DNA of 64,000 bases from a virus (IMGVR_UViG_2909739949_000002:18529-82528); one strand, 5' to 3'. Shown: positions 1 to 64,000, numbered from the stretch's first letter. A program made the numbers and translations. Notes: generated from the sequence alone by a model not told the origin.

Positions 1-12
1 GATAAGAATGCC

Positions 13-3000
13 ATGAAGAGAATTGTTATTGGCGCTGGTGTTACAGCTCTATGCGTAGCAATGGACTTCGATCTAGATATATTCTCTACTATCTTGGACG
101 TTAAGAAACCAGGTAAAGTATTGAATAGAGGCTGGAACAAAATTGCGATCGCAGCAGAGCAAGGTTTAGATTTCCAAGACGGATACCAGCCTTATGAACA
201 AGCTGGTCTTGTGCTTAAACACATTAGCGAAGAAGGAGAAGAGACTGATATCGTAGTTAAGGGCGACAAAGCAATGACCCTAACTCACGATGGTAGATTC
301 CTAACAAATGGATCTGGTGTAGGTTTAACACGCAAGAAGTTTGCTTATAGTGCTCGCAAGACATTAAGAGCTACTTTCAACGCTGTCTCTCTGAAGAAAG
401 ATGAAAGCTTAGACTCAGTGAAAGCTGAGATAGAGAAAGAGTTAATGGCAATATTAGCGAGTGATAAAGTCATTACTCATAACTCGAAACACAAGGATAA
501 AGTCATCTTCAAATTCCGTGGTAAGGAGTTAATTAAATACCGTGGACTAAACCAAGACATAATCCTCAGTTCTAAGTATGGTTGTAGCTTCCAAGTGCGC
601 AAGCTAGCTACATCTAAATCTCTATCTATCCAATTAACCGTAGTATACTTTGCTAGCGACTACGAAATTAAGGGTCGCGGTATTGGCATCAAAGCTGTAC
701 TAAAGGATGGTAGAAAAGTTAGCATTTCCAGAAGAGATGGTAGTGATCTCAACTGGGAAGTAGCCCTAAACAGCGAGTGTTTAAAGGGTAACGCTGCTAG
801 GCTTCACCAATATTGCGAGTGGCTACTAGAACAAACTGGTAAGTCTTCTTATCTAGTAACAGATTATCAAACAAAGGAGTTTGAAAGACTGCATACACCT
901 TCATTGACTGAAGAAGGTGTATATGATGTACAAGACTTAGCTGATGAAACCTGTCACTTCTACAAGTGGTGGGAAGGCAGAAGCGAAAGTTATTTCATTC
1001 GCGACTATGTAGACTATGAGAACTATTTCCAAACTTTAGTTCTTGGTCATGCAAAGATGGGTAATAAAGGCGACTACTCTCTAGTAGAGAAAGCTTTATC
1101 TCATGAAGCTAATGCTGTTATTACCCTGATTAATCTCAAGACTGGTAAACCAACTAATAAAATCCAGGAGGCGTTAACAGAAGATGGACTAGTACTAATA
1201 GAAGAGAGAGTAACTGGTGTACTAGCTCCATACACCTTCCAAGTCGAAATGGCTACTACTAGAGAAACAACAGTAGCAGCACAATCACCAACGCTTCAAC
1301 AACTATGCTCCGCTTATGCAGCTTATCCTTCCTTAGGATATGCACTGCTAGAGAATGCACAAGAGACTGAAGATGCAATCATTGGGTGTGCAGCTATGGC
1401 ATTAAATGATCCAACTCTACTGGATCTAAACAATAGTGGAGAGTTGAGTGTAGAAGGTAAAGATTGGGAAGTAGGTAGTAAAGACATATCTGCAAAAGAA
1501 ATAGCAGAAAGTCTCAACCCTAGTATGTTCTCTATGGGATATGCAAATATCTATGGTGAGAGTGATGACCCATTCCTAGCTTTCAGCGAACCAGGAACAG
1601 ACAAGAAGTTCAAACCGTCCGTCTTAGTCAACCAAGTAGGCATCAATGCACCAATGGAAGGCGGTAAGGTAGACTTCAGCGTAAGAGATGTTATTGAAGG
1701 TACTGCGTGGAACTATCAAGTAAACGTGGGTTCTGGATATAATATGTCAAGCGTAATGGCCTGTGTAGCGGCTATGACTCGATATGAGTGGATCAAGGCT
1801 AGTAAGGCTAAAGACAAAGTAGCTTTTGCTAAAGCTATGGAGAAAATGAAGCTTGTAGCTAAGGTTCAAGGTATGTGTTGGCTAACAGGCTATGAAGATA
1901 GCTGGTTGTGTGGTTATAACCTAAAAGGCATGGAGTTGGCTAACAAACTTCACATGTTCCGAAAAGGTTATGTGGCTAAATCAAAAGATAATGAGGAGGT
2001 AAATTTCTCGGCGGTAATCGAACAGATTAAGGGTCAACTAGAGAAGATAGCTAATACTAAATTCTCTGATAATGAAGTAATTATGTTCTTATGGGCGTAT
2101 AGAATAGCTCGTGCTATCTCTGCTCTTGAGAAATATACTTCTGGGCCTGAAGGTGTTGCTAAAGCGTTTAACTTAACTGATGAAGGAGTAGAAGATAAAG
2201 AAGATTTAGATATGGTTGCATTATGCGGCGCGATGCGTAGATGTGACCAAGGAAGATTTGCAAACTTCCTAACACCAGAAGAAGAAGACAATTCTGAAGC
2301 TGGTGGTATTTCAGTTTGGATGTTCTTGAGAGAAAGATGGGTAGATGTACAAAACAAAGTACCTTACTTCCTCCGTAGGAAGATCTACAAATCTATGATT
2401 GTTCAAACAGAGTTTGCTGACTTGACTCGTAATATTAGTGCGGCTGGCGATGAAACTTCACTAAGAAAGAATGAGTCACCAAGAGTTAAACGGAAACCTA
2501 CTGCTAATGCAGGAGAAAGTAGAGTTCTAGTCACTTTACCTGATGCAGATATTGATCTTCCATTTATTCCATTGGAGTACAGTTCAGTAGACGAAGATAA
2601 CTATGGAACTGTAGTTAGCGGCTCGACAGAATTCTTAAAGTTTAAGCAACTAGGAGGTGCTTTTGAAGTAGTAAGAAGATTCTGTCCTATTGGTGAAGAT
2701 GGAAAGAGAGATACAAAGTATCGGAAAGCTGATGCTACCAAAGTACTAAAGTCAGTCTACAAAGTAACCGACTTCAATGGTACAGAATATCAGTTTGATG
2801 AAACATTGCATTTCTGGACTGAAGCCTTAAGCGCTGAGGAAACTCTGAAGATGGCACATAATCGTTATCCTAATGGATGCGTTATATGTTCCATCGATGG
2901 GAAGAATCCAGACAAAGAAACCGATCTGGAAGTGTACTTTAACTTTGGCGCTTTACTAAAGAGTGCTGCATTTATGGGAGGCGGTTCTTCTACTGGTATT

Positions 3001-3447
3001 GGTTTAAGCATTGTCGAATTGCTACATGGAATGGTAGATCGTTACGAGAATAGACCTAAGAACTGGACTACTAAAGCTAGAAATGCCCTAGCTGGTATCC
3101 AAGGTCAAATGAGAGAAATGTTAAAAGCAGGACTCTTACGTAGAATAGGCAGAACTGAACCATTTGCTCAAGGTGGTAAAGTAATGTCTAGCCATTCCTG
3201 TCCGAATGAGATTGTGACTCATGAAGGAGTAGAGTATTCTATTCCAGTAGTGAAGATGAATCCAAATGACGATATCGTCAAGGTAGGAGGTTACATAGAA
3301 GGATCTGTGGTGGCAGTTTATAGAACACCTCAGATTGCTAAACTCTATTGCATTGTAGTAATGGATGAGAACGTATCACTGGGTCACATTGAAGTTAATG
3401 CTCTACTATGGGCTAAATCCAATCGTGGTGATGGTGACGGTAAATAA
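13..3447 (+). CDS. large hypothetical protein (1144 aa), possibly virion-associated; no catalytic motif recognised
   Basis: uninterrupted 3.4-kb ORF; GC about 43%, higher than downstream genes; no P-loop or polymerase motifs seen. Confidence 0.55.
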   Translation: MKRIVIGAGVTALCVAMDFDLDIFSTILDVKKPGKVLNRGWNKIAIAAEQGLDFQDGYQPYEQAGLVLKHISEEGEETDIVVKGDKAMTLTHDGRFLTNGSGVGLTRKKFAYSARKTLRATFNAVSLKKDESLDSVKAEIEKELMAILASDKVITHNSKHKDKVIFKFRGKELIKYRGLNQDIILSSKYGCSFQVRKLATSKSLSIQLTVVYFASDYEIKGRGIGIKAVLKDGRKVSISRRDGSDLNWEVALNSECLKGNAARLHQYCEWLLEQTGKSSYLVTDYQTKEFERLHTPSLTEEGVYDVQDLADETCHFYKWWEGRSESYFIRDYVDYENYFQTLVLGHAKMGNKGDYSLVEKALSHEANAVITLINLKTGKPTNKIQEALTEDGLVLIEERVTGVLAPYTFQVEMATTRETTVAAQSPTLQQLCSAYAAYPSLGYALLENAQETEDAIIGCAAMALNDPTLLDLNNSGELSVEGKDWEVGSKDISAKEIAESLNPSMFSMGYANIYGESDDPFLAFSEPGTDKKFKPSVLVNQVGINAPMEGGKVDFSVRDVIEGTAWNYQVNVGSGYNMSSVMACVAAMTRYEWIKASKAKDKVAFAKAMEKMKLVAKVQGMCWLTGYEDSWLCGYNLKGMELANKLHMFRKGYVAKSKDNEEVNFSAVIEQIKGQLEKIANTKFSDNEVIMFLWAYRIARAISALEKYTSGPEGVAKAFNLTDEGVEDKEDLDMVALCGAMRRCDQGRFANFLTPEEEDNSEAGGISVWMFLRERWVDVQNKVPYFLRRKIYKSMIVQTEFADLTRNISAAGDETSLRKNESPRVKRKPTANAGESRVLVTLPDADIDLPFIPLEYSSVDEDNYGTVVSGSTEFLKFKQLGGAFEVVRRFCPIGEDGKRDTKYRKADATKVLKSVYKVTDFNGTEYQFDETLHFWTEALSAEETLKMAHNRYPNGCVICSIDGKNPDKETDLEVYFNFGALLKSAAFMGGGSSTGIGLSIVELLHGMVDRYENRPKNWTTKARNALAGIQGQMREMLKAGLLRRIGRTEPFAQGGKVMSSHSCPNEIVTHEGVEYSIPVVKMNPNDDIVKVGGYIEGSVVAVYRTPQIAKLYCIVVMDENVSLGHIEVNALLWAKSNRGDGDGK

Positions 3448-3751
3448 TATTGCCGCTTTGTAGAGTAATCTACATGGAAATAAGGGGAATTTCAGTTAAA
3501 GGTAGGGATACTCTAGACTGACACAACACTGATAGTTGAAATACTATTAAGAGGTGCAAACGACTGACAACCCAATCCACAATAAAGGGTTACTAATAAC
3601 ATAGTAATCGTATGGATTAATATACAGTCTGAGCTTTCTAATAATCCAACACTAACTAACATTAGGGTAATAAAAGAAAGAGGTAGGAGGAATAAAGTAA
3701 CGGCCTACCATTCACCTGATTCTGTTAATTAAACTTTCTGCATAATTAAAT

Positions 3752-4357
3752 GTGATGCAGAGAATGACTATATTAACAGAATATAATCTAAGTTTTGAAG
3801 AGAAGCAAAGATTTGATGGCAATATGTTGGGAGATAGTAGCATAGTCTATAAGAGCAAAGAAACAAATGCTCCTAGATATCTACATTATTCTAAGCATAA
3901 AGAATATCTAATCTGGCTTTCTACAAAAGTAAATTACTTTACTAATAGACCTATTTGGAATAAGTTTGTCTTTGATAAAAGAACAAGAAAGACCTACTAT
4001 TCTTATTACATAGGTACTAAAAGTAGTTTATTCTTCAAGAACCAAAGAAGTAGGTGGTATATAGGGAGTAAAAAGATACTGCCTAATGACCTGATAATAG
4101 ATAAACATCTATTACTTCATTGGTACTTAGATGATGGAAGCAAAGCTACAAAAGGAGGAATATACTTTGCTACTGATGGATTTAGCTTTGAAGAAGCTGA
4201 AGCATTGAGTAACAAAATAGCAAAGTATACTAATCTAAATACAAGCCTACATACAAATCAAGGAAACCCTAGAGTGTATATATTCAAGAAAAACACTAAA
4301 GAGTTCTTTGATATCATAGGTAAGTGTCCAATAAGTAGCTTTGAATACAAGTGGTGA
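3752..4357 (+). CDS. LAGLIDADG-family homing endonuclease (free-standing)
   Basis: two LAGLIDADG-like motifs (FDGNMLGDSSIVY and LLHWYLDDGSKATKGG); AT-rich ORF in GC-richer flanks; weak RBS. Confidence 0.7.
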   Translation: MMQRMTILTEYNLSFEEKQRFDGNMLGDSSIVYKSKETNAPRYLHYSKHKEYLIWLSTKVNYFTNRPIWNKFVFDKRTRKTYYSYYIGTKSSLFFKNQRSRWYIGSKKILPNDLIIDKHLLLHWYLDDGSKATKGGIYFATDGFSFEEAEALSNKIAKYTNLNTSLHTNQGNPRVYIFKKNTKEFFDIIGKCPISSFEYKW

Positions 4358-4462
4358 ATTAACAAAACTGGATCCTATTGCTATCGAATTGATTAAACGT
4401 TACTTAAGTGGAATGAAAAGACACGAAGTAACTGAGCAATAATCAAAGCTAGTTAAATAACT

Positions 4463-4490
4463 GAAGGGGGATATCCCCCTTCTTTCTTTT
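4463..4490 (+). terminator. rho-independent terminator after HEG
   Basis: GAAGGGGGATATCCCCCTTC perfect hairpin followed by TTTCTTTT. Confidence 0.6.
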
Positions 4491-4631
4491 AGTGTTCTGC
4501 TTGACACACAGAACATCTTCAGATAAATTGTTTATCTAGATAAACAAATTCTATGTAATTATTCTACGAAGGTTGTATGGCCTATGGCTATCCTGGAGTA
4601 GAGTAAATATTTAGAAGCCTAACAAACTGAA

Positions 4632-4724
4632 CGTTGATCGCTTGAAGAAAGAATGCCGGAATGTAAGTTAGGTAGCTATCACTCTAGAATCTATACCGTT
4701 GATCGCTTGAAGAAAGAATGCCGG
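4632..4724. repeat. tandem direct repeat, 2 x ~65 bp with identical 28-bp core CGTTGATCGCTTGAAGAAAGAATGCCGG
   Basis: core at 4632-4659 and 4697-4724; second sub-repeat TAGGTAGCTAT / GGGTAGCTAT in each unit. Confidence 0.85.
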
Positions 4725-5089
4725 GGAGGATAGGGTAGCTATAAGTTTAAATAGATAATCAGTGATATCTGGGGTACTCCCTAAGAGTACTTTTTGTAAG
4801 CTTTTTGTATGCTCTTTGTCCATGCACCGTTAGAGCTGTCTTAGTATGCTCTAAGTGTGCTGGTTGTGCGCCAGTTGACCATCACTAGATGGACTGGTGA
4901 AGTATGCTTATTGGAAGCTTATTAGTGTGCTGATTGTCGAGCCGCTTGTAAGCTAGCTGACCTTCACTAATAAGTCGAGAAGAGTTAGCTAGTAGCCATG
5001 CTAACATGTCTCGCTTCTTTGGTGCATGGTCTATTCGCTTCATTACCAGCACCAATAAGCCAATACTAGTATTCAAATGGAGGTTCCTC

Positions 5090-5848
5090 ATGGCTGGTTT
5101 ATATGGAAAGTTTTCTAACCGCTCTGCTGAAGACAAAGAAGCTATCAAGAAGTTGCAACAAGAGCTACACAAGAAGTTACAAGAAGAACGGGAGGCAGAG
5201 CTAGCTGCTCTTCAGACGGTTAATGAAGGCGAAATAAGATATACCTTAGTAGTTGCTGCATCTGGTACTAAAGGAGGATTCTTACGTGAATCTCATCCAG
5301 AGATTGCTTCTGGGGTAATCTATGCTAAGTGTACAAGCATGGAAGGCATTGCCTACACTACAGTTCCTTCTACCAAAGATAAGCTGGCATGGAATGACCC
5401 AAATCATCCAGAAGATACCATGCTTGAAAGCACTATTGCTATCAGTATGTCGCTGGAAGACATGGAAATCTTTGAGAGCAATTTCAATGCCCGTCCAGAA
5501 AGTAGTCAGAGAGGCAGAGCCGTAGAGTTCGATGTGATTACCAGTGATACATTCACCATGAATGTTAGCGGTATCTTCTTTGCAAATGGGCTAAAGTGGT
5601 TAGGAGACATGGTTGCCCCTAAAGGCACTCAACCTTCTACTGCCGAGGAGCAAAGAGAATTAGCACGGGCTAATCGGGCTACCTCTATTGAAATTCGTAA
5701 TAATCGCATTGAAGCAGGTCGGGCTGCTCGTCGCAATATGATGATGGGTAATACTATTGCTCAAACTTCGCAAACTACTCAACCTGACCTTCAGCCTTCT
5801 GAAGTAGCTGAGATTAGCGAAGAAGATCTCAGTAAAGTAGGCGTGTAG
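5090..5848 (+). CDS. hypothetical protein
   Basis: ORF with GGAGG SD 7 nt upstream of ATG (MAGLYGKF...); longer ORF from 5006 lacks RBS. Confidence 0.5.
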   Translation: MAGLYGKFSNRSAEDKEAIKKLQQELHKKLQEEREAELAALQTVNEGEIRYTLVVAASGTKGGFLRESHPEIASGVIYAKCTSMEGIAYTTVPSTKDKLAWNDPNHPEDTMLESTIAISMSLEDMEIFESNFNARPESSQRGRAVEFDVITSDTFTMNVSGIFFANGLKWLGDMVAPKGTQPSTAEEQRELARANRATSIEIRNNRIEAGRAARRNMMMGNTIAQTSQTTQPDLQPSEVAEISEEDLSKVGV

Positions 5849-5981
5849 CCTATCTAGTTAGGGGACTCCTAGTTCCCTAACTACCTAGACCATAAAGAAC
5901 AGCAACAAGTTGGGGATATGCAAACACAACACGCCTTGATAGAAACAGCCCTAAGACAATTGTTGATCGAACACGGAGAAA

Positions 5982-6392
5982 ATGCTATTACAATATCAGA
6001 GTCCGAGAGAATCAAACATGAACAATTTACGCGACTTACTAACTTACTTAGAAGTCAACAGCCCAAACATTCTACAAACTAGAGTTTTCCGTTTAACTGT
6101 TAGTCATCTAATCTTTGCCTCTTTATATGCTGACCCTAAAGAAGGTATCAGCATATACAGCCAGCTTAGAGTAGAGGCTGAGAAAGAAGGAATAACTTTT
6201 ACTAGTTACCTTTACGAGCTAGTAAGGGGAGAACAGACCTCTAATTTAGAAGTAGACTTTGGAAGTCTAGCTGCGTTGGTTACTTATCTCTTAGAAGGAA
6301 ACAATTCTCTAGAGACAAAAGTGATATCTCAAAAGCAGAGAAACAAAGCTATGGAAATAGTCAATGAATATATGTTGTCTCAGAATAATTAA
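5982..6392 (+). CDS. hypothetical protein
   Basis: 136-aa ORF, no motif. Confidence 0.4.
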   Translation: MLLQYQSPRESNMNNLRDLLTYLEVNSPNILQTRVFRLTVSHLIFASLYADPKEGISIYSQLRVEAEKEGITFTSYLYELVRGEQTSNLEVDFGSLAALVTYLLEGNNSLETKVISQKQRNKAMEIVNEYMLSQNN

Positions 6393-6513
6393 CCGAGGGA
6401 TGCAGATATTTCTCTATCTGCATTAAGGAACCCTTCTTGTGAAGAGGCTAGTCCCAAGTCTAGCAATAATTCCATAGTCATTTGTAAACCTTACACCATA
6501 AGGAGAAAAATGT

Positions 6514-6756
6514 ATGTCTGCATATATTACTAAATATAATGTTAAGTTTGACTGCTGGTACATAACTCGTAAGGAAGATGGCAAAGGGCCTTTTGCCATG
6601 TCTATCAGTAAGGATGTTCCCAAGAATATTCTAGAGATGTGTATTAGCTGGGAATCTAGAAATTTCTTAGATGCTCCAGTGGAAATCATCCAGGCGGTTC
6701 ATGCTTGGAATGAAAGGCACCCATCTAAGAGCCAAGCTTTTGTAAGCGGTCTTTAG
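6514..6756 (+). CDS. hypothetical small protein
   Basis: AAGGAG SD 8 nt upstream of ATG. Confidence 0.45.
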   Translation: MSAYITKYNVKFDCWYITRKEDGKGPFAMSISKDVPKNILEMCISWESRNFLDAPVEIIQAVHAWNERHPSKSQAFVSGL

Positions 6757-7521
6757 AGAGCTGGCAAAAGCTGGTCTAATCCGTTAATGTTTTAGGCGGC
6801 TTTAGTGGTAGAACTACCTGCCCACTTTCCATTAGGAAGATAATCACTATGTTACCTATAGTGGAAATGTTCTTATTAACTGATTAGTTAATAAGGTATG
6901 GTGGATTAGGTAATAGTTTTCTAGGAGTTATGAGGCAGCTTTTAGAAGATGAACAAGTTATAAGCCTCCCAAGTAACAGTTGATGAACTAATGATTAAGG
7001 GTAACTCAATAAGCCCCCTTGATTCTGATAGGTGCCTATTAGATGAAAAGGTGTCGAACTATCTTTCAAAAGTAGAGATAGGGAGATTAAGAAAAGATTG
7101 GGCTATTTCCTATCTAGAGGGAAGTAGATATTCTAGGAGATAGATTAACCACTATTGAATAGAATCTTAGGTTCATGTTCTCTAACCTATAAAGGACGGC
7201 TTGGTACCCCGTTCTTAAGTCCTACCAAAGGACGTAAAGAAATATAGATGAAGGGTGGTAGCTTCATCTATAAGAGAACCATGCTAACTAGGTAGTGTTA
7301 ATCTGCCTTTAAGTTAATAGGAGGCTGGTTACCTCCTATAACAATTAGCTGGTGGAACTGCTCCAAACTCTTATCTAGCAATAGATAGGAGACCGAATGA
7401 CTGGTAACAGGTATACGGAACTATTGAACTTGGGTGGCGATCTTGACCCATTTATCAGTAGGGGAGGTTCGATTCCTCTAACCTGTATTGTTAACTAATT
7501 TATTTAATTGGAGGTTGGGTC

Positions 7522-7932
7522 ATGGCTAAATTTAGAGATATTTCTGTTGGCGAATCTATTCAAATAGTAGATGTGGAGGAACTAGTCTACTTTGAGATGA
7601 AAGAGGTGTATGTCTCTCAAGTAGATGATGACGATGATGATGACTATATCACCTTTGAAGTGAAGATGATAATGACCGCCCTATTAAGAAATGGAGAAAC
7701 TATTAAGATACATAAATTAGAGAATATCTGTGAGGTAATGTCTGCCTTACATAAGGATTCAGTTAGCGAGAAACTGAAAACAATCTTCGTACAAAAGGTG
7801 AAGGAGTTTTATACTCTAACCCAAGCAGAAGGGAGTAATGATATCCTTCGTATCTCTCCTTTTGAAAGAGAGGTATTAAATCTAGCTGTAGAAGGAGAGA
7901 CGATAGTTAATAGCTGCGAGGTAACTGAGTAA
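7522..7932 (+). CDS. hypothetical protein with poly-Asp tract
   Basis: GGAGG SD; DDDDDDD run. Confidence 0.5.
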   Translation: MAKFRDISVGESIQIVDVEELVYFEMKEVYVSQVDDDDDDDYITFEVKMIMTALLRNGETIKIHKLENICEVMSALHKDSVSEKLKTIFVQKVKEFYTLTQAEGSNDILRISPFEREVLNLAVEGETIVNSCEVTE

Positions 7933-8213
7933 TGGAATCTAAACTATCTCCTTCTCAAGTAGCAGATGTCGCTGAGAGGGAATATCAGCGAGTGATAGAA
8001 GCGTGGAAGAAAGGAATGGCAGTCGTTAGCTATTCCTTCACTCCTAATGAATATCACTCTAATGCATTTGGGCATATGAGTAGCAGCCTTATAGTTACTC
8101 AAGGAGTGAAGAACATATCTATTGAAGCGCCTATCTGGTTTGGTCATACTGAAACGTATGTAGGAAAGGTGTGGTTTCCTGATAGTGAGTTCTATCAAGA
8201 CGTAAAAGTTTAG
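7932..8213 (+). CDS. hypothetical protein, paralog family A (YSF..NEYH motif)
   Basis: ATGA start/stop overlap with upstream gene; shares E..WK.G...YSF.PNEYH with 8360 and 9776 ORFs. Confidence 0.45.
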   Translation: MESKLSPSQVADVAEREYQRVIEAWKKGMAVVSYSFTPNEYHSNAFGHMSSSLIVTQGVKNISIEAPIWFGHTETYVGKVWFPDSEFYQDVKV

Positions 8214-8359
8214 GTTAGGGGCGGCATGTTTGAGGAAGATAACGATTATTTAGAATTGAAGTTAGCTAATATAGCTATCTCTGCATTCATTATATTCATG
8301 GTGGGTGTATTAGCTGGCATTGGTTGGACTAGATATCAAATATCTAAAGTGGAGCCTCC

Positions 8360-8638
8360 ATGTCCAATAGAACAATCCAAGTAACTATACCTCTCTACGA
8401 AAGGGCTGCTACTAGAGAGTTCAAAGAGATACTGGATGTATGGAGGCAGCCTAACTCTATACTCTGTACCTACTACCTTAGTGGGGCAGAGTATAATGAC
8501 TTGGCTTACGAACATTTATATAACCTTCTGATTACTCATTTCATAGGGATAGGTCAGAAGGTTACTATCTCTACTCCTACATGGGTAGGTGATAGAGGGC
8601 GCGGGTTCTGGAGTGGAGTGATATGGTTCCAGAGATAA
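8360..8638 (+). CDS. hypothetical protein, paralog family A
   Basis: GGAG SD; similar to 7932 ORF. Confidence 0.45.
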   Translation: MSNRTIQVTIPLYERAATREFKEILDVWRQPNSILCTYYLSGAEYNDLAYEHLYNLLITHFIGIGQKVTISTPTWVGDRGRGFWSGVIWFQR

Positions 8639-8850
8639 TGAGTGAAACCTTAGATCCTACTATAGGAATACTAAGGGGAACTAGGGCGGTGAATGAAGTG
8701 GAATGGGAAGGTGATATCCTTGTTCATCTAAAGAAGAAGGTTATATTCAGATACATTCCAGTTGATAGACCTATTAGGAAGAGGAAAAGAAGAAACTATG
8801 ATTACGTATCTTCTGGGAATCTTGACTACTCTAGTCTTACTATTGATTAG
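8623..8850 (+). CDS. hypothetical protein
   Basis: GGAGTGAT SD; overlaps neighbours. Confidence 0.3.
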   Translation: MVPEIMSETLDPTIGILRGTRAVNEVEWEGDILVHLKKKVIFRYIPVDRPIRKRKRRNYDYVSSGNLDYSSLTID

Positions 8851-9010
8851 TAAGTTAGAATTCACTAGAGGGAGTGTAGAATTGAATCTACATCCTCTAA
8901 AGTTAAGGTTCTATACCACAAGCTCTGAAGTAGAACCATATGGGGATCTATGGTTCATTTGGGAAGATAAGATAGTTTGGACTGCTAATGAGGGATTGCA
9001 GAAGAAATAA
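8798..9010 (+). CDS. hypothetical small membrane protein
   Basis: internal ATG with AGGAAGAGGA SD; hydrophobic N-terminus. Confidence 0.3.
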   Translation: MITYLLGILTTLVLLLISKLEFTRGSVELNLHPLKLRFYTTSSEVEPYGDLWFIWEDKIVWTANEGLQKK

Positions 9011-9062
9011 TTAATTTAGGGTGCATCTATAACTAGGGCAGTTGACAGAGCGGTATTGTTCT

Positions 9063-9135
9063 GGACGGTTAACTATCTGGAGATAGTAGCGGCCTCATAA
9101 GCCGCCATAGGTGAGTTCGATCCTCACACCGTCTA
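9063..9135 (+). tRNA. tRNA-Met (anticodon CAU)
   Basis: cloverleaf: acceptor GGACGGT/ACCGTCT, D-stem ACTA/TAGT, anticodon stem GCGGC/GCCGC with loop CTCATAA, T-arm GTGAG-TTCGATC-CTCAC, discriminator A. Confidence 0.8.
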
Positions 9136-9167
9136 TTTAACCAATTAATTTAACTGGAGGAATTACT

Positions 9168-9428
9168 ATGCTTTATGGATTAGAAGCTAAAGATAAATAT
9201 GCGTTAGTTATTATCACTGAAGAAGGTCATACCGTAGTTGACCATGTTGCTAACAATATAGATGATTCTGTCTATGTTGAAGATTGGGAAGTGTATGGGC
9301 TTCCTCAAAGTGAGTGGAGGAAGGCGCATCACTTAACTAAATGGGTCGTAGAGAATAGACCTAATTGGAAGTACTATTCAGCTATGTTTAGTATTGGAGA
9401 AGTGATGAAAGGATTGATTCCAGGTTAA
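9168..9428 (+). CDS. hypothetical protein
   Basis: GGAGG SD. Confidence 0.5.
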   Translation: MLYGLEAKDKYALVIITEEGHTVVDHVANNIDDSVYVEDWEVYGLPQSEWRKAHHLTKWVVENRPNWKYYSAMFSIGEVMKGLIPG

Positions 9429-9429
9429 T

Positions 9430-9496
9430 AGTACTAGGTAGATATATATGTTCCTAATGATTCATTAGAAGAATGTATTATCTATCTAGTACTAAG
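9430..9496. repeat. long hairpin ACTAGGTAGATA...TATCTATCTAGT (CATTAGAAG in loop), family B
   Basis: 16-bp stem; near-identical element at 11941. Confidence 0.5.
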
Positions 9497-9573
9497 GGCG
9501 GCGCATCTATCTAGTACTAATTAACCATAAGGATAACTAGCAACTATCCTTGTGGTTAATTGTTTATTGGAGA

Positions 9574-9735
9574 GGGTTCCATGAGAATCGTTGAAGTATT
9601 AACTAGTGTAGTGGTAGTTGGAACTTTAGGTAGCGCGATTATAGGTCTAAGCTTAGTGAATGCTAAGTATGACTTAAAACCTAGTCCAGTAACCACTCTC
9701 TTCAACAAAGGGGAAGTAGTTATCCCCTATCAATA
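9574..9735 (+). CDS. small membrane protein (53 aa)
   Basis: GGAGAGGG SD; hydrophobic core. Confidence 0.35.
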
Positions 9736-9748
9736 GTTTAGTAGTAGT

Positions 9749-9768
9749 GGCGGCATTCTAGCCGCCTA
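9749..9768 (+). terminator. GGCGGC-N6-GCCGCC hairpin (family A)
   Basis: GGCGGCATTCTAGCCGCC after ORF. Confidence 0.45.
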
Positions 9769-9775
9769 ATTAATT

Positions 9776-9991
9776 ATGGAAGCTTGGGAAAGAGAATTTA
9801 ATAAGGTTATGGAATCCTGTAAATCAGGAGAGAAGAAAGCTTCATACCATTTTAGCAGTAATGAATACCACGAAGGAGGGCATGAGAAGTTAGTGAGAGC
9901 CTTACTGGATGAATTCCTCAGTAAGGTTCATATATATTCGCCTGTTAGATTAGGCGATGGAAGTGGTTACGAAGGTGACATTTACTTTTAG
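9776..9991 (+). CDS. hypothetical protein, paralog family A
   Basis: SYHFSSNEYH motif shared with 7932/8360. Confidence 0.4.
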   Translation: MEAWEREFNKVMESCKSGEKKASYHFSSNEYHEGGHEKLVRALLDEFLSKVHIYSPVRLGDGSGYEGDIYF

Positions 9992-10000
9992 GAGGTAGAT

Positions 10001-10156
10001 ATGGATATTTCAATCAGAAGCGCACTATTACATGTAATCTTAATATGCCTAGTGGGGATACTAGGTATTCAAGGAATCTATAGCCTATTTGTAGTAGCTA
10101 CTACAGACTATAGCCGCGTTGAATATAAAGGTTACGGGGCGGGTCGTAATTGGTAG
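10001..10156 (+). CDS. small membrane protein (51 aa)
   Basis: AGGAGG SD; TM helix. Confidence 0.35.
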   Translation: MDISIRSALLHVILICLVGILGIQGIYSLFVVATTDYSRVEYKGYGAGRNW

Positions 10157-10210
10157 GTATACCTACCCATCAATCAACAATTGGTAAAAATATCTCCAGG
10201 AGAGAGTCAG

Positions 10211-10483
10211 ATGAGAAAGGTATTAGTGGTTGGGTTAGTAGTTGGTTTAGTAATTGGTAGTAATGTTCCTGTTAGTGCTAAAGAGGCGGCACCTAAATAT
10301 TGCAGTATGAAGGTACTAGGTAAGTGTCTGCAATGGAAGTCCTATAGATGGATTACTAAAAGTACCTATAAAACTGATGATGCATTAGAATGTGCATCAG
10401 GAAATGATAAGTTCCTTGGTGGTGGTCGTTATGTTGGCGGCTCTTGTATTGCTGGTTTGAAGAAAGGCTATTGGGGTAGATGA
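10211..10483 (+). CDS. secreted Cys-containing small protein
   Basis: GGAGAGAG SD; signal peptide MRKVLVVGLVVGLVIGSNVPVSA. Confidence 0.5.
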   Translation: MRKVLVVGLVVGLVIGSNVPVSAKEAAPKYCSMKVLGKCLQWKSYRWITKSTYKTDDALECASGNDKFLGGGRYVGGSCIAGLKKGYWGR

Positions 10484-10582
10484 GATATAGAAGGGGCTGG
10501 TAAATAGTCTAGATAGGTATAGTATGTTTCTATTGATTCAAAAGGAAATGTACTATACTTAACTAGATTAGGTTAATGGTGA

Positions 10583-10605
10583 TAGGCGGCGATACTAGCC
10601 GCCTA
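10583..10605 (+). terminator. GGCGGC-GATACTA-GCCGCC hairpin (family A)
   Basis: perfect 6-8 bp GC stem, 7-nt loop. Confidence 0.45.
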
Positions 10606-10642
10606 GTTAGGTTAAGTAGATTAGTTAGTGGAGGATGAGGAT

Positions 10643-10945
10643 ATGGCTTATTTCTTAAAGAAGACAAATAACAAGTTAACTACACGTAATATTAGTTATA
10701 TTCTGGTACCAGATTCGTTAAAGGATATTGAAGCTGTAGTAGAGTTCCTTGACCCGCACAATGTTTGTGATTTTGAAATGTGCGGGGATGAAGTGCTGAA
10801 GGAAGTGGGTAGCGAGAATGGTATTGTTAAGGCCCAACTAGATATCCTCTCTGCGGAAGGAGTAGAAAAGATTAAGGATATTGTAGCGAGGCGGCAAGAA
10901 GAAGAGATCCCCCTTCTACCTAAGACTGATATGGGAACCTGGTGA
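10643..10945 (+). CDS. hypothetical protein
   Basis: GGAGGATGAGG SD before ATG; track start at 10628 is GTG. Confidence 0.45.
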   Translation: MAYFLKKTNNKLTTRNISYILVPDSLKDIEAVVEFLDPHNVCDFEMCGDEVLKEVGSENGIVKAQLDILSAEGVEKIKDIVARRQEEEIPLLPKTDMGTW

Positions 10946-10950
10946 TAGTT

Positions 10951-11012
10951 AAATAGATACATTCTTCTATTAGAGATAGTATTACCTCATTAGAAGAATG
11001 TATCTATTTAAA
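10951..11012. repeat. 20-bp-stem hairpin AAATAGATACATTCTTCTAA...TTAGAAGAATGTATCTATTT (family B)
   Basis: perfect inverted repeat directly after stop codon. Confidence 0.55.
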
Positions 11013-11054
11013 TAGTATTATTAACAGTTCTATTTAAAGTTATTGGAGGATGAG

Positions 11055-11930
11055 ATGGTTACTGTTAAATTAGATGAGAGTTACGGTTTACCCATAGGTG
11101 CTAATTATGTAGATAGCTTATCTTTAATCTACGTATTAGATGGGGAGGTACATATTGTTTCTCCTGATAGAATCAATAATAGAGTTATTAAATTTCCTAG
11201 AAGTGCGGTACCTAATCTAAAAGAGAGAATAAGTGAGGCTACTCAAAGTGATGATAGTAACCTAGCACTAAAACTAGGAGAGGAGTTAGTTGAAGCTTTA
11301 ATAGGCGAAGAGAAAGCTTGTGAGTTAGCTGGTAGATTGATTAGCCTTCTAGAAGAACAGAATAGATTTCTGTTAAATGTTGAGTTTGAATCAACAGATG
11401 ATATTATTACCAAGATTAATAAGCTTAGAAATGCTAATCCCTCATTAGGTCTAAAGGAAGCTAGAGACTTAGCAGAGAATGGGGTATCTGCCTTAAAGGT
11501 ATATCTATTACCTGAATCATTTCCATATCCTAGTGAATATGGAGAAGGGCGGCTTGTTTGGGTTAATGGGTATGGTCTGGTGCCCCTAGAAATATGGCAC
11601 CAACAAAAACATATCCCCTACTCAGTAGAGGTTATATTGGATACTACTCCTACTCACTTTAATCTAAGTGACTATGGTATTCTAAACGCTTGGAATGAGA
11701 AGGTAGAATATACCTTTAGATTAAAGGAAGGGGTAGATAAACCAACCACCTTTACTGTACTAGAAGAAGGTGAGACCCCAACTGGTGAAATAGTATCTTC
11801 TTTAGTAGAAGCTTCTTCTATTGAAGAAGCTATTAAAGTATGGGAAGTGTATCAGAAAGGGCTTGATAAAGCTAATAGCTTATGGAGTGAACGGTTAGGA
11901 GAACTAGCTGAGAACTTCAAAGTTAAGTAA
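11055..11930 (+). CDS. hypothetical protein
   Basis: GGAGGATGAG SD; track start 11043 is TTG. Confidence 0.5.
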   Translation: MVTVKLDESYGLPIGANYVDSLSLIYVLDGEVHIVSPDRINNRVIKFPRSAVPNLKERISEATQSDDSNLALKLGEELVEALIGEEKACELAGRLISLLEEQNRFLLNVEFESTDDIITKINKLRNANPSLGLKEARDLAENGVSALKVYLLPESFPYPSEYGEGRLVWVNGYGLVPLEIWHQQKHIPYSVEVILDTTPTHFNLSDYGILNAWNEKVEYTFRLKEGVDKPTTFTVLEEGETPTGEIVSSLVEASSIEEAIKVWEVYQKGLDKANSLWSERLGELAENFKVK

Positions 11931-11940
11931 TTGGTTAATT

Positions 11941-11998
11941 ACTAGGTAGATATTATGTCTGTATTATCTTCATTAGAAAGATGTAATATCTATCTAGT
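11941..11998. repeat. long hairpin ACTAGGTAGATATTA...TAATATCTATCTAGT (family B)
   Basis: 15-bp stem, homolog of element at 9430. Confidence 0.5.
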
Positions 11999-12013
11999 AT
12001 TAGTTAAATAGAA

Positions 12014-12036
12014 TAGGCGGATATAAAGCCGCCTTC
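12014..12036 (+). terminator. GGCGG-ATATAAA-GCCGCC hairpin (family A)
   Basis: GC stem, AT loop. Confidence 0.4.
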
Positions 12037-12113
12037 ATTAGGAATGATTACTAGTTAAATATAGTATTCTTCCTATTGGATTTACAGTTACACATTAGTA
12101 AGGAGTTAGTGAG

Positions 12114-12506
12114 ATGAGTATTAATATCTATAACGGCACCCAACATACAATTAACATATTTTCTAAGGAAGATACTATAGCAGTACAAGGAGGGCGCAAG
12201 TTAATTCTTAAAGAAGAAGCAGTACCTATTAAAATAATACTAGCTGGTACTAACTTAAATGCTCAAACTGGTAATCTACCAGCCCCCTCATTAGATACTG
12301 ATATTCCCCTCTATGGTGGGGTCACTTTTACAAGTCATGACCCCTTACCTGAAGGATATGATATCTATATCGTATCTAATCTCTTTAGAAGTGCAGTAAA
12401 AGAATTAGGCGGGGATACTAGCCGCCTCGCTACTGTCTTCGGCACTGTCTATGCTAGTGAAGAAGATATGCGTCCATGTGGCTGTCTAGGTCTCTCAGTA
12501 GGTTAG
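12114..12506 (+). CDS. hypothetical protein
   Basis: AAGGAG SD; contains a family-A hairpin (GGCGGGGATACTAGCCGCC at 12408-12427) inside the ORF. Confidence 0.45.
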   Translation: MSINIYNGTQHTINIFSKEDTIAVQGGRKLILKEEAVPIKIILAGTNLNAQTGNLPAPSLDTDIPLYGGVTFTSHDPLPEGYDIYIVSNLFRSAVKELGGDTSRLATVFGTVYASEEDMRPCGCLGLSVG

Positions 12507-12644
12507 CTTATTCTCATTAGATAATAGTTATTAATTAAATAGACCCCTAACTAGACTAGTTAATAGAATAGAAAGGGGTCTATTTAATTAATCTATTAAA
12601 GTATAGAACTTCTTCTAATGAATCTAATTTAAGGAGACATTTAA

Positions 12645-12869
12645 TTGGCTAAGATAAAAGACCCTAATAGATGGGGATGGTTAACTACTATGTTAGGTTA
12701 TATAGTAGTTTGGGGTGGCGCATTTAGTATTGTAGGAGGGATAGTATTCTTCTTATGGAACAATATCCTTATTAAGACTGGACTAATGATAGTTCCCCTC
12801 AATCCAGTAGAAGCTTTCCTATTAGGAACATTAATAGTTTGCCTCCATCAATTATGGATGCATAGATAA
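12645..12869 (+). CDS. small membrane protein
   Basis: TTG start with AAGGAGA SD; two TM helices. Confidence 0.4.
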   Translation: MAKIKDPNRWGWLTTMLGYIVVWGGAFSIVGGIVFFLWNNILIKTGLMIVPLNPVEAFLLGTLIVCLHQLWMHR

Positions 12870-13020
12870 AACCTACCTGATGAGTCTCCTGACTAGAGAC
12901 GAAACTATCTAGTAACTTACTAGATAGTAGTAGGAAGTCATTCTTCCTATGGTTTGCATATTTCTTATATCCCTTAGTAGAAATACTAGGGGGTATTTCT
13001 TTTAATTTAATGGAGGGGAT

Positions 13021-13305
13021 ATGAAAGTAGTTTGGGAATATATTAAAGTACTATCTAAGTTTGGTCTATTAGGATTAGGTATATTAGCTATTATCTATTT
13101 AATATCATTGGGACTACCTAATGATGATAACTACCTAGAGGCTTTAGATAAAGCTGGTTATTCTAATGCTTCGTTAGTAGAAGGTTTTACAACCTGTGCT
13201 TATGGTGAATGGGGGAAGAATTTTACTGCTGTTGTTAATGAAAAACAGATAGAAGGTTCTATTTGTAAAGGTAGTGGCTTCAAAGGGTATACAGTAAGAT
13301 TCTAA
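13021..13305 (+). CDS. hypothetical protein with N-terminal TM/signal
   Basis: GGAGGGG SD. Confidence 0.5.
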   Translation: MKVVWEYIKVLSKFGLLGLGILAIIYLISLGLPNDDNYLEALDKAGYSNASLVEGFTTCAYGEWGKNFTAVVNEKQIEGSICKGSGFKGYTVRF

Positions 13306-13320
13306 AAGTAAATATGACAA

Positions 13321-13352
13321 TACTACCTATTAAGTAAATCTAATAGGTAGTA
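13321..13352. repeat. 12-bp perfect hairpin TACTACCTATTA-AGTAAAT-CTAATAGGTAGTA (family B)
   Basis: directly after stop of 13021 gene. Confidence 0.55.
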
Positions 13353-13797
13353 CACAACAATATCTCTAAAGAAATCAATAGAGATGGGTGAAGAGAGTAT
13401 TTAAAACAATATTTATAAGATACTCCTACTACGAGTAGAAGTTATAAAACAATAAAATATAATTTTATATTTATTCAACGATAAATATAAATGAAATGTT
13501 TATTAATGTTAGCTTTCTCGTCAGTCTACACCCCAGACCACTCATCTCCCGATCCCATTAACTCATCTATATGGTGTTTAGAAGGTTTATTTAATAATCT
13601 TATCTCTCTACTAGTTGAGGTCTTGCTCATTTCTCCAGGACTATTAATGTAGTAGATTATGGGCTCTAGGCCGAATATACACGCCTCATGGCTCACTAAC
13701 TTAGTTTGAGATGGATTATTTAATTAAGCTTTCTATATACCCTATATAACTATAGGGAAGGTTGAAGAAAGTGGGCATTTATTTAATAAGGAGGAAT

Positions 13798-13917
13798 ATG
13801 ATTTTATTCACAAGAGTAGCCATAGTAACAATCCTAGTTATAACTGTGGTTACCTACGGAGGTAAAGTAATCCCTAATACTAATAACTGTACACCTTCTC
13901 AAGAGGTTAGTAAGTAA
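13798..13917 (+). CDS. small membrane protein (39 aa), not in ORF track
   Basis: AAGGAGGAAT SD; MILFTRVAIVTILVITVVTYGG. Confidence 0.35.
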   Translation: MILFTRVAIVTILVITVVTYGGKVIPNTNNCTPSQEVSK

Positions 13918-14186
13918 TGACTACTATTGATAGGGTAGAAGTTAAGGTAGTTAATCTAAGAGCCTTTCTAGTAGAGAAAGTTCTTTCTATTAGGGAGATA
14001 GGTAATATCTCTAAAGAAGTATCGAAAAAAGGTTCTAGAGTAATGACTACTAAAAGTAGTAATGGGATTACTGTATTTACTTTAGGTAAGTGTAGTAATG
14101 TAGAGATTGCGTCTAGATGTGCCGTCGAATATCTTAATAAGGAGAATAATAATGAGTCACTTCCAACCAGTTCAAACAGATATTAA
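13917..14186 (+). CDS. hypothetical protein
   Basis: GAGG SD; overlaps next gene by 35 nt. Confidence 0.4.
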   Translation: MTTIDRVEVKVVNLRAFLVEKVLSIREIGNISKEVSKKGSRVMTTKSSNGITVFTLGKCSNVEIASRCAVEYLNKENNNESLPTSSNRY

Positions 14187-14535
14187 AGTGTCAGATAAAA
14201 GATTACTGATTCAAGCAATCAGTAACCAGCCTCAGATTAAAGAGGTGAAAGAGCGGCATCACATTAGAGGATATTACCAAAGTGTAGTATTGCCTGTGGA
14301 TATTGCGGGGCTTATGGAGGGTCAATATGATATCGGTTATATTGCTCAAGGAGATAAGTATATAATGACCGCCGATTTATCTATGGGTAACTGTGGAGGT
14401 AATGGAGAAGTTAGTAGTTCTTTGAGTGAACTAAATGCCGCCATTATTAAAGAGTATCTAAGACTATCTGCATTTGAGCTAGGTAGTAAAGGTAGAGCCC
14501 TAGAGGGTAGTCATATCTCAGTTAGTGTTAGTTAG
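14152..14535 (+). CDS. hypothetical protein, MSHF paralog (module copy 1)
   Basis: AAGGAG SD; N-terminus MSHFQPV similar to 16684 ORF MSHFHAV. Confidence 0.45.
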   Translation: MSHFQPVQTDIKVSDKRLLIQAISNQPQIKEVKERHHIRGYYQSVVLPVDIAGLMEGQYDIGYIAQGDKYIMTADLSMGNCGGNGEVSSSLSELNAAIIKEYLRLSAFELGSKGRALEGSHISVSVS

Positions 14536-14544
14536 ATTAATTAA

Positions 14545-14571
14545 TCCCTAGTAGGAATCTTCTATTAGGGA
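14545..14571. repeat. hairpin CCCTAGTAG-GAATCTT-CTATTAGGG (family B)
   Basis: 9-bp stem with one G.T. Confidence 0.45.
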
Positions 14572-14599
14572 TAAATTATTTATTTAAATGGAGGGGGAT

Positions 14600-15103
14600 A
14601 TGATTTGTAATGGATGTAAGTACTATAATCCTTCTGGTGAAGGTTACTGTGGTAAAGGTTATCTTCCAAAGGAGATGAAGAATGAGAAGGAGTGTCCTAG
14701 TAAAGAAGAAGGTAAGCCGCCCTCATTGACTATTCAGGCTGTCAATGTACGAGTTACTCAATGTAATCTCTATAGGAATGAAGGAAGACAATCTCAAATC
14801 CCCAAGGGGTGGAAAGAACTATATAGCATTATCCATTGGGAGATGAGTAAGAAGAAAATAGGGAGAGAGAGATTAGTAACTCTAATAGTAGAAACTGCTA
14901 GTTCTGCACCACTTATTAGTAAAGTAAGGGAAAGGTTTAATTTTCTAGACTCTAGGATAGAGGAAGAGATCTATCCACCCTTCAGAAGAATTACATTCAA
15001 GTGGAAGGAATCACCTACTGTTTCTTTTAGTAGGAGGAGAAAGAAGGTTAAGGGTTATCTACCTTATCCATTAGATAGTAAACCTATTCTAGTGAATAGA
15101 TAA
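14600..15103 (+). CDS. CxxC zinc-ribbon-like protein, paralog of 17079 ORF (module copy 1)
   Basis: GGAGGGGG SD; MICNGCKYYN and IPKGW motifs shared with 17079. Confidence 0.5.
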   Translation: MICNGCKYYNPSGEGYCGKGYLPKEMKNEKECPSKEEGKPPSLTIQAVNVRVTQCNLYRNEGRQSQIPKGWKELYSIIHWEMSKKKIGRERLVTLIVETASSAPLISKVRERFNFLDSRIEEEIYPPFRRITFKWKESPTVSFSRRRKKVKGYLPYPLDSKPILVNR

Positions 15104-15330
15104 ATCTTCTTTAGAGGGTAGTTACTAGTAATAGTATTACCTTCTAATGAGGAGGATTAACTCCTTAGTTATGCAGGTTCAAGTTACCTATTCCTGTTGA
15201 AACTAAAGCTCAGGTAGGAGTAGCTAACCTATCCTAAGTAGGTAGTTGGTAACTAGTCCTCTAATATAGGTTCCTCTAATATTTAGTCTAGTGGCTCTTC
15301 TATATAATCTATAGGGTATAGAACAAGTGC

Positions 15331-15354
15331 TAGGCGGGTATTAAAGCCGCCTAT
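15331..15354 (+). terminator. TAGGCGGG-TATTAAA-GCCGCCTA hairpin (family A)
   Basis: GC stem in 470-bp intergenic region. Confidence 0.4.
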
Positions 15355-15577
15355 ATGAACTCCTGTTAATAGCAAGGAGAGAGGTGAGTAGAGTATATAT
15401 TGCTATTGTCTGCCATGTGCAGAGTCGGCTTCTTAGTCTGTAAAGGCTAAGTTCAAAGAAATATATAAAAGAGAAGGGTATCGGCTATCAGCCCTTAATA
15501 TCCCTAGTAGATATACAGCTATTAGGGATTAAGATAGCCCCTATTGAATACCTTTGTTATGAACAAAGGAGTCTATT

Positions 15578-16252
15578 ATGCCTAGTTTATTTGGTCTTAA
15601 AGCCATGATTGATCTGAGATCAGAGATATCTCGATCAGTTATGGAACTAAGTTGGAGAGATAACAAAGAGCAGTTCATAGCTCTTACTTGTTATGCGGGG
15701 GATAAAAGATTTGTTGGCAGCAAGAATATATTCAGATCAATGTTCTGCTTCATAGCAGAAAGGGATCTAGAAGTAGCTAAAGCTATCATAAGAAAGATAC
15801 CTTACCTAATTAACTGGGGTGAGGTAGTTAAGTTAATTGATGAGATAGATAATGAAGAGTTAGCTATCTATGCAGCATTGTTCTATGCGACAGTTCTAAG
15901 AGTCAGGAAGGATAGGTTAGCTATTAAATGGGCCCCTAGAGAGGGTAAAAGATTTCAAAGGGCTAGAAAGCTAATTATGGCTCAATTAGGAATTACTAGA
16001 AATAGTGAGTATAGAAAGTTCTTAGCTGAGTTAAATAAGGAATATGATACTTCCCTAGAAACCCTTATGTGTGAAGGGAGATGGGAAGATATTAATTATA
16101 CTCTTATCAGTAAGAGAGCCTTTACCTTATATAAGAATGCGTTTATTAAACATGATGGTAGGAGGGTAAGACTCTATCATCATGAGGATAGTAATAGAAG
16201 GAACTTCTTACAAATGGAGATTCTAATAACTAAGGAGGGATACAAGATATGA
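15578..16252 (+). CDS. hypothetical protein
   Basis: AAGGAG SD. Confidence 0.5.
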   Translation: MPSLFGLKAMIDLRSEISRSVMELSWRDNKEQFIALTCYAGDKRFVGSKNIFRSMFCFIAERDLEVAKAIIRKIPYLINWGEVVKLIDEIDNEELAIYAALFYATVLRVRKDRLAIKWAPREGKRFQRARKLIMAQLGITRNSEYRKFLAELNKEYDTSLETLMCEGRWEDINYTLISKRAFTLYKNAFIKHDGRRVRLYHHEDSNRRNFLQMEILITKEGYKI

Positions 16253-16428
16253 AATCAGAAGATCAATATAATAGGGCACAAGAGAAACATCACCCTATTA
16301 GAAGCAATTTTGGAAATGTTTTAGCAGTAGGTATAGGTCTATTACTTATACTATTTCCCTTATGGGGATTACAAGAGGCTAATAGAAGAATGGAAAAACC
16401 TATTAAGATAGAGTTACCTAACAAGTAG
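16249..16428 (+). CDS. small membrane protein (59 aa), not in ORF track
   Basis: ATGA overlap with upstream stop; AAGGAGGGA SD; TM helix. Confidence 0.4.
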   Translation: MKSEDQYNRAQEKHHPIRSNFGNVLAVGIGLLLILFPLWGLQEANRRMEKPIKIELPNK

Positions 16429-16440
16429 AAATATAAAGTT

Positions 16441-16477
16441 TATCTATTAGGGTTTAGTACCTTTATCTAATAGATAT
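16441..16477. repeat. hairpin TATCTATTAG...CTAATAGATA (family B)
   Basis: 10-bp stem, 16-nt loop. Confidence 0.5.
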
Positions 16478-16564
16478 GTCAATCTCCTAGTGAATAAAGG
16501 TACTTTCTTGGTAGCTTTGCCTCATACTTCAACAAAGAATGGTAGCTTAGTTTAGTTAATAAAA

Positions 16565-16597
16565 CCTATTAGAGTTTTACGGGTGTTATCTAATAGA
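16565..16597. repeat. hairpin CTATTAGA...TCTAATAG (family B)
   Basis: 8-bp stem. Confidence 0.45.
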
Positions 16598-16683
16598 CAT
16601 AGGTGTAATTCCTATAGTTACCAAATGGTGTATGTGACCCAGCGATTACAGAACACCCCTTTCTTAAATATAGGTAGATTAAC

Positions 16684-17082
16684 ATGAGCCATTTCCATGC
16701 AGTTATTACTCAACTAAAGAATAAGGAAAGATTGATCAAGGCTTGTGAGAAGGTAGGGGCGGGCCCTGTTATCTCACAAGATGGGTTAATTAGAGGTTAC
16801 AATGGGCAGGTTAGACCTGCTGATATCGTTCTAAATATCGTAGATAGTATCTATGATATGGGATTCGATTGGGTTCCAGAGGAGGGAGTCTACCAAGTAG
16901 TTGGTGATTGGAGTGGGTTAGCAAATAGCTGTAGAGCATTATCTAATGGAGAGAGAGAAGGTAATTCTCTAGAGCAGATATTTAATCGTATCTGTCAGAT
17001 ATATGCCCAACTAGGAATAGAAGAAGCTACTGTAGGTGGCAAGGTTGGTAGTAGTGCTAATGTCTCTATTAATGTGGGATGA
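16684..17082 (+). CDS. hypothetical protein, MSHF paralog (module copy 2)
   Basis: paralog of 14152 ORF. Confidence 0.45.
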   Translation: MSHFHAVITQLKNKERLIKACEKVGAGPVISQDGLIRGYNGQVRPADIVLNIVDSIYDMGFDWVPEEGVYQVVGDWSGLANSCRALSNGEREGNSLEQIFNRICQIYAQLGIEEATVGGKVGSSANVSINVG

Positions 17083-17531
17083 GCATTTGTAATAAATGTA
17101 TCTATAATGCTGGTTACTTCTGTTCTTTAGGAATAAAGGAGAGAGGGGAGTTAAAGGAATGTTTGTTTAAAGATGAGAGACCAGTTAAGTTAATAGAGAA
17201 GCCTTATGGAAGTAGATATCTATTCATTAGGAAATATCCTAAAGAGCAGATACCTAAAGGCTTTCGGGATATTACTGTTCACTATGAAGTGAAGAGAACT
17301 AGGCTAAAAAGTAAATGGAGAAAGGTAGAGATTAACTGGGTAGTTAATTATGAAGATGATGGAAAGGGCTACTTTAAAGTTCTAGATTATCTTTCTATTA
17401 ATTACTTTAGATATAAGACTAGGAACTTTAAACATAGATGGAAAGTAGAACATATGAATAGGAGAAAATATTTAGAGATTAGATTCTCTGTTGAAATCCA
17501 TAAGTATGTTCCTAGTCTACCTGTAATCTAG
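17079..17531 (+). CDS. CxxC zinc-ribbon-like protein (module copy 2)
   Basis: ATGA overlap; MSICNKCIYN; paralog of 14600. Confidence 0.5.
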   Translation: MSICNKCIYNAGYFCSLGIKERGELKECLFKDERPVKLIEKPYGSRYLFIRKYPKEQIPKGFRDITVHYEVKRTRLKSKWRKVEINWVVNYEDDGKGYFKVLDYLSINYFRYKTRNFKHRWKVEHMNRRKYLEIRFSVEIHKYVPSLPVI

Positions 17532-18269
17532 GGCGGGCTTCATTAGACGTTCCCTAATGTATAACCTAGATAGGAGTATAAGAGCTGGCTTCTAGGTCTT
17601 CTCTAGTAACGATTCTTACCAGCGTCATGGTTAATCCTCAATCCAAATAAGAGTAATAATGAAGAATAAGACTAGCAATTGGAGGTGGATACCTATCCGC
17701 TCCTCTGACTCAATAAGAGGAAGTAAATATAAAGTAATGAGTCTATTCTCTATCGACCCATCTAGATAGAGAAGAACTAGATGGCAATTCCTATAAGGAG
17801 TATTCTTATATAATCTATTAGGAATGGGTAGATTATATAAGATAGGTAGTCGGTTTAAGGCCGCCTTCTATTCATTAATTATCCTATTAATATGGGCTAG
17901 CCTTTAGGGTGAATTAGGAGAAGTAAGTTCAACTCTTACTACTACCATTAATAATGATAGCTATATCCCAATAGAAGGATTTATTAACTATACTAGGACT
18001 CTTCCCTATTGATACCTAGTATTAGTAGCACTGTAATAGGCTTTTATAACTGGAAGTTAATGAGAAACTACCATACCATTACATGACTTCATCCTTTATA
18101 AGTAGTGGTCAAGTTCAAAGGGGTTGAGTTTTATAGGTTTTAGTGAGAAACCATCTTCTATCTAAGGTTGTTAATTAGTAGGATAGTCGGATAGGAATTA
18201 ACTGTGCCTTTATTAATACCTATTTAATAAAGGTGAGTAGAATCTAGGAAAGGTAACTATAAGTTACAT

Positions 18270-18347
18270 TCTTCTATTAGAGAAAGATAATTGAAGATGA
18301 GAAGGGAACTCATTAGAGATTAATGAATATCTAATAGAAGGATAATC
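18270..18347. repeat. long-range hairpin TTCTTCTATTAG...CTAATAGAAGGA (family B)
   Basis: 12-bp stem with nested CATTAGAG/CTAATAG. Confidence 0.45.
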
Positions 18348-18367
18348 TAATTAATTTAAGGAAGGTG

Positions 18368-18541
18368 ATGAAACTAATTAAGTTTGCCTTCTTTCCTCTA
18401 TTCCTAGTTATGTATCTAATATCTCCTAAGAGAAATATAAAGAAGGAGATAGAAAAAGAGGTATCTAGAAAGATAGAAGAAGGAGACCCACCCCCAGGTA
18501 TTATCTGGGAGTGGGAAATAGAAGATGGGGAAGATGAATAG
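18368..18541 (+). CDS. small membrane protein (57 aa), not in ORF track
   Basis: AAGGAAGGTG SD; TM N-terminus, acidic C-terminus. Confidence 0.4.
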   Translation: MKLIKFAFFPLFLVMYLISPKRNIKKEIEKEVSRKIEEGDPPPGIIWEWEIEDGEDE

Positions 18542-18602
18542 TAAATAGATAGTAGATTAGTTTAATATCAGGGTTAATATTAATTCCTTAAGGAAAGAAA
18601 CA

Positions 18603-18734
18603 ATGAGATATCTACTTTATATAGCTATTCCTCTAATAGTCTATTGGACTATTGGTAGTTCATTTACTAGTCTAGTTACTAGTAATACTAATTCCCTTAT
18701 AGAGAAAAGGGTGATGGTGAATATAGATGAGTAA
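18603..18734 (+). CDS. small membrane protein (43 aa)
   Basis: AAGGAAAG SD; TM helix. Confidence 0.35.
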   Translation: MRYLLYIAIPLIVYWTIGSSFTSLVTSNTNSLIEKRVMVNIDE

Positions 18735-18742
18735 GGAGAAGT

Positions 18743-19069
18743 ATGACTCAACAGAGAGTAGTAGTAGTTCCTAAACCTAAGAGTAGTGGTAGTAGAGAGG
18801 TTCCTTGGAAGCCTCTCATTTATTTTGGGGTGATATTTACATGCGGCAACTTATGGGTAGCTAATAGTAATATTAGTCTTCCTAGGGGACACGTAATGTA
18901 CCAACCTCTACAAATAAGTAGAGCCGTCTTTAGAGTTAAAGCTGGCAATAGACTAACTCACGGTGATTGTGCCCTAATTAAGTCTAGAGGTGAAAGAAGT
19001 AATGAATGTGATCTTCTCTTGCTAAGAGAAGAAAGAAGACGGAACCAACAGATGAGAGGAGATAAGTAG
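18743..19069 (+). CDS. hypothetical protein
   Basis: AAGGAGAAG SD. Confidence 0.5.
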   Translation: MTQQRVVVVPKPKSSGSREVPWKPLIYFGVIFTCGNLWVANSNISLPRGHVMYQPLQISRAVFRVKAGNRLTHGDCALIKSRGERSNECDLLLLREERRRNQQMRGDK

Positions 19070-19357
19070 ATGATTGAAGGTAAAGATATCGTTAAAGCTA
19101 TTACAGAACCTAGCCCTCAAGAAAAGAAACTACATCCCTATATCATTGGCATTCTAGGTATAGCTATTGCTGTTGTAGTAGTTAAGGGCCCTATAGATAA
19201 GAATGCAAAGAAGGTAGAACCTATGCCTGTATTATCTCAAGAATGCGTCACAGAAGTAATTCAACAGAAAAGTATTCCAATGAGTGATGAATGTAAGAAG
19301 CAGAATGAAGCTCTTACTAAATGGAATAGAACCTTAGGAGGTACTGTCAATGAATAA
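19070..19357 (+). CDS. hypothetical membrane protein
   Basis: coupled start; TM helix. Confidence 0.45.
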   Translation: MIEGKDIVKAITEPSPQEKKLHPYIIGILGIAIAVVVVKGPIDKNAKKVEPMPVLSQECVTEVIQQKSIPMSDECKKQNEALTKWNRTLGGTVNE

Positions 19358-19532
19358 ACTCACCCCCCAACAAATAGCTTACATAAAGAAAATACAAAGG
19401 AATAGAGACGGGGTTAATAGAGTATTCCTTACTATGTTCTTAATACTAGCTCTAGTAGGAGTATATAACTGGGTTAAATGGGGCACTCCAGTTCCTCAAC
19501 ATAGGATAGAGAATGGAAAGATTCTTAGATAA
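19350..19532 (+). CDS. small membrane protein
   Basis: overlapping start; TM helix. Confidence 0.4.
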   Translation: MNKLTPQQIAYIKKIQRNRDGVNRVFLTMFLILALVGVYNWVKWGTPVPQHRIENGKILR

Positions 19533-19746
19533 TATTCTTACCCACGTAGTAAATGGGATATTAACTATAGTGGGTCTATGGTTCCTATTAGGTATATATA
19601 ATCTCCATAAGAGAAGAACTATACCTAATAGTAAGAAGGTAGCTAATAAGATAGCCGCCTTATCACAAGATATTGAACTACCAGGAGATATAGAACATGG
19701 ATGCGACAGAATGGAAAGAGACTCTGATGCAGGAGATATTCTCTAG
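19513..19746 (+). CDS. small membrane protein
   Basis: TM helix. Confidence 0.4.
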   Translation: MERFLDNILTHVVNGILTIVGLWFLLGIYNLHKRRTIPNSKKVANKIAALSQDIELPGDIEHGCDRMERDSDAGDIL

Positions 19747-20038
19747 CGAATTATGGGAAGATATTGCTGCGGCTACTAGACTTCTAGTAAGAGTCCTATT
19801 AGCTGTAATACTAGTAGGGATATTAATTACATCTTTTGCTAAAGACGTATATCTGCAAGTGAAGGGAAAGTTAGATGAGACAACTAAGCGAGGAACAGTT
19901 CCTTCAACTACAGAAGGAGACGGAGGAAGCATATCAGCTAACTCAGCAGTCCAGTCAGAAGTATTGGAAGAAGAAGAAACAAGTACCGCTAACGAGGGTA
20001 GGGATATTAGATTCCCTATTGGGATTAATACTAGGTGA
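19697..20038 (+). CDS. hypothetical membrane protein
   Basis: GGAG SD; TM helix. Confidence 0.4.
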   Translation: MDATEWKETLMQEIFSSELWEDIAAATRLLVRVLLAVILVGILITSFAKDVYLQVKGKLDETTKRGTVPSTTEGDGGSISANSAVQSEVLEEEETSTANEGRDIRFPIGINTR

Positions 20039-20047
20039 TTAATAAGT

Positions 20048-20275
20048 ATGGAACCTGGAAAGATAGAGAAGGCTATAGATGAAGCTACTCTAAAGATGAA
20101 GGATGCCGGGTTCCATATTTGGGATGCCATAGATCATATAAATGAAGTCTCTAAAGAGATACTTAATAGAGATGATTTATCTATTGATGATATGGCTGGC
20201 ATTATTGAATATAAAGGTGAAGAAGTAGTAGTCCTTTATGAAGAATTAGAAGATTGGTCTAAAGGTTTACCTTAA
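20048..20275 (+). CDS. hypothetical protein
   Basis: AGGTGA SD. Confidence 0.45.
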   Translation: MEPGKIEKAIDEATLKMKDAGFHIWDAIDHINEVSKEILNRDDLSIDDMAGIIEYKGEEVVVLYEELEDWSKGLP

Positions 20276-20524
20276 CTTGCCTTAATCTAGTATCTAGATT
20301 AGAAGTGAGGGGTTGGCAACTCTCCTATTCACCTTCTAAGGTGAGCAGTATCCCCAACCACGCAACCCATGTATCTAATCTCTTAGTAATCTACGGTTAA
20401 TAGGTCGGGATTTAGTAGTTTAAGCAAGGGCACCATACTACATAATCCCGATTGATTTAATGTAGATTATATAAAAAGAGATTAGATACTTTTCTTAGTA
20501 ACTATAAACAAGGAGAAAGATAAC

Positions 20525-21187
20525 ATGTCTAACTATAAAAGCCGCCCTTTAAATGCTTCATTCAAGATTAACTTAATAAAGAATAATGAGAAGGATACTA
20601 GTACCTTTGGTATTGGTGCTGTGAAGATGAAGAATGCAGAAGGGCAAGAAGAAGATATATATACCATTACTGGTGAACTCTCTCAAGTTAATGAAGAGGT
20701 AGAAGTAAGAGGTGTAAATAGAATGAATATTGGCAGCAGCTTCTATGGACTAAGAGCAGTAGTACGTATGCCTAAGACTCTTAAGGAAAGAATAGAAAAG
20801 GAAGCTAGAGAGTGGTATCAGACCGCCAGAAATGATGGTGACTATAATCCATTAATCGGTATTGAGTTTAAGGTGCCATTTATTCCTAACCCTACTAAGA
20901 TGGAATCTATCAATCCTAGTGATAGTATGGCTAGTAAGAATGTTATCTTTCTTGTAGGAGAGGATAACTATGTAGGTATTACCTATGGTGATATTATTCG
21001 TACTGCTGAATCCCTTAAGGAGGAAACAGATAGAGCATTTGAATTAACTAAGAAAGCTAAGGATAATTATTGGGCTAATATCTGGCCTGTAAGAATGGCT
21101 AATAGAATTAGTCAGTTGGCTAATACTGATATTGGTGAATTAACTAGTGCCGCCCTAGGTAAGAAGAAGAAAGAGAAAACTAAATAG
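20525..21187 (+). CDS. hypothetical protein
   Basis: AAGGAG SD. Confidence 0.5.
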   Translation: MSNYKSRPLNASFKINLIKNNEKDTSTFGIGAVKMKNAEGQEEDIYTITGELSQVNEEVEVRGVNRMNIGSSFYGLRAVVRMPKTLKERIEKEAREWYQTARNDGDYNPLIGIEFKVPFIPNPTKMESINPSDSMASKNVIFLVGEDNYVGITYGDIIRTAESLKEETDRAFELTKKAKDNYWANIWPVRMANRISQLANTDIGELTSAALGKKKKEKTK

Positions 21188-21193
21188 ATAATA

Positions 21194-21232
21194 ATTATCC
21201 CTATTAGAACTCTCCTCTAATAGGGATAATAG
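21194..21232. repeat. 14-bp perfect hairpin ATTATCCCTATTAG-N10-CTAATAGGGATAAT (family B)
   Basis: immediately after stop codon. Confidence 0.55.
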
Positions 21233-21270
21233 ATACTTAATTTAAAGATAAAGTAAATGGAGAGATAGCT

Positions 21271-21657
21271 ATGCAATTAGCTAATGCCTTAAGACAGTTA
21301 ACAGTTCAACAAGTAGGAAATAAGTTAGAGATATATAGAAGGTTTTATATCTTTCCACTCCTATGGAGAATAAGAAGTGGAAATGATATAGCAGCTAAAG
21401 AATCATTTCAAGTTATCTTAGATGAGTCTAATATAAGAGATATTAATTATTATGATCTAATAGCTTCAAGTCTAGAAGGTAAATATACTCTACCTGAATT
21501 CATTAATGACAATATAGATGAATGGATGGAATGTATTAAGTTTCTAGCTTATGGTAATAGTGAAATAGAAAGAACTCTGCCTGATTGGTTATATAACAAT
21601 GCTAATAAGGTAGCTCTTGATGCTATTAGAGAAGAATTATTAGTCTACTGTATGTAA
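21271..21657 (+). CDS. hypothetical protein
   Basis: GGAGAG SD. Confidence 0.5.
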   Translation: MQLANALRQLTVQQVGNKLEIYRRFYIFPLLWRIRSGNDIAAKESFQVILDESNIRDINYYDLIASSLEGKYTLPEFINDNIDEWMECIKFLAYGNSEIERTLPDWLYNNANKVALDAIREELLVYCM

Positions 21658-21686
21658 GTTATTATTTAAATTGACATAGTCAATAG

Positions 21687-21730
21687 GAGACCGCTTTATA
21701 TAAACAAGGCGGTCTCTTTCTCTTTTCTCT
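21687..21730 (+). terminator. rho-independent terminator
   Basis: GAGACCGC...GCGGTCTC stem followed by TTTCTCTTTTCTC. Confidence 0.65.
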
Positions 21731-21750
21731 ATCCTATAAGGAGCAATAGA

Positions 21751-22473
21751 ATGCTATTAAAGAACGGTCTAGGTAAAGTAGATTCTCTTAAGAAAGTAAT
21801 ACTACCTAATCAAGAAGAAGTATCAGTGCCATCTACTGATAAAAATAATCTACATCTACTAAGAAAGGTACTAGAACAACAAAAAGCCACCCTTAATAAT
21901 CAATTGGATACTAATGATATCCTTACTCAAATAGTAGATAGCTGGTTATCTAATAAGGCGCTTGCATCTTCGACACAAGTTGAAGAGGATAGTCCAGCCG
22001 CCAAGTCTAGTAATGGAATAGATAATAGTACTAGTAATGATAGAACTGTCTCTAATGAGAATACAGTTAAAAAACAAAAACCTAATTGGGTCTGGGGTGA
22101 ACAAGAGTATAAAGGAAGGATTATAAATATAATCGAACCTGTAACTTTTAAAGACTTTCAAGGTTTACATAAAGTTAACTACAAGGCTAAAAGAATGATT
22201 AGCCCTGAAGGAGTAGCATACTTCATTCCCTGTGTATCTACCTTCTGTGAAAAGTTTAATTTAGTAAAAGAAGATCCTAAAAGTAACAGTAAGAAATCTA
22301 AAGAAAAATGGGTTAAAGATGAGAGACCAAGCCATTATAATAGCTGGCTAAACTACTATAGTTATGCTGTTAAACACCCAAAAATAAAGGTAATTAAGTG
22401 CAACTGGACTATGGCACCTGGGCTATTTCCAGAGTTAGAGCCATATATTGAGACTTTCAAGAATCTCTTTTAA
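21751..22473 (+). CDS. hypothetical protein
   Basis: AAGGAG SD. Confidence 0.5.
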   Translation: MLLKNGLGKVDSLKKVILPNQEEVSVPSTDKNNLHLLRKVLEQQKATLNNQLDTNDILTQIVDSWLSNKALASSTQVEEDSPAAKSSNGIDNSTSNDRTVSNENTVKKQKPNWVWGEQEYKGRIINIIEPVTFKDFQGLHKVNYKAKRMISPEGVAYFIPCVSTFCEKFNLVKEDPKSNSKKSKEKWVKDERPSHYNSWLNYYSYAVKHPKIKVIKCNWTMAPGLFPELEPYIETFKNLF

Positions 22474-22483
22474 TTTAAAGATA

Positions 22484-22531
22484 AAACTATTAGTTAGTTA
22501 TCTATTCTCTATTAGAAGAGCTAACTAATAG
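22484..22531. repeat. hairpin ACTATTAGTTAG...CTAACTAATAGT (family B)
   Basis: 12-bp perfect stem. Confidence 0.5.
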
Positions 22532-22559
22532 TAAATATATACATCTACCTGAGGTACTT

Positions 22560-23078
22560 ATGCTCATTAGAGGAAAAGTTCTAACTAATATACATTGCAA
22601 GCATGAACAAGAGCTAAATAAAAGAGATAAACCTAGATATGGAAGTATATGGTTTGCAATAGACGTAATTAAATTAAGTGGCAGTTGGTATTGTCCTAAC
22701 TTCTCTATAGGAAGAGATATTGATAAAGGAATAGATAAAGTAAGACCTATTCTAGAAATCAGTTATAGGGTAGAAAAGGAAGACTATTGGTTAGTTAGTG
22801 ACATGAGTATAGGTAAAAGGTATGAGATTAGTTTGATAGGCGGCCTCTATACCTCACCTAAACATATCAGAAGTATTGATACTACTAGACGGGTATTAAG
22901 CCTATATATTAAAGTATTAGGTCACAAAGATAATATAAGTCTAGTACAAGAGATTAAATCTACCAATATACCTAAAGGTGTTACTCCTAATAATATTGGT
23001 AGTGGTTCTCTTATCACTCTTATGATGGACAACAGTTTAAATGTCAAAGAAGAAACTATTTCCTGTAATAGTATCTAG
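22560..23078 (+). CDS. hypothetical protein
   Basis: GAGG SD. Confidence 0.45.
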   Translation: MLIRGKVLTNIHCKHEQELNKRDKPRYGSIWFAIDVIKLSGSWYCPNFSIGRDIDKGIDKVRPILEISYRVEKEDYWLVSDMSIGKRYEISLIGGLYTSPKHIRSIDTTRRVLSLYIKVLGHKDNISLVQEIKSTNIPKGVTPNNIGSGSLITLMMDNSLNVKEETISCNSI

Positions 23079-23664
23079 TATACTATTAGCCTTTATATTG
23101 CCGTTCTTATCTAGTAAAAGTAATGAACCAATTAAGAAAATAAATGTTAATTTATGCAGTGAGAAACCTCAAGAGGGGTTAATTAAAGGAGTAGTTACCA
23201 ATGTAGATGAAAGTATAGGCGGCTCCAGAAGAATTACTTTAAATGGGTCTGGTAATTGCCCAGCCTATATTGACACCCATATATCTGTTACTGAAGGTAT
23301 CCTTACTAAAGTAGGTAATCCTGTTAAATTCTATGGTGTGTTAAGTAATGGGCGCGTTTCTAGAATTAGAAATGTTGAATATAGTTGGGATGCTACTGAT
23401 AATAGTGGTAGAATTAGCCCGCTATTAGAAGTTAATGTTACCTTATCCTACAAACCTTTATGGGAACACCCTAATGACAAGTTCGTTAGAGTAAACCTAT
23501 ATACAAAAGTAAAAGATAAAGCTAATAAGAGTAACATTAATAATGAGCCCCAATATATCTCTATCTATTTCAATAGAGATATGTATTCAAAGATTTCTAT
23601 TGGTAAAAACTACACATTTCTTATAGAGAGATATAGTAATGAAGTAGTGCAAGTAATAGAGTAA
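23041..23664 (+). CDS. secreted hypothetical protein
   Basis: signal-peptide-like N-terminus; overlaps previous ORF end. Confidence 0.45.
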   Translation: MSKKKLFPVIVSSILLAFILPFLSSKSNEPIKKINVNLCSEKPQEGLIKGVVTNVDESIGGSRRITLNGSGNCPAYIDTHISVTEGILTKVGNPVKFYGVLSNGRVSRIRNVEYSWDATDNSGRISPLLEVNVTLSYKPLWEHPNDKFVRVNLYTKVKDKANKSNINNEPQYISIYFNRDMYSKISIGKNYTFLIERYSNEVVQVIE

Positions 23665-23667
23665 ATT

Positions 23668-23702
23668 ATGTGCCTGCTATTTAACTAGCAGGTACATAAA
23701 AA
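23668..23702. other. 13-bp hairpin TATGTGCCTGCTA/TAGCAGGTACATA
   Basis: stem-loop after gene; followed by an A-run rather than a T-run. Confidence 0.4.
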
Positions 23703-23729
23703 GAATAATAAATAAAAGGATGAGAAAAG

Positions 23730-24755
23730 ATGAGTGAAGTTATATGGGGAATAGTAAGTGGTATATTAATAAGTCTTCTAATAAGAAGAATGAAAGGAAT
23801 AAGCGGCTTATTAATGTGGATTAGCTATGGTGGAGGAATAGGAGATGTAGTGAGATTAATAATAATAGAAGGAATTACTAGTAGTAATAGATTTAGTTAT
23901 GTATTTAATAAAGGAATAGTATTAGGGGCGGGCTTATTAGTTATATGTGGAGATCTAGGTAATAATCTTAAATTACCTAGAGAAGGACAATATATAGGTA
24001 TATTATTAAGTATGTATATATGGGGAAAGTTAATCAATAATAGTGGTATTAAGTTAGGTGGTTGGATTGGATGTGGAGCGTCTATTCTAATTACTCAAAT
24101 CTTTATGAAAGTAGAGATAAATAGTAATATAACGCCTATATTGCCTCTGTTAATCTGTATGTTAGGTATAGGAAGGATTCTAGAAGAAATAAAAGGAAAT
24201 AAAGATGAAGATGATGTAGATGATGAGATAAAAGATGATGATAGTATTGCTAAAAAGGGATATGTAGTAGGAATAATAAGTGCATTATTCTGGGGACTTC
24301 CTACTAAAGCACTAAATAAAGTAATAAGAGATACTAAAGATAAGCATTACATAAGTGTTCTAAATAATAGTAGTGAAGGTATCAGTAGCGGGCTTAGTTT
24401 AATAATGGTGCTAAGTAATGCAGGGGCGCGTAGCAATGTTAGTAGTATGATAGATAGCTATGTAGATGAGTTTAGTATCTATCAGAAGATAGGATTAATA
24501 ATTCTTAGTATAGTAATAAGTGTAATGACTTATTATTTAGTTAAGGATAAAGAATATGTGCCGCCCAAGAAAAGTTATTTATGGTTTAGTCTATTCATAT
24601 TAGTATGTTCTGTTATATATATCTGTGGTATATATATAGGAATACTAATGATAATTAGCGGCTTGTTAGTTAAAAGAATACTAAAATCTAGTAAAGCTCC
24701 TAGTGAATTAGCTATATGTGGAATAGCTAGCATACCTTTACTAAATTTAGTTTAA
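23730..24755 (+). CDS. polytopic membrane protein (341 aa)
   Basis: AAAGGATGAG SD; multiple TM segments; acidic loop KDEDDVDDE. Confidence 0.55.
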   Translation: MSEVIWGIVSGILISLLIRRMKGISGLLMWISYGGGIGDVVRLIIIEGITSSNRFSYVFNKGIVLGAGLLVICGDLGNNLKLPREGQYIGILLSMYIWGKLINNSGIKLGGWIGCGASILITQIFMKVEINSNITPILPLLICMLGIGRILEEIKGNKDEDDVDDEIKDDDSIAKKGYVVGIISALFWGLPTKALNKVIRDTKDKHYISVLNNSSEGISSGLSLIMVLSNAGARSNVSSMIDSYVDEFSIYQKIGLIILSIVISVMTYYLVKDKEYVPPKKSYLWFSLFILVCSVIYICGIYIGILMIISGLLVKRILKSSKAPSELAICGIASIPLLNLV

Positions 24756-24869
24756 GTTTAATATACACGGGCAAGTATCTCCTCTCCCTTCTAAGGAGTA
24801 GAAAGAGTAACTGGAAACATGAAGGTTCGATCCCTTTCTTGCTCACTACAAATAAATAAAAACCTAAAT

Positions 24870-24925
24870 AAAATAGAGTTATTTATAGTTAACATATTTA
24901 GTTTAACTATAAATAACTCTATTTT
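24870..24925. repeat. 23-bp perfect inverted repeat AAAATAGAGTTATTTATAGTTAA-N10-TTAACTATAAATAACTCTATTTT
   Basis: in 280-bp AT-rich intergenic region; nearby direct repeat GACAGCAA(A/G)AAAAC. Confidence 0.85.
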
Positions 24926-25036
24926 ATTTAATTTACTAAATAATAGTTAAATTTTAAGGTTTTAAATAAACTGACAGCAAAACAAACAATAAAGCTATAC
25001 AAATTTGTTTATTTTTACATAGACAGCAAGAAAACT

Positions 25037-25426
25037 ATGGAAGATAGAGAAAAGCTAAGAAATTTAGATTTCGATATTAGAAACAGAAGTAATAGACATA
25101 GAGATAATATTGTCTATATGAATAAAGCTTCTCTTAAAGAAAGAAAGGAAAAGATTAGGTTTCTATTAGAGATAGATAAGGAATATAAAGAGCAAGGAAG
25201 ATTAATAATAGAAACAGTAGAGAATTGGGATTATACAGTAGAAAAGAGTAATAAAAAGAAGATAAAAGAGGTTAGAAATAATATATTAAAAGGGGGAATA
25301 GTAGGAGGAATAGTAGGTATTGGATTAATAAGTAGTTTATGGATTATTGAGTATATAGGAGATAGGGAGAATATTAGAAGGGGCGCGATTTATCAAGAGA
25401 GGATAGAAATTAGATATGGAAAGTAA
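25037..25426 (+). CDS. hypothetical protein with C-terminal TM
   Basis: ORF 129 aa. Confidence 0.45.
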   Translation: MEDREKLRNLDFDIRNRSNRHRDNIVYMNKASLKERKEKIRFLLEIDKEYKEQGRLIIETVENWDYTVEKSNKKKIKEVRNNILKGGIVGGIVGIGLISSLWIIEYIGDRENIRRGAIYQERIEIRYGK

Positions 25427-25604
25427 CTTTCTAATTGAAGGAAAGTATTATCTCTATAAGAGAAAAAAGGAAGTTAAATATATTAAGGAGAGTTACTTAA
25501 ATAATATTAGAGGAAAGGCTTCTTATATATTTAAAGGTAGTAGAGGCGGCGAAATTAAGTTAAGTAATGAGAGTGTTAGAGAGCATATACAAGAAATGGA
25601 ATAA
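25416..25604 (+). CDS. hypothetical small protein
   Basis: overlapping start. Confidence 0.35.
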   Translation: MESNFLIEGKYYLYKRKKEVKYIKESYLNNIRGKASYIFKGSRGGEIKLSNESVREHIQEME

Positions 25605-25626
25605 ATAAGTAAGGAGTATAAGGTAA

Positions 25627-26109
25627 ATGAGTACTAATATTGAAAGATTAAATAGCTATTTAAAAGAGCAAGAATTAAGAGTAGCTAGAGCCTTAGGAGA
25701 GATTTACAATACTAATGAATATAAAAGGTATCTACAAGAAGTAGATATTCTAGAAGATATAAAAGCTAGTATTAAGAGAGAGGAGACGGCGCAGTTAGAG
25801 ATAAATAAAGAAAAGTTAATTAAACTAGGTTTCGAGTGTAGAACTGGGCATGAGATTGGGAGTACCAATGATGAGACTAGTATTGATGGTAGTGATTACA
25901 GATATGTGATAGTACATTCTAGTAAAAAGAGAATACTATCCATACTTAAGAGAACGTACAGTATTAGTGTTCAGTGGGAAGGAATAGAAGAAAGAAATGG
26001 TGGGTGGGGCTGGATATTAGGGGCTGGTGCGAGTGAAAAAGAGGCATGGATTACTGCCCTGTATAATGCAGAGGATAAGGGTGTATTAGAAGCTGCTATT
26101 AACGGGTAG
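25627..26109 (+). CDS. hypothetical protein
   Basis: AAGGAG SD. Confidence 0.5.
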   Translation: MSTNIERLNSYLKEQELRVARALGEIYNTNEYKRYLQEVDILEDIKASIKREETAQLEINKEKLIKLGFECRTGHEIGSTNDETSIDGSDYRYVIVHSSKKRILSILKRTYSISVQWEGIEERNGGWGWILGAGASEKEAWITALYNAEDKGVLEAAING

Positions 26110-26130
26110 ATAAAATATGCGATCGCAATA

Positions 26131-26160
26131 ATAGGCGGTTAGTTAAGCCGCCTATTATAT
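26131..26160 (+). terminator. ATAGGCGG-TTAGTTAA-GCCGCCTAT hairpin (family A)
   Basis: extended stem; flanked by a HIP1 site at 26119. Confidence 0.5.
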
Positions 26161-26183
26161 ATATAAATTATATTAAGTAATAT

Positions 26184-26675
26184 ATGGTAAATACTAAACC
26201 TAAAGTTGTAATAGATCATGTATATCTAGCAGAAGCAGAAGGATATCATGGTATATTAAGTCCTTTTCTTAAGAGATGTAAGATAGGAGTATCAGGTAAT
26301 GTAGACAAGAGAATGGCATCGTTAAATAAGAGTCAGCCACCTTGTAATATTCTAGAACTACATTCTATATATCATCCTGATGCTTATAAGATAGAGAAAT
26401 ATTTACATAATAAATATAATTATTGTCGAGTGAATCTATTAAATAGTGAAGAGTGGTTTGACTTGAACCCTATTGATTATCTAAGAGTTCATAGAGACCT
26501 TTATATAAAAGAAGGTAAAGAGTGGAATTATAGAAAGGATAAAGGAAAGGGGCCTTTAATTAAAACATTAATAGTATTGGTTACTAGTCTTATCCCTATA
26601 GCAATTATTTCTAATAAAGTTATTGAAGATTGTACTTATAATAAAGAACCTATTCCAATTATTAATAATAAATAG
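26184..26675 (+). CDS. GIY-YIG-like / T5orf172-like domain protein (tentative)
   Basis: VYLAE ... KIGVSGNVDKRMASLN resembles GIY...YIG-N-R motif arrangement. Confidence 0.35.
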   Translation: MVNTKPKVVIDHVYLAEAEGYHGILSPFLKRCKIGVSGNVDKRMASLNKSQPPCNILELHSIYHPDAYKIEKYLHNKYNYCRVNLLNSEEWFDLNPIDYLRVHRDLYIKEGKEWNYRKDKGKGPLIKTLIVLVTSLIPIAIISNKVIEDCTYNKEPIPIINNK

Positions 26676-26684
26676 ATTAGATTG

Positions 26685-26712
26685 GGCGGCTTAACTAGCC
26701 GCCTTATTTATT
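26685..26712 (+). terminator. GGCGGC-TTAACTA-GCCGCC hairpin + T-rich
   Basis: followed by TTATTTATTT. Confidence 0.55.
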
Positions 26713-26714
26713 TA

Positions 26715-27332
26715 ATGAGGACAGCAAAGATGGTCAGAGGATGGGGTAAAAGAAATAATAGTCCTAGTGATAATCCAGAAGATGAGAGATATGAGATACC
26801 TAAAAGAGATGATAATGAGATATATGAGGAGGTAGTTAGAGAATATAGAGAGTCTCTAAAGAATGCAGATTATAGTGATGGGGATGGTAGAAGAATACAT
26901 TGGGGCTGGATGATAACATGTATTGTTCTAATGGGTATAAGTATATGGTCTACTACAAGAGTAAATATAAAGAGTGGTAGAGATAATGAGAATTACAGAA
27001 AGGCTAAAGACAGTGTAAATAAAGTTCTCAGGGGAGAATCTGCAATTAGTCAATTGACATTAGGACATTATGCTACATATTGTATGCTTGGGGAAACAAG
27101 TAAAGAGTTTCTAAGTAAATCCCCAGACAGAGATAAGATAGTGGGAGAAATAGAAGAGGAGTATAATGACTTATCTAGGATTAATAAGAAAACAAACGAA
27201 CAAGAAAGAAGATGGGCAGAGTTGAAGGCTTTAATCAAAACTTTTAAGGAAAACGAAAGTAAGAAAAGAGATATGAAAGGAAAGATAATATGCAGAGGGA
27301 TTAAGATGTTTCCAAACATACGTATTAAATAG
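26715..27332 (+). CDS. hypothetical protein with TM segment
   Basis: track ORF start overlaps terminator; internal ATGs at 26715/26730 (GAGGA SD). Confidence 0.45.
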   Translation: MRTAKMVRGWGKRNNSPSDNPEDERYEIPKRDDNEIYEEVVREYRESLKNADYSDGDGRRIHWGWMITCIVLMGISIWSTTRVNIKSGRDNENYRKAKDSVNKVLRGESAISQLTLGHYATYCMLGETSKEFLSKSPDRDKIVGEIEEEYNDLSRINKKTNEQERRWAELKALIKTFKENESKKRDMKGKIICRGIKMFPNIRIK

Positions 27333-27338
27333 GAGACT

Positions 27339-27734
27339 ATGATGAAGAATGTATTTTATTTCTTTGCCTTAGTTACTTGTGTATTTCTTTTATATAAGAA
27401 TACTGAAAAGCAAAGACAAAAGAAAACTAATCATCTGTATCTCATAAAAGTAGAAACAGAAATAGAAGATAGAGAAGAAGATGAAGTATATGAATTAGGT
27501 AAAGAGGAAGCTAAAAGAGTTCACACCTCTTTTAGAGGAGAGCCAAACAAAGAAGTAGATGAAACCATAGATAGGATTAAATTATTTCCTATTTATAAAG
27601 GAGATGTAGACCAAGTAAGAGATATAACTGATTTCCTTAATGGAAAGGCAAAAGGGTCTGGTTTTGTTTGGATAGATACAGATTATATGACAGATGTGTA
27701 TCCACCTGAAGAAGAGAATGACTTAGAAGATTGA
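27339..27734 (+). CDS. 131-aa membrane-anchored acidic protein, paralog family C
   Basis: GGAG SD; N-terminal TM + YLIKVETE; tandem paralog of 27751 and similar to 46338. Confidence 0.5.
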   Translation: MMKNVFYFFALVTCVFLLYKNTEKQRQKKTNHLYLIKVETEIEDREEDEVYELGKEEAKRVHTSFRGEPNKEVDETIDRIKLFPIYKGDVDQVRDITDFLNGKAKGSGFVWIDTDYMTDVYPPEEENDLED

Positions 27735-27750
27735 TAAATAAGAACACAAT

Positions 27751-28146
27751 ATGAAGAATACTTTCTATTATCTAGCAATAATAACGTGCGGCATAACTCT
27801 TTACAAAGGAACCCAGAAAGAAAGTAATCAGAAAATTAACCATATCCATTTGATAAAGATAGAAACAGAACTAGAGAATGCCGGAGCAGAGAAGTGCTGC
27901 AATACAGCAGAAGAAGAAGCAAGACGAGTATGGGAAGAAAGTAGAGAAAGTTTCAAAGAAGAGATAGATGAAAAGATAGAAAGAATCTATGTTAGTCCTC
28001 TTCATGAAGGGGGTATTCTAAATGAAATAACAGATATCAAGAAGTTTCTTAGTGGAGAATCTGATCTTTCAGATCTATGGATAGATACAGATTTTATGTC
28101 TGATATATATCCATCTAATAGTGAAGATGAAGAATTAGAAGATTAA
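27751..28146 (+). CDS. 131-aa membrane-anchored acidic protein, paralog family C
   Basis: same length and motifs (HLIKIETE, WIDTDFMSD) as 27339. Confidence 0.5.
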   Translation: MKNTFYYLAIITCGITLYKGTQKESNQKINHIHLIKIETELENAGAEKCCNTAEEEARRVWEESRESFKEEIDEKIERIYVSPLHEGGILNEITDIKKFLSGESDLSDLWIDTDFMSDIYPSNSEDEELED

Positions 28147-28150
28147 TAAT

Positions 28151-28176
28151 ATAGGCGGCTAGTTAGGCCGCCTATA
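28151..28176 (+). terminator. ATAGGCGGC-TAGTTAG-GCCGCCTAT hairpin (family A)
   Basis: 9-bp stem after stop. Confidence 0.5.
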
Positions 28177-28446
28177 TTAACTAATTCCATGAGGAGGTAG
28201 TATTATAGCTGCCCTACTTAAATACTATCTCCTCATGGGTTTAGTAATAGGAATATATTATGTTAACAACAATACTAGGAGGAGTAATTAGCTTCTCCTT
28301 AAGTTTCTTAGTAGGTTATCTACTACAAGTAGATAATCAATTAAAGAATACAGAAGATCCAGATGATTAAATATTTTTTACTCAGAGAAAAATAACTTAA
28401 TCTGGAAAAGTTAGCGGCGGTAATTTTTTGAATTAGGAGTTTAGTA

Positions 28447-28581
28447 ATGCTGACAGCAGTAGTAGGAATTGTAGGGATAGCTAGTTGTTTATATCTATAT
28501 TCTATTCTTCTATCTATTAGAGAAAAAATAGAAGAAGAAATGATGACTAGTAATAGTAGTGATTTAGGAGAAGAAGAATGA
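28447..28581 (+). CDS. small membrane protein (44 aa), not in ORF track
   Basis: AGGAG SD; TM helix. Confidence 0.35.
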   Translation: MLTAVVGIVGIASCLYLYSILLSIREKIEEEMMTSNSSDLGEEE

Positions 28582-28724
28582 TAGTAGAGATAAGTGCAGC
28601 TTCAATAATAGCTACAGCAATAATAGCTACTATATTTCCATTGTATTTCCACTGGTTAAGACCTGATAAATGGTATCCAGATTTAGAAGAAGAGAATATA
28701 GAGGAGAGTGAAGAAAGTAATTAG
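28578..28724 (+). CDS. small membrane protein (48 aa), not in ORF track
   Basis: ATGA coupling; GGAGAAGAAGA SD; TM helix. Confidence 0.35.
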   Translation: MIVEISAASIIATAIIATIFPLYFHWLRPDKWYPDLEEENIEESEESN

Positions 28725-29115
28725 AGATGGTAAAGTAGCCGTCTTATATTCACCAGAATATGGGGCGGGCTGGTATAGTTGGCATAAGAAAGAAGAACTA
28801 TTATTTCTACCTGAGTTAGTAGAGATATTAGAGAGTTCAATTATTGGTTACAAGAAACTTTCTGAAAGTAGAAAGAAAGAAATAATAGGTACTACTTTAA
28901 TAAATACAGGAAGATATACATACTATCGCTATGAGAATGAAAGTGATAGTAAGTTTGTCTATGTAGATGAAGTAGATATAGATAATTCAATATATCTAGG
29001 AGGGTGTGTAGATTTAACTATTGAATGGATACCTAAAGGATTACCCTTTAGAGTAAGAGAATATGATGGCTTTGAGACCATAGACTATGGTGAGACAGGG
29101 TGGATTATATCCTAA
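28708..29115 (+). CDS. hypothetical protein
   Basis: GTG start; ORF 135 aa. Confidence 0.45.
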   Translation: MKKVIRDGKVAVLYSPEYGAGWYSWHKKEELLFLPELVEILESSIIGYKKLSESRKKEIIGTTLINTGRYTYYRYENESDSKFVYVDEVDIDNSIYLGGCVDLTIEWIPKGLPFRVREYDGFETIDYGETGWIIS

Positions 29116-29123
29116 GGTAGAAG

Positions 29124-29366
29124 ATGATTAAGAGAACGATAATCAGTTTGGTATCAGTAATTGATAGTGCCTTATCTATCTTCTCTATAACTAAGACTAA
29201 TAATTCAAATAGAGATCTAAGTAAAGCACTATCAGAAAGTGAAGCTATTCCTATAGGAAAGGGGAAATATGTAGTGTTTGATGGAAAAGGTGAGCCGCAA
29301 GAATTCTATTTAGAAGAAATGGAAATAGAAGTAGAACCATTTGATAATCAAGGATATCTGCCATGA
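29124..29366 (+). CDS. hypothetical small protein
   Basis: AAGGTAG SD. Confidence 0.45.
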   Translation: MIKRTIISLVSVIDSALSIFSITKTNNSNRDLSKALSESEAIPIGKGKYVVFDGKGEPQEFYLEEMEIEVEPFDNQGYLP

Positions 29367-30013
29367 ACTGGAATCAAGAACTGTTTGATAAATGGATTAA
29401 AGAGTTAAGAGAAGGAGGCCATAAGCAAATAAATGATATTTTAGGAGAAGAGGAAGAAGATGCTTATTGCTGTTTAGGTATCTTATGTATAGTTGCTTCT
29501 AATATAGAGAGACTATCTAATGCCTTAGAAAAAGATGAATATAGTAGTCTATGCTTCCCTCCAAAAGAAATAGCTGAAGAGCTAAGTTTAGATAGTCATA
29601 TTCAGCTATGGATGAGGGACTGTGAATATAAAGACATCCTTAAAGAAGATGTTTATCTACACAGCTATACAGTAGCTAACTACTTAGCCTATTTAAATGA
29701 CAATGAGAAGTGGGACTTTAATCAGATAGCTGATTGGCTGTTAACTCATTACTGCATATATCTAGAGAGAAGAGATAGGTTAGCTTCTGTTCAGCATGAT
29801 ATCTGGAGCCATTGGATGAATTATATGTGGACTAAGTGCTCTATTAATCCAGATGGTAGTAGAACTATTCCAGAAGAGTTAGTAGAAAGATGGACTAGGC
29901 AGATGAATAGTTCTTATAAAGAACTACCTATTGAAGAGAGAGATAGTGATATTAGACAGGCGGCTAAGATGATGAATGAATTAAATGTGATTTACGAGAT
30001 AGTAATGGAGTAA
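29363..30013 (+). CDS. hypothetical protein
   Basis: ATGA coupling. Confidence 0.5.
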   Translation: MNWNQELFDKWIKELREGGHKQINDILGEEEEDAYCCLGILCIVASNIERLSNALEKDEYSSLCFPPKEIAEELSLDSHIQLWMRDCEYKDILKEDVYLHSYTVANYLAYLNDNEKWDFNQIADWLLTHYCIYLERRDRLASVQHDIWSHWMNYMWTKCSINPDGSRTIPEELVERWTRQMNSSYKELPIEERDSDIRQAAKMMNELNVIYEIVME

Positions 30014-30016
30014 TAT

Positions 30017-30421
30017 ATGTCACTAGCATTTGCTTTATCTAAAGATGGTGATCTTGTATCCTTCATAGAAGGTTGTATTCCCTCTATTGAAAGGATAGAA
30101 GAGCGGTTAGTAATAGTTACTTATGAAGGTGACTGGGCTGACGAGATTACAGTAACAGGTACTAGATTATTCACTGTACCAGAATGGGATGAGCTAATTA
30201 GAAGAGTAGAAGAATACTTTTCTAATGGTGGGGAATTAAGCAAGTATATAGGCTCTAATCAGACTATATACTATAACTCCTTTAAAGAATGGAGATATTG
30301 CTATAAAGAAATGCCAGTTCATCCAGAATATGCAGACATGGTTAAAGTGCTATATAGCAATAGCATATTTAATAATGCTCAGTCTAAACATTTCTATTAT
30401 CCAGAACTAGAGGATGAATAA
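30017..30421 (+). CDS. hypothetical protein
   Basis: GGAG SD. Confidence 0.5.
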   Translation: MSLAFALSKDGDLVSFIEGCIPSIERIEERLVIVTYEGDWADEITVTGTRLFTVPEWDELIRRVEEYFSNGGELSKYIGSNQTIYYNSFKEWRYCYKEMPVHPEYADMVKVLYSNSIFNNAQSKHFYYPELEDE

Positions 30422-30552
30422 TGCCAGACTTTTATTCTTTTGTAATAGGAGCAGTAGTAGCTAGCTTAGTTATAGGAATAGTAAAAGGCAGAAAGAGAGC
30501 CAAAGAAAACTTAGTTGTAAAAGGAAGCAAAGGAAGAGCCAGTGGTAGATAG
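30421..30552 (+). CDS. small membrane protein (43 aa), not in ORF track
   Basis: TAATG coupling; TM helix then basic tail. Confidence 0.35.
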   Translation: MPDFYSFVIGAVVASLVIGIVKGRKRAKENLVVKGSKGRASGR

Positions 30553-30684
30553 GTTTATTAGATTGTTACTAAGTCCTTTATTAATAATGAAAAGGACTTT
30601 TAAATCAAATACTTTACCTCATGATTATCCTGAGTATTTAGAAGGAGATGATTGGGGTTTTCCTATTGATATAGAAGGAGACTA

Positions 30685-30927
30685 ATGGGTGACTGGTATT
30701 TAGTATTTGGATATGATTTTTACTATCCTAGAGGAGGTCTAAATGACCTTAAGTTTGAGGGTAGTAAGTATGATATAGAACAAAGAGTTCTTAAAAGAAG
30801 TGAGTACTCTGATAGATATTCAATAGATGGTAATGAATGGGATGTAGTAAAGGTTTACAAGAAAGGAGACCTAGAAGAGGTTCCCTTAAGTGAATTCAAT
30901 TTAAAAGAGGACGGAAACAGATGGTAA
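30685..30927 (+). CDS. hypothetical small protein
   Basis: AAGGAG SD. Confidence 0.45.
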   Translation: MGDWYLVFGYDFYYPRGGLNDLKFEGSKYDIEQRVLKRSEYSDRYSIDGNEWDVVKVYKKGDLEEVPLSEFNLKEDGNRW

Positions 30928-31118
30928 AAACAGCAATAATCCTTACTGGTTTTATGTTGCAAGGATTATTAAGTGTATGGGGAATACATAGTTGTGTGGC
31001 TATAATCAATAGCGCAAGCAGCTTCTATATGTGGGGTTACTTTGGGATCGTAGTAATAATTGCTTGCAATGTAGCTACTGTTTATTTCTGGATAAATAAG
31101 GCAACTTATGAAGACTAA
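30921..31118 (+). CDS. small membrane protein
   Basis: two TM helices. Confidence 0.4.
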   Translation: MVKTAIILTGFMLQGLLSVWGIHSCVAIINSASSFYMWGYFGIVVIIACNVATVYFWINKATYED

Positions 31119-31563
31119 TTTTAAACCCTTAACTAAAGCAAAAAGAAGACTAATACTAAACACCCGCCCTAGAAATCTTCTAGTAGGTGCAGTTATTCCA
31201 AATGAGAAAGGAAAGATATTACTTCTCAAAAGAAGTGAAGAAGTATGTCTACCTGGAAAATGGGAAGTACCTAGTGGAGTAGTAGACCCTAATCTAGACA
31301 TTTCTATAGCTCTTAAGGAGATATTGAATATAAGTACTGGCTTAGAAATCAATAAGATTGAAAGTCGGTTAGGAGATACAAAGGAGGTATCAATAAGAGG
31401 GTTTAATAAGATCCAGTACAATTATCTCGTTTATTGCAAGGATAGTGAAGTGGTCTTAGATAAATCTATCTACTCAGACTATAGTTGGGTTACTATATCT
31501 CATTTAGATAAGTACTTAACTACAACAGAGGCTTTAATTTTCTCAAGTGGTTTAATTGATTAA
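31108..31563 (+). CDS. Nudix-fold protein (degenerate Nudix box)
   Basis: GKWEVPSGVVDPNLDISIALKEILNISTGLE resembles Gx5Ex7REUxEExGU but lacks the REx2EE acidic residues. Confidence 0.4.
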   Translation: MKTNFKPLTKAKRRLILNTRPRNLLVGAVIPNEKGKILLLKRSEEVCLPGKWEVPSGVVDPNLDISIALKEILNISTGLEINKIESRLGDTKEVSIRGFNKIQYNYLVYCKDSEVVLDKSIYSDYSWVTISHLDKYLTTTEALIFSSGLID

Positions 31564-31573
31564 GGAAAAGAAA

Positions 31574-32449
31574 ATGGATTTACGTAAAGTATTGCTTGGT
31601 AGTTTAGTACTTTCTCTAGTTGGTTGTGGAACTATTATTAACCCTGGAGAGAAAGCATATAAAGTCTATTTAAGTGGAGAGAGTAGAGGCTTTGATAAAG
31701 CAGTAGAGATTACTGATGGCAGAGCACATGAAGGTATTGGAGAAAAGGTATACTTTATCTCTACTGCTTTGAAGAATGTAGTGTACTCAGCTAAAGCTAC
31801 TGAAGGTGGTACTGCTGACCAATCCATTAAGTTCAATGCTAAAGGTGGGGTCAAAGCTACAGGTAATGTAGCCGTCTCATACCAGATTGCAGATAAGGTA
31901 ACTATTGATGGTCAAGAGAAAGATGGAGGTAAGTTATTCTTAGCTGCTTATAAAGTAGATGATGATAACTTTGCTCAAGGAGCTCTCTTTGAAGCAGTAA
32001 GAAAGACTATTAATGAGGTAGCAGTAAAATACACTATTGATAGTATGATGGGAGCAGACCCATCAGGTAAATCCTTAGCTGACTTTCAAGGGGAAATAGA
32101 AAAAGTTCTTAATGAAAGACTCATTACTAAAGGGGTACAGATTCTATCTGTTACTTTTACTGATGGTGTAGATCCTATATCAGATAGCATTAGGAAGAGT
32201 ATTGAGAATAAACAGCAGGCTGCCCTTGAAGCTGAACAGACTGAAGCTAGGAAGAAGAAAGCTAAAGGTGAATTAGAGATTGAGCAAATAGAAGCTCAAA
32301 AGAATAAAGTTAAGTCTGGTTCCTTAACTCCTAATCTCTTAAGAGATAAGGAGTTAGACATTATTGATAAGAAGTGGGATGGGCGGTTACCAGATGGTGG
32401 TAATGGATTAACAATCCTTAAACAGCAACCAGCCCCCAAACAACAATAA
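31574..32449 (+). CDS. SPFH (band-7/prohibitin-like) domain lipoprotein
   Basis: AAGGAAAAG SD; signal peptide + lipobox LVGC; SPFH-like core followed by coiled-coil EAEQTEARKKKAKGELEIEQIEAQ. Confidence 0.5.
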   Translation: MDLRKVLLGSLVLSLVGCGTIINPGEKAYKVYLSGESRGFDKAVEITDGRAHEGIGEKVYFISTALKNVVYSAKATEGGTADQSIKFNAKGGVKATGNVAVSYQIADKVTIDGQEKDGGKLFLAAYKVDDDNFAQGALFEAVRKTINEVAVKYTIDSMMGADPSGKSLADFQGEIEKVLNERLITKGVQILSVTFTDGVDPISDSIRKSIENKQQAALEAEQTEARKKKAKGELEIEQIEAQKNKVKSGSLTPNLLRDKELDIIDKKWDGRLPDGGNGLTILKQQPAPKQQ

Positions 32450-32450
32450 C

Positions 32451-33560
32451 TTATTTCTTCTTCTCTCTTCTAGCTTCATAGAGCTGAAGTATCTCATCCC
32501 ACATATCTTCAGGGATAGGTAAAAGAATATGCCCCTCCAACTCTTCAGTTATTTCTACAAACCCCTCCATAGCTGGGAGGGGTTTAAGATCTATTAATTT
32601 CTTAAGGGCATTTACTTTTAGACCAGTTTTAGGTTTAGCTCTAGGTGGTGGAGAAGGTGAAGAAGTAGTTTGTTCATTAGGTAGCTGAGGTTTAACTATA
32701 ACTTCAGTTACCTCAGTAGGTGGCAGAGTTAAGGAAGGGGGTTCTTTAAGAGTATGAAAGTATTCTTTAATATATCTTTCACTAGCTTTAACATAACCTT
32801 CCCCCTTAGCTTGCTCTACTGCCTGAATAATACCAGCAGCAAACTGAGCTGATGTCCACTCTAATCTCTTAGATTCTGCGATCGCATTTCTGAGAGTAGT
32901 TACAGCTATATCTCCCTTAATCAAAAGGTTTTGAACATTTGATGGTTGACCTGCAACCATCATTAAGGTGTCATATTCATTAGAAGTAATACCTACAGCT
33001 TCCATGAATTGTTCTTTAGAATAACCTCGATTAATAAACCGTTGTATTAATGAAGACTTCTCTACTGGGTTAAGATTCTTTTTACCATCACCCCACATGT
33101 CAAGTTCTTCTGTTTCCCAAGAAGTTCCATGACCAATAGTAGTAATGATTGTAGGAATAGTAAGTATATTACAGCCTTCTTGATTGAGCTGCCATACACT
33201 TAGATGTCTTCTATGTCCATCTTTAGGAGCTAAATAATTTCCATCAAGAATTGCCTTGATAGGTTCAGTTACTCCTCCTCTAGCTCTTATCTTAAGTTTC
33301 AGATCTTCTAATTCACCTGATTCAATACCATAGTCTTTCCTAACATTCCAGGAATGTTTCTCTAATAAAGATAAGACTTCTGGGGTATAAGCTAGTGGAG
33401 CCCCTTCAGAACCTTCTACTCTATGTAATTTATTATCTACACCTACATAAAGTTTTGGGCCTATGAAATCCCCATTGATAAGTCTCAAAGAAAATAAATC
33501 AATAGGTACCTGTATTATCTCTCCAGAGATTTTACCAGCAACTCTACCTGCCCTAGACAC
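32451..33560 (-). CDS. ParB-like nuclease domain protein (tentative)
   Basis: minus-strand ORF 369 aa; ILDGNYLAPKDGHRRHLS resembles ParB/Srx DGHHR motif; Pro/Ser-rich linker. Confidence 0.35.
   Translation of the reverse strand: MSRAGRVAGKISGEIIQVPIDLFSLRLINGDFIGPKLYVGVDNKLHRVEGSEGAPLAYTPEVLSLLEKHSWNVRKDYGIESGELEDLKLKIRARGGVTEPIKAILDGNYLAPKDGHRRHLSVWQLNQEGCNILTIPTIITTIGHGTSWETEELDMWGDGKKNLNPVEKSSLIQRFINRGYSKEQFMEAVGITSNEYDTLMMVAGQPSNVQNLLIKGDIAVTTLRNAIAESKRLEWTSAQFAAGIIQAVEQAKGEGYVKASERYIKEYFHTLKEPPSLTLPPTEVTEVIVKPQLPNEQTTSSPSPPPRAKPKTGLKVNALKKLIDLKPLPAMEGFVEITEELEGHILLPIPEDMWDEILQLYEARREKKK
32878..32885. repeat. HIP1 octamer GCGATCGC
   Basis: exact palindrome; 5 copies in window (145, 26119, 32878, 50005, 61091). 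Confidence 0.9.
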
Positions 33561-33817
33561 ATGCGTACTCCTTGACTAATAACGGCGTACTACTCAGTCT
33601 ACATAGAGCAGGTAACAGGTCTAGTAATTGTAATAAAACTTAAGGAAAGGTAAATGAAAAGTATCAAGAAGATATTTAGGAATGAATTGTACTGGTTTGC
33701 TATCTCTGTCTGCTTTTTATTAATAGGCACATTTACTTCAGTGGATAAAGTAGCAGCAGGTATAGGATTTGCAATTAGTTATTCAATAGGTTTAGTAATT
33801 GGATTTAGGAAAAAGAA

Positions 33818-34027
33818 ATGAGAAAACAAGCAAGTTTATTAGAAATAGTAGTTAGAAGTCTGTCTAAAAGAATAGAGAAACCTATTATGGGGCTAATAGA
33901 TTTAATGCTTCTACTATATTTCACTAAAGAATATGGAGTTGAGATTACTATTAGCTTATGGCTTTTGATTAATGTATTAAGTTGGACATGGAATTATTAC
34001 TATCCAGAAGACTTTGGAGATAAATAA
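33818..34027 (+). CDS. small membrane protein
   Basis: TM helices. Confidence 0.4.
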   Translation: MRKQASLLEIVVRSLSKRIEKPIMGLIDLMLLLYFTKEYGVEITISLWLLINVLSWTWNYYYPEDFGDK

Positions 34028-35184
34028 TGCTTTCAATTAGAGATTGGGAATTAATCCATTGTAATAATGGATTTGCAAACATTAGATGTGATGATTATCC
34101 TATCAAATGGTGGGAAGATAGAGATGGTAATGTCTACAGATATGCAGTAGACATTAGACTAATTAATTGGTGGATAGAAACTAGTAAAGAGAGCGCTCTT
34201 AAAGCAATTCTAGAAGAGAATGGTGAGAATGAATTCTCTAGAAACTTATATCTATTTACTAGTAAGGCAATAGAAACAAACTATTATTTGCTAGCTAAAG
34301 AAGTATGTGGTAGAGATAATCCTAATCTAAGTTTTATTAATCTTATTAGAGATAATCAAGAGTGGTATAGCTTAGAAGATTGGGAGAAGTTTCAGAAGGT
34401 AATAGGTTCATTCCCGTTAAGAGTTATGACTAGTGCCATCTTATTGTGTGAGAAGATATTCTACTCATGGAATAAAGATAAGGTATATCATGCTTTTGAA
34501 TATAAGGAGAAAGGGGGACTTAGTTTCTATTGGAGATATAGTCAATGGTTCTGGGATAATCATCTTAGGATTAGTATGGCGGCTCCTAAGAAACTTACCT
34601 TTGATAACTTCCAATTAGGTACTGAGTTATCTATAGGAGGAATGGAAGAGTCTATTGGTATAGGTATTTATCTGTGGATAGTTAATATATATCTAACTCT
34701 AGAGTTAAATAAGTTCTTTAAGAATGAAGAGTTATATCTAACTGGATTCCAATTCTTCTCTGAACTATTCTGGATTAAGTTATGGCATCCAGATAGTCAG
34801 TATGGTAAAAGAATGTGGACTATTAGATGGTTAGATATTCTTCTAGGAAATTTAGTATTCCAGAGAAGTAAGGTATTTGATACTGCTATAGCAATAAACT
34901 TACCTGAGAGTAACTATAATGCTCGTCTTCTAGTAGAAAAGAATACTAGATATAGAAGATGGGGACTCTTTAAGGAAGAATATCTTACCTATGATGTAGA
35001 AATAAAAGAACCAGGTGGCATTCCTATGCCTGGTGATAGTGACTCTGATTACTATGATGGGGACGATGCGATTTATAGAAGAGGAGGAAGATTAGAAAGT
35101 ACTATTAGTGAGGCGCTAGAAGAAATAGTTAGTGACATTATGACTAAGAGAAACAAAGCGGGCTGGTATAATGACGTACTCTAA
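34027..35184 (+). CDS. hypothetical protein (385 aa), Trp-rich
   Basis: GGAG SD; ATAATG coupling. Confidence 0.5.
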   Translation: MLSIRDWELIHCNNGFANIRCDDYPIKWWEDRDGNVYRYAVDIRLINWWIETSKESALKAILEENGENEFSRNLYLFTSKAIETNYYLLAKEVCGRDNPNLSFINLIRDNQEWYSLEDWEKFQKVIGSFPLRVMTSAILLCEKIFYSWNKDKVYHAFEYKEKGGLSFYWRYSQWFWDNHLRISMAAPKKLTFDNFQLGTELSIGGMEESIGIGIYLWIVNIYLTLELNKFFKNEELYLTGFQFFSELFWIKLWHPDSQYGKRMWTIRWLDILLGNLVFQRSKVFDTAIAINLPESNYNARLLVEKNTRYRRWGLFKEEYLTYDVEIKEPGGIPMPGDSDSDYYDGDDAIYRRGGRLESTISEALEEIVSDIMTKRNKAGWYNDVL

Positions 35185-35464
35185 TTGGAATCCTAATGTA
35201 TCTACTAGAGATATAGTTAACTCTCTACAGAAGACTATAGAAGATTTAGAAATCAATGGGCCTATTCCCATAGCAGTGGGAATTGAAGAAGATAAATTCA
35301 ATGAGCTTACTTCTTATTTCCAGAAGGTAAACGGTAATTATCCTTCTTACTATGGAGTAAGAGCCTATCCTATGAGGGGATTAGATATTCCCTTTAAGAG
35401 TTACTACAACGAAGAGGATCTGAAATTAGATTTAAGTATTTACGGAGTAGATAATGAAAAGTAG
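35171..35464 (+). CDS. hypothetical small protein
   Basis: overlapping start. Confidence 0.4.
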   Translation: MTYSNWNPNVSTRDIVNSLQKTIEDLEINGPIPIAVGIEEDKFNELTSYFQKVNGNYPSYYGVRAYPMRGLDIPFKSYYNEEDLKLDLSIYGVDNEK

Positions 35465-35963
35465 TCGGATAGTTGCATTAATAGTTGGACTAACTAGTAT
35501 AAGTGCTATTAATATTAGCTCTATTCTAGTAACTAATGTGGTGATAGATAGTCAGTATAAGAAGCCGCTTAGTTATGCTGTAGGTAGTACATATCCTCAA
35601 GATACAATAGATGGACTTCAACAAGTAAAGAAATGGTTTGAAGATAACTATATAACTCAAGGGAGTACATGTATCTATATAGATAATCCCTATTGTGATT
35701 TAAGTAAGTTCTATCATACTAGAATAGTAAAATCTATTGAGCTGCTTGAAGAAATAAAAGAAAAGAATGATCCATTAGCTACAAGTAATCTACTTCTCCA
35801 AATAAAAGATAGCTTCCATAATAAAGGAGAACTGATAGAACCAGAGAATCTTAATCTACGTCTTAGATGGGGTGGATATTCTATAGTTGGATGGTGGATA
35901 GATTTACTTAGCTATGTAATATTAATAGCAGGTGCGACTTTAGTAATATCCCTACTAAGATAG
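35454..35963 (+). CDS. hypothetical protein with N- and C-terminal TM
   Basis: coupled start. Confidence 0.45.
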   Translation: MKSSRIVALIVGLTSISAINISSILVTNVVIDSQYKKPLSYAVGSTYPQDTIDGLQQVKKWFEDNYITQGSTCIYIDNPYCDLSKFYHTRIVKSIELLEEIKEKNDPLATSNLLLQIKDSFHNKGELIEPENLNLRLRWGGYSIVGWWIDLLSYVILIAGATLVISLLR

Positions 35964-35966
35964 AAC

Positions 35967-36404
35967 ATGTTATTAGATCAATGGATTCAATATAGTCCTC
36001 AGTATATCTACTTGAAAGGTTATACTGAGGACTTTTTTCCTTTTACTTATTTAGATTGGGATGAAGTAAAGGATGCTGAAAGTGAAGATGAGAATATAAC
36101 TTTCTTAGGGGTTAAGATGTTAGGGAATCATACAGATAAAGAATTCCCTAATTATTCTTATCATCTAGTGTTAAGAAATAGTAGGTTAATAGCTAAGGGG
36201 TATGGACAGAATAGAAGAAATATAGCACCTCAGTTACCAGGAACTATATTAGTAATCGATAGCTGGAAGTATCATCATGTTACTTGGGATAAGAGATTAA
36301 AGAGTAAAGAGGATCCCTTATGGATCTCTGCTTGTTTTGATAGTAATGAGTTAATAAGTAGGGACAGAATAATAGAAGTATTTAATAACTTCTTGGAGAA
36401 TTAG
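35967..36404 (+). CDS. hypothetical protein
   Basis: ORF 145 aa. Confidence 0.45.
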   Translation: MLLDQWIQYSPQYIYLKGYTEDFFPFTYLDWDEVKDAESEDENITFLGVKMLGNHTDKEFPNYSYHLVLRNSRLIAKGYGQNRRNIAPQLPGTILVIDSWKYHHVTWDKRLKSKEDPLWISACFDSNELISRDRIIEVFNNFLEN

Positions 36405-36406
36405 AA

Positions 36407-37186
36407 ATGAAAGACGCATTGGGAGATAGAATGAAGGAATTCTATGAGAATGTTTATAGAATTCATTTAACTAGAAGAACTCCTGTAATTCTAAGACTAG
36501 ATGGTAAGTCCTTCCATACTTACTGTAAATCTCTGAAGGATAGGTTTAATAAAGGATTCATGAGATGTATGGATCTAACTGCTATTAGATTAATGGGGGA
36601 GATACAGGGAGCCCAGCTTGCTTTTGTGCAGAGTGATGAGATTAGTATTCTTCTACATGATTATAAGAAACTAACATCTGAAGCATGGATGAAGAATAAT
36701 ATTCAGAAGATGGTTAGTATTAGTGCAGCTATAGCTTCAGTAGAGTTTACTAAGAATAGTCCTATCATTTGGGGATTTAAAGAACTAGATGACGGCTCCT
36801 CTATACCTATAACCAAAGAAGCATACTTTGATAGTAGAGTATTTACTATCCCAGAAGCGGAAGTATGTAATTACTTTATCTGGAGACAGAATGATGCAAC
36901 TAGAAACTCTATTCTTTCTTTAGGTCAAAGTCTCTTTTCACACAAACAGTTACAAGGATTGAACTGTTCTATAATTCAAGATATATGTCATGATAAAGGA
37001 CATAACTGGAATGATTTACCTACTAGTCATAAGAGAGGTAGATGCATAGTTAAAAAGTACCACAACTTTGTATCAGAAGGTGGAGTAGAGACTATAAGAA
37101 GTAAATGGGTAGTAGACGAAGAAATACCTATCTTTACTCAAGATAGAAACTATATAAATAAGTATTTGGCGGTTGATAATAGTTAA
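36407..37186 (+). CDS. Thg1-like protein (tRNA-His guanylyltransferase family; 3'-5' nucleotidyltransferase)
   Basis: GGAG SD; VILRLDGKSFHTY, AFVQSDEISILL, FDSRVFTIP, YFIWRQNDATRNS match Thg1 motifs including the catalytic Asp positions. Confidence 0.8.
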   Translation: MKDALGDRMKEFYENVYRIHLTRRTPVILRLDGKSFHTYCKSLKDRFNKGFMRCMDLTAIRLMGEIQGAQLAFVQSDEISILLHDYKKLTSEAWMKNNIQKMVSISAAIASVEFTKNSPIIWGFKELDDGSSIPITKEAYFDSRVFTIPEAEVCNYFIWRQNDATRNSILSLGQSLFSHKQLQGLNCSIIQDICHDKGHNWNDLPTSHKRGRCIVKKYHNFVSEGGVETIRSKWVVDEEIPIFTQDRNYINKYLAVDNS

Positions 37187-37191
37187 CTTTT

Positions 37192-37240
37192 CATATATCT
37201 ATTAGATAATAGGAAATAACCTTTAACTAATAGATATATG
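37192..37240. repeat. 14-bp perfect hairpin CATATATCTATTAG...CTAATAGATATATG (family B)
   Basis: immediately after Thg1-like stop. Confidence 0.55.
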
Positions 37241-37927
37241 GAATACCCAACATTTGTCAGTAGAATATATGACTGCTTAGGAATTGAAGAGAAAGATATA
37301 AATAATAACTATAAAGATTATATCCATATTAATAGTGAAACTTTATCTAAAGAAGATTATAGAAACTTTATAGATAAATGGTTCTCTATTTATAAAGAGG
37401 ATTCTATACTTTATGAAACTATGATGAATAGAAAGAATCTTCTTATAAAAAGAATAGAGGGCGGTTATAGAATAAGTAATTCTATAATAAATGATTTTTT
37501 TATACTAGCTGTATCTTGTTATTACATAGAGAATATAGCTAGCACTTCAGAATATGGTAATAAAAGTCATAGAGCTATGGTTATATACCACGCAGATAGG
37601 TATAAGATGAATTTACCTATAAGTGAATTAAGGTTTTATAATCATGTTCTAAAGAGGATATATAAGAAGAATCGTAGAATTTATATAAACATAAAAACTT
37701 TAGAGAAGTGCTATAAAGACTGGATAGATATAAAAGGACAGGTATCTAAAGAAATAACTAAGAGAATGATTGATAATGGAATATTAATTGTCACACATGG
37801 AGGTACTAAAGTTACTTATAGTAGTTTAAAGATAGCTAGGGTGATAAGACATCTTAGAGAAAAAGATCTACTATTAAATGAACAGAAGAATTTATTAAAT
37901 GAATTATACAGAAGAAGATATTTATAA
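37238..37927 (+). CDS. hypothetical protein
   Basis: ORF 229 aa. Confidence 0.45.
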   Translation: MEYPTFVSRIYDCLGIEEKDINNNYKDYIHINSETLSKEDYRNFIDKWFSIYKEDSILYETMMNRKNLLIKRIEGGYRISNSIINDFFILAVSCYYIENIASTSEYGNKSHRAMVIYHADRYKMNLPISELRFYNHVLKRIYKKNRRIYINIKTLEKCYKDWIDIKGQVSKEITKRMIDNGILIVTHGGTKVTYSSLKIARVIRHLREKDLLLNEQKNLLNELYRRRYL

Positions 37928-38468
37928 TCTACCTATTAGAAAAGTAATAACTAAAGAACAAGTCCTTTTACTGTTAATAAACAATACTACTAACTATTTA
38001 GAAGAGTTAGGTAATTGGACAGTAGTTAATGTTAACTCCCTAATAGAATTTCAGAGACAAGATAAAGTAGTAGTTAACATTCTATTTAATAGAACACATA
38101 ATAGCTTTCAGAGATCTCAGTCAGTAGATCAATGGGTATTAGCTAGTGTGTACTATGATGAGCAGCCTGTAATGATTATCAGGAATATAGTATGGAGGGA
38201 AGATGGATGCCCGCTTAAATTTATTACTGATATAGATAAATATAAGTTAATGATTAAATATCTATTCTCATTTATTAGAAAAGAAGGTACAGGAATAGAT
38301 ACTCCCAGAGATGGAATAGATGCAGATATAGTAGAAGGATTATATAAGTTTGCTGGAGCTGGTGTTCTGGAATGGATACAAGAGATAGATAGACCCAACT
38401 ATAGTCCAGAACAATTTAGTAAGGCTATGAAGAGAGTGTTAGATATTAATAAAGTATGGGGTATGTGA
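37899..38468 (+). CDS. hypothetical protein
   Basis: overlapping start. Confidence 0.45.
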   Translation: MNYTEEDIYNLPIRKVITKEQVLLLLINNTTNYLEELGNWTVVNVNSLIEFQRQDKVVVNILFNRTHNSFQRSQSVDQWVLASVYYDEQPVMIIRNIVWREDGCPLKFITDIDKYKLMIKYLFSFIRKEGTGIDTPRDGIDADIVEGLYKFAGAGVLEWIQEIDRPNYSPEQFSKAMKRVLDINKVWGM

Positions 38469-38469
38469 T

Positions 38470-38655
38470 ATGGAAGGAAAAAATAGAAGATTAATAAATT
38501 GTAGATGGGAAGGTTTAGTACCTAGACCTGAGGAATATCTAGAAGAGAAAGTAGAACAAGGAATAATATCTAAGCAAGAAGCAGAACAGATAGAGAAACT
38601 AAGTTCTATTATTCTTGAGCTAGAAGAGTTGAAAGATAAGAATAAACCAGAGTAG
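38470..38655 (+). CDS. hypothetical small protein
   Basis: coupled. Confidence 0.4.
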   Translation: MEGKNRRLINCRWEGLVPRPEEYLEEKVEQGIISKQEAEQIEKLSSIILELEELKDKNKPE

Positions 38656-38660
38656 TAAAA

Positions 38661-38690
38661 TGAGGCGGCTATTTATGCCGCCTCATTAAT
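38661..38690 (+). terminator. TGAGGCGGC-TATTTAT-GCCGCCTCA hairpin + AT-rich tail
   Basis: 9-bp stem after stop. Confidence 0.5.
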
Positions 38691-38711
38691 TTAAAGGACA
38701 TGTAAGAAGAG

Positions 38712-39323
38712 ATGAGTGATATAAGACCACCACATAGAAAAGGAAGATGGAGCCAAAAGAGTTCTGATTATGATTACGAATATGATCCTAATGAAAGTAG
38801 CTGGACTACTTGTAGCTACGATAAAGATGGAAAGTTAGTAGAACATACTACTTATTATAGTAATGATGAGGATTATAACAAACGTAGTGCTTCTTTATTC
38901 ATAAGAATAGTTAGATATGTCTTCGGGTTTGGAATTAGCTATAAGAATATTACTTATGAATATAGTACTGCCGGAGAAGGAGAAGAGGCTTGTTTAGAAT
39001 ATCTAGATGTCCCCTTAAGTGAGAAACCATCTTCAGAAGAGATAGTACAGAAGAAGAAAGATAGAATATTTAAAAGAAAGTGGTGGGACTGGGCATTACA
39101 AACCTTTGGTAAGAATTCCCCAATAGAAGGGGATGCACTAGATTACTACGATATTATTTCAGATGGAGGAGAAATAGAAGATGACCCCAACACTTACGAG
39201 CTAGTAGAGAAAATATTAAATGGTGAATCAATTGCAGAGTATATAGAGGATACTGATTTCCCTGAAGAATATTTCTACGACTCTAGTGAGTATCAAGAGG
39301 AGGATATATATGACGATTACTAA
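38712..39323 (+). CDS. hypothetical acidic protein
   Basis: ORF 203 aa. Confidence 0.45.
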   Translation: MSDIRPPHRKGRWSQKSSDYDYEYDPNESSWTTCSYDKDGKLVEHTTYYSNDEDYNKRSASLFIRIVRYVFGFGISYKNITYEYSTAGEGEEACLEYLDVPLSEKPSSEEIVQKKKDRIFKRKWWDWALQTFGKNSPIEGDALDYYDIISDGGEIEDDPNTYELVEKILNGESIAEYIEDTDFPEEYFYDSSEYQEEDIYDDY

Positions 39324-40092
39324 ACAAGAATTATTAGAAGCAATAAATACTATTGCATTCAATATGGAATCATTTCTTTCTTCTAATAAAGATAGCTATA
39401 AGATAACAGAGAAGATTAATTTAATCAGATCATATCAACTAGATTCAGTAGTCTATGATAGTCAACCTAAATGTGAGCAGATAGCTTATGTAGATGAAGA
39501 TTTCATCTCTTTAGGGGGAAAGAAAATTATAAAGTTATTGGCTAATAGATTTACTATAGATGAGTATATTTTAAGAGTAGAACCAGGTACTAATAAGTTT
39601 TTATTAGTAGAAGAAGATAACTTTTCTGGTGTACTTCCTACATTTATAGAATCTAGATTAGTTAGATACTTATGGGGCGAGTTAATTCCTAAACCTCTTA
39701 TAGAGAATAAAGAACGAGAAGAATTTCTGAAGTTAGTTAGTGACTATATAAATGATAGTAAGTTACTGTTTAAATTAGAACTTCCTAATCTTATATCAGA
39801 AAGAGAGTTAGATAAAAGACCAGAATATTCTTTATTAATAAAAGGGGAGAATATATATTCTTTTCTAGAGGAGAAAAAAGAATATAATGAAACATATTTA
39901 AATAGGAAAGAGAGTTTAGTAACCAGTAGAAAGATAGTAACTAAATGGTTTGAGAAAATCTACTCTAATATATTCATCTTAGAGTGGTATGGAACTAAGT
40001 ATGGTCAAAAGAAAGGACAATTAGTATTTAATCTAGAGAACTTTACATACAATCAAGTGAGGATAGCTTTTAATAGTAATCCTCCTAGTTAA
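39286..40092 (+). CDS. hypothetical protein
   Basis: ORF 268 aa. Confidence 0.45.
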   Translation: MSIKRRIYMTITKQELLEAINTIAFNMESFLSSNKDSYKITEKINLIRSYQLDSVVYDSQPKCEQIAYVDEDFISLGGKKIIKLLANRFTIDEYILRVEPGTNKFLLVEEDNFSGVLPTFIESRLVRYLWGELIPKPLIENKEREEFLKLVSDYINDSKLLFKLELPNLISERELDKRPEYSLLIKGENIYSFLEEKKEYNETYLNRKESLVTSRKIVTKWFEKIYSNIFILEWYGTKYGQKKGQLVFNLENFTYNQVRIAFNSNPPS

Positions 40093-40101
40093 CAATCTAG
40101 A

Positions 40102-40134
40102 AATAGGCGGCATTATTAGCCGCCTATTTTATTA
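40102..40134 (+). terminator. AATAGGCGGC-ATTATTA-GCCGCCTATT + TTTT terminator
   Basis: 10-bp stem, T-run. Confidence 0.65.
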
Positions 40135-40143
40135 AGGAGATAT

Positions 40144-40383
40144 ATGAGTAATACAAAGATAAGATGTTTAAAAGCAACACCACTTCTTAATGAATGTGAT
40201 GAGTACTGGCAAGTAGAAATACATTATCTAGAAGATGGAAGAGTATTAACAGTTAAATGTCCCTTCCAAGCTAAGTATGATTTCTATTTAGGTATTACTA
40301 ATGTTCCTATAGAGTGGGAAGTTATTGATCAAAGAGAAATGACATTGAAGGAGAAAAGAGAATTCAATTTACATTATGATTAA
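40144..40383 (+). CDS. hypothetical small protein
   Basis: AAGGAG SD. Confidence 0.5.
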   Translation: MSNTKIRCLKATPLLNECDEYWQVEIHYLEDGRVLTVKCPFQAKYDFYLGITNVPIEWEVIDQREMTLKEKREFNLHYD

Positions 40384-40408
40384 TTCACTTAGCCATTTCA
40401 TTTTCTTC

Positions 40409-41269
40409 TTATATAATATCCACGCCCTTCTTAGCCCAAGCTCTATTCAAGGCAGCTCGTCTATAACGCTTACTAGATAAGGCTAGTTGAGGATAATAGA
40501 TACTAGGTCTCTTAACTACTACAGCAGCAGAATCATATAGAAGAGTAGTAGTGAAGAATTTACTAGAAGTATTAGTCCAGTTCTCCTCATCATTAAATAA
40601 TGCTTCTCTAAGAAAGAATCTATTATCTGGGGAGTATTGAGCTACTCTAATTTTCTGAGCCCTTCTTAGTCTAGAGTTAACTGTTCTAATAGAGACTCCC
40701 AATCTATTAGCTACAGTTAATTGGGAGCCTCCAAAAGAAGACCATTTATCATTAACAAATAAAACTCCACTTCTTAATAATATTATCCCCGTGGATATGT
40801 CAGAGATAGGATTAGTCCCATTATTAAAAAGTGAAGCTATATCTTTATCTGATAAAGGTTTATTCCTATTAGAATTCTTAGTTAAAGACTTGTTAGCTAA
40901 ATATCTAGATTGTCCTTGGAGAGATAATTGAGTAGCCAAAGTAGAGTAATATTTTAAATCTTTAATATCTTCTATTTCTATCTCACATGAAGCGCCCCAA
41001 TTATCTACTTCATTCTCTAGACAAATTCTAACTAGACTTTTGTAGTAAAAAGTATATAACTCACCTCTTCTAATTATCTTAAAGAATAAATTAGATTTGG
41101 TATATCTCCATAAAGTAGTTTTACTTATATCTAATGTCTTTTGAATATATTTAGAGTCTAAAATAGATTTACCTGAACCATTCTTATCCATAGCTCTAAC
41201 TAGGTACCACAATTTAAGAGGTGCCCCAATCTTTTCAATTAAATAGCTATGAATAAAAGTAGAAGACAT
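40409..41269 (-). CDS. HTH DNA-binding protein (sigma-region-4-like / regulator)
   Basis: lone minus-strand gene; C-terminal GGSQLTVANRLGVSIRTVNSRLRRAQKI helix-turn-helix. Confidence 0.45.
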   Translation of the reverse strand: MSSTFIHSYLIEKIGAPLKLWYLVRAMDKNGSGKSILDSKYIQKTLDISKTTLWRYTKSNLFFKIIRRGELYTFYYKSLVRICLENEVDNWGASCEIEIEDIKDLKYYSTLATQLSLQGQSRYLANKSLTKNSNRNKPLSDKDIASLFNNGTNPISDISTGIILLRSGVLFVNDKWSSFGGSQLTVANRLGVSIRTVNSRLRRAQKIRVAQYSPDNRFFLREALFNDEENWTNTSSKFFTTTLLYDSAAVVVKRPSIYYPQLALSSKRYRRAALNRAWAKKGVDII

Positions 41270-41325
41270 TAATTATAGGTACAAGTATATATAATATAAA
41301 TTATATATTATAGAAAGGTATTAAT

Positions 41326-41583
41326 ATGCAAGATTTTAAACCTTTACCAGAGTCATATTTACTTGAATATGACACTACAAGAAAATGTATTGATGGAAGT
41401 ATAGAAATAATAAATCCTATAAGAAGTTTAGAGAAAAGGGTATTAGGGGGAACTGATAATAAATTCTGGCTAGCCTACTTAGAGATAAGAGGTAAGAGTA
41501 AGGCTAGAGTACACCCTTCTATACAAGAGATTATTAAATATAAACGCATCAATAATAACTACTGGAAATCTCAAGAGGAATGA
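41326..41583 (+). CDS. hypothetical small protein
   Basis: AAAGG SD. Confidence 0.45.
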   Translation: MQDFKPLPESYLLEYDTTRKCIDGSIEIINPIRSLEKRVLGGTDNKFWLAYLEIRGKSKARVHPSIQEIIKYKRINNNYWKSQEE

Positions 41584-41699
41584 TTAATTTAATTGCTCAA
41601 GTGCCGCCCTATCAACTACCTACTTTTCATTGGGTAGTATTATTAGTAGCTTTAACAATACTAATAGAAAAGATAATTAATGTATTAAGATAGTAAACT

Positions 41700-42044
41700 A
41701 TGGGATATTATTCAGATTATGTTCTAAGAATAGAACCAGAAGATAAGACGACTTTTCTTTTAGAAGCCCTCAAATGTATTACAGATAATATAGATTGGCT
41801 TTCTTATAAATCACCTATAGATTCAGAGTATATCTACATAGAAGAATCTATTAAATGGTATGAACATGAAGAAGACCTTATCAAAATATCTAGTCTAATA
41901 GATTTAAAAGATTGTCTTATAACATGTTCTATTAAAGGAGAAGATGGAGAGGAGTCAAAAGTATATGCTAGAAATGGTAAGGTGGATATTGTATATCCAG
42001 AGATAATATGGAGGGCTCCTTCAGAAGAATTAATGAGGAGCTAA
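41700..42044 (+). CDS. hypothetical protein
   Basis: ORF 114 aa. Confidence 0.4.
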   Translation: MGYYSDYVLRIEPEDKTTFLLEALKCITDNIDWLSYKSPIDSEYIYIEESIKWYEHEEDLIKISSLIDLKDCLITCSIKGEDGEESKVYARNGKVDIVYPEIIWRAPSEELMRS

Positions 42045-42424
42045 TTCTTAATTTAACTGATTATCTTAGAGAGCTAGTAATGTTAATGAGTTGGATTATG
42101 ATGCTGAATCATATATATATAAAAGCATCTGAGTTTATTAAGGGTTTAAAGAGGAAGAAAGAAGAACACCTTAGTACAGAAATTCTCTTAGTGCTAGAAA
42201 AGGAAGAAGGTATATCTATTAGTGGGCTTCAGAATAAATTAAATGGAATAGATATATTTACTTTGATTAGTAAACTGAAAAGTCTAGAGAGAGAAGGATA
42301 CATTAACTCAGAGATGATATATGAGAATAACCAACTCTTTATAAGAGGCGGCTCTCTTAAAAAGAGATATTTAATTAGTAGGAAGGGTTCACTATTTATT
42401 AAGACAGGGTTGAGGGCAGTATGA
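42008..42424 (+). CDS. winged-helix DNA-binding protein (tentative)
   Basis: LLVLEKEEGISISGLQNKLNGIDIFTLISKLKSLEREGYI resembles MarR/PadR wHTH. Confidence 0.35.
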   Translation: MEGSFRRINEELILNLTDYLRELVMLMSWIMMLNHIYIKASEFIKGLKRKKEEHLSTEILLVLEKEEGISISGLQNKLNGIDIFTLISKLKSLEREGYINSEMIYENNQLFIRGGSLKKRYLISRKGSLFIKTGLRAV

Positions 42425-42587
42425 AGAAGTTTAATTGGGATTCATATCTATTATGGTTAGGAATGTTTACTTTGCTAGATGCAGTATTTAGATGGCCTAA
42501 TGGAAAAGTAGAGGAGATAGTTGTTGGTATGTTGTTTAATTTAGTACTTGCATACATAGTGCAATTATTTAATAAGGGAGATTATTA

Positions 42588-42851
42588 ATGGTTTGTGAAA
42601 CATGCCCGGTATGTGAAGTAGTTATAGAAGATGACGCTGTAGTTAGATTCTCTTACGGGAAACCTGGAAATAAAGAAAGACTACTTCATAGAGTATGTAA
42701 ATATTCTAGTAAACCAGGATGTATTAACTCTCTCTATAAATTAAATGAAAAGTATCCTCCTAGTGAAGAGGGATATTCTTCAGCTTTATCAGAGGAAGTA
42801 TACAAACATTATCTAAAGATAATAGAAGACAAAGGTAGCCTAGCTAGCTAA
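42588..42851 (+). CDS. zinc-ribbon small protein
   Basis: AGGGAG SD; CETCPVCE ... CKYSSKPGC. Confidence 0.45.
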   Translation: MVCETCPVCEVVIEDDAVVRFSYGKPGNKERLLHRVCKYSSKPGCINSLYKLNEKYPPSEEGYSSALSEEVYKHYLKIIEDKGSLAS

Positions 42852-42874
42852 AAATCTAATTAAGTTAACTAATA

Positions 42875-42910
42875 GACAAGGATAAGTAATTTATCCTTGT
42901 CTATTCTTTT
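42875..42910 (+). terminator. rho-independent terminator
   Basis: AGACAAGGATAA-GTAAT-TTATCCTTGTCT + ATTCTTTT. Confidence 0.65.
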
Positions 42911-42927
42911 GTAAGGAGGAGTAATAA

Positions 42928-43110
42928 ATGACAAAGGATAGAGCAGGGGGTTATTCCCTAAGAAAACAAATGATGGAGATGGATAGCAAGGATCTATTAA
43001 ATCTAATAATAGATATTGCTGAGGAGAAAGAGGGACTGTTAATAGAGTTAACAGAAGGTTTAGTAGAAGAAGTAGAAAGAGATAGAGAAAAGGAAATGGA
43101 GGCAGCTTAA
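42928..43110 (+). CDS. hypothetical small protein
   Basis: AAGGAGG SD. Confidence 0.45.
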   Translation: MTKDRAGGYSLRKQMMEMDSKDLLNLIIDIAEEKEGLLIELTEGLVEEVERDREKEMEAA

Positions 43111-43111
43111 G

Positions 43112-43441
43112 ATGAGAAATTACAGATTTTATGAAAGACGTAATAAGTTAATAGGGATAGGTTTAGTTATTGTCTGTTTTGTAGGAGGATCAGCATACTT
43201 AAATAGTAGGGCTCCTGAGATAAGTGAGAGTGCTAGTAATAATGCAAAGAGATTAGTTTCTTCTATTAGTACAGAAGAGAATAAATGGTCAGTAGTATCT
43301 TGTTCTGGAAGAGATAGTGATGGTGATGACTATGTTCGCTGTACTATTAAAAGTAGTAACGGGGAGATAAAAGCATTAGAGTGCCCATATTATCCTTGGG
43401 GAAATCAAGAATGTGTTTTACCAAAGATAAATAATTACTAG
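43112..43441 (+). CDS. membrane-anchored Cys-containing protein
   Basis: coupled start; N-terminal TM. Confidence 0.45.
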   Translation: MRNYRFYERRNKLIGIGLVIVCFVGGSAYLNSRAPEISESASNNAKRLVSSISTEENKWSVVSCSGRDSDGDDYVRCTIKSSNGEIKALECPYYPWGNQECVLPKINNY

Positions 43442-43446
43442 ATAGT

Positions 43447-43472
43447 TAGGCGGCATGTTTAGCCGCCTATGT
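43447..43472 (+). terminator. TAGGCGGC-ATGTTTA-GCCGCCTA hairpin (family A)
   Basis: 8-bp stem after stop. Confidence 0.5.
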
Positions 43473-43494
43473 TATTTAATTAGGAGATTAATAG

Positions 43495-43773
43495 ATGAGA
43501 ATGGCTAATTGGATAGCTCATATAGCTAATGGGTTATGGTACTTTTTCAAGTGGAGGTCTTATCTAGACCCAGCAGGACAAGCTAGCGAGCCTAAAGAAA
43601 TTGATGAAACAAAAGAAGAATGGGAAGAATATATGATAGAAGACGATGAACATTATGCGTCTAAATTATATCCTTATTCAAAGGACTCTTATGAAGAGTA
43701 TGTTCTTAGAACATACGAAGAAGATTTACAGTTAGGAAGTAATAAAGATGGACATCAAGAAGATTGCGATTGA
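43495..43773 (+). CDS. hypothetical small protein
   Basis: AGGAG SD within leader TTTAGGAGATTAATAGATGAG duplicated at 44238. Confidence 0.45.
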   Translation: MRMANWIAHIANGLWYFFKWRSYLDPAGQASEPKEIDETKEEWEEYMIEDDEHYASKLYPYSKDSYEEYVLRTYEEDLQLGSNKDGHQEDCD

Positions 43774-44188
43774 CCCTATGGATAGCTATAGAAGAGACTA
43801 TAAAGCTATAGCTAATCTTCTATTAGATAGAGGCTATCTAGATACAATTATCTTTACTATTAAAAGAGATAATGAGGAACTAATAGAGGCTCTAAAGGAA
43901 GTAAAAGGAAGAGAAGAAAGCTATACACATTCAGCCTATATAAACGATAGTGAAATTAATTGTACTAGATGGTATTTCATTACTGAATACCTTAATAGTG
44001 TAGGTAAGATATTTGTAATCTCTTATAGACAACCACTTTCAGAAGATATTAAAGTAACAGATGAAATAAATGTAAGTCTTGTAAGAAATACTGAAGGGTT
44101 TGTAGGTAAGGCTATTGTATTATCTAAGATGGAATTTCAGGAAGAAGATAGATATATAGGACAGCTAATAGTAAAGATGCTTAATTAA
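43748..44188 (+). CDS. hypothetical protein
   Basis: overlapping start. Confidence 0.45.
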   Translation: MDIKKIAIDPMDSYRRDYKAIANLLLDRGYLDTIIFTIKRDNEELIEALKEVKGREESYTHSAYINDSEINCTRWYFITEYLNSVGKIFVISYRQPLSEDIKVTDEINVSLVRNTEGFVGKAIVLSKMEFQEEDRYIGQLIVKMLN

Positions 44189-44237
44189 GTAGATGGGCGG
44201 CTTAACTAACTGCTCATTTTATTTAGGAGATTAATAG

Positions 44238-44474
44238 ATGAGTAATAATGAATCAAATAAGAGTGAGAATAATAAAGATATAGAACAGGAAGAAGATATA
44301 GATTGGATACTGAATCAGCCTATAGATATGAGGATTATTCCTATATCAAATACAGAAGGTAATGATGATTCTCCAAGAAGATCTATTAATCTAGATAGTT
44401 TAGAAAGGAATGTATCTATTGACACTCCCCTGCCTAAAGGCGAGGGGATTCTACATTCACAGACTCGCCGTTAG
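44238..44474 (+). CDS. hypothetical small protein; 3' end runs into IS right end (possibly truncated)
   Basis: AGGAG SD; last ~15 codons lie in GC-rich IS-derived sequence. Confidence 0.4.
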   Translation: MSNNESNKSENNKDIEQEEDIDWILNQPIDMRIIPISNTEGNDDSPRRSINLDSLERNVSIDTPLPKGEGILHSQTRR

Positions 44475-45795
44475 ACAGCAGGCTTGCGCCAACTGCCCAA
44501 GAGGGCAAATCTCCTGTAGCGTAAGTTCCCGTGTGCCCCACGGTACTGAGTCCTAATCTCAAAATGTTGATTGCTGCGTTGATGTCCCTATCTTCGGTAT
44601 ATCCGCAATGAGGGCAGATATGAGTCCTGCTGGACAGAGATTTTTTCACCTTCAAGCCACAGTTAGAGCAATTTTGACTTGTGTTATGGGGCGGAACTGC
44701 AACAGTCACTTTCCCATATTTATGACCAAAATACTCTAACCAACTACGGAAAGTGTACCAACCAGCATCAGATATTGATTTAGCTAAATGTCGATTTCGT
44801 ACCAGCCCTTTGACATTTAAATCTTCATAGGCTACCAAATCGTGAGATTGGATAACGGAGTACGCTAGTCTCTTGCAGTACTCTTTTCGTTGCCTACTTA
44901 CTTTTAAATGTTTACGGGCATATCTATTTCTAGCCTTGTGGTAATTGATTGATTGTCGCTGCTTGGCTTTTTTCCTCTGTTGACTGAATTTCTTAGACTT
45001 CTTGCGGTTGGCTCGGTTTAGCTGTTTTTCCGATTTACGGTAGAACTGGGGTGAAGGTTCAACATTACCTTTGTTGTCAGCGATGAAGTACTTCAATCCC
45101 AGATCAATACCCACTATTTGATTAGTCGGTTGAGTTTCTATCCTGACATCAATATCAATTGCAAATTGGGCATAATACCCATCTGCACGACGCACTAAAC
45201 GCACTCGTTTAATTTGCTTGATGCCGTAGTAATTGAGGTCGTAGGTTCCTTTTAGCTTCAGGGTTCCAATACCTTTTTTATCGGAGAAAGTTATCGCCTT
45301 TCTAGTTTCTGAAAGCTTCCACCCAGTTGATTTGTACTCAACCGAACGGCAGTTTTTCTTAAACTTTGGAAAACCCTTTTTACCCTTGACTTTTTTCTTG
45401 CAGTTATCGTAAAACCGAGCTATTGCGCTCCAAGAACGTTCAGCCGCAGATTGTCTAGCCATTGAGTTGAGTTCATCGGCAAAGGGAAACTCAGCAGCTA
45501 ATACCGCGCAGTATTTATTAAGGTCGTACCTACCAACATCTTTGTTATCCATCCAATAGCGCAAGCATTTGTTTTGGATGAATTGTGATGTGCGGATAGC
45601 CTCATCTATTGCTTGATATTGCTTATCTTTCCCCTTGACTTTAAACTCGTAAACAATCATGGGTATCGACCAATTAACCACATCTTTATGTTACCATAAA
45701 ACACATAAACATACCAAGGAAACAAAGGAATACTGAGGCGTAAACGCCTTAAATCGTTTTCATCCCTTGCCTAAAGGCTAAGGGTTTTCAACGGT
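44425..45795 (-). mobile_element. IS200/IS605-family (IS1341-type, tnpB-only) insertion sequence
   Basis: GC about 45-50% vs about 30% flanks; subterminal hairpins CCCCTGCCTAAAGGCGAGGGG (44432-44453) and CCCTTGCCTAAAGGCTAAGGG (45764-45788); no terminal IRs. Confidence 0.75.
44434..45681 (-). CDS. tnpB: TnpB (OrfB) RNA-guided endonuclease / IS605 accessory protein
   Basis: 415 aa; N-terminal MIVYEFKVK...; RuvC-like + C-terminal zinc finger CSNCG...CPHCG...DRDINAAINI. Confidence 0.85.
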   Translation of the reverse strand: MVNWSIPMIVYEFKVKGKDKQYQAIDEAIRTSQFIQNKCLRYWMDNKDVGRYDLNKYCAVLAAEFPFADELNSMARQSAAERSWSAIARFYDNCKKKVKGKKGFPKFKKNCRSVEYKSTGWKLSETRKAITFSDKKGIGTLKLKGTYDLNYYGIKQIKRVRLVRRADGYYAQFAIDIDVRIETQPTNQIVGIDLGLKYFIADNKGNVEPSPQFYRKSEKQLNRANRKKSKKFSQQRKKAKQRQSINYHKARNRYARKHLKVSRQRKEYCKRLAYSVIQSHDLVAYEDLNVKGLVRNRHLAKSISDAGWYTFRSWLEYFGHKYGKVTVAVPPHNTSQNCSNCGLKVKKSLSSRTHICPHCGYTEDRDINAAINILRLGLSTVGHTGTYATGDLPSWAVGASLLSNGESVNVESPRL

Positions 45796-45852
45796 TTCTT
45801 TTATAAAGGAAGATTTAAATGGTTAGCTATTCTTCTGGTAGGTTTAGTTACA

Positions 45853-46341
45853 GTGGGTACTGTAACTAAGATAAGAGAGACAGTAGAAGAGAGTGCTGAC
45901 TTCTTTATTGGTACTAGTGACATCAATCAGATTAGATCAATAGCTAATAACTGTGTAAGAGAAGGCAACTGTGATAGAAAGATAAATCTTAGGATGTTGT
46001 CTACTTTATGTATCAAAGGAAAAGATAGGAGCTTTTCTATTCAAAAGGAATTCTGGGATTATAGTTTAAAGATAGCTCGTGAGAGATATCTAAGAGGTGA
46101 CTTTGAGGAGGATGAGCTATATACAGGTAGAAGACAGAAAGAGTTTACAGAAAAGGAACTCAAGGAAAAGCGAAATAAGAAGTGGGATGATCTTAAGAAA
46201 GCGTTGAAAGAGAGTAAGAAAACTGAGAACAGATTAAAGGACAATTGGGATTTATGTAGCGCTTTAATAAATTATGTAACAGGCAAAGTTAATAAGCCTA
46301 CAGAGAAAAAGGTTGAAGAAAAGAAAGAGGATGAGAAATGA
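45853..46341 (+). CDS. lysine-rich hypothetical protein; start unclear (GTG), reading frame open back into IS left end
   Basis: no in-frame ATG or SD; possibly 5'-disrupted by the IS insertion. Confidence 0.4.
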   Translation: MGTVTKIRETVEESADFFIGTSDINQIRSIANNCVREGNCDRKINLRMLSTLCIKGKDRSFSIQKEFWDYSLKIARERYLRGDFEEDELYTGRRQKEFTEKELKEKRNKKWDDLKKALKESKKTENRLKDNWDLCSALINYVTGKVNKPTEKKVEEKKEDEK

Positions 46342-46733
46342 AATATATCCATGTATATCTAATAGTACTAACTATAGTAGCTATATGGAAAGTAAAAGAT
46401 GAGTCAGATAAAAGAAAGGCAAAGTTTAAAAGAGCTTACTTAGTAAAGGTTGAATCAGAAGAAGAATGTACAGTAGATGATTGGATATATGATGAGGCAA
46501 AAAGAAAAGCAGAAGAGAAGTTTATAAAGAATAATGAACAAGAGAAGAAGGAAACTATAGAGAAGTATGGAGAAGAAATATGGTATGAAACAGTAGGATA
46601 CAAAGAAACAGACTATCAAATTATAAAGAAGGATAGCTTTAGGGTATTTCCTTTAGAGATAGAAAATTATCTTAATGATGAAGATGAGATTATCCTAGAT
46701 TTAGGAGAGACAGAAGAAGGAGATGAAATTTAG
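46338..46733 (+). CDS. 131-aa membrane-anchored acidic protein, paralog family C
   Basis: ATGA coupling; same length and YLVKVESE motif as 27339/27751. Confidence 0.5.
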   Translation: MKYIHVYLIVLTIVAIWKVKDESDKRKAKFKRAYLVKVESEEECTVDDWIYDEAKRKAEEKFIKNNEQEKKETIEKYGEEIWYETVGYKETDYQIIKKDSFRVFPLEIENYLNDEDEIILDLGETEEGDEI

Positions 46734-46947
46734 TTATATATTTCTAGTAGTGATAACAGTAGGAATGAATTGGAAGGTAAAAACTAGTGAAGGCTCTTCA
46801 TTTAGAGCAAGGATATCCTAGAGGAAGGGAGATAACAAATGATCAAAGCCAATAGATTCATAAGTCATATCAAATCATCCTATTGATTACTACATCTAAT
46901 CTATTATCCCTGTAGAAAAGTTGTAAGTAATCGATAGGAGTTTAATA

Positions 46948-47193
46948 ATGTCTTGTAGACGTAGAAATGATGGATGGTCTTGTCATTCTGGTGAATGGAT
47001 GAAGATGGATATTATATATCTACCTAATGGAAAAGCTATTAAGGTAAGAAGATATCTATTACATTTCGTAGCTGTCTTAATATTAATAGGTGGCTTTAGT
47101 GCTATTTCTAACGCTGTATCTAAGACAGGCAGCAATATTCTAGAAGCGCATCCAGACCTACAAGAAAGTTGTAGTTTTGTAAAGAATATCTAA
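46948..47193 (+). CDS. small membrane protein
   Basis: AGGAG SD; TM helix. Confidence 0.45.
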   Translation: MSCRRRNDGWSCHSGEWMKMDIIYLPNGKAIKVRRYLLHFVAVLILIGGFSAISNAVSKTGSNILEAHPDLQESCSFVKNI

Positions 47194-47199
47194 ACAAGA

Positions 47200-47224
47200 T
47201 AGGCGGCATAACTAGCCGCCTAAT
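47200..47224 (+). terminator. TAGGCGGC-ATAACTA-GCCGCCTA hairpin (family A)
   Basis: 8-bp stem after stop. Confidence 0.5.
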
Positions 47225-47371
47225 CTATTATCATAGATGAGTATTTAGATAGTAAGGTTTATATAAGCAATCTTATAGAAGTTTTTATAGGAAAGAAATG
47301 AAGATACTAGTGCATATATTTTGATGAATTAGATTACTATAGTGATTTAATGACTAATTACTATTACTACT

Positions 47372-48070
47372 ATGGATCGTCTAACTGACAATTATGTTCC
47401 AGGCAATGGAGATCTGGGGCATAGTAAAATCCTATATGGATTGCCGCCTATTCTTAAGAGTGACCCAGCATGTGAGATACAAGGGTCTATTGAAAGAGTA
47501 CGTAATTCAATAGAGAAATTATTAAGCACTAGTGAATTACTACAACCAGAATTAAATTACTTATTAGGATATCTAAACAGAAATATATTCTCTCTAGCTT
47601 CTTTCTGTTATATGAAAGGGGATAGTAGTAGACATCTAATGAGTACTGACATTATCTATTTCATGGATAAAGAGATAGAAAAATTAAAGAAAGAGTTAGG
47701 AAGTGTACCTGACTTTATTTATCAGACTCATGTGACATTAGCATATCTAGATGCTATTAGAATTGAGGTTAGGGCGTTAGAAAGAGATTATGTAGCTTGG
47801 TGGTATAGTAGTAAGATTAGTAGATTTCTAATGGAGAGAGAAGATTTAATTAAAGGAGTAAGAATATATGCTGCTATATTAAATAGATTAAGTGCTTATC
47901 TATTTGAAGCAACTAGAAAAGAAGCAGCTATTATGAGAGATAAAGGTATTCCTCTAGTAGAAAAGTATTGGCAGGCTTCTATGGAAGAATGGAATCCACC
48001 AGTAGAAGAAGATAGTAAAGTAGTTAGTATTAGTAAGTTAGTCTCGCCGCCAGAATTATTGATTGCTTAA
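47372..48070 (+). CDS. PduO-type ATP:cob(I)alamin adenosyltransferase-like protein
   Basis: GNGDLGHSKILYGLPPILKSDPACEIQGSIERV aligns to PduO N-terminal [31 protein letters not shown] pattern. Confidence 0.5.
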   Translation: MDRLTDNYVPGNGDLGHSKILYGLPPILKSDPACEIQGSIERVRNSIEKLLSTSELLQPELNYLLGYLNRNIFSLASFCYMKGDSSRHLMSTDIIYFMDKEIEKLKKELGSVPDFIYQTHVTLAYLDAIRIEVRALERDYVAWWYSSKISRFLMEREDLIKGVRIYAAILNRLSAYLFEATRKEAAIMRDKGIPLVEKYWQASMEEWNPPVEEDSKVVSISKLVSPPELLIA

Positions 48071-48156
48071 TTTAATTATTATATTTAATTACCTAATAAC
48101 CTAGTCTGTTTCTAGACTAGGTTTTAATTGTCAACCCTATTATTATTGTTAATTCT

Positions 48157-50370
48157 ATGTCTAAATTAGATCAGTACTTGGATCTATTACAGCCTCAGTA
48201 TCTTAGTAGAGAATTCATTAAGAGTTATGAGAATAAGAAGCCACCCTTTGGTCAATTAGGTGCAGTTATATATATCAGAACTTATAGTAGGTTTATTGAA
48301 GAGTTACGTAGAAGAGAGAGATGGATTGAGACCATCAGTAGAGTAATAGAATATTCTCTAAGCTTAGATACAGTAACACCTTTTGAAGAGAAGCAAGAAG
48401 AGGCTAAAGAACTATTCGAGATGATGTTCTATCTTAAGGGATTACCTTCAGGTAGATCTTTATGGACTGCTGGCTCTGCACAAAGTAGAAGAGATTCTAG
48501 TTCTAATTGGAACTGTACCTTTAGGGTAATGGATTCTCTATCATCTTTTAGTGAAATTTATTATTGGTTATTAATTGGGGCGGGCACTGGATTTTCAGTA
48601 GAAGAGAAATACATTACTAAACTACCTAAGTTCTATAACAATAAGCAAATAGACCATGAGGAATATAATTGTCTATATCCTTATGTGAAGTCAGATGATT
48701 TATCTATTATTAGTGCTGATAAAGAAATAAGACTAGGTAAAGAATATCTCTATCTAAACGACGAAGAGTTTAGAGATAAGTTATCTGGTTTAGGTAGTGT
48801 AGTTCATATAGATATTGGAGATTCTAAAGAAGCGTGGTGTTTAACTCTTAGAACTCTACTAACTATATTTACTATTGAGTCTATTAGAAGGATTACATTT
48901 AACTATGATTTAATTAGACCAGAAGGTACTAGAATTAGAACCTTTGGTGGTAGAAGTAGTGGGCCTCGTGCTTTAAAAGAACTTATAGATAATATATTAA
49001 AGATATTTAACAGGTTTACTGAAGGTAGTGAGTTACTAGAGTTTGTTCTAGATTCAGTAGGTGTATTAGATATATTGAATGCAGTAGGGTTAAATGTTAA
49101 GAGTGGAGGTACTAGAAGAACAGCAGAGATAGGTCTAGGTAGTAGATTAGATAAAGCTTTTATTACTGCTAAAGAGAATCTATGGTCTGATCCTAAGAAA
49201 GAAGAATGGAAAGTTATTAGGACTATGTCTAATAATTCTATTCTTTATTATGAGAATCCAGGAGTAGAAGAGATTAGAAGAAACCTAGACTATACCCAGA
49301 ATGGAGATCCTGGTGTTTGGATTATAGGTAATAGTTTAAAGCTGGCTGAGAGTCCTGTAGCTGGAACAAATCCATGTGCGGAAGCAGCACTAGATGATAA
49401 ACAGTCTTGTAACTTGACAACTCAAGTTGTAGTGAATCATGTGTATCATGATTGGCTAATAGATAGTTATCAGTATGACTACGAAGCTAGCGAGAGAACT
49501 ATAGAGTTAATTACTCGTATTGGTTGTAGACAAACTCTAGCTAATCAATGGCATCCTGAATGGGATAAGACTCAGAAAAGAGATAGATTATTAGGTGTAT
49601 CCATGACTGGGATTATGGATGCGGCTGATATATTAGGTTGGGGTCTTAAGGAGCTTGAGGAATTCTTCAAGTGGGCTAAGAAAGTATCTATTGAAGAAGC
49701 TAATAGATATCACGATTATCTAGGTATTAATAGAAGTACTAGAGTAACATTACTTAAACCAGAAGGAACCTTATCTCTATTACCTACAGTAAGTAGTGGT
49801 ATTCATAGAGCATATGCACCTTATTTCTATAGAAGAGTTAGATTTAGTAAGACTGACCCATTAACTAAAGTACTCCTAGATGTAGGAATGGTACCAGTTC
49901 CAGAGAATGGACAGGGTGATGATCTCTATGCAGAAGAATGTAATACTTGGATATTTACATTCCCTATGAAGACTAATGCTTCTATTAGAGCTATTGATGA
50001 AAGTGCGATCGCACAATTAGAGAGATATAAAGTAGCTCAGAAGTATTATGCTGATCGGGGACATAACATTTCTATTACAGTAACCATTGAACCTAGAGAA
50101 TATGATGAAGTAGCTCAATGGTTATATGATAATTGGGATGATGTAATTGGTATAGCTTTCCTCAGTAGATTTGATCCTAGAGAAGGGGGTCAAGCAGCTT
50201 ATCCTAACATGCCTAATGAACCTTGTACTGAAGAAGAATATTTAGAGCTTAAGAGTAAGACACCAGAGTTAGATGAGTTAGAGTTGTTAGATTTACTTAC
50301 CAAGTATGAGACTGATTATGAAGACTACGAGTTAGATAGTGATTGTCTACAAGGATGTCCAGTTAAATAA
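48157..50370 (+). CDS. nrdJ: ribonucleotide reductase, class II (adenosylcobalamin-dependent, monomeric NrdJ-like)
   Basis: 737 aa; active-site N-P-C-A-E with second Cys 11 residues downstream (SCN), matching the Cys408/Cys419 spacing of class II RNR; LGVSMTGIMD loop; C-terminal CLQGC pair. Confidence 0.7.
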   Translation: MSKLDQYLDLLQPQYLSREFIKSYENKKPPFGQLGAVIYIRTYSRFIEELRRRERWIETISRVIEYSLSLDTVTPFEEKQEEAKELFEMMFYLKGLPSGRSLWTAGSAQSRRDSSSNWNCTFRVMDSLSSFSEIYYWLLIGAGTGFSVEEKYITKLPKFYNNKQIDHEEYNCLYPYVKSDDLSIISADKEIRLGKEYLYLNDEEFRDKLSGLGSVVHIDIGDSKEAWCLTLRTLLTIFTIESIRRITFNYDLIRPEGTRIRTFGGRSSGPRALKELIDNILKIFNRFTEGSELLEFVLDSVGVLDILNAVGLNVKSGGTRRTAEIGLGSRLDKAFITAKENLWSDPKKEEWKVIRTMSNNSILYYENPGVEEIRRNLDYTQNGDPGVWIIGNSLKLAESPVAGTNPCAEAALDDKQSCNLTTQVVVNHVYHDWLIDSYQYDYEASERTIELITRIGCRQTLANQWHPEWDKTQKRDRLLGVSMTGIMDAADILGWGLKELEEFFKWAKKVSIEEANRYHDYLGINRSTRVTLLKPEGTLSLLPTVSSGIHRAYAPYFYRRVRFSKTDPLTKVLLDVGMVPVPENGQGDDLYAEECNTWIFTFPMKTNASIRAIDESAIAQLERYKVAQKYYADRGHNISITVTIEPREYDEVAQWLYDNWDDVIGIAFLSRFDPREGGQAAYPNMPNEPCTEEEYLELKSKTPELDELELLDLLTKYETDYEDYELDSDCLQGCPVK

Positions 50371-50377
50371 GTAGAAT

Positions 50378-50402
50378 AAGGCGGCCTAACTAGCCGCCTT
50401 AC
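50378..50402 (+). terminator. AAGGCGGC-CTAACTA-GCCGCCTT hairpin (family A)
   Basis: after nrdJ stop, followed by ACTTATT. Confidence 0.5.
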
Positions 50403-50422
50403 TTATTAAAAGAGGTATTTAA

Positions 50423-50719
50423 ATGAGAGGTTTAAGAAATCTATTTCTATTAGCTAGCTATCTTAATCCAGTAAGATATATATTCTTCTTTTGGAATCAT
50501 CCTACTAAAGATAAAGAAGGAGAAAGAAGCGAGCTATTTGATTATCCTGATGAATGTATTGATGCTGCTCAGGAGTGGTTAGATAAAGGCAAATATAATA
50601 GAGTATCTAAGATGTATGAATATAGAGAATATGATAATAAAGATGATATATGTCATCAAGAATATATTCATATGTCTTATGAAGAATGGAAAGAAATCTA
50701 TGAAGAGGAAGAAAAATAA
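50423..50719 (+). CDS. hypothetical acidic protein
   Basis: AGAGG SD. Confidence 0.45.
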   Translation: MRGLRNLFLLASYLNPVRYIFFFWNHPTKDKEGERSELFDYPDECIDAAQEWLDKGKYNRVSKMYEYREYDNKDDICHQEYIHMSYEEWKEIYEEEEK

Positions 50720-51195
50720 TGAATAAAGATTACCCAGAACAAGTTCCTTTAAGTATAGGTAAGTCGCCTTCAGTAGAGAAATATAAACAGCTATTGCATA
50801 GGAAGTTACAAGACCCTTTACTTCCTCCAGAAGAAAAGAATAGATTAATTTCCTCTTTATCTGAAATAGAAAAGAGGAAGTCATTATTATATCGTTTGAT
50901 AGATAGTATCTTTTATAGAAGAAAGATAGGCGGCAAAGAAGGTAAAGGGAGAATAAATGAGGGGGAGTTTAGTTACTATAGCTTCTCTTACTCTAATAGA
51001 AATAAAGAGATAACAGTTATATACTATAAACCTCTTATCTTAGAGTTAAGGTTAGGTATGGAAGTAAAACTAGACTTAACTAACTCTAAAGGAAAAGCTA
51101 TAAGTTTGATATGTAAAGTGATATCAACTGATAGAGCAGAAGAGAATGAAAAGATAGGTAAGTTTAGAGTAAAGATAGTTGAGGCAGTTAGTTAA
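50719..51195 (+). CDS. hypothetical protein
   Basis: ATAATG coupling. Confidence 0.45.
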   Translation: MNKDYPEQVPLSIGKSPSVEKYKQLLHRKLQDPLLPPEEKNRLISSLSEIEKRKSLLYRLIDSIFYRRKIGGKEGKGRINEGEFSYYSFSYSNRNKEITVIYYKPLILELRLGMEVKLDLTNSKGKAISLICKVISTDRAEENEKIGKFRVKIVEAVS

Positions 51196-51661
51196 GCCGC
51201 TTAATCTATTAAATAGAAGAAATAGCATGAACTATATAGAGAAACTTAAATTAGCAGAGAAATCTCTAGAGGAAGATAAGAAAAGATATGACCAAGAAAT
51301 GGAAGAGTTTCACGCTAAGTTAAATAGTGATCCTGAGTTTGCTCAGAAGGTTAAGACTTGGAGTGACAGTAATGAAAGTAGTGACTATCCTTCTTTTAGA
51401 AGAAATCCCTTCCTTCCTAGAGAAATCATAAATATAGACAAAGAAAGATTATTAGCTAGGACAGAAGAACTATGTAATAAATACTCTGTAGGTTTAGAAG
51501 TATCAGAAAGTAATTTAATAGCTACTTTAAGTTTTCCTAATAATTTAATTATTTACTATGCACTAACCACAAATAAATGGAGAGTTAAAGGAGATAAAAA
51601 ATGGGTAAAGAGTAAAAATTTACATAGTATATTACTTAAATATAAAAGTAACTTGATTTAG
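51179..51661 (+). CDS. hypothetical protein
   Basis: overlapping start. Confidence 0.4.
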   Translation: MRQLVKPLNLLNRRNSMNYIEKLKLAEKSLEEDKKRYDQEMEEFHAKLNSDPEFAQKVKTWSDSNESSDYPSFRRNPFLPREIINIDKERLLARTEELCNKYSVGLEVSESNLIATLSFPNNLIIYYALTTNKWRVKGDKKWVKSKNLHSILLKYKSNLI

Positions 51662-51682
51662 GCGGCCTAACTAGCCGCCCTT
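51661..51682 (+). terminator. GGCGGC-CTAACTA-GCCGCC hairpin (family A)
   Basis: starts in stop codon of previous ORF. Confidence 0.5.
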
Positions 51683-51705
51683 CTAATTCTAAATACAAAT
51701 AAACT

Positions 51706-51960
51706 ATGCTGCAAATAGAAACAATAGACGAATTAGTAGACAGCATTAATAAACTATCATCTCATATATCTATTCAACAAGAGAAAGATGAATGGGTATG
51801 GAAAGTCTATGATGATGAGAAGTTTATTAAAGCTAGGAGTGAGGACTATGCTTTAGATACATTAGAGACTAAGGCGGCGGCACTACTAGATTTAGTATTC
51901 TATCTAGAGAGTCAATTAGATACTAGATCTGGTACTAAAGTAAATGATTGTATTATTTAG
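51706..51960 (+). CDS. hypothetical small protein
   Basis: ORF 84 aa. Confidence 0.4.
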   Translation: MLQIETIDELVDSINKLSSHISIQQEKDEWVWKVYDDEKFIKARSEDYALDTLETKAAALLDLVFYLESQLDTRSGTKVNDCII

Positions 51961-51973
51961 GTAATAGCAGATT

Positions 51974-52252
51974 ATGTCAGAACTAAAGACTTACGAGATT
52001 AATATTTGCTATGAAGATACTAATGGGAGATTAGTATTAACTCCCTATAAGGAATTCCTAGCCGCTAATTCAGAAGAAGCTTTATCACATGCTCATAACT
52101 ATTTCTACAACAAATATAGTTATGTTGATAAAGAGAGGATTATGTTCTCTAAAGCAATAGAGATAAAGAGTACTAGCCAATCAAGTAAATACAATATTAA
52201 TTTAGGTAGTGTTAGTAATATTAGAATTGGTGATGATTTTAATTTTATGTAA
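51974..52252 (+). CDS. hypothetical small protein
   Basis: ORF 92 aa. Confidence 0.4.
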   Translation: MSELKTYEINICYEDTNGRLVLTPYKEFLAANSEEALSHAHNYFYNKYSYVDKERIMFSKAIEIKSTSQSSKYNINLGSVSNIRIGDDFNFM

Positions 52253-52263
52253 GGAGTAGATAA

Positions 52264-52494
52264 ATGTTGGAATTAATAGCCGCGTGTTTAATAGGAATAT
52301 ACTTTGGTATATTAATGAGCGGTAAAAGTTCTTCTAGAAGAATTAATGCAATTCCCAATGAGAAAAGAACTGCTCTAAAGAATGGCTTACCTATTACTAT
52401 CAAGTCAGAGATAAGTGAGACTGGTTATTACCGAGTCTATGATGAGATGAATGATGAAGAAATCTACGTTAAGAGAGAGGATATTGCTGAATGA
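52264..52494 (+). CDS. small membrane protein
   Basis: AAGGAG SD; TM helix. Confidence 0.45.
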   Translation: MLELIAACLIGIYFGILMSGKSSSRRINAIPNEKRTALKNGLPITIKSEISETGYYRVYDEMNDEEIYVKREDIAE

Positions 52495-53036
52495 ACCAAG
52501 AGTATTTAGACCTAATTAAATCAGTAGGGATTGAAGATACCTTTCTCCTAATAGAAACATTTACTACTGATAACAATACTGTTCTAAGAGATCTATATAT
52601 AGATGCAATTAAGTCTATTAGAGATCCTCAGTATAAAGTATTTAGTTATCCTTCTGCTAAAAGAGAGATGATGATTAGTGTACTTAAACAAAGTGGTACT
52701 TTAGAGAACACTATCAAGCTAATAGATATTCTACGTAGTGATAAGAAAGATGAGTTGGTAGATATTTATAGAGAATTAACTAAAGCCGATGAAGAAGAGA
52801 AGTTTGAGTTACTGGTAGATGGTATTCCTATAGTTCCTATATCTAAATGGGACTATAGAGATAGTAAGGTGTATGTATCTCTATTAGAAGAAACAATGTT
52901 TCCTGCTAAGTTATTTATGAATAGCAAAGAGAAATATCATCTAACTCTAATAGAGAATGGAATGGTGCGGCATCAATTGAAAGGTACTAAACCTAGATTA
53001 GAAGAGAAAAATTCATTCTTAGTAATGGAAGTGTAG
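52491..53036 (+). CDS. hypothetical protein
   Basis: ATGA coupling. Confidence 0.45.
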   Translation: MNQEYLDLIKSVGIEDTFLLIETFTTDNNTVLRDLYIDAIKSIRDPQYKVFSYPSAKREMMISVLKQSGTLENTIKLIDILRSDKKDELVDIYRELTKADEEEKFELLVDGIPIVPISKWDYRDSKVYVSLLEETMFPAKLFMNSKEKYHLTLIENGMVRHQLKGTKPRLEEKNSFLVMEV

Positions 53037-53546
53037 ATGGAAGAACTTATATTCCCTGTAATAAATTCTCAAGAGATAAGAAAAAGAATAAATAAGTTGG
53101 GCTTTGTTCTAACTGAAGGTATATCTGTAAGAAAGATATATTATTCTTTAGAAAATAAGAAGATAGTACTAGCTAATTACTATGGTCATCATACTTATAT
53201 CCTTCTTTCTTATGATGAGAATTTAGATAAGAGAAAAGAAGTTATATATCTAGAAAGTTTTGAGGATGGAAAGAAGTTTTTAGAAGCGTTAGGGTGTGAG
53301 AGTAGGGGAGAAGTAGTAATAGAGAATAGAGATATATACGAGCATCCAAGCTACATTAACATAGAGAATTTATATCTAGATAATGTAAAAGATGCGGGCT
53401 GGTTTCTAGTTATCTATGGAAACTTGTACTCAAATAAATTAGAAGACTATTTTCATTTAGATTTAGTAAAGGATTTATTAGTATCTAATGGTGATAGCGC
53501 GTTAACTTCTTACAAACAATTCATGAAAAGAGATGGAAGAGAATAA
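53037..53546 (+). CDS. hypothetical protein
   Basis: coupled. Confidence 0.45.
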   Translation: MEELIFPVINSQEIRKRINKLGFVLTEGISVRKIYYSLENKKIVLANYYGHHTYILLSYDENLDKRKEVIYLESFEDGKKFLEALGCESRGEVVIENRDIYEHPSYINIENLYLDNVKDAGWFLVIYGNLYSNKLEDYFHLDLVKDLLVSNGDSALTSYKQFMKRDGRE

Positions 53547-53817
53547 TAATGTACTAGTAGAAGTATATGATCTACAAGGTAATCGAATAGGTCTATTAGA
53601 AGTATCTAGATTACCTTGTGTAGGAGAGATAGTTAGTATTGAAGAATGTAGTTACTTAACTCCTTCAGATTTAATAAGTGCTTATGGATGCTTACCTACT
53701 ATTAAATATGTGTTTCATAAATTAAGAGAAACTCATCACGGTAATATTGTTGGCAAGATAGTAGTAGAGGATTGCCATATAAAAGATTCAGTTCTGATTG
53801 CCTTAGATGAAGATTAA
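53533..53817 (+). CDS. hypothetical small protein
   Basis: overlapping start. Confidence 0.4.
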   Translation: MEENNNVLVEVYDLQGNRIGLLEVSRLPCVGEIVSIEECSYLTPSDLISAYGCLPTIKYVFHKLRETHHGNIVGKIVVEDCHIKDSVLIALDED

Positions 53818-54064
53818 GAACCTGATGCATTAAGCAAACCCAGAGTAAGACCAACCAGACTAGCTCCTATTGCTCTTCTTAAGGGGACATTATCTCCTAC
53901 AGAATCCACAATAATAATACCCACAACCCAGATAACAAGAATAAAAAATAAAGTCAGCCAAAGAGGCAGCTTCTCTCCAGAAGGTGAAGACATAGCAATC
54001 AATAAGAAACTACTTGATTCTTTGATAACCTAAATCGAGTGCTAATGATAACAGTGTAAATACT

Positions 54065-54096
54065 TAGGCGGCTAGTTAAGCCGCCTATTTTATTTA
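54065..54096 (+). terminator. TTAGGCGGC-TAGTTAA-GCCGCCTATTTTATTT terminator (family A)
   Basis: stem + T-run. Confidence 0.6.
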
Positions 54097-54110
54097 GGGG
54101 GAATATAAAC

Positions 54111-54638
54111 ATGGTAAAGAAATCACAGATAACATTTGAACTAGAGAATACAGAAGTAGGAGATTTAAGAAGCCATATTAGTAAAATGGGTTTCTCAGGT
54201 AGATTTGTTAGAGACAATAGAGAATATTATTATCTACCTACTTATACAGATAGTATAGATACTCGACTGATTATTAGAGAGGACAATAATCAAGGTAGGT
54301 TAATACAACAATCTCTACCAGAGAATTATGAGTTTGAAGAGAATAGTATCTCTATTGATCATGTAGCTACAGCTAGAAAGATATTTGAGAATATAGGTTG
54401 GCGACTAGATGTAGAAGTAATTAAGTTTACTGAAGTATATCAATCTGATTTCTATCTAGGATGTGAGATAGGTATAGTGTGTCTATTAAGTAGTGCATGG
54501 TTTCTAGAGATTAAAGCGCCTTATATAGAAACAGCTTGGAATATAGCTGAGAAATTGAATATGCAGGATAGGAAATTAATAGACAAGACTTATAAGATGT
54601 ATGCAGAAGAATCTAAGAAAGTAAGAGAGGTAGTATAG
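54111..54638 (+). CDS. hypothetical protein
   Basis: GGGGG SD. Confidence 0.5.
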   Translation: MVKKSQITFELENTEVGDLRSHISKMGFSGRFVRDNREYYYLPTYTDSIDTRLIIREDNNQGRLIQQSLPENYEFEENSISIDHVATARKIFENIGWRLDVEVIKFTEVYQSDFYLGCEIGIVCLLSSAWFLEIKAPYIETAWNIAEKLNMQDRKLIDKTYKMYAEESKKVREVV

Positions 54639-54949
54639 TGGAAAATTTAATTAGATTTCTAATAGATGAAGGTGTAATATCAGAAGTCAATCAATTAAAA
54701 GCAGAAGCCGCCCTACATAGATATGTAATTACACATGGCTTCTGTTGCTATTGGACAGGTAATGATGTATTGACTAGGGCTAATAGCATGGGTGTAAGTT
54801 TAACTAAAGAGGAAGCAGCTAAGATTATTCTAGATATAGGTGAAGATCATGATGGGTATAAGCCTATTACTTGGGAGACTATTGAGGTGGCTATTAATAA
54901 TTATCTAAAAGGAATTTCTTTTCTTCCTCCTAATGAAACTGAGTACTAA
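54638..54949 (+). CDS. hypothetical protein
   Basis: GTG start, GAGG SD. Confidence 0.4.
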   Translation: MENLIRFLIDEGVISEVNQLKAEAALHRYVITHGFCCYWTGNDVLTRANSMGVSLTKEEAAKIILDIGEDHDGYKPITWETIEVAINNYLKGISFLPPNETEY

Positions 54950-54985
54950 TTTCTTTAATGGGTACTATATTAGTTAGATAAAACT

Positions 54986-55204
54986 ATGAGAAATAATATG
55001 GCACCTATAGAATTATCTCTAGAGCAACAGTTTAGTATTCGTTCCTTTGCTACTCAAGTAGAAGGAATGTCACATGAACAAGCTAAGGATTTCTTAGTGG
55101 ACTTATATAGACAAATGATAGTTAGAGAAGCCACCTATCAAGAGCTATTAAAACATCAATGGGGGCTGGATAATCCTCCTACCCTTAAGGATCAATTAGG
55201 ATAA
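54986..55204 (+). CDS. hypothetical small protein
   Basis: ORF 72 aa. Confidence 0.4.
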   Translation: MRNNMAPIELSLEQQFSIRSFATQVEGMSHEQAKDFLVDLYRQMIVREATYQELLKHQWGLDNPPTLKDQLG

Positions 55205-55209
55205 ATTAG

Positions 55210-55238
55210 TTGACAAATATCAACTAATACCCTACTGT
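55210..55238 (+). promoter_or_regulatory. sigma70-like promoter TTGACA-17-TACTGT immediately upstream of RNA array
   Basis: perfect -35 hexamer, 17-bp spacer, -10 with T1/A2/T6; predicted start about 7-10 nt before first array unit. Confidence 0.4.
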
Positions 55239-55249
55239 GATTTATATAA

Positions 55250-55368
55250 GGTACTGCTCCCTCTTCTGTCGAAGAATGAGATAGAAGCCATAGATAGTTA
55301 CTTCGGTTAAATCAAGGTTCAACTCCTTAAACTCTCATTGAGAGTATGTACTATCTAGTCCACCGTCC
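55250..55368 (+). ncRNA. Y-RNA-like structured RNA unit a (with tRNA-like module)
   Basis: 5' GGTACTGCT ... TAGATAGT-TTACTTC ... T-arm AAGG-TTCAACT-CCTT, closed acceptor AAACTCTC-ATT-GAGAGTAT ... ACTATCTA ... CCACCGTCC. Confidence 0.5.
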
Positions 55369-55396
55369 TTATATAAATAAGCATTTAAATATAGAT

Positions 55397-55465
55397 GGGT
55401 GCTGCTAATTAAGAGTTACTTCTTTTAGGGTAAAGACACAGTAAGACTCTAATGCTCACTGCCCC
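55397..55465 (+). ncRNA. Y-RNA-like structured RNA unit b (short form)
   Basis: GGGTGCTGCT-AATTAAGAG-TTACTTC ... ACTCTAAT ... CACTGCCCC; internal helix ATTA(A)GAGT/ACTCTAAT. Confidence 0.5.
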
Positions 55466-55483
55466 ATTTTTAATCTTCTCAAT

Positions 55484-55672
55484 ATGGAATGGAATAAGGA
55501 GATAGATTTACTCTTTGATAAATGGATAGAGATATCAATAGAGAAAGGTGAATGGTTTTACTTTTCAATAAAAGAAATCTATGATGTAGATCCTAAGTAT
55601 CAAGGAGTATTAGGTAAAACTGATTCAAGACCTGTATTTGAATTAGGATTTAGATTACCTTTTAAGATCTAA
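55484..55672 (+). CDS. questionable small ORF (62 aa) inside the RNA array
   Basis: no SD; lies between units b and c. Confidence 0.25.
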   Translation: MEWNKEIDLLFDKWIEISIEKGEWFYFSIKEIYDVDPKYQGVLGKTDSRPVFELGFRLPFKI

Positions 55673-55682
55673 ATAAATTAGA

Positions 55683-55809
55683 GGTGCTGCTCTAGATAGT
55701 TACTTCAGTAAAATCGTTCGGTTGTTAGTTCAAGTCTAACTATTACCCAAGGGTAATATAGCTCAATGGTAGAGCAAATGAAAAGATAAAACTATCTAAC
55801 CCACTGCCC
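55683..55809 (+). ncRNA. Y-RNA-like structured RNA unit c (with tRNA-like module 55724-55776)
   Basis: GGTGCTGCT-CTAGATAG-TTACTTC; T-arm GTTAG-TTCAAGT-CTAAC; acceptor TATTACCC-AA-GGGTAATA; D-arm GCTC-AATGGTA-GAGC; helix TAGATAGTT/AACTATCTA; 3' CCACTGCCC. Confidence 0.6.
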
Positions 55810-55820
55810 TCTTAGGAAAT

Positions 55821-55891
55821 GGGTACTGCTAGTTAAGGTTACTTCTATTAAAGCCAACAAACAGAGACAATACCTTAACGCTTACCGTCCC
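55821..55891 (+). ncRNA. Y-RNA-like structured RNA unit d (short form)
   Basis: GGGTACTGCT-AGTTAAGG-TTACTTC ... ACCTTAAC ... TTACCGTCCC; helix GTTAAGGT/ACCTTAAC. Confidence 0.5.
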
Positions 55892-55898
55892 ATTTAAT

Positions 55899-55970
55899 CC
55901 AGTCTTAGTTCATCGGTAGAATAGGCCTTTTGGGAAGGTCGGGTAACTGGTTCAATTCCAGTAGACTGGA
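55899..55970 (+). tRNA. tRNA-Pro (anticodon UGG)
   Basis: acceptor CCAGTCT/AGACTGG, D-stem GTTC/GAAT, anticodon stem GGCCT/AGGTC loop TTTGGGA, T-arm ACTGG-TTCAATT-CCAGT, discriminator A. Confidence 0.75.
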
Positions 55971-56046
55971 TTTAACTAACTAGTACTAAAGTGATGTAAT
56001 CATGTAGATTACTTCTCTTTAGCTTATAAGGGTTAGTTAGAATAGA

Positions 56047-56198
56047 AGTGCTGATAAGTAGAGATACATCAATAAATTAGATGTCCGTAGGTTCAAATCC
56101 TACTATTATTAGGTAACTAGTAATATGGCTGAGTGGCTAAAAGCATCTATTCTTAAAGAGTAGAGACATCACATACCATTTCTCTACTGACTACTGCC
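56047..56198 (+). ncRNA. Y-RNA-like structured RNA unit e (with tRNA-like module 56087-56144); preceded by degenerate partial unit at ~55990
   Basis: AGTGCTGAT-AAGTAGAGA-TACATC; T-arm GTAGG-TTCAAAT-CCTAC; acceptor TATTATT-A-GGTAACT-AGTAATA; D-arm GCT-GAGTGGCTAAA-AGC; helix AGTAGAGA/TCTCTACT; 3' CTACTGCC. Confidence 0.5.
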
Positions 56199-56212
56199 TT
56201 CTAGATATGAAA

Positions 56213-56287
56213 GGTACTGAATAGATAGAGATACTTCTACCGCAAATGGAAACATGGTAAACAAACCCTCTCTATCATCTACTGTCC
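56213..56287 (+). ncRNA. Y-RNA-like structured RNA unit f (short form)
   Basis: GGTACTGAA-TAGATAGAG-ATACTTC ... CTCTCTATC ... CTACTGTCC; helix GATAGAGA/TCTCTATC. Confidence 0.5.
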
Positions 56288-56295
56288 TTTTAGTA

Positions 56296-64000: not shown

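What the first reader, a model, noticed from the sequence alone, without database searches (positions are those of the whole stretch)
55899..55970. Canonical tRNA-Pro(UGG) embedded inside the Y-RNA-like array
A standard 72-nt cloverleaf tRNA sits between units d and e, only 8 nt after unit d's 3' conserved block. A genuine tRNA inside an array of tRNA-mimics suggests the array is one precursor. RNase P/Z cleavage at the tRNA, and possibly at the mimics, could liberate the individual RNAs. The tRNA may also simply supply Pro-UGG decoding for the AT-rich phage.
Basis: seen in the sequence. Interest (0 to 1): 0.6.

Follow-up and report, generated by a model that had tools for sequence, protein, structure and literature searches.

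The report
Proline tRNA within phage Y-RNA array
A normal-looking proline tRNA gene sits four bases after one of seven Ro60-type "Y RNA-like" genes in a probable cyanobacterial phage, and similar mixed tRNA/Y-RNA arrays recur next to Ro60 genes in unrelated phages, which suggests they are made as one transcript and cut apart by the cell's tRNA-processing enzymes.

Summary
ARAGORN and Rfam (53.4 bits; gathering score 29) both call tRNA-Pro(UGG) at 55899-55970 (+), the only tRNA in the window. It has a full cloverleaf and bacterial proline identity elements (C1:G72, A73, G35, G36, G37), and no encoded CCA.

It lies inside an array of seven Y RNA-like units (55248-56367) upstream of a Ro60/TROVE gene (56432-58039). 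The units' Ro60-type stem covaries strongly: 97.7% of cells paired and 14/15 pairs compensatory over 109 units. Neighbouring RNA genes lie 0-24 nt apart, except for a 212-nt gap between units b and c. A sigma-70-like promoter abuts unit a and a strong hairpin follows unit g.

Among 160 distantly related Ro60 loci, 134 carry such units. Seventeen ARAGORN tRNA calls lie within 15 nt of a unit, against about 2 expected, and Rfam confirms 15. Nineteen anticodons are involved. The four closest relatives have no tRNA.

Best reading: this is a functional tRNA co-transcribed with the Y-like RNAs and released by RNase P and RNase Z, cuts that also trim its neighbours. The coupling is general, not proline-specific. 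The decoding rationale is moderate (CCA is 27% of Pro codons). Expression is untested. It is a new variant of known kinds.

The parts
55210..55238 (+). Candidate sigma-70-type promoter of the array: TTGACA, 17-nt spacer, TACTGT. It ends 9 nt before unit a.
   Evidence: Read from the sequence. The -35 is perfect. The -10 matches only 3 of 6 positions (T1, A2, T6), so the scanner did not list it. L004 (TTGACA-17-TACAAT) and L001 (TTGCAG-17-TAATAT) have promoter-like sites equally close to their first unit. Inferred, not shown.
55248..55372 (+). Y-like unit a. It is atypical: an extra hairpin interrupts the 5' strand, and the apex has a T-arm and a closed stem but no D-arm.
   Evidence: Partial model hit at 55287-55363, 17.2 bits. 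Fold. Block matches.
55396..55468 (+). Y-like unit b (short)
   Evidence: R2 58.2 bits; fold.
55484..55672 (+). 62-aa orphan ORF, or a spacer, inside the array between units b and c
   Evidence: ORF list. No Pfam or PHROG family. The only database match is itself, hypothetical protein H6G33_10185. Its status as a gene is unsupported.
55681..55813 (+). Y-like unit c, YrlA-like. The apex carries a T-arm (GUUAG-UUCAAGU-CUAAC), a closed 7-bp 'acceptor' hairpin (UAUUACC-CAAG-GGUAAUA), U8-A9 and a D-arm (GCUC-AAUGGUA-GAGC).
   Evidence: R2 49.1 bits. Rfam YrlA RF02553 scores 35.7 bits, below its gathering score of 69. Fold.
55820..55894 (+). Y-like unit d (short); it ends 4 nt before the tRNA
   Evidence: R2 59.0 bits; fold.
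55899..55970 (+). tRNA-Pro(UGG), canonical, no encoded CCA. U at -1; the trailer starts UUU.
   Evidence: ARAGORN; Rfam tRNA 53.4 bits; the cloverleaf is the minimum-free-energy fold.
55971..56041 (+). Structured 71-nt hairpin 'x' that starts one base after the tRNA discriminator. Its 5' arm resembles a Y 5' block (AGUGAUG...AGAUUACUUC), but it has no matching 3' block.
   Evidence: -23.6 kcal/mol, z = -4.15, 0 of 200 shuffles fold as well. Only 8.8 bits against the Y model. Nature unresolved.
56045..56203 (+). Y-like unit e, YrlA-like: T-arm, closed 9-bp 'acceptor' hairpin and a D-arm-like hairpin at the apex
   Evidence: R2 45.4 bits; fold.
56211..56291 (+). Y-like unit f (short)
   Evidence: R2 56.9 bits.
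56294..56367 (+). Y-like unit g (short)
   Evidence: R2 61.0 bits.
56370..56397 (+). Terminator-like hairpin (12-bp stem, 4-nt loop) followed by UUAAUACUUUAUAU. It lies between the array and the Ro60 gene.
   Evidence: -17.3 kcal/mol, z = -4.7, 0 of 200 shuffles. The U-tract is imperfect, so the scanner did not call it. L004 and L046 have clear terminators at the same position.
56432..58039 (+). Ro60/Rsr-type TROVE-domain protein, 535 aa
   Evidence: Pfam TROVE 2e-11. phrog_850 2e-28. 4399 homologues, some named '60 kDa SS-A/Ro ribonucleoprotein'. Matches the solved phage phiLo Ro60, 9KOP/9L5Y, at E 2e-6.

Best explanation
The tRNA-Pro(UGG) gene is a functional tRNA gene that forms part of a polycistronic small-RNA transcription unit together with the Y RNA-like genes upstream of Ro60. 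Transcription starts at, or just before, unit a, or possibly at an internal start before unit c, and runs to the hairpin after unit g. Host RNase P cuts at the tRNA 5' end. An RNase Z-type enzyme cuts after A73, and the host CCA-adding enzyme completes the tRNA. The same two cuts create the 3' end of unit d and the 5' end of the downstream hairpin x and unit e. The tRNA therefore acts both as a decoder for CCN proline codons and as a built-in processing signal. The long units c and e have closed 7-9 bp 'acceptor' hairpins and may also be cut by RNase P. The coupling is generic: phage Ro60/Y-RNA modules live inside tRNA/tmRNA gene islands and share their transcription and maturation. It is not specific to proline. 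Shown here: the tRNA, the array, the spacing, and the recurrence elsewhere. Inferred: co-transcription, the cleavage sites, aminoacylation and use in translation.
For: The tRNA is canonical. It carries the elements bacterial ProRS and TrmD use (C1:G72, A73, G35, G36, G37), read and interpreted from established knowledge. All units and the tRNA are on one strand. The spacers are 6 nt (c-d), 4 nt (d-tRNA), 0 nt (tRNA-x), 3 nt (x-e), 7 nt (e-f), 2 nt (f-g) and 2 nt (g-hairpin). A promoter-like site abuts only the first unit, and a strong hairpin follows the last. The units are real structured RNAs: 100% of cells paired with 11/15 compensatory pairs among window units, and 97.7% paired with 14/15 compensatory pairs over 109 units, against 44-51% in slid controls. 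Recurrence: 134 of 160 Ro60 loci carry such units, and all 308 hits are on the Ro60 strand. Seventeen ARAGORN tRNA calls lie within 15 nt of a unit, against 2.0 expected (maximum 8 in 1000 random placements); 30 lie within 100 nt, against 11.2 +/- 3.3. Rfam confirms 15 of the 17. L004 reads promoter, four Y units, 2 nt, tRNA-Pro(UGG), terminator, Ro60. L046 reads tRNA, Y, tRNA-Gly, Y, tRNA-Asn, terminator, Ro60 with 2-9 nt spacers. Precedent: M. smegmatis YrlA and YrlB come from one precursor, and that YrlA is cut by RNase P and receives CCA (PMC4201824).
Against: There are no expression data. The -10 element is weak, and the promoter scan of the region is at chance level (8 found, 10.5 expected). 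A 212-nt stretch with an orphan ORF lies between units b and c, and a promoter-like site at 55557-55585 could start a second transcript. The stable hairpin directly after A73 could hinder 3' processing. Decoding need is not compelling: CCA is 27% and CCT 59% of 552 Pro codons, Pro is 3.2% of codons, and AGA, ATA and TTA are far more skewed. The four closest Ro60 relatives (L162-L165) have Y units but no tRNA, so the tRNA is not needed by the Ro60/Y system. The window's tRNA-Pro shows no special similarity to L004's.
Confidence: 0.6

Rival explanations
1. The tRNA serves mainly as punctuation. It is kept as an RNase P/Z recognition module that separates Y-like RNAs in the precursor, as in the mitochondrial tRNA punctuation model, and its decoding capacity is incidental or dispensable.
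For: The isotype is arbitrary across loci: 19 anticodons sit next to Y units. Spacers are only 2-13 nt. The codon-supply argument for Pro is weak. Abutment is enriched about 8-fold over random placement.
Against: Most Y-Y junctions, here and in other loci, have no tRNA between them, so a tRNA is not required to separate units. The closest relatives lack one. The anticodon loop and the ProRS/TrmD elements are intact, which punctuation alone would not preserve.
Confidence: 0.15
2. The tRNA is functionally tied to the Ro60-Y RNP. Either it is a client of an RNA surveillance or repair module, or it is a replacement tRNA that lets the element escape a host tRNA-Pro-targeting nuclease, with Ro60/Y RNAs, and perhaps the Thg1-like enzyme, acting in the same counter-defence pathway.
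For: Ro60 genes lie in tRNA/tmRNA islands in many phages. In some relatives, complete tRNAs are physically fused into Y stems, or Y stems replace the anticodon arm of tRNA-shaped RNAs. The window also encodes a Thg1-like enzyme from a tRNA 5'-end enzyme family. Bacterial rsr-yrlBA is part of the rtcBA RNA repair operon, which is induced by damaged tRNAs (PMC7790460, title and abstract). A phage Ro60-like gene next to tRNA genes counters the ppl defence system in Bas63 (10.1101/2024.10.10.617714).
Against: There is no preference for Pro or any other isotype. No RtcB, ligase or PNPase family turned up among the window's 67 ORFs of at least 100 aa. The Thg1-like gene is 19 kb away. All links are by association only.
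Confidence: 0.15
3. The sequence is a tRNA-shaped decoy or pseudogene: one more mimic in the array that is not aminoacylated or used in translation.
For: It sits among tRNA mimics. ARAGORN does miscall YrlA-like units as tRNAs in related loci (L001, L058, L087). The 15-48 pair would be U-A rather than the usual G-C or A-U (read).
Against: It scores 53.4 bits against the tRNA model, with every arm and the conserved tertiary positions present. It has an open 7-bp acceptor stem with A73 and a standard anticodon loop. It gets no hit from the Y-stem model. The miscalled mimics fail the Rfam threshold, whereas this one passes it clearly.
Confidence: 0.06
4. The tRNA is a remnant or target of site-specific integration (an att site) and has nothing to do with the array.
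For: tRNA genes are common integration sites (established knowledge). The contig comes from a Calothrix assembly. A transposase lies in the window.
Against: There is no second copy of the tRNA 3' half anywhere in the window, even allowing 3 mismatches. The tRNA lies in the middle of a same-strand array and not at a boundary of gene content. No integrase family was detected. The same arrangement recurs in unrelated phage contigs.
Confidence: 0.02

Closest known systems
Mycobacterium smegmatis YrlA/YrlB locus upstream of rsr (Chen et al. 2014, PMC4201824)
   Same: [quoted passage not shown] A tRNA-like module with a 7-bp acceptor stem is cut by RNase P and receives CCA. Window units c and e have the same T-arm / closed acceptor / D-arm order.
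   Different: That locus has two RNAs and no true tRNA. Here there are seven units plus a canonical tRNA with an anticodon arm. The Ro-binding strand here carries GAGUUACUUC rather than the GNCGAAN0-1G motif. No unit reaches the Rfam YrlA gathering score.
Phage Ro60 with upstream Y RNA-like genes: Thermus phage phiLo Yrl1/Yrl2 (PMC12135203) and the 22 phages in Chen et al. 2014
   Same: A phage-encoded Ro60 with Y-like RNA genes directly upstream. The protein matches phiLo Ro60 structures 9KOP/9L5Y.
   Different: phiLo has two Yrls identified through CGAA motifs, and no tRNA is reported between them. Chen et al. deliberately discarded hits that overlapped tandem tRNA genes, so mixed arrays would have been missed.
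Bas63 gp130, a Ro60-like protein directly upstream of annotated tRNA genes (PhageMaP preprint, 10.1101/2024.10.10.617714)
   Same: Adjacency of a phage Ro60-like gene to a run of tRNA genes, with the suggestion that some of them may be Y RNAs.
   Different: It is an anecdotal remark for one coliphage with no RNA analysis. Here the Y-like units and the true tRNA are separated explicitly by two models, and the association is quantified over 160 loci.
Phage T4 tRNA gene cluster with small stable RNAs C and D (own knowledge, not checked here)
   Same: A phage operon that mixes tRNAs with other small structured RNAs, transcribed as precursors and matured by host RNase P and 3' processing enzymes.
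   Different: T4 has no Ro60, and its extra RNAs are not Y RNAs. In the window, tRNA is the minority component (1 of 8-9 RNAs).
tRNA punctuation of polycistronic transcripts (animal mitochondria; tRNA-like mascRNA of MALAT1) (own knowledge)
   Same: It works the same way: RNase P and RNase Z cleavage at a tRNA structure defines the ends of the neighbouring RNAs.
   Different: The organisms and the flanking RNAs differ. In the window most unit junctions lack a tRNA, so punctuation cannot be the only processing route.

Membership tests
Canonical bacterial-type elongator tRNA (tRNA-Pro, anticodon UGG) | Cloverleaf with a 7-bp acceptor stem, D arm, 5-bp anticodon stem with a 7-nt loop, 5-bp T stem with a 7-nt loop, recognised by tRNA models | tested here: met
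   ARAGORN; Rfam RF00005 53.4 bits against a gathering score of 29, model positions 1-71; the minimum-free-energy fold is the cloverleaf.
Canonical bacterial-type elongator tRNA (tRNA-Pro, anticodon UGG) | Conserved tertiary and loop nucleotides (U8, A14, G18, G19, A21, U33, purine 37, U54, U55, C56, A58) | tested here: met
   All are present in the aligned sequence. The 15-48 pair would be U-A, which is unusual.
Canonical bacterial-type elongator tRNA (tRNA-Pro, anticodon UGG) | Proline identity elements for bacterial ProRS (C1:G72, A73, G35, G36) and the G36-G37 context for TrmD | tested here: met
   Read from the sequence. Their role as identity elements is established knowledge for E. coli and was not tested here.
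Canonical bacterial-type elongator tRNA (tRNA-Pro, anticodon UGG) | Expressed, matured to about 75 nt with CCA, aminoacylated and used on ribosomes | not testable with these tools
   CCA is not encoded, so CCA addition would be needed. No expression data are available.
Y RNA / YrlA (Ro60-bound tRNA mimic), as a classification of the tRNA itself | 5' and 3' ends pair into a Ro60-binding stem; the tRNA-like module has a closed acceptor stem and no anticodon arm | tested here: not met
   No hit of the Y-stem model R2 overlaps 55899-55970, even with filters off at E up to 10. The acceptor stem is open, and an anticodon arm is present.
Rfam YrlA (RF02553), as a classification of the surrounding units | Score at or above the curated gathering threshold of 69 bits | tested here: not met
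   The best hit is unit c at 35.7 bits. No unit in 34 related loci reaches it. The units work like Y RNAs (stem next to Ro60, tRNA-like apex) but form a divergent family.
Y RNA-like family defined here (model R2) | Two-helix stem with a bulged U and the GAGUUACUUC motif, covarying, encoded next to and on the same strand as a Ro60 gene | tested here: met
   Six window units score 45-61 bits. All 308 hits are on the Ro60 strand. 97.7% of cells are paired and 14/15 pairs are compensatory. Binding to Ro60 is not testable here.
Polycistronic tRNA/small-RNA operon processed by RNase P and RNase Z | Same-strand genes with spacers too short for separate promoters | tested here: met
   Spacers of 0-7 nt from unit c to the hairpin after unit g. 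The exceptions are 23 nt between a and b and 212 nt between b and c.
Polycistronic tRNA/small-RNA operon processed by RNase P and RNase Z | One promoter upstream and one terminator downstream | tested here: inconclusive
   TTGACA-17-TACTGT lies before unit a, and a strong hairpin with a poor U-tract follows unit g. The consensus scan does not exceed chance. The relatives L004 and L046 are clear cases.
Polycistronic tRNA/small-RNA operon processed by RNase P and RNase Z | A precursor transcript and processed ends observed | not testable with these tools
   This needs RNA-seq or RACE.
tRNA gene as integration (att) site | A repeat of the tRNA 3' part at the other end of the element, an integrase nearby, and a boundary in gene content | tested here: not met
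   No repeat in the window. No integrase family. The tRNA is internal to the array. The rest of the 359-kb contig could not be examined.

The most novel reading that the evidence does not exclude
Mixed tRNA/Y-RNA arrays are one end of a continuum that runs to physically fused tRNA-Y chimeras. These include complete tRNAs nested at the apex of Ro60-binding stems, and tRNA-shaped RNAs whose anticodon arm is a Ro60-binding stem-loop, one of them in cultured crAss001. Under this reading, phage Ro60 RNPs are assembled on, or act on, tRNA precursors. The window's tRNA-Pro would then be a working partner of the Ro60/Y system in tRNA surveillance, repair or counter-defence, perhaps together with the Thg1-like enzyme, and not just a neighbour.
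Probability: 0.2. Interest if true: 0.8.

Novelty: new variant of a known kind. Interest (0 to 1): 0.55.

Why it matters
Ro60 and Y RNAs are conserved from bacteria to humans, yet what the tRNA-like part of bacterial and phage Y RNAs is for remains unclear. A true tRNA wired into a Y-RNA array, recurring in unrelated phages with 2-13 nt spacers, gives a concrete and testable link. The RNAs would share one precursor and the RNase P / RNase Z / CCA-adding machinery, and this supports the idea that Y RNAs descend from tRNA genes. It also has practical weight. tRNA finders miscall YrlA-like units as tRNAs, and earlier Y-RNA surveys discarded hits overlapping tRNA genes, so both tRNA counts and Y-RNA counts in phage genomes are probably biased. 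Related loci, including cultured crAss001, offer systems where the coupling could be tested by experiment.

Tried and rejected
1. Close relatives of this element. The Ro60 protein has no homologue above about 52% identity among 5.8 billion proteins apart from its own record. A single-protein scan of viral contigs found nothing. The region and the tRNA have no match among annotated phages or plasmids beyond short crAss TROVE segments. Exact 35-39-nt tRNA patterns are absent from viral and metagenome contigs. Conservation could therefore be tested only in distant relatives.
2. Orthology of the window's tRNA-Pro with L004's. The alignment shows only generic tRNA similarity, so shared ancestry of the tRNA with the array is not supported.
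3. ARAGORN calls taken at face value. L001's 'tRNA-Pro' 89 nt upstream of Ro60 first looked like a conserved tRNA-Pro, but it is a YrlA-like unit. L058, L087 and one L040 call also fail Rfam.
4. MAFFT alignments of whole units or mini-units (A2, A3, A7) put the helices out of register. I used a hand-structured seed from window units, two of them trimmed by one or two bases to keep register, and then let Infernal realign.
5. Region x as an eighth Y unit: it scores only 8.8 bits and has no 3' block, so this is rejected as a call. It is a strong hairpin of unknown role.
6. Att-site reading: rejected.
7. The 62-aa ORF as a conserved gene: no homologue.
8. A proline-specific role: rejected, because 19 anticodons occur next to Y units.
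9. The reviews PMC10870794 and PMC6047535 could not be read, so my novelty judgement rests on a limited literature search.

Full report
OBSERVATION. ARAGORN reports a single tRNA in the 64-kb window, tRNA-Pro(TGG), at 55898-55971 on the + strand. Rfam's tRNA model matches 55899-55970 over its full length at 53.4 bits, against a gathering score of 29. The cloverleaf is also the minimum-free-energy and centroid structure (-23.2 kcal/mol, z = -2.3).

The aligned sequence shows the following:
- a 7-bp acceptor stem (C1:G72 to U7:A66) and U8
- a D arm with A14, G18, G19 and A21
- the anticodon loop UUUGGGA (U33, U34-G35-G36, G37)
- a 5-nt variable loop
- the T loop UUCAAUU
- discriminator A73

C1:G72, A73, G35 and G36 are the identity set of bacterial ProRS, and G36-G37 is the TrmD context (established knowledge; not tested here). 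CCA is not encoded. Position -1 is U, and the trailer starts UUU.

SURROUNDINGS. The tRNA lies between a NblA gene (54986-55204; Pfam 1e-25) and a 535-aa TROVE/Ro60 gene (56432-58039; Pfam 2e-11, phrog_850 2e-28). Ro60 homologues are named '60 kDa SS-A/Ro ribonucleoprotein' by some sources, and the protein matches the solved Thermus phage phiLo Ro60.

The intergenic 1.2 kb holds repeated units with a 5' block GGUGCUG...(G/A)GUUACUUC and a 3' block ...C(A/U)ACUGCCC. Each unit folds into a terminal stem with a bulged U, an internal loop, and a 7-9 bp inner helix. Among six window units, all 90 pair cells are standard pairs, and 11 of 15 pairs show compensatory changes. Slid controls pair at 37-52%.

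Units a, c and e carry tRNA-like hairpins at the apex. In unit c the order is T-arm, a closed 7-bp 'acceptor' hairpin, U8-A9, then a D-arm, which is the YrlA arrangement. Rfam YrlA gives only 35.7 bits against a gathering score of 69, because the Ro-binding strand lacks the GNCGAAN0-1G motif described by Chen et al. (PMC4201824).

With a covariance model built from these units (R1, then R2), the window units are:
- b 55396-55468
- c 55681-55813
- d 55820-55894
- e 56045-56203
- f 56211-56291
- g 56294-56367
- a, as a partial hit (55287-55363 within 55248-55372)

The tRNA starts 4 nt after unit d. Directly after A73 comes a 71-nt hairpin, x (55971-56041; z = -4.15, no shuffle as stable). Its 5' arm looks like a Y 5' block, but it scores only 8.8 bits.

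TRANSCRIPTION SIGNALS. A perfect -35 (TTGACA, 55210-55215), a 17-nt spacer and TACTGT end 9 nt before unit a. The -10 is weak, and the generic scan of the region does not exceed chance. After unit g there is a 12-bp hairpin (56370-56397; z = -4.7) with an imperfect U-tract, followed by a Shine-Dalgarno-like AAAGGTGA and the Ro60 start codon.

From unit c to the hairpin after unit g, the spacers between neighbours are 0-7 nt, which is too short for separate promoters. Between b and c lies a 212-nt stretch with a 62-aa ORF that has no homologue other than itself, and a chance-level promoter-like site at 55557-55585. Therefore the tRNA must at least be co-transcribed with c and d. Whether a-b belongs to the same transcript is open.

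RELATED LOCI. The Ro60 protein is recorded from Calothrix sp. FACHB-1219 on a 359,493-bp contig, and the next relatives are only about 52% identical. Using an alignment of 29 homologues, I fetched 80 viral and 80 genome/MAG loci and four contigs of the closest proteins.

Model R2 finds 308 units at E up to 0.1 (E-values from this model are rough), and every one is on the Ro60 strand. Of the 160 loci, 134 have at least one unit and 96 have at least two. Over 109 confident units, 97.7% of cells pair, 14 of 15 pairs have compensatory changes, and slid controls give 44-51%. That alignment is fitted to the model, which favours the structure.

tRNA genes are dense around viral Ro60 genes, at roughly 0.2-0.35 per 500 nt, and most are on the same strand. 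Thirty of 75 non-redundant viral loci have one within 1 kb. tmRNA genes occur there too.

Direct abutment is enriched:
- 17 ARAGORN tRNA calls lie within 15 nt of a Y unit, against 2.0 expected from random placement (maximum 8 in 1000 trials).
- 30 lie within 100 nt, against 11.2 +/- 3.3 expected.
- Rfam confirms 15 of the 17. The L087 call and one L040 call fail.

Nineteen different anticodons are involved.

The best parallels to the window are:
- L004/L083: TTGACA-17-TACAAT, four Y units, 2 nt, tRNA-Pro(UGG) at 63 bits with C1:G72 and A73, a strong terminator, then Ro60.
- L046: tRNA, 8 nt, Y, 9 nt, tRNA-Gly, 2 nt, Y, 3 nt, tRNA-Asn, terminator, Ro60.
- L084: Y, Y, tRNA-Arg(UCU), Ro60.

The four closest relatives (L162-L165) have 2-3 units and no tRNA. 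The window's tRNA-Pro is no closer to L004's than to other tRNA-Pro genes. The tRNA is thus a recurrent but optional and interchangeable component.

MECHANISM. The most likely account is this. The tRNA is part of a polycistronic small-RNA precursor. RNase P and an RNase Z-type enzyme excise it, the CCA-adding enzyme completes it, and the same cuts trim unit d and the downstream RNA. It then decodes proline codons.

There is experimental precedent for Y RNAs. M. smegmatis YrlA and YrlB are 'processed from a single precursor', and that YrlA, which has a 7-bp acceptor stem, is cut by RNase P and receives CCA (PMC4201824).

The decoding argument is only moderate. Among 552 Pro codons, CCT is 59%, CCA 27%, CCC 9% and CCG 4%. 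AGA (72% of Arg), ATA (47% of Ile) and TTA (42% of Leu) are more extreme, and these are the codons whose tRNAs appear in the crAss-like relatives. Reading CCU would need an unmodified or cmo5-type U34 (established knowledge; not testable here).

RIVALS.
- A punctuation-only role fits the arbitrary isotypes, but most unit junctions lack a tRNA.
- A functional link to Ro60 (surveillance, repair, counter-defence) fits several observations: the fused tRNA-Y architectures in relatives, the Thg1-like gene in the window, the rsr-yrlBA-rtcBA operon induced by damaged tRNAs (PMC7790460), and the Bas63 Ro60-like counter-defence gene next to tRNA genes. This link rests on association only.
- A decoy or pseudogene is unlikely, given the score and the intact elements.
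- An att site is rejected.

IS IT A PHAGE? Of 104 ORFs, 97 are on the + strand, GC content is 34%, and many ORFs match only PHROG families. The content includes a class II ribonucleotide reductase, a MazG-like pyrophosphohydrolase, NUDIX, a LAGLIDADG endonuclease, T5orf172, NblA and a ParB-like protein. That pattern fits the replication and metabolism region of a large cyanophage. No capsid, portal, terminase or tail family was found in this window, so 'phage' is probable, not shown.

NOVELTY. Already known:
- phage tRNA genes
- phage Ro60 with upstream Y-like RNAs
- the tRNA-like nature and proposed tRNA origin of YrlA
- a remark that a phage Ro60-like gene abuts tRNA genes

Not found in the literature I could search (two reviews were unavailable):
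- true tRNAs interleaved with Y-like units at 2-13 nt spacing
- any quantification of that association
- the nested and permuted tRNA-Y chimeras

Chen et al. removed hits overlapping tandem tRNA genes, which would have hidden such arrays. I rate the finding a new variant of known kinds, of moderate interest. The higher-interest material lies in the related loci.

Noticed in passing
L034 4437-4569; L011 3231-3363; L014 8775-8899; L030 6423-6550; L037 6375-6501: Complete tRNA cloverleaves (Gln UUG, Gln UUG, His GUG, Arg UCU, Lys UUU; Rfam tRNA 48-64 bits) sit as the apical domain of a Y-type stem. The Y 5' block ends 22-27 nt before the tRNA, and the 3' block follows about 10 nt after it. In effect this is a pre-tRNA whose leader and trailer form a Ro60-type stem.
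   Followed up: partly
L161 (Bacteroides phage crAss001, NC_049977.1) locus 4502-4645; also L034 6543-6669, L011 6543-6668, L037 6517-6647, L023 6567-6692, L014 9021-9145, L010 6396-6532: tRNA-shaped RNAs of 125-144 nt with an open acceptor stem, D-arm and T-arm (Rfam tRNA 42-49 bits), in which the anticodon arm is replaced by a Y stem-loop with its blocks in permuted order (UGUUCC ... loop ... GGUG..GAGUUACUUC). This is a circular permutation of the YrlA shape. In crAss001 it lies in an unannotated gap just downstream of the TROVE gene gp96, after two Y-like units at 4328-4407 and 4422-4495.
   Followed up: partly
L002 2437-2790, L010 4198-4552, L011 3519-3869, L014 10755-11165, L023 7522-7829, L034 4580-4960, L037 3706-4111, L092 6685-7039: tmRNA genes (Rfam RF00023, 49-97 bits) lie within a few kb of phage Ro60 genes on the same strand, alongside tRNAs and Y-like units.
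   Followed up: no
window 36407-37183 (+): A 259-aa Thg1-like protein of the tRNA-His guanylyltransferase family (Pfam PF04446 1.9e-23; phrog_4717 1.2e-80). Bacterial members of this family are known to repair 5'-truncated tRNAs (own knowledge). It is a second tRNA-related function in the same window.
   Followed up: partly
window 15578-16249 (+), with non-coding gaps 15104-15577, 16253-16683 and 17532-18742: A 224-aa ORF matches the Ro60/TROVE PHROG (phrog_850, profile positions 50-233 of 476, E 2e-15). It may be a partial or degraded second Ro60-like gene. It is flanked by unusually long non-coding stretches, and no Y-like unit was found there.
   Followed up: partly
window 55971-56041 (+): A very stable 71-nt hairpin starts one base after the tRNA (z = -4.15). 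Its 5' arm is similar to the 5' block of unit g. A 3'-block-like sequence (CAUCACAUACCAUUU, 56166-56180) lies inside unit e and could pair with it only as a pseudoknot. It may be a decayed unit or a separate small RNA.
   Followed up: partly
window 55484-55672 (+): A 62-aa ORF inside the RNA array, annotated as hypothetical protein H6G33_10185. It has no homologue in 5.8 billion proteins and no Shine-Dalgarno sequence before its start codon. The 212-nt b-c interval may be non-coding.
   Followed up: yes
L001 2058-2134, L058 1997-2068, L081 1969-2037, L085 2562-2630, L087 213-287, L108 4800-4875, L144 4291-4363, L160 4088-4163: ARAGORN calls 'tRNAs' that are really the 5' part of YrlA-like units (Y 5' strand plus T-arm). 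Those checked with Rfam fail the tRNA threshold. The 68-nt 'tRNA-Asn' calls in Acidobacteria loci are likely the same artefact. This is a source of inflated tRNA counts in Ro60-bearing genomes.
   Followed up: partly
window 58128-58691, 58704-59276, 59280-59822 (+): Three tandem paralogous ORFs (187, 190 and 180 aa, sharing N-terminal LSEIK...GDY and central GNLSAI motifs) lie directly downstream of Ro60. The two scanned against PHROGs had no match, and the first has no Pfam match.
   Followed up: no
window 56432-58039 (+), about residues 135-190: The Ro60 protein is about 70 aa longer than its homologues (535 against roughly 465 aa). It contains a lysine-rich repeat, KKGDIRYKKGEVRYKKGQSIRK, that looks like an insertion.
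   Followed up: no
L163 2709-2778; L033 7067-7127; L035 6-253; L007 7853-7918 and 9772-9845: Other structured RNAs occur near phage Ro60 loci: a twister-sister ribozyme (42.9 bits), a pistol ribozyme (57.9 bits), a group I intron (85.9 bits) and two int-alpA RNAs.
   Followed up: no
window 44434-45681 (-): An IS200/IS605-type TnpB (OrfB_IS605, Cas12f1-like TNB domain; phrog_506 8e-93) on the minority strand. It is an insertion element within the otherwise co-directional gene set.
   Followed up: no
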